Assembly: GCA_964016885.1 (NCBI GenBank)
Contig: OZ024742.1
Span: forward strand, 304,668,001-304,732,000
Direction of reading: 5' to 3'
Origin: Eledone cirrhosa
Lineage: Eukaryota
DNA: 64,000 bases
Every line of letters begins with the position of its first letter. Positions within the stretch are counted from its first letter, which is position 1. Of this stretch, positions 1 through 64,000 are shown piece by piece. The notes beneath the pieces are model-generated. The model made no database searches, had not been told where the DNA came from, and saw only the letters and a program-made list of their open reading frames with translations. Both the position numbers and the translations under genes were made by a program.

Positions 1-396
1 TATATATACATATGTGTGCGTGTGTGCATGTATATATCTATAGATGTGTGTGTGTGTGAGTAATGAAATGAAAGAAGGTGGGAGTGGAGAATAAATGTCG
101 GAGCTGGAAAACCAAGTATTTTGTATTTATTCCATTTCGAAACAACCGAAATTCAAGTTATAGAGGAATTTTATTGACATTTTTTTTACGTATTCATCGG
201 CTTAATTTCTCTCTTCCTTACCATTTTCCTGCAATGTGTGACCGGAATGAGATGTTGTGCTTTCTCTGTCATATAGGGCCCGACCTTTGGAAAATGTTGA
301 CTCGAATCAAAGATTTCAACTTTTACGTTATTGATTAAATGGACTGGCCTGGTCTCTCTCGCTATGTTTTCTCCCTCTGCCACACAAGGAAAGCTC

Positions 397-550
<154 letters not shown>

Positions 551-1781
551 AAGTTTTAAATGTGTGGCTCCTAAGGCAGATAAACATAATAAAGTCAGTC
601 ACTGTGTTTCTGTAGTGAATTCTTTCAGATGTTTCTACATATTTCTTTTTTTAGGGGGGGGCGTGCAACCCGTCCACTTACAGTTCCTTTCCATTTCTTA
701 AGAAGTAGACTGTGTATGAGTTCACATATTTGAATCTCCTCACCTAAATATTCGTTCTGACGGAAACGTATGACCACTTATCTCCATACTATATACGTCT
801 TCTTAATGGTATTAGTAAACATTAAGATCAACACCGATAACATTCACAAAGCTTCTATGTAATATTTGATCTAGTTGCTAACATGTATGAGGGGCGGGTT
901 AAAATTATCATTAAACATATGGACACTTTGAAAAAGTTGTGCAGTGAAATTGATAAAAGTGATATGTTCAGATTTAGTTGTTTTTAATGATGAATATTTG
1001 AGCATCGTTTGGTATTTGATATTTTGAATGTGTGTATTAAACGGTCAACAGTCAGCCAATATCATTTGCATTTGTTTGTAAATTCAGATGAAATCGGCAA
1101 CGTTGGAGGGATGAAGAGCGTGAAAATTTTCGCTGCCCGTCTATCAAAATTTTGACCTTTGTTTTGAACTCGTTGAAGATTTAGATGCAGGATGGGGGGC
1201 TCAATATTTGCAGATGATTAACTCACTGTCTATAGAGATCATCCGATTTTCACTCTCGCAGCCATTATGAAGTCACATTAATAAATTGAAGCCTTCACAC
1301 GTTTGTGATTAGAAAAAATTAAAAAAATTGCAAAACATAAAATAGTTATTCATTAATAAATTGCTGCCACCAAATTATGGAAACTAAGATCCTTACTACT
1401 GGCAGTCCACCCAATTTACAAATATGGATGATAAGCTCACAGTGATGATTAGATGGGATTATGAAGTAGTGATATGGCCTGTATATTGAACAGACATGGA
1501 AATGGAATTCATGAAATTTGATTTAATCACTTCTGTTCGAACCCAGCTTACACTTTCAGCCTGGTATGTTAAATGGGATATTTTGATTGGACTGGTGTAA
1601 ATGTTAATGCTTCAATGACTACGACACTCTAGTTTTATAAGGGCAAGGAATTACCAATTTTTATCGTCCGAGTTGAAGGTAGCCAAAGAATGATGAAATT
1701 AAAATATATTTCTCTCACACACAAGCACGTGTGTGTGTGAGAGAAAGAATCTCTCTCCCTCTCCCTCTCCCTCTTCCTCTC

Positions 1782-1910
<129 letters not shown>

Positions 1911-1938
1911 GTAGAAAACTGGAATCTTCAGCTCAGTT

Positions 1939-1975
1939 CGAGCTGAAGATCCGCAAGGTGAAATGTTTATTCTCG
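1939..1975 (+). ncRNA. Minimal type I hammerhead ribozyme motif in a (TA)n-flanked insert
   Basis: cgag|CTGAAGA|t-cc-gcaa-gg-t|GAAA|t-gttt-a|TT|ctcg: stem I cgag/ctcg, 2-bp stem II closed by T.T, minimal stem III, putative AUU site. The insert (1907-2010) lies between (TA)n tracts. Confidence 0.6.
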
Positions 1976-2009
1976 GTATGGTGAACTAACTGTTGTGTTC
2001 GTTACTCAA

Positions 2010-2044
<35 letters not shown>

Positions 2045-2049
<5 letters not shown>

Positions 2050-2141
2050 TAATCTGTTATTTTAATAAATATTTGCTCTGTGGTTTTATATATATTGTCG
2101 AGCCCTCTTCGCATTTTAGTCTTCATATTTATTATTATTAC
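2045..2141 (+). mobile_element. 3' tail fragment of the PLE-derived family also seen at 15328-15588
   Basis: ttaatctgttattttaataaatatttgct...ttttagtcttcatatttattattattac matches 15479-15588; both are followed by TA repeats. Confidence 0.65.
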
Positions 2142-2176
<35 letters not shown>

Positions 2177-4241
2177 CGTGTGTTTATGACATATATGTAT
2201 AGACATATGTTTCTTACGAATTCTGAATGAAATGTTAAAATCCTTTTTACTAGACTGTCCCACACAACTATATCCGGCCTGTTGTGTTTATATTAAGTAT
2301 TCGTTTTCATGTGAATTTTACACCAATGATTCTTGTTTTAGAATATATGAAAATACATAGAATTAGACATTATAAATGAATATATTTTTCTACGTTTATA
2401 TGTATATAATACATGCGCCTACGTGAAAATAATGTTTTTGAGAATTCTCTATCGTGTAGTGTCTGCACGTGTAATAAAAATGCAAAAAAGGGGAAAATAC
2501 CATGAATCTATCAGGATAGCTCGGGGTAATTCTTTTTGTTATTTCGTATCTTTCAAGCTTACTGAATACACATATTCCTTTATCTCAATGGCTGTATTTA
2601 TGTGTATGTATGATTATATAATCATTATGAAAAGTCATTTTTCTCCCAGTTATATTTACATCAACATGGAATCATTTGTGTATGTAAGTGTGCATGTGCG
2701 TGTGTCTGCATATACATGATAGGGTATATATATATATATATATATGTAGATAATATGTATGTGAAGATCTGTTCTGTACATCTATAACTTTCAATGTGTT
2801 AGATATGTGGGAATTCGTTTCCTTGTGCTGCAAGCCAATTGTAACATTTGCATTGTGAGAAAATTGTACAAGTTTTCTTTTTCTTACCACAGTATAGAGG
2901 ATTGATCTATCGAAAATGCATATCAATTACAAAATAAACGTCGTCCATTTCCCCCGTCCACAGTTAATGGAGTAAGCAGGGTTGTCTTAGGCATAACTTT
3001 TTTTTATATATGCTTATGATTTTTTATTTTATTTGTTCGTGTATACACTGTAAGGCTTGCGTGAGTGTCTCTAAATTACACAACCTGCAAGTCGTTGCGT
3101 GGCCTTCTTCGACTTCCGCCGTTAATAATTCTTTTGTTAACTCGAGTTAGCTTAAGTTGACAAACTAAACTAATACCAGACCTTCTAGCAAGAATTTTTA
3201 TCCACTTACTCTCTTCTCTATTCTATCGTAATATTTTTTCAGTTTGTTCTCTCTTTTTTCGTAATTTAGTTCGTAATGTTTTTATACTTATTCATCTCTC
3301 TCTATTTTGGTTTCCCTGTGCGTAGATTTAACTTCCGGTCAATTTTTTGTCATGTATTTAATGTCTTACTCATTCTTGTATTATATTATGTATATTACAG
3401 AACTAATTTCTTTCATCCAGCACAAATTGACGTGTATAGATCTACTGTCCAATGGATATCGACATAAGAAATATCTCATGTATTCTAATAGATATTTCTC
3501 ATTATTTCCTACTGTGCATTTTTTTTTACTCCCAACAATGCTTTCCGAAAACAAACGACGAACATTCAAACAGAATACTTTATTTCATTTTGTTTGTTGC
3601 TGATTCATCATGAAAATCAATGCCGTCGTTTTGATTACTAACAGCAACATCATCACTAACAACATTTGGACAATGATTGGACTTCTCTCTGGTTACTGGA
3701 AACAACATGAACATATCTACCTCAAATTTGAACTATACCGACTTAATAAATAAAAGACATTACATTTGAAAATGATAAACAATGTTAGTATTCATGTCTT
3801 CATAATTGCTGGACCGCATTTGATTATAGTTCTACTCAATCAGTTGCAGATGGTAGCTAAAAGATCAACATAGGAAATGCTACAAACATAATCATCATCA
3901 TCAAAGTATTAGAAAAACAATCAATAAAACCGTTATGTTTCGTTTAATAGCGTCAGATTTTGAAGAAATACCCACCTTTATTATTCATAATACACTAACA
4001 GCAGTGTTTGGCAGTCTCAGTGTGTTTCGGACGACATGCGTTCTGTTCAAACCTTGATTTGATCGAAATTTTACATTAATTCTTCTGGGAATCAACACAA
4101 TACTAAACATGTAGTAGTGGTTTTGATTAAATTGCCTGCGCCTTTTACAAAATTGTTAAACATCAGTACTTATTAAAAAAAATATATATATCTTTCTAGT
4201 TTTAATATGTGGTTGTATGAGGAGTGTTTCTTTCTTTGCGA

Positions 4242-4242
<1 letters not shown>

Positions 4243-4275
<33 letters not shown>

Positions 4276-4320
4276 TTACTATTACTACTACTACTAGTAC
4301 TACTACTGCTGCTGCTGCTA

Positions 4321-4408
<88 letters not shown>
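4243..4408. repeat. Compound (CTA)n/(CTG)n trinucleotide microsatellite
   Basis: Directly visible; source of the poly-L and poly-T ORFs. Confidence 0.95.
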
Positions 4409-4410
<2 letters not shown>

Positions 4411-4872
4411 GATTTATATTAAGAGAGGCAAATTAATTTTTATTTCATATGTTTTTGTCTGTTCAGGCGTCTTTTTCAATATGTTTCTTCGTTTCACCTT
4501 CTTCGTTGTTAAATACTGCTGCTACTGTTTCGAACCGTATTCCTATCATTCTAACACTTCTGACACAGCTATTAGATATAGTAGGACTAGGGTTATATGA
4601 AGTGAATCTCCTGACACATAAAGAAAAGTTAGATAAAAAAAATAGGGATGCGAGCCAGCCCTTTCCAATATGGTGACATCATTTTATGGAGGGAAATGTC
4701 AATTAGAGAACATTGAGTGGAGACTTGCTCAATATAAAAGCCAACCCGATGTGTATTTACTGAATCTTGGGAGGGTGAAAAAAAAAAGCTATTGTGTTGC
4801 TGTCCTTCTCGTTGTTGGTTTTGTTTTTCTTGTTCTTTATTTATTTATTTATTGTTATTATTATTATTATTA

Positions 4873-4906
<34 letters not shown>

Positions 4907-5375
4907 GCATTGATAAAAAGATTATGCTTCATGGAAGTTGAAAGCCCGTCCGAACGTAATAGGCGAGGTCAATGACAGTAGCGGTAACGGTGTTGGAGGT
5001 TGCGTTGATTCCACTAGGGGTGGAAATGGGGTAGTAGAGAAAGCAACGGTGATACTAATACAAGGACAACAAAAAAAGATGAGGTGAAGGAAATAGAAGA
5101 GAAGAAACAGGTGTATGAGTAAGAGGAAGGGATAATAATGATGGCAGTAGGGCAAAAGTGAAAAAGAATAAAATAAAATAAACAAAATAACAGTATGATT
5201 TGTAACAGCGAGTAAATCTAAAGATAACGTGAAGAAAATCGTGAAAAATTTAGAAAAATATCAGAAACGTTTCAGGGTTAGTGGATAAAATGTTGGTTGG
5301 AATGTCTAATTGTGGGAGAGAACCTGAGAAGGAAAACGAAAGTGTAATTTTTCCGTGTAAAAATTCTTCCTAATA

Positions 5376-5553
5376 CTGGCACGATACCATCAATTTGGAG
5401 GAAGGAGAAAGACGATTATATCGACAGTATATGACTGGTACTTTATTTTATCGACTTTGAAGTTGACCTTGGCAGGATCTGAACTCTAAATATAAAGATT
5501 GGCAACAATTGCAACAAATCTTTTTATCAAATGCTGTAACAATTCTGCTAACC
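5376..5553 (-). mobile_element. tRNA-derived SINE family A, degenerate copy
   Basis: Core gactggtactttattttatcgac...gttgaccttggcaggatctgaactc shared with many other copies in the window. Confidence 0.75.
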
Positions 5554-7063
5554 CAGTACCTAAATAATATTAATATTAATAGGGATTTTGTTTATATATG
5601 AGATGATTTTAATAAAATCGGTGATAATGATGATGATTTTCATGGTCGTGACACTTATGATTATCATCTGGATGGTTACATACATGGATGGTCTAGGGAA
5701 AATTCAAATTTGTGAAATGAAGAAGGTAATTTTCAAATGACAAATGATTTATCCGCTGAGACATTGAATGAACTTGTGTTTCTGTTTGCGTCCTGCATCA
5801 GGCAGGCATATTAATGGCTACCAGATATGCTATCAGCCTGCTGAGGTAGCCTTCCGTTTTACTTTAACTATTAGGAAACAAAATACGCATACATACACAC
5901 AAATTCTTCTCCCCTTAGTCTTCTTAGTCTCTCTCTCTCTCTCAATGATATTTTAGTTACCAAATTTTCTTCGTTCTAATCTAATTTTCATTTCGTTTGA
6001 AAAGACCACAGGAAGCTGTGTGATTGCTCTGGCTACACGCCTATATATTTGTCTCTCTTTTGAGCATAACATTTATATGGTGTAATCGTTGCCATTTATT
6101 TTCAAAATCATAGAGCAATATAACTTAAACATTATCTAAGCAGAAATTAAACTAGATGGTATAAACTTGATTCACTATTATTTTCATTGTTAACACAAAA
6201 AATGTGACGAAGGGAAGTCTTTAGATACAGTCAGATAAATTAGAGGACCAATGTATGATTTTCGGAATACTTCAGTCTGTTCAATCTTCTCTTTGACTAT
6301 CGATTACATGTACCATTCTATAAAGATACATCTAATATAGATCTGACCACACAATACATTAGCCGGGATATTTACCTTATTTCCAATGACTTTACCAATC
6401 ATCTGGAGTAACTAAAACACAAAACTACAATTGCCTCTATATGTTGTAACGGTATCAACCAATCATATATATTCTTGAAAGTGATTAATTTTATAATAGA
6501 ATAGGGAATAAAAAATGTATGTTTGCGTATTTGGCATAGGCTACGTCGGTGTCTATATTTGTGTGTATTTGTTTACGTGAGCTAGAAAGAGAAAATACAT
6601 ACACACACACACATACATATATATATAATATGGCAACACTTATTCAAACAATCATTTGCATCCGCTTTTCAATAAGCGAATAAAGGTTAGCACATTTAAA
6701 GATAACGTAAAATTACACACAGACACAGAAACACACACAAATCTATACTTACAACACAACATAACACGTATTTAACAATTACACACTTAAAATATTGAGT
6801 ACATATATAATTACATGCATGATAGGCCAATATACATCTGAACAGATGTCATTTCTACAATACTGCCACTTAGAACACATACGCATGCCCCAACACACAC
6901 ATATTACAAACAACATTACAATCATTTAACTTGGAAATTCACACATGCAATCTATATATACAACATTCCAAGAAGAAATGGTAAATACACTCTCGGTTTA
7001 GATTATGCAGCTCACATTGTATTCAACACAAACAACACCACCATCGCCGCTAGTTTATCCAAT

Positions 7064-7122
<59 letters not shown>

Positions 7123-7486
7123 GAAAACCTACATGCACACATATGGAGCAGCATGACCACTTATCTCTCCCCCACGTGTAATCCATCGTCGTATGCCGAT
7201 TGCATGCTTCGATACAGCTGGTTAAACTTGCCTGACTCGTTTACCTATTGCAACAGGATGTGCGTGATGTATTCTGAAGAGTTGAAACGAAGAACTTGAT
7301 GGAAATGTTAGTGTAATTATCTGTGTATAAAATAGAAAATATGTTTGTGTACGCTATTTGCATTCTTATAACGAATATGATGTGAAAGATATTTATTTGT
7401 AGAAAAAGGAGTAAGTGGGAGCATCGTAAGACTGAAAGGTGCACTGGCTATGTAGAATAGCTATAGGTAAATGAATCACGTCCAAT

Positions 7487-7660
7487 GGCTATGTGGGTAA
7501 AGAATTATTTTCTCAAGATCCAGGTTCTGAGTCCAGTCTCACTGCATAGGACGCTGGTATTTGTCTTCTACTGGACCGGAGGGTTAAGAAATCTGTTGTG
7601 AATAGGATTTTGTAAACGGAAACTGCAGAAGTTAGTCGTGTGCATATTAGGTGTGTGTCT
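7487..7660 (+). mobile_element. tRNA-derived SINE family B (CORE-like), degenerate
   Basis: ggctatgtgggtaaag ... ggttctgagtccagtctcactg ... tgtcttctact ... gtaaacggaaactgcagaag followed by a GT-rich tail. Related relics at ~14630-14800 and ~33010-33140. Resemblance to octopus CORE-type SINEs is from memory. Confidence 0.5.
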
Positions 7661-8280
7661 GTGATTACAAACAAAGATTGATAAAATAAATACTAGACTT
7701 GAAAAGGTAAGTAATGAGGTCAATATGGTGGCATATATCAGTGTTTTCCAGGGAGGGAGGATAGTGCAGATTACCTTCATCTGAGACTGAACGAGGGGAA
7801 GCAAAGTTGAACTCAGCGTGCAGAGTACCTCTTCAACAGCTACACGACATTGAGTCTTACGCTATATGAAGTCTGAAGTGCAGGGACTCTTTTCCAATAC
7901 ACCGTTATATTCCGTTACTTCCTTCTCCTAATGCTATTGAGAGTGATACACAAGCATCTTTCGTATCTTTCTGTATCTATAGTTGCGTATCTGTTTGTAG
8001 TTCTTGCATGCTACTGGGACTTACATCAATATTCAAGGTGTTTTCATGGTAGAAATATATTTTATCTTAGTTACTCCGTAGAGAAAATCTAAGATGTAAT
8101 AGACAATCGAATTCAGTGAGTTGTGCCTCCACTCTGACTGCACCATTGATCGTGAACACAATACAAGAACGCTGGGTTAAATATTTTACAATATTAAATT
8201 TAGTAATTGTATGTTGCAATTTCAAATCTTCTGAAAATCTACTTTGCCTTGTGGCATGGTAATATATATATATACCATGG

Positions 8281-8357
<77 letters not shown>

Positions 8358-11300
8358 ATTTATATACTGGTGTAGTGTGAACCCAGAAAATATTAACGAG
8401 TAAGTTATATTGTATATCTCTCATACCTGGTATATTTTATATTGCTAAATGTAAATGAAATACGGGAGAAATCATTTTAGTGAGTCAAAATAAAGACGGG
8501 TTTTTCACCTGATATCTTCCAGTTCATTATAAAATTACAAATACAGATTATCAAAACAAAGATAAATAAAACTATCCTCGATATAATGCGATCGCCTGAT
8601 CATACATAATATATAGAATTTGCTGCCTTCATGCTGATAGTTCAAACATAACCATAGAAACGCCAAATTGATTGGTCGGATTAGAAGTAGTGTGGTGCTT
8701 TTAATAATTTCAGAGATCACACTAACTTACAGGAAACAATTCCTGGTTATTACAATACAACTAAACTAACGAAGCTTCATCATCGCATTAAAACTAATAC
8801 ATTTATGCGAGTGCAAAAGCATCAATACATATTAATGACTGAATTTACCTTGAAATGCTGTTCAAGTTATGTTGAACTTCAACACCTCCACTATCTCTAC
8901 TACCATTAACTTTATTAATATGCGTTCCCCCGTCGCGAAAAATCAAACCTTATTAATTCGCTTCACCGATACGAATACTTGAATTGTCTTTTATTAGTCA
9001 ATTCGTTGTAATAATCTCATAAAATTATATGTAAAATGTAAAAATAACATCACACACAGATACATATATATACATATACATACATACATGCACACATATA
9101 TATATACATATACACATACATACATACATGCATATATATATATATATATAATCAAATAAGTCATGCGTATATGTAGTTCCTTGAAATGTCAGGGATCTTA
9201 AGAAAGTGACAACAACGTTGGTGGTGTTGTTCCGAGTGTTCGAGTTGTTCATGGCGAATGTGAAGGATGGAATGGGTTGGGGGAATAGAACTGGATTTAC
9301 TACTTTGGTGAGAAGGAATAATGTTATTAATTATCTTAAAAGACAATTAAGAAGATAACCACATCTGTAATGAAATTCAGGGAACTCAGCTAATATGAAA
9401 GAAATCACTTAGCAACGGAATTTCTAAACTAATACTTTCAAATTCTTATCGCCAACACAATTTGCAATCCTTTGAAGAGGAATGTTCAGACACAGTTATG
9501 AATGGAACAAATTCAAATTAATAATCTAACTTTATTGGTGTCATAGACCATTTATATTATAAATATATTATAAATATTATTTGCGTCTATTGCTTTACCT
9601 ATATTGTTTTTATTTTTGAATCATTGGACTGCCACCATGCTGGGTCAACGTCTCCATGAGATACTCAGGGCTTATTTCAATGGGTTATTTATTTTATCAA
9701 TCCCTATTCGTCAAACTGGTAAGTACAATGTCATTCAACATAAACATCACCATGCTGTAGCTCTGTTTAAATATAAACACACACATGACCTTTCTATATA
9801 TTTTCCGTCAATCAAATAACCACACACGTTACTGATCAACTGAGCTACTAGAAGTATCTCTCAAATATTCCTCAAATCGCAACTTACCGTCTTAAATAAG
9901 GAAATCACATATTCGATAATTTTGTCCCACACTGTCGGATTAAACCGATTTACGCGTGGTTGTGAAACAAATTACTTGTCTACATAGCTAGGCCTGCGAC
10001 CGTAATTTCAACTAAAAGCAACAGTTATATTCTATAAAGTATTTCTCTCCGAAGCATTGTTGAATCTTTCTTCGTATCCTAATTTAAGAAAGGTTAAGCT
10101 GAGGATGTTGAATATGAACTCGACAGCCGACAAAACTCCTGGAAGATTTTAGCGAAATTTCACGATAGAACATTATGAGAAAACTAATTTGAATCACTAA
10201 ATTACATTTCTTAACACATTTTAATCTTACACGCTCTGTCCAGTCAAATGTATAGCATTACGACAGCAGTGAAATGACTTTTCCCTTCTATTTTTATAAA
10301 TGAATGGGTTAGCTCGAAATAGATTTGATCGTTGTATTGTTTTTGTTTGCCAACCAGGATCCCGTCATTGACTGAGCGCTGAAAATGTTTACTGGAAACG
10401 TTTTGTCAAACATATTCTTCTTGGTATTTCTCTTGGGATATTAGGGATTACCGTAACGAATTACAGTGTGCATATTTCAAATATTATTGCGTTTTAAGCT
10501 TAACAGTGCTCAGCTGGAATTCAAGCCAAACAAACTATCCCTGTACGTTTATATGCATCGTAATCAATCGAGAAGCAAACTAATAAAACAATGAGACAGA
10601 CAGCAAGCTATTTGTTTTTCTCTTGACTTTTTAAATGAAAGATTGAATATCAGTGTTCTGATCAAATGCCCCAAGCAGAATTATTCATAGTGACATTGGG
10701 AAATTATTTCACCTCATGGGTAAATCTAATTGGTGAGGTGTCCTTTAGAAAAATTCAATATCCATCATAATATCCTTGAGGTCTTCACTAATATCGCATT
10801 TGAGATAGAGATAGATTAAAGGTAGAAAATGGAGGAGTGCGCATGTGAGTTAGATATTTAGATAGATAGATAAGGAGAGAAAGAGTAGAAGGTAAAGACG
10901 GTGTATAAATAATGGGTAATAACCAAGAGAAAAGAGAAAAGTGGAATATGTCATAGGCAGATCAACGGATAATGAAATCCGACTTTGCCAGTTTGACACA
11001 GATGTAACCTTAGTCCCAAAGAATTGATTAGGCAGCGATTAAGACTTAATCTATAATCAGCTCGCGATAAACGCCATTTATAATCTTTCTCAGAATATTG
11101 TTTAGTTTCATGGTGAGTGGGAAAACATAAACGATACAGTGTCAACAGCATAGATAGAAGATATGGCTTAGAAAGGTTACGCATCTGGCACCTGTCCTAA
11201 GTTTGATGATTCTCTAGAAATGCAGATATTTCCGTCTATCTATGTATGTATCTAATGCTTAAAAACAAACTCACACTCATACACGCACAAGCACAATCTC

Positions 11301-11472
11301 AAACACATAAACACACAAACATACGGTTTGCATGAGCGTATGTATGCATTATTTATCTCTCAATCAATCGGCCTGTCTCTCGTCTGTCCGTTTAGCGACG
11401 GCCCTTCTTATTCACCACATTTCTTTTCCTTACACTCTTCCCTCTCCCCTCCCTCTCTATATATATATCTCT

Positions 11473-11518
<46 letters not shown>

Positions 11519-11530
11519 TGTATATGTATG

Positions 11531-11623
<93 letters not shown>

Positions 11624-13055
11624 ATACATGCATACATACATATATATATACATATACATTAGGAGGTGGACGAGTTTAAGTTTTATAGCCTTCCCTTACA
11701 TTTCCATATGATCATACAACTACAAATACATACACACGACATACACACAATAAACTGAAATGTGTACATACAGGTAGATGTGTGTATGTCTATCATCGTT
11801 GTTAGTTAAATGTGGAGAGGAATTGAAAATACGGACTTAACAGAAACAAACTTACACGCAATGTTACAAATTATTTAAAGATTTTCAGCATGCTTTCTCT
11901 CATTCGCTCTCCTTCACACACGCTCTCTTTATCATTTCTATGTATTTCTCTCTTCGCTCATGCCTCTTGCTCATTCAATTTATCTCGATGTTTTGCCTTA
12001 TTTTTTGGAGAAATAACGAAATAAAGTAATAAAATGATACGAAAATAAAACCACAACACAAATGTAGACAATTAGAGAAAAGTGAAAAATAAAAAAAAAG
12101 TATTAGGAAACGTCCCACCGCCATCCCCAACAGCATCGAGACAACCAGCAACACCAGCACCACTATCACAAACAGCAACAACATTACCATCACACCATCC
12201 ATGGCCACAAGCACCACGCCCAATAAACAGTATGACAATCAGCACCACAAGCAACAACGCTACGTATCATAACCTCCAGCACAAACACGGCCACAAGCAC
12301 TAATACCAGTAACAGTAACAACCACCTGCCCCACCTACAACACGATCTCTAGCACCACCAGCACCACACCACAAGTCTCTCCAGCATCACCAGCATCAAT
12401 ACGACCACAAAAAATAGCAATAACGCCAACAGCAGCAGCATAACTGACGCCAAAAAGGATAAGAAATTCATACATACACCATACACGCTAAATATTCGCA
12501 GACATATCCACACACTCACATTTTCACACAATCAGACAAAATAACAGTCACACACACTAACGCACTCAAAAGCACTCATACATTAACACACACTCTCACA
12601 CACTCACACACTCACACACATTGACACACACACACATAGAGTATAAAAACAACAATAACACATCAACATCGCGTCAGTGTTGGACGTTCGAATGCGTGCT
12701 GGCAAATGACGTCTGGTGAAGGTGGCGGTGGCGGTGAAGGTGATAGGGCTGGTGATGATGGTGGTGTTCGTTGATATGCTGTTGCTGTTGGTAATGATGG
12801 TGAAGCTGGAGTTGTTTGTGGTGGTGTTTTGGTTGGTGGTGTTCGGTTTAGCGACGAAATGCTCCAACTTTATCTGTCACACACTGTAACCATCATCTAT
12901 CATTGTCAAGATGTATTTAGAGGGGAATTGTGTAAGAAAAGGGAGCAAACAGACAACGAGAAGAGAGGACGACAACAACAACAAACGTAGAGAATTCGTG
13001 AAAAATAGATTACACTCCCTTACATATACACTTACGTACATATACAGATATAAAA

Positions 13056-13122
<67 letters not shown>

Positions 13123-13217
13123 GTGCATACTTGCACAAGCAGATAAGCATAAATACACAAAAAGGTAAGTCTCAATGTGTGCATGTGTATGTGTGTAAAT
13201 CTTTGTTTATACATGTA

Positions 13218-13253
<36 letters not shown>

Positions 13254-13524
13254 CATACATGTATAAACAAAGATTCATATATATGTCTATATTATATATA
13301 TATAGCCAATCTCTCTTCCTCTCTCTTGCCTTTCACTCCCCCTCACTCCCTATGCCTTTCACCCCCCCCCCTCTATCTGCCTTTCACTCCCCTCTCTCAC
13401 CCTCCTATATTTACACTAACAATGACCTGCACACATTGACCTTTGATTTATCAAGCGACATTTTATCTTCGTTTCTCCATCTCTCCCCGTTTCCTTCACA
13501 TATATGTGTACATATAGAAATAAC

Positions 13525-13597
<73 letters not shown>

Positions 13598-13802
13598 ACA
13601 CACACACTCACTCATATATACACACACTTTCACTCACTCTAACTTTCACTCACGCCCGAAGTTGGCTGTGTGTTAAGTTGTCTAGGTTTATCACATGATC
13701 ACACACATAAGGATACAGATTATATACGTATCTAACCCCCTATCCTCGACTTTGATATCTCTCTTAACTTTTCTTAAACACACACAAACACTCTCTTTCC
13801 GT

Positions 13803-13847
<45 letters not shown>

Positions 13848-14338
13848 GTCTATCTTTCGCCTTACAAACATTCATCGACATCATCGAATATAAACACATT
13901 GAGCCAGCCAAGCATGGGTACACACATACAAACAGACACATACAGAAGGTGAGAAGAGTGTGAGCGTTACGTAGAGAGAGGTGTGGATAAATAGATGTAA
14001 TACAAACAACAATCTACCAACAACCAAACAGGAATTTTCACATTAGGACGACATTACAAGAAAATTCATCTTATTCATATCATCATTTATTCTAATTTGT
14101 CTTCAATTTCCTTATTTGTGCACCAAACACACAGTATATTACAAACCTACCTTTCAGACAGAAGGTGCACTTCAGATTTTATTTTTATCGATGTTGATGG
14201 CGATGGTGGCGAGGCTGTCTTATATATTTTCATTCATTCCTGTGACACACTGCCATTAAATGAGGATGGACTAGTCGAGATAAATGGAAGCATTTAACGT
14301 CCTACTGCATGCTTTGTCTGCCTTTGGGAGGATATATA

Positions 14339-14445
14339 TGACTCTGTGCTACCTTATGTATGAATGTATGTGAGCATGTAAAGATACATTTATATATGGG
14401 TGTGTCTATGGATGCATGTGGTATATATATGTATATGTATGTATG

Positions 14446-14486
<41 letters not shown>

Positions 14487-14605
14487 CTCTGTGCTACCTT
14501 ATGTATGAATGTATGTGAGCATGTAAAGATACATTTATATATGGGTGTGTCTATGGATGCATGTGGTATATATATGTGTATGTATGTATGTGTATATATA
14601 TATAT
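14339..14605. repeat. Local tandem duplication, period 145 bp
   Basis: tgactctgtgctaccttatgtatgaatg...ggatgcatgtggtatatatatg occurs at 14339 and 14484, with junctions inside (TA)n. Confidence 0.9.
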
Positions 14606-15235
14606 GCAATTTTTTGTGTATGTATGAGACCTCAGGTATTGCGAAGATTTAGGATGTTCGCTCCATAATTAAAATAGTCTCAGTTCCATATTAATGCATG
14701 ACATTTTCAGGAAGAGACTTTTACTATAGCCCTAAGTCTTGGGTAGACAGACACTTTTTTGTAGCACATTGGGTGGATTGTACTATGTGACGCACTGTGT
14801 GGAATACGCTTGCGGCTATTTAGAATACTAAACCTCCCACACATTGATTCAATGTTCTGATATAGGTAAGTGAATCAAACCCCCAAAAAAACACAAAATA
14901 GGAACCGAAGATGAGTATCCTATTTTCTTATGTGTGTATATGAGATAATGTGTGTGTTTGTTTATATGTTACATGATGAAATAAATGAAAAGAAAAAAAA
15001 TTAGCCGGAATATTACTCGAAAAATTCGCATGACCTCCCATAGAAATACGTATGCAATACCAATCGCCAAATATCATCAGATCTTTCTAAATGGCACTCA
15101 ATCGATATCCAGGTTTGGAATCTAACAGACTCAAACTTACCAGAGCCCAACACTTGGGAAAAATTGGATAAAGATAAGTACTGCAAATCTAAGGTCTTGA
15201 TTTCTCCACATCTCCTAGTAAATAGCAATGCGTTT

Positions 15236-15327
<92 letters not shown>

Positions 15328-15331
<4 letters not shown>

Positions 15332-15588
15332 TTATTAAAATAACAGATTAAAGTTTAAGCAAAGAATCGCTGCTTTCACACTTAACGGGATCTTCTGAAA
15401 CTCATAGTTTCGCATGACCCCCCATAGAAATATGTGAGATCCCGTTAAGGGTGAAAGCACCGATTCTTTGCTTAAACTTTAATCTGTTATTTTAATAAAT
15501 ATTTGCTTTTCGGTTCTTATATATTTGATATATATTTATCCTTATCGAGCTTTCTTTGGATTTTAGTCTTCAAATTTATTATTATTAC
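15328..15588 (+). mobile_element. Fold-back PLE-derived insert: 66-bp inverted arms plus 3' tail, with a variant hammerhead
   Basis: Arms 15328-15393 and 15437-15502 (2 mismatches seen); unpaired tail to 15588, then (TA)n. Hammerhead-like fold on the minus strand at 15352-15402. Confidence 0.7.
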
Positions 15589-15612
15589 TATATATATATA
15601 TAGAATCATATG

Positions 15613-15815
15613 ATATATAATAAACCACACAATATAATTATTCCATTATCTAAGATTTCAGAAACTTCTGATGAGCGAAATGAACGTTTCTGTTAGAATC
15701 GTCTAATTTCATGAAATTTTAGGTAACGGAATAATTATATTGTGTTGTTTACTATATAATTAGATAGCTCTGTACTATTAGAGCACTCTTTTTTCCTTTA
15801 CCTTTTCTACGGAAA
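15613..15815 (+). mobile_element. Second fold-back insert with hammerhead core
   Basis: Arms ~15613-15660 and ~15712-15758. CTGATGA at 15668, imperfect stem II gcgaaat/atttcat, GAAA at 15713, followed by a tail and microsatellite. Confidence 0.55.
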
Positions 15816-15829
15816 TACATAACACACAC

Positions 15830-15880
<51 letters not shown>

Positions 15881-16764
15881 CCGGAAGACCGATTCTCAAA
15901 CCTCATGTGAGGAATGTTATAAGCATGAAAATAATTCGGAAAGGGCGCATGCGCGTATATCGTAATTTCTTTTCATTCACTTTGTTTTCATTTCCTTCTT
16001 CGTATGATACACAACCTACCATACACACTAACACATATACTCATTCATATGTCATACACATTCACCGCTCTCTCATAAACACACGCACATTTATGCACTC
16101 TGAATTCGTTGTTTACAAATGTACAGTATTTAGGTATATAGAATTATTATTTCTATTGTTTAGATATTATAATACACGTAGCTTATATACTTTATTTACT
16201 GATATAAATCTCACATTTCTTTCTCCTGTTTTTCCCTTTCTTTTGTTCGCTTTTCTTGTTCGCCCTATCTCTCTTAGATTTCTACATCAATATATAGGGT
16301 GCAATACTCTATATTGATTAAGGCAGTACAATCAAAATAAGTCATCTAAAGAGTAATTAAATTTGTTTCATCTGTCCTGTAATATCACACTCGATATTCA
16401 TATACGTATAGAAATGCATAGATTAATGCATACGCATATATCGACACACAGACACACACATATATATATATGTGCACATTTATGTGTGTGTATTTATGGA
16501 TCTATCTATCTCTCTCTATATATATATACATTTTTGATATGTGTTACTATTTTATTATTGATCCTTTTCCTCATATTTTTTTTTCATAGATCAATATACA
16601 ATATTCTTTCTAATTATTATTGGATGTGCATCTCAAAGAAATATGTATCCTATTTCGATTGCAAAATTTTCAGTTTCATTTTGCAATGTGGGATGATAAA
16701 AGTTTATATAGTTAGGTACGGTAAATGTTATGTATTTGCTTGTAATGTCTAAATCACTCCTTCT

Positions 16765-17000
16765 TCATCTTCGTCTTCTTCCACTTATTCCATGGAGTTT
16801 CGTGGAGACAGATTTCTCAAACAATTCCTCGAGTGGGTCATGTCAGAAGCAGCCTCCTCCAATTGATCTGAGTTGAACTCCAAGCGAGACCAGCCGTGCT
16901 CATGGCTGGTATCCACATATCTTGATGAGAGTCTACTCTTGCGATTCCTGCCAGTTCGTTTTGCCCGTAAAATCTGTCCAATGATTAATTCCTGAGACAA
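16765..17000 (-). pseudogene. RTE-clade LINE ORF C-terminus and 3' tail, degenerate
   Basis: IIGQILRAKRTGRNRKSRLSSRYVDT...DQLEEAASDMTHSR resembles the RTE C-terminal pattern (G.R.RGRP...Y/W.D...L...A.DR..WR); it ends in a GAA-rich tail. Confidence 0.5.
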
Positions 17001-18060
17001 TCCTACATTACTTTCCAGCCATAACAATCCTATTTATACGGCTATATATGACTACACTATCCAATGTATTCTTTACCTTGTCAATGCGTTAAGAGGATTT
17101 GAGGGAAATTTCATTGCTATATCTAGTAGTCAATCAATCACAGAAAAGATCCCTAATAGGGCTGGGGTACATAGCATACAATGAAAAGTGAAGCTTCATT
17201 GAGAGAATCAATCTCTTAGTTAAAAAAGGGTCTATCGTAGTACTCGTTGTAATTTCCCCATAAACTAAAAAAGGTTGTGCTTGTTTAAAAAGACTAGCTT
17301 GCATTAAATTTAAAGAAAAATAGCCAGTTATCAAATCGGTCTTTTCATTAATGGTCACCAAACCTTGCTGAAGGAAGGGGGATTTAGAAACAAAGCCCAT
17401 AGTTCCAGATCAGCTAAAACGAAGTATTGCATCCGACTCTTCAACAATTCTGCCTATGCAACGCCCCAACACAGGTATATAATTTATTGATCCCGAACGA
17501 ATAAAATATAAAATTGACTTCCGTGGGATATGAACACAGTGCCATAAACCGTAAAAAATACCAAAACATTTAATCCGACGCTTTAACGATCCTGCCAATT
17601 CGCAACCTGTGTTTAAAATGGGAAAATATCTATGGGCTTCTTTCAATTTCTCGGCTGAATACAATTTTTTTTGCGCACAACATTATTTCTGTAAAATATA
17701 AAAGAACAACAGATAGGACATCATGTAAATATCTGAGTCTATTTCTAAAAAGAATGTATATATATATATATATCTTTGTAAGAGATACTCTGATCTGGTT
17801 GTATATTTTGATACTTAATTTAATCTATTTCAACCATCTTCACTATAACACTCGGTAAAAATGTAAATCTGATTCGGGGTTTCTATATTTTACACAAATA
17901 AGAGAGCGCAGCGGACGAATAGCCAGCCTTCTCCTGGTAGAAAACTATTTCACTTCACACACGTCACTGATGTCTTTGGGAATTGAAAGAAACTTAACAA
18001 TTTGCGATTTTCCGTTCCATTAAACATTTGAGATTTGTGTAACAAATTTTATCAAAATGA

Positions 18061-18073
18061 AATAATAATAATG

Positions 18074-18131
<58 letters not shown>

Positions 18132-18135
18132 TAAT
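18061..18135. repeat. (AAT)n microsatellite
   Basis: Directly visible. Confidence 0.95.
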
Positions 18136-18911
18136 AGAGTAGCAATTGGGGAGGGGAGGGTGATGGTAGACGTATTAGTTGTAGTAGTAGTAATTCTATG
18201 CTGGCTTAAATCATAACATACATGTTATTGCAAAAGAAATATTGCGCATGCTGAGTTTGTTGTGAGCTGTTTTGAAAGGAGACATAATTGGAGTGTTGGA
18301 GCGTGCATTGTCGAGAGTGGCGTAATTATTTAAGTGGTAGAGAAGAGAGGGCGTGGTAGTCACGACAGAAGGGAGAGGCAACGTATAGAGATACGACTGA
18401 CGGTTAAGCTAGCTGCTGGAGGCTATCTTAAAAAGGAAACTTCTCACATCAGCTAGATCACTTTAACTTTTTATCTTACCTTATAAGATACGTACGAGAA
18501 TACTAGTGATGTGGTGGGCAAAACAAGCATTCCAGATGTGGAAACCCATAGTTCATTCTTGGATGCACGTGGACATTCTCTACCAGTAGGATCTGCTCAA
18601 AGCTAAACAAAAAATCGGTCAGGTAGTGGAAAGCAAGATAAATGTAACGATTATCGGCTTGGTTTTTCTGTAGCATTCTTTGGAAGAATTGATTAGTGGG
18701 TGATTTAAATATAAAAATGAATATATGCATAATAATGTATGTATAAGATGTGTACACACACAAACACAAGCATACACCTATATATATATAATGTGCGTGT
18801 ATGCATGCATATGTAAATTATATATATATATGTGTGTGTGTGTCTGCGTATGTATGTATGCATATGTAAATTATGTATATATCTATATATATGTGTGCAT
18901 GTGTGTTTCTT

Positions 18912-18966
<55 letters not shown>

Positions 18967-19914
18967 TAATAAATATATATGAAGTCTATTCCTACCTATT
19001 TACCTTAACAAATTCCACTGCGACTTTGATGCATTGCGCCGTGAAAATTTTATTCAGTAGCTCCTAATTCAAAACAACAGATTACATTATTTTTTTAAGA
19101 TACTGACAATTTCGAAGTGTATGAACCACCACGTTATCATACATATTCTCCATAGTTACACAAAATTCTAATATATTTCAATAAATAATTTACGCAGAAA
19201 ATATTTTTTCTTCGTTGAAATTTAGACATAGAACTAAATATTAAATAACATGATATATCATTTTTTCTCATGCAATATAGATATCTTTTTTTTTAATATG
19301 ATGTAAAAATCTGTGTATACTTTACAACTATACTATGTGGTAATAGAAGCAAAGAGCCGTCAGTATCACAGAGCGATGAATTTCTTACTGAAATACCTAA
19401 AGGGAGTAAACTTTTAAAAATAAACATTAACCAACTTGGGAAATATTTTCCCATCGACTTCTCTGAGTAACATAGTTGGTTTTGTAGAAATGATAGATGC
19501 GCGGATTAATTGCCTGAACATATTAGGAACATCGGACATATACCTTGTGGTATTTTGTACGTCACTTCACTGATGTTAACTTTACCTTTTTGTTAATTTA
19601 ATGAGGCCCACCTTCCTGCTAAGGATGTCTGGGTTTTGGTGAGATAGGTAGTCTTTAAATAACATTTTTCATACTAATTGTTTGAATTAGATGAATTAAA
19701 ATTTAGAAAACCAATTGACCAATATAGAAGAGATAGTGTGAAATATAGGCATTTGTTATATGTCACAGAGAAGTTGGGTAGAAAGAGATGTATAGACAGA
19801 TGCCTGATACAGATAGGTAGTGCGAGGGGTAAGCATAGGCAGTGAGAGGAATAGGTATTGATAGGTATAAGAAACGAGGTCATGGTACAGAGAGTGGGCT
19901 ATAAGTGTTTCTTA

Positions 19915-20118
19915 TATAGGCTCAAGGCCAGCAATTTTGGGGGAGGGGAAAGTCGATTAAATCGACCCCAGTGCGTGACTGGTACTTTATTTTATCGACT
20001 TCGTAAGAATGAAAGGCAAAGTTAACGTCGGCAGGATTTGAACTCAGATCATAAAGAACCGTAACTCTTTGCTGCAAAGCATAGCATGCGACCTTCTACT
20101 GATACTACCAAACCTCCC
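19915..20118 (-). mobile_element. tRNA-derived SINE family A, near full length
   Basis: The reverse complement gives B-box gagttcaaatcc, core gcctttcattcttacgaagtcgataaaataaagtaccag and 3' stem-loop gtcgatttaatcgac. Confidence 0.85.
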
Positions 20119-20239
20119 CCCAAACTGGGATATAATGAGACGCATAGTGTATGAAGTAGCATGTCACTGGGAGAGAGAGATAGTGAAAAGTATATGATGT
20201 GACGATTAGACAGAGGGACATGTTAAGGAGAAGTAGAGG

Positions 20240-21953
<1,714 letters not shown>

Positions 21954-21996
21954 TGTGTGTATGTATGTATATTTATATCTATATATATATATATAT

Positions 21997-22027
<31 letters not shown>

Positions 22028-22035
22028 ATATATAT

Positions 22036-22124
22036 AACGAAGGAAATGTGGTAAGGAACCAGGTGGACCATAACGCACCAAAGTACTCAATACTTAGGGT
22101 AGTAGAGTGGGTAATAGGAACGAG
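22036..22124 (-). mobile_element. 3' tail of the same family as the fold-back element at 27464-27666
   Basis: aacgaaggaaatgtggtaaggaaccaggtggaccataacgcacca is the reverse complement of the end of the 27464 element; it abuts (TA)n. Confidence 0.8.
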
Positions 22125-22554
22125 AAAGAACATTTTCGCACTACATGGCTGAATACAATAAATGATATCTGAGATTTTCGAATATTAATAATAACATTCG
22201 ATTATGCAAACAAGCCTCAATTTTATAGCCATGTCAGTAGAATGAACCCTTCATTCTTGCTCTTGTGTTGGCATATGTATATACATATATATATATATAT
22301 GTGGGGGGGGTCTGTGTGCGTGTGGGGTGTGTGTGTATGCGTGTGTGTGTGTATGTGTGTGTGTGTGTGTGTGAGAGAGAAAGAGTGTGTGTGTGTGTAT
22401 GTGTGTATCCCGGGTTCAATTGAGGTAACCACAGTAAGTAAGGTAGTCAATACATAGTAGAGTATAGATATTTAATATAGAATAGGTTTCTACAGGACTA
22501 GATCTGTTTGATTCGAAGGATACACAGAAGTACATACACACACAAACAGCATGC

Positions 22555-22790
22555 ATTTGGCCAATACTTTTCCGGGTCATTACTGAAGTAATAGTATCAG
22601 TCTTGAAGTCTTTGTAGTGAAACTTTGGGACACTATAGCTCCTTGTATTTGTGAATTGTTAACATCCCATCCTGCTGTTGGGATTTCTGAAAGGAATTTG
22701 TCCAGGTGGTATTTGAATTTTTATGGGATATTTTTTCCTCTTTGGTTATTTTCGGTTTGATATTGATGATGGCGGGGAGAGTCAAGCTGA
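22555..22790 (-). pseudogene. Older CR1-type LINE 3' end, same family as 62547-62916
   Basis: The minus strand encodes FKYHLDKFLSEIP (compare [13 protein letters not shown]). The downstream gctatagtgtcccaaa..aaagacttc..tggccaaa matches the 62810-62895 sequence. Confidence 0.65.
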
Positions 22791-22830
22791 ATTAATGCAA
22801 TCGAAATGTTCTATAATGGCAAGACAAGCA

Positions 22831-22923
<93 letters not shown>

Positions 22924-23384
22924 CACAGACACCTTCACACATTCGAAATCACACTCGCACACACAAAAACACATACACACGCACACGTACTCAAAGCAGT
23001 GACACATAACAGATATAGAAACACATACACACAAATATAAACACAGACAAACCATTCATTCTATTTCCCATATTTCTCTGTAACATATTTTATTCGAAAA
23101 TCTGACATCTGAATTCTATCTGTTATACACGCACTTGCCACACACATAAATACATACACGCACACTCACAAATATATATATATAGATCAACTTGTATATA
23201 TATATATATGTGTATGTATTCGTGCATGTTTTCATATATATGCGTGCATATATATATATACACACACATATATATCAAGAAAATGGGTGCACATGATAAA
23301 AGCATTGGAAAAGGAAACGCAAAACAAACAGTCCCTCCTCTTCATTCAATCACGAGAAATTACTATAGTTGCGGTTACTTAAGA

Positions 23385-23758
23385 TTAATTGTTTCTACTT
23401 TTGGCACAAAGCCAGCAATTATTCCAGAGCATCACTGGTACTTTATTTTATCGACACCGTAAGGATGAAAGGCAAAGTTAACTCAGGCCGTAAAGGGACG
23501 TAAATCTGTGCTGGGAAGCATGGTGTCCGACCCTCTAGCGTACTGCCAAGCGGTTATTTAAGATTAATTATTTCTACTAATTATTTCCAAGGCCAGCAAT
23601 TACTCAGTGCATTACTTACTGGTAATTTATTTTATCGACCTCGTAAGGATGAAAGGCAAAGTCAACCTTGGCAGGATTTGAACTCAGATCTTAAAGGGAC
23701 GTAACTATGCTGGAAAGCATGGCGTCCGACCGTCTACCGATATTGCCAATCCACCGCC
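23385..23758 (-). mobile_element. Tandem pair of SINE family A copies (short-tail subfamily)
   Basis: Two head-to-tail copies (~23385-23550 and ~23565-23758); ttaagattaat occurs before, between and after them. Confidence 0.85.
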
Positions 23759-24033
23759 TTCTTTAAGATTAATACTATTAAATCAGATGCATATTGGAAC
23801 GTGGCAATACAGGAAGATTTAAAGAAAGTTGTTTTTCGGCAATTTACACAAACAAACACGAAACATCCCGCAAGCCAATCTGCTTCAGCTGAATGGGAAA
23901 AGATAGAAACGCCGTGCCTGGTTGCTTACCCCAAAAAAGAAAATAAATAGTAAGGACACATAGAGAAAAGAAATGTTTGGACTACAGTGCAAAGTAAGAA
24001 GGTAAAGAAGAATTACATGACTCAAAGTGAAGG

Positions 24034-24125
24034 ATGGTAGAGAACACTAAGGATGAAAGGAAGGTAGGTGTCAGGCGGTATTTTTTGATAATACCTATCC
24101 TTTCATCCTTAGTGTTCTCTACCAT
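24034..24125. repeat. Perfect 28-bp inverted repeat with 36-nt spacer
   Basis: atggtagagaacactaaggatgaaagga / tcctttcatccttagtgttctctaccat. Confidence 0.9.
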
Positions 24126-24201
24126 AAAAAGGGCATTGAATATGAATAAATAACGGGGCGCGCAAGCCAAAGACAAGAAAGTATATACATGCACACACAT
24201 C

Positions 24202-24235
<34 letters not shown>

Positions 24236-25116
24236 GATGTATGATGTTTTGTATTTTTTTTTTGTTTTTATTTTTTATGTTTGTATCATTTCCATCTGTT
24301 TACTATGACATGTATAGGCTTCCCATTTGAATATGGACACAATTCTACATGACGCAACCTCGTTAATTTGAACATGAACAGATTTTTTCAGAACTAATTT
24401 ATGGTTTGCATGTTCGTAGGTATGTGCTTAGATGATTATTTGTATGGGTTGCATATCTACATTTAAAGTTAGTGTTTAATGACTTGTGGGCATAAATCAG
24501 TATGAATACTGCAATGTAAGGTAATGATTTGTGTATATAAATCATAAATGCTGTATACTGCTACCGTGTAATTATTGTTACTCTTGATACATAAAGTATG
24601 CAGCAATTCAGAATACAAAAATCAAATGGCAAATGAAGGTTTACAATAATATTGATTTCACACAATCACATATTCTGAGACAAAGACCATTCGTTTGTAT
24701 TGACCAAGGACTAGTGGTATTCCGTCTCCTGGTTCAACACCTCTATCTGGATGATGCTGGGTGTTTTTATCGGTATAGACAATGATACAATCGTTCGGGA
24801 AGTGTCAATGAAATGGGGATAAATTATTCCCCTGATCTCATCTCTTACATAGGCCTTCAAATGATTGAAGCTGCTTCTCTATCTCTTTACATAATTATTT
24901 GTCTTTTCGCCTTTAAATGCTGATGCCATCATAGGAGCGCCGTTTTATCTTATGGCGTTTCATCGACATATTAAACACAATGGTTCTCATCTCTCCAGGT
25001 CGCAACCCAGCCGACGCATTTCAGAGTGAGAGAGAGAGAGAGGGAGAGAGAGGGAGAAGGAAAGAGAGAGAAAGAAAGAGAGGGATGAGAGAAAGAGAGG
25101 GAGATAGATAGATAGC

Positions 25117-25150
<34 letters not shown>

Positions 25151-26351
25151 GTAAATTACCTCTGGTATATTGAACCAGAACAAATTCCGTAGCATTTTAA
25201 ATCCGACGTCCTAACAACTTTCCAAATACGCTGCTTTACTCTTTTGATTTTGCAATATTAAAGAGAGTCAAAAACGTTTTTAACCTAGTTTGCCAGGTGA
25301 CAAATACAGTTATATTTCCACTCGTTATGTATGTCAAACACTAATTAGAAATAAACTGTAAAGGCCCATCAACCTTGTATAATATATTTTATAAAAAATA
25401 TAATAAACAAACTCCGTAGTGATATTTATCGGTACTGGGTCGCGAATAATTATGGGAAAATGAATATAGTAGATAAAGCAATATGATATATAGAGAGGGA
25501 TATAGATTGTAGTGATTTATCAGATAGAAACAATGCTGCAACTTTCCAGTTAGAGGAGTATAGTCGATTTGATTTACCACAGTACATATCTTCTTTTATT
25601 TTCTTGACAATGGAAGCATGACGGCAGAGTCAAGCATGATGGGGATTGAATTCAAACGTAAATGGACGTGACTAAATACCGTAAGATATTTAATCTGTCG
25701 CTGTACCGTATGAGAGATCAAGTTAAAAGAATGAGGTTGTTGTATTTGTAGTCGAAATATATTTGACATTTATTACAATAATTAAAATGAAAAGAACATA
25801 TAATATATTTGAGAATCAATGGCCACATACTTTTATGGACTTCCATCCTGAAAAAGATGGAATTCGGCTTTGCCATTTCAAGATCTTTTGCTTTAATGTT
25901 CTGCAATCCATTCATATATAAACTAAGTGATGGTCACTAGAATGACAAAATGTTCGACTTTGAAATATTTCAAGTAAGACGTTTGAAAAAGGCGACTGGG
26001 TTTCTGAAAGCTTACGTCTCTACACCCAGCTACTATTGAAACTGTTCATGTGTGAAGTATACATATGTGTGTGTACGTGAACTTGTATGTACACACACAT
26101 ATACACAAACAAATACTTGTGTGTACACATATATATATATATATATATGTATGTATGTGTTTGTATATATATATATATATGTGTTTGTACATATATATAT
26201 ATATGTGTTTGTACATATATATATATATATATATATATAATACATATATATATAATACATATATATATATATAATATATATATAATACATATATATATAT
26301 ATAATATATATATATATAATACATATATATATATATAATATATATATATAC

Positions 26352-26488
<137 letters not shown>

Positions 26489-27269
26489 GGCGTGATTTTA
26501 TGAATTTACCAAAGTCATAATTTGTATAGATGTATGTCAATATATGATGTTTGGTGTGGACTGTCTTTCACCGTTTACTCTTGTTTTCTATATTTGTCAC
26601 ATTGTACATGATACTGTGTAGGAGTTTATGAATGGTACTGATGTTGGTTTATACTTGCGTTTGTTATGTGTGATTACATATATATTTCTATATGTACCTG
26701 TGTTAATGTTTGTTTGTATGTGTGTGTATGGAAATGTGTATGATTCTTCGTGTGTGCATGTCTGTCTTCTCTCGTTTGGTGATTCATGTTTAATAATAGT
26801 TCAACACATCCACCATTTCACACTCCCCACACTCTGTCTCATGACCACCACCACCTTCCTCCTGGTCCACCCCGCTACAGGTGCTTAATAACCAGTGTTA
26901 TTGTTTGATGTGATCAAAAATCCCAATATTGGAAAAATTATTAATCTTTTAAAAGCTGTAAAAATATTGATTTTAATCACGATTATATCTTAGTTCCGTA
27001 TTCTTGTTATTGTGTCTGTTTTTGATTATTTTTTTTGTTATATTTGGAATTTTTTACGCCTTATTTTAACAATTTCCCCGTTTATTTGTTTATCTTTCAA
27101 TTTTATTATGTCTTTGATATTTCTTCCTCTCACCCCTTCTCTATCTCACCCCTCTCTCTATGTATCTTTCTCTTCTCACCCCCTTTCCTATCTTTCTCTC
27201 TCTCTATAAAAATCTCTGCAATTTCTACCTTTTTTTATATATATGTCTGTTTTCTTAGTCCGTTGTCTA

Positions 27270-27315
<46 letters not shown>

Positions 27316-27363
27316 TCTCTCTCTCTCTCTCACTCTCTCTCTCTCTCTCTCTCTCACTCTCTC

Positions 27364-27703
<340 letters not shown>

Positions 27704-28264
27704 AATATATATATATATATATATATGCGTGTGTGTGTGTGAGTGTGTGTGTATTTATGTATGTATATTTGCCTGCATTGATTACGTGTATTTTTTTATG
27801 GAATTGTGTGTATATTTACATACACCACCCCTGCCTCCATCTCTCCTCATTGAAAATACTGTCAAATATGACACGTCATATTATCAACCAGTGGACTTGT
27901 CAGTGACTACATTCAACATAGTTGAAAGGTTTTCATGCGTTGGCCGCCTCATATAACATAACTCTCCTTTATCTGTTTGATAGTTGATTATCCACATAAA
28001 CTAATAATTCTCATATACTTCTTTTATATAACCTATGTCGGCTCTACGTACGAACATCTACGTGCGTGTTTCTTTATTGTTTTTAGTGTGTGTGTATAGT
28101 TTAATCTGCTTGATGAGATTATTTCACATAGGTTTTAGCCGATTCTATAATAGCATATCCAAAGTGCAATGACAATATGCTAATAATTCATAATGAAAAG
28201 AATACATATACTCACATATGGAAAACTACTCTGATGCACAAAGATGAACGCGCACATACGCATA

Positions 28265-28368
28265 CACGTAAAAACACTCATAACTATACACACGCACACA
28301 CGTAAAAACACTCATAACTATACACACGCACACACGTAAAAACACTCATAACTATACACACGCACACA
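28265..28368. repeat. 34-bp minisatellite, 3 copies
   Basis: cacgtaaaaacactcataactatacacacgcaca at 28265, 28299 and 28333. Confidence 0.9.
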
Positions 28369-28441
28369 CATAGACACACACACACACGCGCATACACACG
28401 CACACAAACACACGCATAGACACACACACAGACACACGCAC

Positions 28442-28474
<33 letters not shown>

Positions 28475-28819
28475 GAAGCAGTTATAGTAGTGTATTTACG
28501 TTCATTACCCAATATTGACGTGTCGTATTCCATTCAAATGTGTAATAATTTTGCGAAATACATTCACCAGTACCTTAGTTTGAACTAAGCTATATAAGTA
28601 TAATCTAACAGGTAGTACCTGCGTGGAATTCCGACTATTAATCTGTATCTGCAATTCAAATGGGCACCCTTGTCACGTTGTGCAACGTTGAGTCTACCTG
28701 AGGGCTATTTTAAAGTTAAATGTAACAGGCATCAGCTTACAAAATGATTCTATGATTAAATAGTCCTATGACTGATGACGCGTGCACAGACATACACACA
28801 CACACACACACACACACAT

Positions 28820-28914
<95 letters not shown>

Positions 28915-29699
28915 ACAGAGAGAGAAAATAGAGAGAAAGACTAAGGGGGTTCCTTGGGAAAGAAGATCAAACTATCAGTATTTGCTTTAAATATATGCAA
29001 GTATTAACTAAAACGGACTTGTTAAATAAATACACATGAATTGGATTATATATGAAATAGAATAAAACTGTGAATATGATGCATATTGACTTACATTAAA
29101 TGATGAGTGTTTACAATGTAAATATGGAAAAGTATATTTTACTATATATTGAATATAATATTTTGTAGAATCGGCAGACCGGTATACAACATATTGTACC
29201 TTTATATTTAAATGACACTAGACTCGCATGTTTACTTCAATATCTTGCGCTCAATAATTGTAAATTTGATGCTTTTGTGTGATTAAGAATTTCTATTTAA
29301 AACAATTCGATTCCAGATGTGATCCCACTACACTCTACCGGTTTCTTTAATAAATGGAAGAATTTATTGGATAATAATGTCTTAGATACGCTATGCATGG
29401 AAACATGACGAGATAGTCACAGATGGAAGGCTTTAGATCATATATCTGCTCAATCAATGGTGACTTGGATCTACACAATAATAATATCTGAAGCCGATAC
29501 AATCGAATATGCTCCTCCTTTCAAATGTCTGGCATTGAGTCAAATTAAGAAATCAATATATCACAGACGAAAACAAAATGTTGACTTATGTATTGTTGAA
29601 ATATATGGAATAATAGTATTTTTCAACTATGTTCCATGTGATTGTTATGAAGGAGAGAAATTGTAATTTGTAGCGATTTTTTCTTCTCTCATCCCCAGT

Positions 29700-30170
29700 C
29701 AATGATTTTAGAAAGTAAAGCTAGGACGAAATTTATTCACAGAAACCTTAACAGTTTGTTCCAGAACGACGTCATCAGAAAAAGAATTGATGTGTGCGGG
29801 TTCCATTCACAACTGGAGCTTGCCGGCATGGGCCATGGTGTCGATAAGCCCCCAGATATGATAACCCTTTCCCCATTCATTGGAAGCGGAGGCATAAATC
29901 GTCAATATGGGATGTATCATGCAGCAAAACGTTCTCCACTCAAATCTAGAGACGTCGGCTACAAACACAGACGTTGCTGTCGAGACCTCCGGTGCCCTAA
30001 TTCTAGCACCGATGGTTCTTCCTTAAAATCGAGAGGAGTGCATACTATCTGATGGATTTGCTTAGGGTGAAATAGCTGATGTAGCGTGTATCGATTGCTC
30101 TTCTCTACGGCAATGTCTTCGCTATTTTTTCTGCAGGGTACAGCTGAGATATACCACATGTATCAGCGGG
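29700..30170 (-). pseudogene. Tc1/mariner-like transposase relic (frameshifted)
   Basis: Minus-strand pieces in the expected order: VLELGHRRSRQQ, SGERFAA, GERVIISGGLS (compare GGSVMVWGGIS), PVVNGTRT, DDVVLEQTVK...RPSFTF. Multiple stops and frameshifts. Confidence 0.6.
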
Positions 30171-31949
30171 TAAATGTTGGCCCTTCCCTACCCATTTCCC
30201 ATTTACTCATTATTTAATTTTTTCAATCCTTCACATTATTATCTTTTTCTATATATAATTTTTGTTGTTGATATTTTAATCATTTTTCTAATAGGTTTAT
30301 GGTGGTATACTTCTTTTAAGCAATAATGTTGACAACATTAGTTCATTGAATTCAACTAACGCAGTAACAGGTGTTTTACTGATATATTCTGACCGAACAA
30401 ACGGAAAGGATGAAGTACTATTGTTCCGCTTTTATAAATATTCCATAAAATTAATTTTCTTTTCAACTATCTACATTTGAATTAAAGTTTGAACATTTTA
30501 ATTCACTCCTTCCTTAGACAACCAACGACTATTTGAACAGTAGTGAGTTGCCGAATTTCTCTTTTAACCTGAAAGCTGATTTTCTCCGTGGTTCTGGTGG
30601 TGGTGGGGAGATAGTGCGTGTCTGTTTATAATTAATCAATCCCAGTAGAAGACATACTTCATTTTTTTTATCTAAAAGCGTTGACAGGCAAATTTGATCT
30701 CGACGTGGTTGATTTAAACTCAGGTCACAGAAATCCGGAACGAGCACCACGTAGCATTCTATCCAACGGTCTAATGTTTCTATCATTTCAACACCACCTT
30801 AAGCAGCACCGAATAAAACCGGTGTCAATAAACTTTATACAGTGAAATACGAAATGTTAATTAATTAAAATCGCACCCGTGATGAGGTGAAAGAATCATT
30901 AACTTAATGAGCACTTCTTATCAAGAAAGTCGGGAGAGTCACCCCGATATTTTAAGTAATCAAAATTAATTAGAAACAGTAATTGATCAAAGAGTTATTC
31001 AGAATATTTCTTTATAGTTAGCTTCTAATGATTTTAGCGTTACATGTGTTAATACTAAATTATCTATTGTGTTTCATACGAATGACCTTTCTGAATCTTT
31101 ATGTAATGGAATCTACTTCTTTCTATTTCGATGATGGGTGTATGTGTTATTCTATCTATGTAATGACCTGCTTATGAAATGAATATGTAATTGGCTGAGA
31201 ATTTCACATACTCGCGTAAGGTTACTGTAATACACAGTAATTTTCAGCGTGATATACTATTTGACAAGTTTGGTCATTTGAATTAGAGATACAGTTCATT
31301 CAACGGCTTTTCAAACAGTTTCAGTCTAACCAATTTTCCTTCACAAGGCATTGGTGAACCTGTATATATAGTAAATCGCATGTACTGAGATTGGACGCAA
31401 GATATATTAAACAGGCATTCATTAGAGCCACTCGGTGGAATGAACGAAGCGGTTTGTTCTAATTCTCTCCCCACTGAGTCTATATCTTGCAACGGTCAAA
31501 TTCGAATTGCCGCCTTTTTGGAACATGCTTAGTGTTAGAATGATTCCATTCAACCCCAGCCAAACCAGACATTATATCGCCTTCTCCTTCAGCTCTGCGA
31601 CCGCAAACACTCTCTCACCCTACCCTACAGCTGCTCCACCATCACAAACAAACATTCGCTCACACTCTCCTTCAGTTGTCCATCCCAATCTGTGCCCCAC
31701 TCTCTTCTAGCTGTCTCACATCATGGATGATCCGATGATTCATGTGAGGTATCAGTGTTGGGAAGATTTCAACTCGTAAGTACACGAGCATCTAAAACAT
31801 TTCATGAAAGTGCAGTATAAACTAATACATAATTATCTTATATAGCGAGTGTAAACCATATATAATTCTCATGGCACTTGTTAATCCGACCATATAGTAG
31901 AATAAACCGCCCACTGGAAACGAACCACAAGACTCGTCCTTAATAACCA

Positions 31950-32020
<71 letters not shown>

Positions 32021-32024
<4 letters not shown>

Positions 32025-32272
32025 GATAACAAGTTATCGTTATAGGTAATCCAGTTAGAGGTTGTGAATACTCCGTATTGTGGATAGTTTTAGCGAACGG
32101 CGTTGTTTGACTCAACAAGAGGTTTCTTTAGGTAGCGAGTATATGAGTTCTCGAGAGTCCCGATGTAAGTTAATCTTGGAGTAATAATAGTGAAAGAGTG
32201 AAGAATAACATGGTCAACAGTACAATAAAACCCTTTTTGTACTGTTGACCATGTTATTCTTCACTCTTTCAC
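32021..32272 (-). mobile_element. (TA)n-abutting insert ending in a perfect 36-bp hairpin
   Basis: Arms 32190-32225 and 32237-32272 are perfectly complementary with an 11-nt loop; a 169-nt unpaired segment runs to the (TA)n at 31955-32020. Confidence 0.6.
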
Positions 32273-32902
32273 AAACCTTGTGTGTTTGTGTTTCCAGCAT
32301 GTGTATTTAAATATACATGGACAGTATGTTTGCATGTCAATGAGTATATATATATATATATATAGTTATTTATCTGTCTAGAACACAGTATAAATGCAGT
32401 CGTTTTTACACGTAGGCTTCCCCATCTAATTGCCGGGATTTTTCACCGACTCTATGAATGTATATCGAGCAGAGAACATTTAGTTTATTTATGCATGGAT
32501 TATGACCCAGCTCTAATTCTCACCTAAATTAACCGATACTGTATAGATAGAGCCATCCACGTTTCGTGCATCTGCATGTCTAATAAATTCTCATGCTTTA
32601 ACTCATGGGTCTAAGCTACATATTTACTAGCAAATTCTTCATGTCCATGCATTTATAGGCGAATCTAAATTCTAATCTGGAAAAATAAAGACATTCAATC
32701 GTTGAGCATTGACGCATGGAAATCTAATCGGATTTATTAATAATCGTGCCTTATTGTCCATACAGACATTATTTCCGGTTTCTGATGAAGCTTGTGTTAT
32801 TAATTTTAAGATATCAGAGGCAAATATAAACACTAATTTCTACAATATTCATAGCAGCTTGATGAGATGATCTTTTTTTTATATAACTCTCTCGCTCTCT
32901 CG

Positions 32903-32952
<50 letters not shown>

Positions 32953-33309
32953 CATATATATATATTATTCGTATATTTTCTTAACCACAATTTGATGCAG
33001 TAATCTCAGCTTGGTGTAATGGTAAAGAAGTTTGTTTCGCAACCGATACATCTCTGGCAAGAGTCACTTACCATAGCTTCGGGTTGACATGAGTATTGTG
33101 AGTGAGATTGATTTGATGGAGACTGTTTGGAAGCTCAATGAATCTTCCGGGGATATTAAGTTAATGGTACAAGTTTCTGAGGAATGTTCAGTGACTTACA
33201 TGTTAATTTCACGAGTAGGATATTCCATTGATCAACCAACGGTAACAGTCGTCGCCGAAACGCTGAAATTTCAAGAGGGGCGGTAAGAAAAGAAGAGTAA
33301 TATTAGTTA

Positions 33310-33497
33310 ATAATTGTTTCTACTTTTGGCACAAGGCCAGCAATTATCCTAGTACATTACTGGTACTTTATTTTATCAACCCCGTAAGGATGAAAAGCAA
33401 AATGAACCTCGGCGGGATTTGAACTCAAACTATAAAGGGGCGTAACTCTATGCTGCAAAGCATGGCGTCCAACCTTCTACCGATGCTGTCAATCCAA
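33310..33497 (-). mobile_element. SINE family A, short-tail subfamily
   Basis: aattgtttctacttttggcacaaggccagcaattatcc...tggtactttattttatcaaccccgtaaggatgaaaagcaaa...gggatttgaactc. Confidence 0.85.
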
Positions 33498-34127
33498 TAT
33501 GTTGTTTCATCACTTTCTGGGTGGAAATTATATTAAATAGCTGAAGAATATATAAAAATAAGTGTATCTCAATATCAACATGAACGATGACATGGGTGGC
33601 TGGTTCATAGTTTGGCATTTTGAAACGTGCTATCTACCAGAGCCTTATATCAAACCGAACCTTGTGGGTGAAATATTGCAGCCGGAAAATCTGACAAAGC
33701 CCTTCGGAAGGACTCTTCTTGTTCTAAACTGGATACATATACCAATTGCCAGACTAACTCTATCAATATATATGGTAGCATCTGTTGTAAGAAATCTGAC
33801 CAGGTCATTACTATGCATGAGCATTGAAAATGTTCTTAGGTGATGTCATTCTTCCCGACATAAGTCATATGAAAATAAAAACACTCATATGAATACTATT
33901 TAAGATAATTCTAAAATATTTCATTACCGTCGTATTGATAAACGTAAATAACATATAATATAAGATTTAAAGAAAAAAGAATATTGTCTAAACTTAGTAA
34001 GAGGAGGGCTTCTGATACAAACATTTTTAGACCCTTCTAAATAACTGCTTTTATGCAATACACCTGAAACAATAATTATAATATAGGTATGCTTGTGTTA
34101 GTTTGTGAATAAATATATATATATATG

Positions 34128-34189
<62 letters not shown>

Positions 34190-34395
34190 TGTATATATAT
34201 ATATGTGTATGTATGTATATATATATATACATAGATACATACATAAATATATATATATATATACATACATACATACATACATATGTACATACATACATAA
34301 ATATATATATATATGTGTGTGTGTATGTATATTTATATATATATATATATATGTATGTATATATATATGTGTATATATGTATGTATATATATATG

Positions 34396-34491
<96 letters not shown>

Positions 34492-35511
34492 CAATGTGAA
34501 TCTATAGATATCATCTATTGTGTATATCATTTTGCACAAAGAAGTGTATAAAATGTCCTTTAAATATCTTCGGCCAGGCATATATAGGAATATGTGGCCA
34601 CATGCCCCTATAAGAGTATGCTCGTGTGTATCTATATATATAAAACTGAAGTTGTCTGTCTGTCTACTATAACGGTCGGCACACATCTCTTCTTAAACCG
34701 TACGTTCAAATTTCGGTGAAATTGCTACACTTGCAGATGAATGTCCGTAGGAGACATCTGTCAAAGAATTTTTCAAATCGACCGACGCCAAGTGCAAAAA
34801 TCGAATTTGTAATGTATTGATTTTTCAGTTCAAATGTATAAATAGAGATGAGAGACGAGTTATTTCCCTTTTATGGCTTCATTTGTTTATCTATTTATGT
34901 TACGAACAAACTACGCGTAGAATAGTACGCGAACAGTTTTCGGGCCAGCAAAATTTTAACCTGCAAAATTCATGAGTTCGAAGTTTCAACATTAAGCTTC
35001 CATTTTGCTTCATTTCCATTAAAAAGTCTTTTAAAACAATATTTCAGAGCATCAGCCTTGCCATCACCCGAGGCAACGCTGCGAGTGTGCTGGCTTGCCT
35101 CAAAATTAGAGAGGTTGCCCAGTACTCGCGACGTTGCTGTCTTTTGCTCTGGTGTTGGCTCCGTTATTCATCCCTTCCTTTGCATTTTCTTTAATATTGT
35201 AGCATTGAAGGAATATATCTTTCATTCTATCATCCGTTGTAGTGTTACCGAGGCATTTGTAATGTTATTTATGTATATATTTAATATATATTTGTTATGT
35301 TATTCTACTGTAAATTTATTTATATGCTCTGTTTATATTTTCATTCTCACTACCCTCAAAAATCTATGAAACTACATACATGTTGCAACTCTCTCTATAT
35401 ATATATGTCACACACACACACATATACATATACATCTAAAGAGAGAAAGGGAGATGTAGAGAGAGAGAGAGAGTGAGTTAGGTCGTTATACAGAGAGAGG
35501 TACAAGATAAT

Positions 35512-35562
<51 letters not shown>

Positions 35563-35630
35563 GCGACGAACGCTGGTTCACACACACACATACACACACA
35601 AACAGATATATATATTTAAAGACAGGGAGG

Positions 35631-35688
<58 letters not shown>

Positions 35689-35813
35689 CGTTCTTTATTG
35701 TTCTCCATTCTGTAGAGGAAGAGAGAGAGAGAGGGAGGTATGAGTGAGAGAGAGAGAGAAAGAGAGAGAGAGGGGGTATGAGAAAAAAGGGAGAGGGGTT
35801 GAGAAAGAAAGAA

Positions 35814-36030
35814 AGTTTAACCAAAGAATCGCTGCTTTCAACATTAACGGGATCTTCTTAAACTAATAAATTCAATCTGTGAACGCAGAATTAAATATTT
35901 CGAGAAACGTTGCAACCGACGTAAAACAGGAAGACCATATTTTGGTTCGTGAAGAGGTTCCCTGGTAATGAACGGAAAAAAGCGAGGATAATACGTCGTT
36001 ATGTGAATTGAGAAGAACAATTTCATGCAA
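35814..36030 (-). mobile_element. PLE 3' relic with the same variant hammerhead as 15352-15402
   Basis: aaagtttaaccaaagaatcgctgctttcaacattaacgggatcttc matches the 15350-15395 arm. The upstream minus-strand peptide PRFFPF...LRRLQRFSKYLI weakly resembles a PLE endonuclease C-terminus. Confidence 0.55.
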
Positions 36031-36167
36031 AGACGAGAGCAAGTTTATGGTGTAAATGAAGTCGTTAGACTAATATTCTATTTAAAATAACCGAATGATT
36101 TCCAGCCCCGGAGTTTAAGAATGATGTAAATAAAATTGTAAACGAAAATGACAGAGGTTATTAAAAT

Positions 36168-36278
36168 ATTGTTTCTACTTTTGGCACATGGCCAGCAATA
36201 AACCAGTACATTAATGGTACTTTATTTTATCGACCCTGTAAAGATGAAAGGCAAAGTTAACCTCGACGGGATTTTAAC
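36168..36278 (-). mobile_element. SINE family A, short-tail subfamily, partial
   Basis: attgtttctacttttggcacatggccagcaata...ggtactttattttatcgaccctgtaaagatgaaaggcaaagttaacctc. Confidence 0.8.
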
Positions 36279-36903
36279 TTTGCCTTAAAATAGTAAAAGT
36301 AAATAGTGAAGATTTAGGCCAGTACATACGTATGCGCTGACGGACATACACATACATATACATACGCACACACAAATACACACGCACACACACACACACA
36401 CGCGCGCATGTGTGTGTAAACATTATGCATTTCTACAGTATTTTCACCAACCTTAAGACATAGGTTACTTATATACTCCGGATGGTCATGGGCACTATCA
36501 TTTTTCCAGATATTGATTATAGGGTCTCCCGGCAGATAACCCCCTTTAACCACTTCCTTGGAATCGACTGAAGAACTGCAGTGCAATGCAACAAAACGTC
36601 ATAACTTCTGGAGTTCGAACCGATTTTCACAAAACTTGACACATGGGCTACGTTTGTTCTACAGATGAATGTGAACTCTCAGAATTGGCATATATTGAGT
36701 ATGGGACCCCTGAGGGCAGGAACCCCCTTTTGAAAAAAGCCGATGATTTTGTAAAAGTATAGTTTTCCAAGCAGCACTGTAGTATTGACATAAATGATAT
36801 ACACAACTGCTATTTAATATCCGAGCAACACCGGGTACCTCTGCTAGTATATATATATATATATGTGTGTGTGTGTATGTATAAATGTCAGTGTATCTCT
36901 CGC

Positions 36904-36966
<63 letters not shown>

Positions 36967-37986
36967 GCATTAAAATCTCCTCCTCAATACATGTTCCCTT
37001 TTATGTAATTATAAATGCATGATTATATATGTGAATATTATATTAGTGAATGTGCAACCGTTAAGCTCACTAACTGCGTATGTGCGTTTATGCATGTCTC
37101 TCTATGTCAGTGTTTTTGTGATTACCATTGTGTGTGTCTGTGTGACTGTGTGTGAGACGTTCAATTGTTAATAAATGTATGTCGAACGATTTTTCTTTCC
37201 TTCTTCGATTTGACCCATTGTATATTTCCTGTCCCACTACGTTGCTTTCTCTGATGAGAGATCAATGGCCGTTGCCCTACTCCATCCCAACACAGCCACC
37301 GATAATTCCCCGACACCAACGCTTCCATCAATAACAACAGCACCATCGTTACCACCAATGCCATCACTACCTCCATTTCTTTCGCAGCAAATAAACGAAA
37401 TCGAAAAACCACTCTCTATGACACGATGGTTGGCCATGCGTACAACTAACTTGACATCACCAGCCACACCACATCCATACTTCGCTTTGTATGCAGCTTA
37501 TAAATTCACACATACACACGCACCCAGGCACGCCACCTATTCAAACACACACCCAACACGCACATACACACTCACATACAAATGGCACAACGAACAAGGA
37601 AGCTCATGTTGTTGTACACATATATACACAAGCATATTCACACACTCATTGGGAAAGCAAAACATGAATAGTAAGCGACATACATAACCATACAAGTATA
37701 AACAATTATATGACCTCGTATCTCTCTCTCTCTTCCTCACTCCCTCTCTTTCTCTCTTCCTATCTCCCTCTCTCTCTCTCTCTCCCTCTCTCTTCCTCTC
37801 TCCCCCTCTCTCTCTCTCTCTCCCTCTCTCTTCCTCTCTCCCCCTCTCTCTCTCTCTCCCTCTCTCGCTCTCTTTCTCTGTGTGCGTGTATGTGAATGCA
37901 TACTTATACAATTATAAAAATCAAAATATTGCTAAGATAACAGCCTCATACACATATATATACGCCCCCCCCCCACAGACATATAT

Positions 37987-38036
<50 letters not shown>

Positions 38037-38885
38037 TATGAATAAACCTACATACACACAGTTTCTAGGCCCCGGCCGATTGCATTAGTTTGCCGTGTTG
38101 AAAATAAAATTGAATTCTTGAAAGAGGGTGAAAGTGAAACAGAGTGACAATAAGAGATAATCTGATGAGGTTAAAGAACGTAGGAAGTAGTATTTGTATA
38201 AGTGGATGGCGGGCATTTTGTTCCTTACTCAAAAGCCCATTGGCATTCATCCAACCTATTCAAATTACCGACTATCTATGGCATAGCGTGCCAGTCAGGG
38301 AGACAGATATGGAATTATAGGTGTGTGGATATTAGAGTAAAGGATGTTTAATACAGAGAATGGGTGAAATAATAGGTAGAATATACCTGTATCACTGTGT
38401 ACTATAGGTCACCTTTAATTTTGGCTTTGATCCTCTTACTTTTGCCAGCTCATGGCACTCCCTCAACATCGATCCCATCAATAAAGTCACAAGATCTATT
38501 GCCAACGTTTAAATTACTAAATAAATATAAATAATATATTTTATAGTGGGAAAAAAATGAACTACAAAATCGCATCATCTTAAACACTGACAATGTCATT
38601 AATCTCTAATTCTCATCTCTTGCCACTTAACGAACTACCACACAAACACCTCTACATAACCATACACACCTACATAACTATGCACGCCACATATATAACC
38701 ATGCACACCTACACAATCACACACTCACACTGGCACAACTAGAAACGCACATACCTACACAAGTACACATACATATAAAACAAAGCCGCATACATAGCCG
38801 CACACATGGGCAAATACAGCTATGCACACTCAACCGTGGCGCACTCTTCAATGTCAAATCTACAACGCCATGCATAATAGCAGCT

Positions 38886-38918
<33 letters not shown>

Positions 38919-38999
38919 GATAGCATCAGAAGCAAGACGTGAAGCTGCAACAGCAGAAGCTTCAATAGTACATTTTAACTCATCACACCAGCTTCATTC

Positions 39000-40500
39000 A
39001 AACACCACACGCCACCACACAACACCACACCACACAACACGCATCTCACAGCACCATACCACAACACACCACACCACAACACACACCACAGCATCACACT
39101 ACACCCCACCACAACACACACCGCACACCACAGCATCACTCTACCTCACCACAACACACACCACACACCACAGTATCACACTACACCCCACCAAAACACA
39201 CAACACACACCACAGCATCACTCTACACCTCACCACAACACACACCACAGCATTACACTACACCCCACCAAAACACACAACATACACCACAGCATCACTC
39301 TACACCTCACCACACCACACACCACAGCATCACCCTACCCCTCACCACAACATACACCACACACCCCAGCATCAAACTACACCTCACCACACCACACCAC
39401 ACACCACAGCATCACACTACACCCCACCACAACATACACCACACACCCCAGCATCAAACTACACCTCACCACACCACAACACACACCACAGCATTACACT
39501 ACACCCCACCACAACTCACACCACACACCCCAGCATCACACTACACCTCACCACACCTCAGCATCACACTACACCCCACCCCAACACACACCACACACAC
39601 CAGCATCACACTACACCTCACCACACCACACAACACACACCACAGCATCACACTACACCTCACCACACCACACAACACACACCACAGCATCACACTACAC
39701 CCCACCACAACACACACCGCACACCACAGCATCAAACTACGCCTCACCACAACACGCACCACACACCACAGCATTACACTACACCTCAACACACACCACA
39801 CACCACAGCATCAAACTACGCCTCACCACAACAAGCACCACACACCACAGCATTACACTACACCTCAACACACACCACACACCACAGCAACACACTACAC
39901 CCCACCACAACACACACCACACACCCCAGCATCACACTACACCTCGCCACAGCACACCACACACCACAGCAATACACTACACCTCACTACAACACACAAG
40001 ACACCCCACACTACACCCCACCACACTACACCTAACCACACACCATACACCGCACACCGCCCCACCCCACCACACACCACCCACCACCAAACACCCCACA
40101 GCATCACACAACCCCACACCACTCACCACACGCCCCACGCACCACACAGCACCTCACACCACACAACACCACACCACACACCACTACACCACACCTCACA
40201 CCTCACACCACCACACACCACACTACACCTCACCACACACCACACACAAGACACCACACTACACCACACCACATCACACACCACAAACCAGACCACACAC
40301 CACACAGCACACACCACACACCCACACCACCCAGTACAATACCACACACCACACCACACATACACCACACACCAGACCACACCACACCACACACCACACA
40401 CAACACACCACCACACACCACACATTCCACTCTATACACCACATATTCCACCCCATATCACACCCCGTACATCACACATCGCATAACACACTACATACCA
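39000..40500. repeat. C/A-rich minisatellite (~35-45-bp variant unit) decaying into (CACCA)n
   Basis: The unit caccacagcatcacactacacc(t/c)caccacaacacacacca recurs about 20 times between ~39090 and ~40000; the plus strand has very little G or T. Confidence 0.9.
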
Positions 40501-40969
40501 CACTCTCTACATACCATACAGCAGCACATTCTACACAGCACACACTATATTGGATGCCAAAACAAAAAAGACCTAACCCAGTCACTATCCTTCTATTTCA
40601 TTCCCTTAACGCTATTCATTACAACAACAAAGAAGTCACAGCGATCACAACAACATCAATAAGAATTGACAACAGAATTATATTTTAAGGAAAAACCAGT
40701 CATGATCCATATTATCATTATCGTCATAAACACCTCAAATCAGCAGCATCAGTGATTGCATAATCATCACAATCGTCATGATTATGATGATGATGATGGC
40801 GATGATAATCATCATCAGTAACAGTAACAGTACAATCACCCCCAACAACAACAACAACCAACACATCAACAACAGTCTCATCAATATTACCCATATGATT
40901 ATTAACTATTACTACTAGCCATCCGACCTTACTAAAGTCGCATATATGCAGATACTCATGACCCCACGT

Positions 40970-41034
<65 letters not shown>

Positions 41035-41259
41035 TTATTTATATATATGTATATATATATTTATATATATATATATATATGCGTGTGTGTGTGTGTGCGT
41101 GTGTGTATATATATAAAGCCATGCATCCGGAAACACACAAGTACAATCTTATAAATACACTTATATACACATACTTACGTTCACCATCTATACACACACA
41201 AATATGCGTACTAATACGCACACTGGCAAGAGAGATGGGGTCGATGATGGAGAGGAAAT

Positions 41260-41570
41260 AAAGAATGAGTAGTAGAACTACGACAGTAAACTTCCGAATG
41301 CCAAGCAACCATGTGACCCACTTCGGGAAAGGTTATGCCAATATCGATCCAATAGCAGTGGCCCCCTGTGAGAAATAGAATCGATGATGATCGGGTTTCG
41401 TCGGAACACAATCACTGGAGATACAACAGACAGGAAAAATCTCCTCTTGGACCGCACTAAACTTCAAAGAATTGTCTCCGACAATAATAACGGCCAGAGA
41501 TTGCGTCGCCATAAAAGAATCAAGTTTTAGTGATTCTATGTGCGCATGCTCACGTTTCGCCACATTCTAC
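41260..41570 (-). pseudogene. Possible apurinic endonuclease (APE) relic of a non-LTR retrotransposon
   Basis: Frameshifted minus-strand pieces VIIVGDN (compare IIxGDFN) and GHCYWIDIGITFPEVGHMVAW (compare S.ID.t...W). Confidence 0.35.
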
Positions 41571-42224
41571 ACGAACACACTTCAATAGCTCAATGCAATA
41601 TTCTTGGCTTTGAGCTTTGTGTGTCTGTGAAACTGCTGAATCTTTGCTTGTGTGTGTTAGCAAGAAGGGAAGGTCATACAAATGTATGCATACATTTTTC
41701 TCTTCCTCATTCCTATCACACACAGTCGTGCATGAACCTGCACGCACATATACACACACACTCATACATTCTCTCTCTCTGTCACAGTCTCTCTCTCTCT
41801 CTCTCTCTTTCTCGCTTTGTTTCTCTTTTTATCTCCCTAATACCTTTCGCTCTTTTCTTGTTAGTCTTTCACTCTCTTATTATCTGAATATGTGTGTACA
41901 TGCGAATATGAAATGAAAGCTTCCCTCTGCGTTATAAAAATGTTTGATTCGTACAAACTGACAATATATTAATCTCATACATGGGATATTTATGCGCATA
42001 TATTTTTGTATATCTCTATGAAAGGATTTACATTTAAGGGCAAAAAGAGACGGAAACGCATACAAAGACAAATCCAGTCGCATACATATGCTAGCACAAT
42101 CACACAAACATCCCTCAGAAATACCACACAGACACACACACATACACACACATACACATATATGCCTTTAGATACAATATATATATACGTACAGCTATGA
42201 AAATAAAAATACAGATAAAGCAGT

Positions 42225-42960
<736 letters not shown>

Positions 42961-43028
42961 ATATTTGGGGAGGGTCATATTTGCGTAATATTGCCAGAAT
43001 TAATAACAGAACACACTCACTGTTTGGT

Positions 43029-43610
43029 TACGACAACCAGAGATATCAGAGTGTCATGTTTGTGGACGCCACCCCTGGAGGGAAATTAGCTAACCAGTGT
43101 AGAAAGGCCCTGAGAAAGACCCACTTAAAAATAAAGGTGGTAGAAAAGCCAGGAACCACCATAAAATCCCTGATCAGCAAAACCTACCCTTTTAAGAAAA
43201 CCCACTGTACCAATAGGAAATGTATCATATGTAAGGTGAACCCCCGGATAAACTGTAAAACTAGAAACGTAGTCTATAGCATAAGATGTACAGAGGGTAC
43301 TTGCAGAAACACGACAACAACATACATAGGTGAGACAGCTCGTAGCATAGGTGAAAGGATAGACCAACACTGGGGGGAACTAAAAGGACGAAAAAACGGG
43401 TCAGTACTATACGAACATGCTAGACAACATCATGACGGTAACATAGACAACATAGAAATTAGAATAATATCTAAACATAGGAATGACCCAGCAGATAGGC
43501 AAATCAGAGAGGCCAGTGAAATAGAAATTAGAAGACCAAAGCTAAACAGAAAGAATGAGTGGAACAACAACAACACCCAAACAAACAACACTGACCTAAG
43601 AGAAGTATAA
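43029..43610 (+). CDS. C-terminal part of a PLE polyprotein: thumb end, Cys-rich linker, GIY-YIG endonuclease (5'-truncated, no start codon)
   Basis: 193 open codons: [17 protein letters not shown]-x4-C-x2-C-x7-C, NVVYSIRC...[34 protein letters not shown]...PKLN. The N-terminal IYIY part of the listed 365-aa ORF is microsatellite. Confidence 0.9.
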
Positions 43611-43880
43611 ATAAATAAGTAAATTAAATTAAATAAAATAAGATAAATAAATACATACACAAGCACATAAACACACACTAGTCACCCAGCAGACACAACA
43701 CTATACACACTAGTCACACATCACACATAACACTATACACACGCAAACGCATGCGCAAAGAAGACAAAATAAAATAAGATAAACAAACAAGCAAATAAAT
43801 AAATAAATATATAGACAGACTGAACAAAAAAAATGGCGTAGACATACAACACAACAGGAGGAACAATGAATATAACACCA

Positions 43881-43908
43881 CTGACGATGTTGCAGATGTG
43901 CAACGAAA
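43881..43908 (+). ncRNA. Hammerhead catalytic core in the PLE 3' UTR (stems I and III not resolved)
   Basis: CTGACGA-t-gttgca-gatg-tgcaac-GAAA with a perfect 6-bp stem II. Confidence 0.55.
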
Positions 43909-44183
43909 GATTTATGTAAACTATATATATATGTGTTTGTCTATATTGTATCTGTATTATTTTTGACCGCCGGTCAGTCAATGGCAACATTGAGGACCGA
44001 GTAAGTTAGATCGCAGATATATATATATAAAAGACAGCGAGAAGCGAAAACCAACCAAACAGTGAGTGTGTTCTGTTATTAATTCTGGCAATATTACGCA
44101 AATATGACCCTCCCCAAATATAACAATATCTGTTTCGACACACGATTTCATATAAAAAACCTCGCAAAACTAATTCATCGCCG

Positions 44184-44216
<33 letters not shown>

Positions 44217-44224
44217 TGTATATA

Positions 44225-44266
<42 letters not shown>

Positions 44267-44282
44267 TACATATATATAGATG

Positions 44283-44350
<68 letters not shown>

Positions 44351-44370
44351 TATATATATATGTATATACA

Positions 44371-44418
<48 letters not shown>

Positions 44419-44507
44419 TGTATATATATATATGTATATATGTATATATATATATAGAATAAGGAAAAGCGAAGTAGTTTCAGATGTTCAAGTCCTTTAA
44501 TAATAAT

Positions 44508-44581
44508 GCTGTGATATATATTTCAGTGACGACACTGGCCACACTGTTCTGTGTGCGAGTATTGTGTCATCATCAGACAGC
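44508..44581 (-). ncRNA. Type I hammerhead ribozyme, mirror copy
   Basis: Reverse complement of 45765-45838; the core is intact and the differences fall in stem II and its loop. Confidence 0.7.
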
Positions 44582-45764
44582 TTGTTACATAATAAGGTTA
44601 TGTTTCCAAGGCAATCCAAATTGGATCGACATGGGAACGGATGAATTGCGTGTTTTGGGGTTTTTCATCCGCTTCCTTGTGAGTACCAATTCACCCCCAC
44701 CGGCCTGCGCAAGCGCATGTCCGAAGGAAGTTGACCATTACCCACCGCAGATTTCAACGAAATTTGCTTAGTCAGTTCACCCTATCAGCCAAAACAATGG
44801 CCCACCAATGCCTGTACCATATTTTACTGCTACCCATCACGGCTGTGGCAGTCAGCCGAGAGCCAGAGGGGATGGGAGAGTGTTAGTTTTTACAGGTCAT
44901 AATACTACCCCTCACTAAGCGTTGATGGTACGACTGACCATCACCTTATAAGGGATAATAAACTTAATTCTAGGTATCATGGTTTTACGTTGGAAGTTAA
45001 GAGTGAGAGTTGGAAATAAAAATTAAAATCCTAAATCAAATATCAGAAATTATAAATTAAACAATTAAGAAATTAGCAATTAGAAATTAAAGAATTTAAA
45101 AAAAATCCTTTTCAGGTGATAATTCGGATTGAGGTGAGTAAAAATATAAACTAAAGTGAGTAAATAATATGGAGAGAGATGTTTAAGTAATATGTTCTGA
45201 GAGGGATTCTAGTGTCACAGTTACTCTATGCACATATTGAATGACAGTGCCGTACATTATAACTACAGGGCTCCAAGCATTAGTGAATCTGGTACACAGT
45301 CCTAATTTCCATCACATGGAACAAAATCAAAGAAAAACAGACATAAAGTACACAAAAGAAAAGAACCGAACCAATAGTGAATAAATGCAAAAACACGGAG
45401 TACATATATGCTAAATAATACATATGATTGTCCATCTGTCCATGTATAGATTGAATTGAGGGGGCCTCTGTTCAAATGCGATTTGGTGCAGGAAAATAAG
45501 GGTTTATCCTATTATTTGTTTCCGCGTATTTATCCTGCCGAAAGTTACTATTATGTCCGTCCAGTGTAAGGGATTTACATCCCCATGGTAGAGGGAATGT
45601 CCGGGGTAGCTTATGGTTGGTTCCTCTCTTCTCCACCATATCGGTTACATCGTAAAACGCTCAACTAATTGGAGCGGATGAAAAACCCCAAAACACGCAA
45701 TTCATCCGTTCCCATGTCGATCCAATTTCGATTGCCTCGGAAACATAACCTTATTATGTAACAA

Positions 45765-45838
45765 GCTGTCTGATGATGACACGACACTCGCACACAGAAG
45801 AGTGTGGCCAGTGTCGTCACTGAAATATATATCACAGC
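45765..45838 (+). ncRNA. Type I hammerhead ribozyme
   Basis: gctgt|CTGATGA|tgac-acgacact...agtgtcgt-cact|GAAA|tatata|TC|acagc: stem I gctgt/acagc, palindromic stem III, AUC site. Confidence 0.8.
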
Positions 45839-45963
45839 ATTATTATTAAAGGACTTGAACATCTGAAACTACTTCGCTTTTCCTTATTCGATATTTACTC
45901 CGTCACTCCTATGTGGAAAAAGTACGTTGAGTGCTTGAATTGAATTGCATCAATGTTTACCCT

Positions 45964-46039
<76 letters not shown>

Positions 46040-46062
46040 GTATATATATATATATATAAATA

Positions 46063-46163
<101 letters not shown>

Positions 46164-47714
46164 GTATATATATATATATGTCGCTATACGTATATAAGTA
46201 TGTGTATGTATGTGTGTGTAGACCCTTGTGTGCAGATGTCTGATACAACCTATTTAAAATGTTTTGTTCAATTCCATCTGTTATTTATTATTTATATTGT
46301 TTGTATTCCTTTGATTTCTCTTTATATTTCCTTCTTCCTATTGCCTTCCATCTTTGTTTCTGTTACTACTACTACTACTCCTACTATTTATCGGGTTTAG
46401 AAGGCTACATAGTTTTTGTGAAGGGATGGGGTAGGTGCTTATATGAACCAGGTTTTTGACTGACAAATTATTTTACCGATGCCTGAAGGATGAAAATCAA
46501 AGTTGATCTCGGCGAAATTTGATCTCTGAATTTGAAGCGTGTATAACTAAATACCATAACACTTTATGCCTGGCACTCTCCCGTTTCTGAACATACATTG
46601 CTTCTTATCAAAAACAAAATAATACAATTACATCAAAAAATAAAATAATATATAAAAAAAGATTATGTGAGTGAAATAAATTTTGTACCTTGTTCCTGGC
46701 ATATCAGTTTTGTATGCTCACATTTATGGCTTCCTGACGGAATCGAAACTGGTTTCGAGAATAATAACAATAATACGTTTTCTTACTCTGTTGTTAACAC
46801 TACTTTGCCTGCTGATTCCTATGCTGTTGATAATGATGCTAGAGTCAGACCCCTCGTCTCTCATTAATTTTCAGCACACCGATTTTATCTGAAGAAAAAT
46901 CCCCACCTCTATATGTTGTTCTTGATTCCTGCAGCATACAATTTCTTGATTTCTGCAAATACTTTCTTTCTAATTTCATTAGTGTTAGAGCCTTAATTAC
47001 TATCGCCATTTTATCACGTGCACGCAGGCACACACATGTGCTCACATGCAATCACATAAACATATATTAATACTTACAGTCTCATATACATTCACACATA
47101 CACGCTTACTTTATTTTAATTTTATATGCTATTGCTTTCGATTGTTAACGACATCAGTAGGTGGAAATAATCATCTACTCTTCTGCAATTCCCATTTAAG
47201 GGAATATGTGACGTTCATACATTTACCAGCATTGTTACTACCAGAAGACAAGTGTAACTGTTCCTACCTACAGACAGTAAAATAATTTCGAGTTCAAGAA
47301 TCAACCGATTGTTCCTTCCAAAACGCATACCACATCTATATAAATATGGCTTCCCTTTTTCTCCTCACAAGTAACTGTAGATTCTGATAAAAGACGTTGA
47401 GACAGGACTTTTACCTTTTTACCGAAAATTTATACTGAAATTTAAGTGATGTTACTCAGAGATTAAAATATCAAGCTGGAATCTTTTTGTCAGCACCACT
47501 TCATTTAGCATCCCACCAATTGTATGAAAGAGGAAATTATGATTAGGATTGTCGTTGGACAAAATCTCTATCATGTCCGCAGTAAGAAAGTACAGTGAAA
47601 TGTTATCATGTTCCTTTCACTTTCTGCTCCCAAATTCCTGATATTCATTAGGGAGATGTAGTGACATTCGACGTTTTTTGTTTATTTCAAACATGGCGAA
47701 GCCCATATCTTCTC

Positions 47715-47900
47715 AAAATATGGCCAAATTCTTCCAGAGAAGGAATAGGAGTGGTGGAGAAGAATCGATCTCAGTACTGGATTTGTACTTTATTTATCGA
47801 CCTAAAATGGATGAAAGGCTAACTTGACCTCGGCGTGATTTGAATGCAGAGCGCAAAAAAAACGGACCGAATTATTCGGCAAAGTATTCACCCAATACGT
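47715..47900 (-). mobile_element. SINE family A, degenerate
   Basis: gtactttatttatcgacctaaaatggatgaaaggctaacttgacctcggcgtgatttgaa. Similar relics at ~17470-17600, ~25540-25710, ~30650-30790, ~46440-46590 and ~53290-53480. Confidence 0.7.
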
Positions 47901-48390
47901 CGCCTTGCATTCATACTAGTTTATATAAAAGGATATGTAGCATTTTCAACTTAAAATCAAATTATCTGAAAAAAAAAGAAGGGAAATGCCATACATAGAA
48001 TCATTTAAGGATTTTCAGGATTTTCATATGTGGTTTTATAGAGGTTAGTTATTGGAACTAGTAACTGATATAGGTTGTAGACCATATTTCGCTCCAGTGT
48101 CATGACATGACAGCTCGACCCGCTAGAAATAGAAGATGAATATCTCTGAAACGAAAGTCTTAAGGGAAAGCTACACCAGATACAATATAGTCGTAAGGAC
48201 TTTGCCGGGAACTAAGGTTAACACAAACAGTCACTCACAATCTGCCTAGCTACAAGCAACACAACTCCAGGCATACATACAGTTTCGTTTCCATTTATAC
48301 ACAAATCCAGAATGTATACACGCACGCGTAGACTTACACACACATATACATTTGGATATATGTATATATAATTATATATGTTATGTGCAT

Positions 48391-48461
<71 letters not shown>

Positions 48462-48589
48462 TAAATCCACCAATTAATGGTAGGGTCTAAAACGTATGAA
48501 GAACTCAATGTAATCTGTATGTAGATGTCGTGAAGCAAAGTTTAAAATACAACATTTTCAATTATATAATTCATTGGATACAGTCAAAA

Positions 48590-48921
48590 ATACAAATAGT
48601 AAAACAATGAAATTAAACAAAAAACGGTTAATTCATAGTAAAACTCATTATTTTACGATCGTTTCTGAGGTGTAGTTCCCCGTATGTCCATTCTATTATT
48701 GATCTATGTAAAATATATTACAAAATAACATTATTCCTGAAGACGACGTGTAATGAAGACGTATGTATATTTTCTTACTATGATATTTTGTAATATATTT
48801 TACATAGATCAATAATAGAATGGACATACGGGGAACTACCCCTCAGAAACGATCGTAAAATAATGAGTGTTACTATGAATTAACCGTTTTTTGTTTAATT
48901 TCATTGTTTTACTATTTGTAT
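48590..48921 (+). mobile_element. Fold-back element with ~142-bp inverted arms, 48-nt spacer and degenerate hammerhead
   Basis: Arms 48590-48731 and 48780-48921 (about 3 mismatches). cattattc|CTGAAGA (48737)...GAAAC-GATC-GTA|aaataatg (48846-48865). Ends at (TA)n. Confidence 0.75.
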
Positions 48922-48948
48922 ATATATATATATATATATACTTACATA

Positions 48949-48982
<34 letters not shown>

Positions 48983-50844
48983 CATACATATATGTGTGTG
49001 TGTGGTGTGTGTGTGTGTGTGTGTGTGTGTGATCCTGAAGGCACTTCTTGTTTATTGAACCGCCCAATATTCTGACGGTTATATCATACTCCCTATGCAT
49101 GAAATTCCCAATAGATAATATATATTCGTACATATCTGTTTTCCATAATAGCCGTTATGTATGTATGAATAAATATGTGGAGGAAGAGATACATGTGCGT
49201 ATGTGTGTATGCGTGTATATATGATGTTAGAAGATTTCATCTCTACCATATTCGTTCGTTTGGTCCCCATCCACGAATCCCCTAGTGTACGAAATATATG
49301 GATGTGAATTGAATATGAAAATATTACTGCGTGAAGGAAGTCTTCTATTTCACTGGATTTACCTGCAGTTTAATGGGTTTTTCCACATCCTCCTGCAGTT
49401 AACTTTACATTTTCTATGTGATAAGCATCACGGTGTTTATCAGTTTACGTGGAAATTGTTGATATGTGTATATCACTTAATGTGAGCACATAATTCATAA
49501 CTATGTGTGCATGAGGCGGTGGGGTGAGATATGATTATAGATGTTAGTTTGGGCACGACCGTGAACCCATCGGTCGTAGAACCAGATATTGACTGAGTGA
49601 GTTTAATTTTGTATTCAACCATGTCGCTTAGGTATGTATGTTCATACTTTAGGAATATATATATATATATATATATAAGTAGTTCCACAGCAGTTAGTTC
49701 ATTATACCGAGAACAATTATTTCACCTTATTCGGATCCTTATATATAAACACAAATCCGAAAGAGACAGAGAATGGATAGATACAACATGCTTGTATGGG
49801 TGTCCTTTTGAGTGCATTTTCGCCCATTTATCATTCCTCTTAATTCCTATATAGTACATACATTTATTTCTTTATTTATGTATTATTCAGTCTATTCTAT
49901 GAAAGTCTTGTTATATTTAAAATTTGATAAACCTATCTATATATTTTGGACATTAGAATATCACCTAATCCAGTATGCCATGTTTACCTCTTTCATTCTA
50001 GCCTTTCTTTTTAATGTTGTTCTTTTTATTCATCTACTTTTGCATATTCTTCTTCTCTTTCTCCTTTTATTCTATTTTCTTTTCATTTGTATCTAATGCA
50101 CTTGGTCACACACAGTTTCAATTCATCTCTTGTTTTCTTACAGCAAATATTACAGATTTATGAACAGCCAATAATTTTTCTGAGAAGGTTTACCACCTCC
50201 TCTGTTCCTCAACCTTTTTCTTTCACTCTATACTTTCCATTTTCTCACTCTATATATCTATTAATCGATTCATATCTATATATGACTCTCTTTGGGACAG
50301 CCATTCTTTCCGTTATCTCCTCCTTCTCCAGCTGTATAGCAGCCCTATCTACATAACCACCACTACCAACATCTTCTACAACACCCTAACGAATAAAAAT
50401 CCAGGGATATAATATAATATCCATATCAATAGAGACAACAGTCAATACGTACATAAAGATATAGTTGCCCCAGTTTACAGGCGTGGAAATATCGCTGATT
50501 ATCACAATATTTAGTAGAATAAATAGGCTGAATCTAGAACAAGACAAAGAACATATCTTCTCTTATGATAATAAGGAGAGATTGTGAACAGAGATAGGAA
50601 AAGACCGATATTTTAGAATCGAAAAGCAACATAGCAATAAAAATTGGTTGGGGAGGGGGGTGGGGTGACAAACAAGGGAGACTTTATGTTTTATTGTTTT
50701 TTTTTAGTTCCAGCTCAGCTCTGCTCGAGCATAACTATTATGTCTCAGTTGTTTCTGTTTAGTTTCAGCTCAGGTTGATCGAGCCTAGTTATGAACAAAC
50801 ATGTATTCAAGCCGTCTCTAGTTCATTTTGTTGTATGTTATCAA

Positions 50845-51241
50845 GTGGTAGATGATCGGATGCCATGCTTTGCAGTAGAGAGTTACGGCCCATTATCATC
50901 TGAGTTTAAATCCGACCGAGGCTTACTTTGCCTTTCATCCTTACGGGGTCGATAAAATAAAGTACCAGTAATGCAATGGGATAATTGCTGGCCTTGTGCA
51001 AAAGTAGAAACAATTATTTATAGCGACATTGGCGGTGGATAGGCAGAATCGGTGGACCGTGAGACAACATTATTTGCGGCATAGTTTCGGCACTCTATAT
51101 TATGAGTTCAAATCCAGCCAAGGTTAGCTTTACCTTTCATCCTTACGGGATCGACAAAATAAAACACCAGTAATGCACTGGGGGTGATTTAATCGACATT
51201 CCTCTCCCCCTCAAAATGTTGGTATTGTGCCTACATCAGAA
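50845..51241 (+). mobile_element. Tandem pair of SINE family A copies in sense orientation
   Basis: The second copy starts ggcggtggataggcagaatcgg (A-box-like), then gagttcaaatcc (B-box) and core cctttcatccttacgggatcgacaaaataaa. A further relic lies at ~51430-51590. Confidence 0.85.
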
Positions 51242-54200
51242 CTCCGTATTTATATTTAACAGTCTACAATATTAAATACTCTACGATGTCATTTAAGACA
51301 ATTTAACTAGTATTTTTAGCAGATCGAATTACTGCCGATTTTTTTCTTTCGTTGGCGCTTTCAGTTTTGTATTACATTCATGTCTGTGTCGTTAGTGAGC
51401 CGTATGTCATATATAGCAGTGTAACGTTACAGCCATACACGCTCTGGGTTCAAATCACCCCGAAATCTACTTTGACTTTCATTCTTCTGGAATCGACAAA
51501 ATAAAGAAACATTGAAGTACATGCTCTGTATAATCAACTTTTCCTTCCTGCTAAAATTGCTGGCCCACTGCTGAAATTAGACACCATTATATAAATATGT
51601 ATTAATATGTGCGTGCATAATATGTGTTGGTGTGTGAGTATATTTCGATTGTGTGTGGCCATGTTTGTGTGTATGTGTGTAAACGCGCCCGTATATTTCT
51701 ATTTCGGTGATTTAATTGTAGGTTGTTGGAGGGTGTGTATCCATGAATGTGTGTGGGAGTTCAATCAAGATAGATGGAAGAGTGTTTGCGTGTGAAACAG
51801 TTTTCGCTTTCTTCATTATTATTTTTATTGTTATTTTAATCATTATTTTTGATTTTCATTAATCAGTTGTTTAGGAGTGGGTTGGGCAGGTAGTACTCTT
51901 GTTTTTTATGTGATACAGTGTTTGTGGAAAACTGCGAAAAGGTTACGCTGACCCTGCAATTAAGCCAGGAACGGTAGAAAGTAAGTTTATCTATCGATTT
52001 AATTTTTCTAAAATTATTTTTCCAAACAATATGGAGAATAGTAAGCAACCATACATATATTTTTTTTAATAATTAAATTAATTATTTCTTACATTGGCAT
52101 AAGGAAGATATTGGCATAAAGGCGTGTATTAAGGTAGAATACAATAGATTAGGTATGTTTCAATAATTGTGATATTCACTGTACAAGGATGAACGGTGAT
52201 GACCAACAAAGCGTGATTTTTATCTGAAATGGTATATAGAATGTTATCAAATACTGCAAGGTGTGATATTATTCCCTCTGTTAACAATGACTTTTTATAT
52301 TTTTAATATTTCTGTTATTTGCCACTCATACAAACAAGGGCGTGTTAAACATAGTAGTTATAATCGTGTGGTGATATAACCTTAGTTATTTAACAGGGTA
52401 TATGTATTTTGTGTGGGGTGTCATGACTAGTTTAGGATTGGTGTATTTGTTGTTGGGTATGGTTGTATCGGGTAAAACAATATATATTACATCATGCTTC
52501 TGTTACTCACTGGATTAAGATCCGCGTTGCAAAATCTCTGACACGAGGGATTTTTTCTTGTATGGTTTTAATTCTGTTTCTCAGTGTAATTCGATGTTCA
52601 ATTATGTGTTAGGCTGTTTTAGGTTTATTGTATGTGGAAGGTTGTGTAAATATATATCATAAAGGCGATGGGTGGGGCAAACGCCATACAATATATTAAA
52701 ATATTCACAAGTTATTTATATGCATTAATATATAAATATATAAAATTCGATCAATTCATACAAATGAAACACTAAAAGCTACAAATGAATTGAACCTACG
52801 CTCGAGTGGAAACCTGTCAACTTGATTGCTGCAGGCCATATATATGGCTCGGAAAAGATATTAGAATTAAGGTCTTCTATTCCTGGTGTGTCTGTGAACA
52901 TTTTGAGTGTTTGACGCGGCTCAATTCCAGGTAGTTTTAAATGTAGCACTTGTCAGAGAGCAAATTTGAATCTTAACTCTCCTCATTCATGGCATTGACC
53001 CCTCCCCGACAACATTGTTCAGGTCATTCAGATTTTCCAAACATTTTGCTAGGCAATTGTAGGACTGTGAACTTAATGTCTTTCCAGGGAGGGACACAGT
53101 TGCCTTCATAGAACTTTAATTGTAGCATGCTTTTCTATCGCTATTTTTTTTTCTTCTCCTCTACGCTTTGCCATGCTCCTTTTCAAGACTCCTTTTATTT
53201 ATCATTGTAAGCATATGATGAAATGATAACCATGGTAAAGGTATCGTTAGATTTTGAGACTCAGGTTATAACGATAATGATTTCCTTATATTAAGAGAAG
53301 TACAGGAATTTGAGGGGAAGGTGTTGTCGATTAGATTGACCCCAGTATTTGACTGGTAATGTATTTATCAACCCCAGAAAAATGAGAGGCAAAGTTGAGG
53401 TAAGTGGAAATGATTTTGAGAAAATAAAGAACCGGAACAGATCCCGCAAGGAATTTTGTCTTCTCCTCTAATGAATTTACTAATCGCGTGGTATATGGTC
53501 GTGCCAATTATAATCAGTGCACTTTAGTGATACTAATATAACAACATTAATTTAAGCAAAATAACTCGACAGGGCTCATACTTTAATAAACGAACGTGAA
53601 AATTGCCTTTACTCCATAGAGCAGATACCCGATTCATTTTACTAATATAATTCACATAGGACAATACCTCAGGCAATCAAATTTCAATACTATTGAAGCT
53701 TTCACAAGAAAGACGAGGTACACTAAAATAGTACAAGAAACAATAAAACAAAAAGCCAGCCACACAATAAAATAATTAAATATAACACAACACAAACGTT
53801 TACTGAATATATATATTCAGTGTGTAACAAAAGTAATACTTAAAAAATAGTGCGAAGAATAATTACATAAAACAACAAATAAATAAATGAATAACTAAAT
53901 GTATTACTGACAAATCAGAACTTGTATACAATAAAGGGTAATGCAGTTCTGGGACCCAATTAAAGGCAAAACGTCTCGGTTCGTGCAAGCACCTATATCA
54001 GTGTGAAAATAATTAGTTTGTCTCAGAACGCAAACGAACTTGATTCTCGTTGCAAATGGTTTTGCATCAATCTGATTTCAGTTACCAAAGAAGGTCACTT
54101 GGGACAGTGGAAACAGTTGAAATCGACTGTATCAACGATACCATCATGTAACATGATATAACACTTGCAATGATAATTCTGTAGCAATTGTGATTGGGGG

Positions 54201-54366
54201 TTGTTGGCAATGGTGGTGGTGGTGTGATCGTGGTCAGCAGAATGTTGCGGTTGATAGTGGTGATAGAAGTGAGTGAGAAAGATATGTAGAGCCTGTTTGG
54301 ATGTATATGTGTGCGTGTACGCACACATATACACACACAAACATTCGTGTCTGTATCCATATATAT

Positions 54367-54397
<31 letters not shown>

Positions 54398-54474
54398 CAT
54401 ATATCTATACATATATATATATATATATACATATATCTATACATATATATATATATATACATATACATATATCT

Positions 54475-54519
<45 letters not shown>

Positions 54520-56692
54520 GAGAGACTGAGATGGGAGGGATGAAGATGAGGGTGAAATAGATGAGAAAGTAAAGTCTGGTACAATATATAGTTGCTTGCC
54601 AAATAAGTTGCATTTCGATGGCCGGACGAAGGAGAGCCAGTGAGATGCTACTGATTATAATGATAATGAAATGTGCTGTGTCTGGTGCTGCTGTTGGTGG
54701 TGTTGGCTCTAATTCTGGGGAAGAGAATGAGAGCTGGGATGCTAAAACAAATGATAAACAAATAAAACAAAATCACAGCTTCCTGTGCAGTCAATGGAAC
54801 TAGGCACGCATGCCTGGCCAAACACTGTCACACAATATGTGAGCGCCGATTCTAACCCGTTAGAATATTTCAGATCGAAGATCGAGGCACACAACGCTGC
54901 CTCATGGACGTGTCATGCTGTGTTCGTTCGTGCATTTCATAATGTATGTGTAGATGTGTGTGGGTGCGTGTGTGTGTGTCTGTCTGGATGATATATGTGT
55001 GATTATACATAAATACGTATTAAGTGTTTGTGTAACTGAGAGAATAACAGTATTTTTATGTGTATGAGTGTTGGTGTGTGTGCATGTTTGTGCGGTTGTG
55101 TGTTAGTTCTTGTATATTTGAGGAAATACGATATTGCTTGTAGATTTATCATTTACATGTTCTCTCACACGGACTCAAATACAAGACTCACAATCGTGCT
55201 TTCAACTCTCAGTGAGTTTTGCTAGGGACTATTACATTGAATACTGTAAGCCAAGCATTACAACTCAGTATGGAATATTTTGTATCTCTTTCAGAATTTT
55301 AAATGATCTTAATCAAGAGTAATTAATTAATTTATTATTTATTTTCCTGAATTTTCACAAATTTTGAATTTTTGAATTCTCAGTCGTATTTTTACTTCTT
55401 TCCCTCTCTCTTTCTTTCTCCCTTTCTTTTTTATTTATTCATTCATTTATGTAAAAAGAAAAACTGGCAAAAAACAATGTCACATTCCAAAGTTAGACGT
55501 CAAAATGTTTGTAGTACATTGGTTTTTATTATTTTTTTGTTCGTGTTTAGTCAGTTTTTCTTAATTTTTAATTCCCTTACCACTGCAAAAATATTCTGAA
55601 TTTTAAACATTTCCCTTCTTTCTAATTATTAAATTTACATACGTCAGCATTTTCTTTTTACTGTTTTCATGTTAAGAGATTTAACTGTGCAATTCTTACG
55701 AACATCTAACATTTTGTTATGGAAAAAAATCAAAAAAAATCTCATATAATTTAGATTACTTTGATATTTCCATTCGGAGAACAATATGTTGTGTGCTAAT
55801 GTGTGTTTTAGCTTAAGGAGAAAGTATGTAGCACACCAATGTGGCAATTATCAAATGTAGAATTGCAGTACAATGCAAAACTTAATGTTGAACTAAATTT
55901 TTTGTGGCTAATCCACCGATGTACAAGCTACAAATATTTAAGACGCTGAACAATTTCTCAAGCAAAATTTTACATATGGAAATAAAAGGCATATATACAT
56001 TGCCGAATTTATGACAGATGAGAAATAAATATTGATGTTTGGGCGGCAATGCTGCAAATGAAAGATTCCTTGTCATGACATGTGATCGCAAGAGGGAAGC
56101 TAGCCAGCAACGCTCTAAATATGAATTGGCATGCCCTGGTATATTCGTGCATGTAGAATGTATGCAAGAAGAATTATCTTCGCTATCGAGAAGTAGCAAT
56201 CGTAGTTTTAACATCGGGGAACTTTCAGCTAGACACGCCTTGCAGTTTTTGCAACCATTGACAAACTATGTCGGATACTCACACATATCAATTTATGATT
56301 AAATCATCGAATAATTCCTCATAAATATATACTGTACACTACGCATTGAGTACTCTTACATTTTACATGCACACATTGACGTATATACATCCATATTTAC
56401 GCACATTCACACACACACAAATACACATATATATTCCTACTATTAATTCTTCAGTATTTTCCTGTTTGTTGGAAATCATGAGGACTGACGAAATTTTGAA
56501 GAATAAGAGAAAGGTGTTGTTAAATATTCACAGATGGTTGGGACGAAATCATCATTGACACTGATCTTTTAGCAAATTCAATTATTTTTTCAAAAAATTT
56601 CAAAACAGACGTTAATGTAGCTACGAGTATTATTTTACAAAAAATTATTAAATGTTTATGTCGAAAGGCTAATCGTTATATTCTTTCCCTAT

Positions 56693-56755
<63 letters not shown>

Positions 56756-56758
<3 letters not shown>

Positions 56759-57280
56759 CAGGTTTAGCAAATAATGAAAAAGTTTCAAAATAAATTTTAA
56801 AAAATTGACTTTACTTACTATAGTTACCTTTACCGAATCGGTTTCGAATCTCAAAAATAAACGGAGAGCATATGGCCTTCGTTGCAAAGAAAGATTCTCG
56901 TCAGAAGGTTCTTGTCATTCGAAGAATATAAAATTCTTGAATTTAAATTACGAACAAGCGCTATCCAAAACTGTTCCCGAGATGAGAGTAAATGAAGTGG
57001 AATCAATTTTTTCAAGGGCCGAAGTAAAGATAGAGGCAGAGGGAGGGAGGTCAAACGGCCACCACTATCACTAGAAGCAGTCGGAACGACCAAATTTTTT
57101 TCTGAACATAGAGGAGAATAGTAATAATAGGATATGTGTTCCTACACGCACAAAGCGCTAAGGGACACATATATTGTCCAACCATATGCCAATGTGGTTC
57201 AATGGCAGGTTAATAAATTAACGAGCCAGAACATATATAATCAGGTTTAGCAAATAATGAAAAAGTTTCAAAATAAATTT

Positions 57281-57284
<4 letters not shown>
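56756..57284 (-). mobile_element. Retrozyme-like or PLE pLTR insert with ~46-bp direct terminal repeats (period 483 bp) in (TA)n
   Basis: aatcaggtttagcaaataatgaaaaagtttcaaaataaattttaaa at 56756-56801 and 57239-57284; internal hammerhead; minus-strand peptide LSSREQFWIALVRNLNSR resembles the GIY-YIG C-terminal RE..WI...LN motif. Confidence 0.8.
56826..56909 (-). ncRNA. Canonical type I hammerhead ribozyme
   Basis: Minus strand: acctt|CTGACGA|gaatct-(40 nt)-agattc|GAAA|ccgattcgg|TA|aaggt. All three stems pair and the site is GUA. Confidence 0.85.
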
Positions 57285-57357
<73 letters not shown>

Positions 57358-58485
57358 GGCGTTATATGCATAAAATATAGTGTCTAACTTGATAGGAATA
57401 CTTGTATTTATAGAAAAAAGCATGATACTTAAAAAAAAGTTCCCAATTCACAAATGTAGGGATTTGTATAAAATGTGTGAGATGAGTGGAAAAGAGCGTG
57501 ATGGTAAATATAACAGAGACTGCAGGATTTGAAACTTATATGTGATGCTATAGTGACTTTACAAACAATGTTGATGGTGATGAGAGAATCATTTGTGAGC
57601 CAAACGCCAGGCATTGTAGAGAAAATTGAATTGATTTTTCTATGCATCCCAGCGTCAAAGGCCACGAAGTATTAGATAACTAGTAAGAGTCTTCTCCATT
57701 ATCTCAGAAAAAAAAACCGTTACAAACCCAATTCTGCCTAGCACATGGGCTTTAATCTGATATGCCTGATATAATATTGGCATAGAAGCTTCTGAAAATT
57801 GATTTCCACACGCCAAAGAGGAGAAAACCTATTTTCTATTTATGCTTTCAGCCAAGCAAATGGCTTTGATCTCCTAAACATCTTAAACAGACGAACATTT
57901 TAAAACAACTGAAGTGAGAAAGGAAGTGAAAGAAAGAAAATTGCATGTTTAAAACAATACAATATGAAAACAAAAGAATAGACAGGAAAAATAATTCATT
58001 CAAAGATTAATAAATTCGTTCATGTTTTTATTGGCTTTACTATTGTTGTCGTTGTTCTTATCGATATGAATGTTGCATTGAATGACAATACTTTTGCTGT
58101 ATTCCTACTAAATTTGGCTAACCGACTAGAAGATGTTGATGGAAGAACAGTGGGTGCCAATGAGAACGGAAGTAGAATGCAGTCTATGTTAAGTGTTGCA
58201 ATTTACGATAGCTCTATAACACTCAACTAGATATCTTTAGCGCTAAAACAAAAATGTATTTGCGATGTGGTTAAACCGACAAAGCATTAAGTAAATTTAC
58301 TATACATAATGTAGTCGAAATTGGTGGTCACAGTGAGACGCATATTACAGATTTGGAAGAAATTACTGGAACACACAACATACACTCATACAAAGCCTGA
58401 TATACATACACCCGCCCACTAACCCCACGCACATATAATCATATTGCATAGGAGTCTATTTGAATGTGTGTTTGTGTGCTATTAC

Positions 58486-58565
<80 letters not shown>

Positions 58566-58839
58566 ATACTTTTATTTATGTGCAATTATATTTACCTTTT
58601 ATATATATGCATACATAGACACACATACACAAACACATATATATATATATATATATATTCTATATATATATATATATATAATATATATATGTATATACAT
58701 ATATAATATATATATATATATTATATATATATATATGTATATATAATATATATATGTATGCATATATAATATATATATATGTGTATATATATATATGTAT
58801 ATATATATATGTATATATATATATGTATATATATATATG

Positions 58840-58870
<31 letters not shown>

Positions 58871-58983
58871 TTATATGTATATATATATATATTTATATAT
58901 ATACATATATATATATATACATATATATATATATTTATATATATACATATATATATATTTATATATATACATATATATATATT

Positions 58984-59028
<45 letters not shown>

Positions 59029-64000: not shown

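Follow-up and report, generated by a model that had tools for sequence, protein, structure and literature searches.

The 535-nt insertion described here, from the genome of Eledone cirrhosa, is in our judgement rather probably a copy, truncated at its 5' end and 1.1 units long, of a non-coding hammerhead repeat that is abundant in the genome and likely mobilised by a PLE from a probably circular RNA. We are much surer that PLE-type machinery inserted it as a non-autonomous repeat than that its template was a circle. Judged by its sequence, the element appears to work like a metazoan non-LTR retrozyme, a known class with which it agrees in the sequence features tested. The retrozyme class and its link to PLEs have already been published (PMC7229834; 10.64898/2026.07.22.740005), and the insertion rules of the present family are the added value over that class. 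How animal retrozymes enter DNA, and why an inverted arm and a one-ended tail mark PLE insertions, are given as open questions in the accessible parts of PMC7229834, PMC8557442 and 10.64898/2026.07.22.740005. A literature search, mainly of open-access papers, listed no prior description of the 483-nt family, of counted pairing of two fixed ends (A and B, below) in retrozymes, or of the 109-nt tail.

In the window, that is, the whole 64-kb stretch of DNA analysed, the insertion (L001) occupies positions 56750-57284 on the minus strand. Unit positions are numbered on that strand from u1 = 57284, which places the predicted ribozyme cut at u454/455. The insertion is a single arm, truncated at its 5' end at u1, and comprises one full 483-nt round plus 52 nt, so that it runs from u1 through a complete unit to u52, where it ends at start site A. 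The monomer (56802-57284, minus) has 36% GC and no recognisable ORF. The 5' copy of the 52-nt repeat (57233-57284, minus) is the start of the truncated round, with position 57233 as the internal copy of site A, and the 3' copy (56750-56801, minus) has site A as its end; the 109-nt segment between A (u52) and B (u161 = 57124) lies at 57124-57232 (minus). The first-pass annotation had described a copy of slightly more than one round with an exact repeat of about 46 nt, and 483 + 52 nt with an exact direct repeat at a spacing of 483 is what is present; without its TA-like tail, the repeat measures 45-46 nt. The (TA)n reported on both sides was also found, at 56696-56756 on the 3' side of the element and at 57284-57354 on the 5' side, and any target-site duplication would be hidden by these flanks. 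Of the direct terminal redundancy named in the same annotation, the exact 483-spaced repeat stands, but a fixed terminal feature does not: since the 5' ends of other copies scatter over the whole unit, the redundancy of the window copy is simply that of a 1.1-mer. The window also contains a 5.3-kb degenerate (TA)n tract at 58487-63760 and, at 39002-40424, 1.4 kb of CA-rich array repeating with periods of 42/82 nt.

The ribozyme was equally well placed by the annotation: a descriptor search found the type I hammerhead at 56826-56909 on the minus strand, with its GUA site and near-palindromic stem III, and it is the sole match of the strict descriptor in the 64-kb window. Stem I has 5 bp (56905-56909/56826-56830) and is followed by CUGACGA (56898-56904), stem II has 7 bp and a long insert (56891-56897/56846-56852), GAAA lies at 56842-56845, and the 4-bp stem III (56832-56842) precedes the predicted cut between 56831 and 56830. 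These proportions are those given for PLE hammerheads, with a helix II of 7 bp and a helix I of 5 bp (PMC4209133). The RNAfold minimum-energy structure of this stretch holds all three stems; the stretch is not stabler than its shuffles (z 0.11), and the fold of the circular 483-nt monomer is more stable than those of 40 shuffles would suggest (z -2.8). A search of Rfam gave only low-complexity miRNA matches and no hammerhead, possibly because of the long insert in stem II. Of 150 unit copies, 137 retain an intact ribozyme core. Within stem II, the pair u390-u437 is compensatory, being A-T in 78 and G-C in 70 of 157 units, which, the lineage being ladder-like, amounts to one or two events and not 70. 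In the clade at the tip of the unit tree, stem III is perfectly palindromic. At L149:6190-6900, a different type I hammerhead is repeated in tandem every 459 nt; its stem II is long and its stem III resembles that of the 483-nt family.

A similarity search of the genome turned up what had been predicted from the single copy, namely dispersed, circularly permuted and tandem 483-nt units. The full 528 nt with its repeat was found again, at 96-98%, on many contigs (40 scored of 2,524 candidates), and one ribozyme 20-mer has 1,021 exact copies. Family copies are head-to-tail multiples of the unit, and because their 5' ends are scattered over it, the family has no fixed LTR. Insertions lie mostly in (TA)n, the median arm length is 476 nt, or about one unit, and arrays of 2-10 units occur, the window copy itself having one ribozyme. 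The unit period stays within 483-487 nt across the family, and the bases at the unit junction are 97-100% conserved and show no scars. In samples taken mostly from one contig and chosen by exact patterns, identity to the window unit falls from 98% to 76% (154 near-full units). A tree of 127 units is ladder-like, and units from three unlinked loci in its young part show 0 differences in 482 positions. Contigs of two sequencing runs of unrecorded kind contain the family as well, which shows its presence only.

Most informative about the insertions are their two fixed 3' ends and the pairing of these ends in two-arm insertions. We inspected 208 loci in six sets: four chosen by exact patterns (79, 36, 26 and 18 loci, mostly on contig C1), 24 loci with a non-A at u454, and the 25 best blast matches. 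Duplicates of one place were dropped, segments shorter than 35 nt were ignored, and ends were classed as A at u44-56 and as B at u150-170. Arms end at two fixed points, A (u52), the commonest 3' end of the family, and B (about u161; u158 in a young subfamily), which lie 81 and 190 nt past the predicted cut, respectively. Among 83 head-to-head two-arm insertions, 68 combine A with B, 2 are A+A, none is B+B, and 13 have an odd end; single arms number 131, ending at A in 98 cases, at B in 20 and elsewhere in 13. Independent 50:50 choice of ends would give such a result with a probability of 2e-14 (54 of the first 56 canonical pairs being A+B). This pairing in inverted insertions is the Penelope footprint of a tail at one end, and the 109-nt A-B segment is the equivalent of the PLE tail. 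The segment has two predicted hairpins and is stabler than 200 of 200 shuffles (z -3.44), and u7-u124 is the stretch with the fewest subfamily substitutions. A and B each finish on a TA-like word, and the place of B shifts between subfamilies with the TA-like word found there, a tracking that later TA slippage could mimic in part.

A second hammerhead-bearing family inserted in (TA)n was observed in the window at 22406-22514 (minus) and at further loci (L259-L308). It obeys the same two-arm rule: in a sample picked on the long end, which includes a few duplicate pairs, 24 of its 29 arm pairs combine a long and a short arm and none is alike. Its tail has a 22-nt antisense match (20/22) to u456-477 of the 483-nt family, just past the cut.

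The insertion pattern of the 483-nt family is close to that of endonuclease-bearing PLEs (Craig et al. 2021, PMC8557442; Arkhipova et al. 2013, PMC3846280), with which it shares 5' truncation, partial tandems, an inverted 5' copy forming a head-to-head arm, an extension at one end only and a preference for (TA)n. Non-autonomous, multicopy, head-to-tail PLE derivatives are also known from the same sources (MRC1, Chlamydomonas). The published tails, often at one end only, measure 30-40 bp, in contrast to 109 nt here, where there is no ORF and where the one-end rule has been counted (68 of 70 canonical pairs). Inverted arms were ascribed to palindrome self-priming in PMC3846280, whereas in the present family the junctions between arms fall all over the unit, with overlaps mostly of 0-3 nt. 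Poseidon of Anolis (PAc; Frangieh et al. 2024, PMC11167929) likewise has two internal RT starts downstream of the hammerhead cut that match the genomic ends, and its tail is the gap between these two starts. Both target strands are cleaved and extended by PAc in vitro, and its AT-rich target, predicted dimer and structured start region resemble the model for the 483-nt family. The start sites of PAc, however, have no homology to the target and show no strand difference, whereas the TA-like words of A and B match the target, and the two ends of a target are nearly always served by different sites.

Multi-unit arms give a further view of how the copies arise. Long arrays were seen among young copies only. 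One of these loci, L340, holds 10.1 units inside a canonical A+B insertion, identical save one 2-nt homopolymer insertion; another, L197, holds 8.9 units, again inside a canonical A+B insertion, with 2 internal singleton differences, none of them shared. Taken together, multi-unit arms contain 35 variants present in all units, 285 singletons and 2 variants in a subset of units, both at L198, where a dinucleotide change occurs in 2 units only; some later expansion or conversion therefore occurs. Private variants common to several units are almost absent (2 in 13,072 sites), and successive units within one arm have 593 shared and 104 discordant subfamily alleles, many of the discordances being in homopolymers. 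A-to-I editing marks recurring unit after unit were not seen among the 35 all-unit variants, which include 5 A>G and 8 T>C changes.

Some copies depart from this pattern. At L066:1425-1962, the two arms of one insertion come from different subfamilies (15 discordant diagnostic sites), which may point to two RNA templates or to later conversion. L139:2049-3495 is an almost exact permuted trimer, running from u437 to u434 without an A or B end and without TA flanks, and could be an integrated DNA ring. Two independent 19-bp minisatellites have grown inside family copies from the segment just past the ribozyme cut, one of about 400 units (L252:6995-10000 and L253:1-4680, contig C4) and one of about 223 units (L256:2582-6850, contig C25). 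An excess of reverse-strand matches, considered as a sign of a parent element, was rejected, as it stems from these two minisatellites.

For the origin of such insertions we infer transcription, cleavage, ligation, dimer asymmetry and primer pairing, which might be ordered as follows. Tandem copies would be transcribed and the hammerhead would cut at GUA, probably aided by dimer folding of the palindromic stem III, after which a host ligase would close the 483-nt monomer. A PLE protein, perhaps as a dimer, would bind the structured A-B segment and nick (TA)n. One target end would then prime at A and, in about four of ten sampled insertions, the other end at B, each target end pairing with a UA-rich word. 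The RT would travel round the circle, covering anything from part of one round to 10 rounds, and the two cDNAs would be joined head to head; in the window copy, a single A-primed cDNA would instead be joined to the other TA end. The conserved ribozyme, the scarless read-through of the cut and the arms of about one unit make cleavage, ligation and rolling reverse transcription the simplest course. In its full form, the proposal is that an asymmetric Penelope RT dimer rolls round ribozyme-made circles, sometimes two of them, with A priming one target strand and B the other through (TA)n/UA pairing; we put this forward tentatively, as possible rather than probable. If this is true, a single reaction would account for PLE tails, inverted arms and the tandems of retrozymes alike.

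Several observations count against a circular template, namely the subset change at L198, the restriction of long arrays to young copies and the rarity of private variants common to several units; identical units, too, would follow from a young, homogeneous tandem master. The main rival, which we judge rather unlikely, is that the same two-site PLE priming acts without any circle on uncleaved or partly cleaved linear multimers from existing arrays, the arrays regrowing as DNA. The young 9-10-mers are possible sources of such templates, homogeneous arrays would also yield identical units, the changes at L198 are shared by a subset of units, and the arms of L232 and L251 pass one cut site and end precisely at the following one. 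The PLE studied in vitro, the only one so far, used unprocessed RNA as its dominant substrate, and its hammerhead mutants were inserted normally (PAc, PMC11167929); in Xenopus, 8 of 9 retrozyme dimers were uncleaved in vitro (10.64898/2026.07.22.740005). On multimer templates, however, tandems would shrink with each generation, because arms are typically about one unit. The scarless 483-487-nt period and the intact ribozyme, kept over up to 24% divergence, also argue for processing over simple multimer copying, and unit-specific differences do not recur between loci, unlike what an aged tandem master would give. Circles have been shown for coral, mussel and axolotl elements of the same design, and a cycle from circle to tandem cDNA has been proposed for retrozymes (PMC7229834), whereas for the 483-nt family a circle is proposed from the DNA.

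Cleaved linear monomers are not the usual template, because most copies cross the cut site intact: at least 2,391 copies, counted as exact 24-mer matches in the genome, run through the predicted cut. Matches to u455-473 number 3,219, about 620 of them in the two minisatellites, and only 37 of the 3,219 have a non-A at u454, including 7 in minisatellite arrays. It is improbable that such monomers are copied and that the RT builds tandems by jumping precisely from one template to another at the ribozyme ends. A slight enrichment of 5' ends at u451-456 (13 of 233, against a uniform expectation of 2.9), exact starts at u455 in 9 of 25 inspected dispersed non-A loci, and the arms of different subfamilies at L066 speak for jumping, but a TA word at u453-454 and pattern selection both confound the enrichment, and a control at u85, itself confounded by a subfamily variant, gave a similar start rate (2 of 30 inspected). 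A control at u456 was overwhelmed by matches of another family. For these reasons, the pile-up of 5' ends at the cut is suggestive, not established, and is not taken as proof of cleavage. Jumping would also have to leave conserved junction bases and no scars, keep the units of one arm within common subfamily alleles and, at L340, make nine consecutive exact jumps. Highly improbable, and largely refuted, is the reading of the window copy as the ordinary truncated 3' end of an autonomous PLE or as a one-off local duplication beside the TA repeat, the two cases that the first-pass annotation had set against its own proposal. Although the hammerhead proportions (PMC4209133) and the insertion footprint are of PLE type, the same unit junction recurs in thousands of copies, 0 of 239 arms reach an ORF or a common parent, and there is no protein remnant.

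The circle reading that we prefer becomes testable through this family with the published in vitro PLE assay. The family is young, as identical copies at unlinked loci indicate, and short enough for synthesis, and it makes exact predictions: two start sites on opposite target ends, dependence on the UA word and read-through of the ligated cut. With metazoan non-LTR retrozymes (PMC7229834; 10.64898/2026.07.22.740005) it shares non-coding tandem units, one type I hammerhead per unit, a GC content below 50%, a palindromic stem III, the presence of PLEs in the genome and the proposed circle-to-tandem-cDNA cycle. The unit of 483-487 nt compares with 150-450 nt in PMC7229834 and 51-972 nt in 10.64898/2026.07.22.740005, and the hammerhead, PLE-like with its long stem II insert, is unlike those of metazoan retrozymes. 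Fixed ends, two-arm insertions and (TA)n targeting are seen here, whereas the accessible parts of the same two sources contain no such description for retrozymes. In Xenopus, 21 TE matches of retrozyme families are PLEs (10.64898/2026.07.22.740005), whereas in the present genome no pLTR homology was found among 50 GIY-YIG loci.

The annotation had also read a degenerate RE-FWI-LN endonuclease end into the sequence upstream of the ribozyme and had derived the family from a PLE 3' end, and neither idea gained support. The letters REQFWIALVRNLN do lie in the open frame 56941-56979, but a Pfam search found no family, phmmer gave 0 matches among 1.84 billion proteins, and an HMM of 65 Penelope proteins, run on six-frame translations of the arms, gave no significant score, the highest (4.2 bits, E 0.37) falling on the antisense strand and not at the endonuclease end. 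A likeness between this frame and the post-RT helix in a Neptune-type ORF was not significant (E 1.6) and was rejected. At the DNA level, blastn of the family against 50 GIY-YIG loci of the genome (the 30 best and 20 with long frames, among 150 listed of 10,597 candidates) revealed no link. The 239 arms in 164 loci adjoin another family segment in 130 cases, TA-rich DNA in 66 and other sequence in 43, and none of these 43 flanks has a common non-repeat extension or a match to a PLE ORF. No autonomous partner emerged from these comparisons or from two further ones: with a tail-segment pattern, all 26 mapped family loci were ordinary copies, and a contig with a loose end in a sequencing run, followed as a lead, was rejected since it led to an unrelated locus. 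An RT and GIY-YIG ORF of an autonomous EN+ PLE is thus absent as far as Pfam, phmmer, the HMM and the arm flanks extend. The genome does hold several Neptune-type PLE families (L147, L148 and L150-L166) whose open frames are long, the largest spanning 1,096 and 938 aa from stop to stop. For one host PLE protein, the named homologues with the highest scores come from bivalves, and one of the Neptune-type families carries a minimal hammerhead downstream of its ORF.
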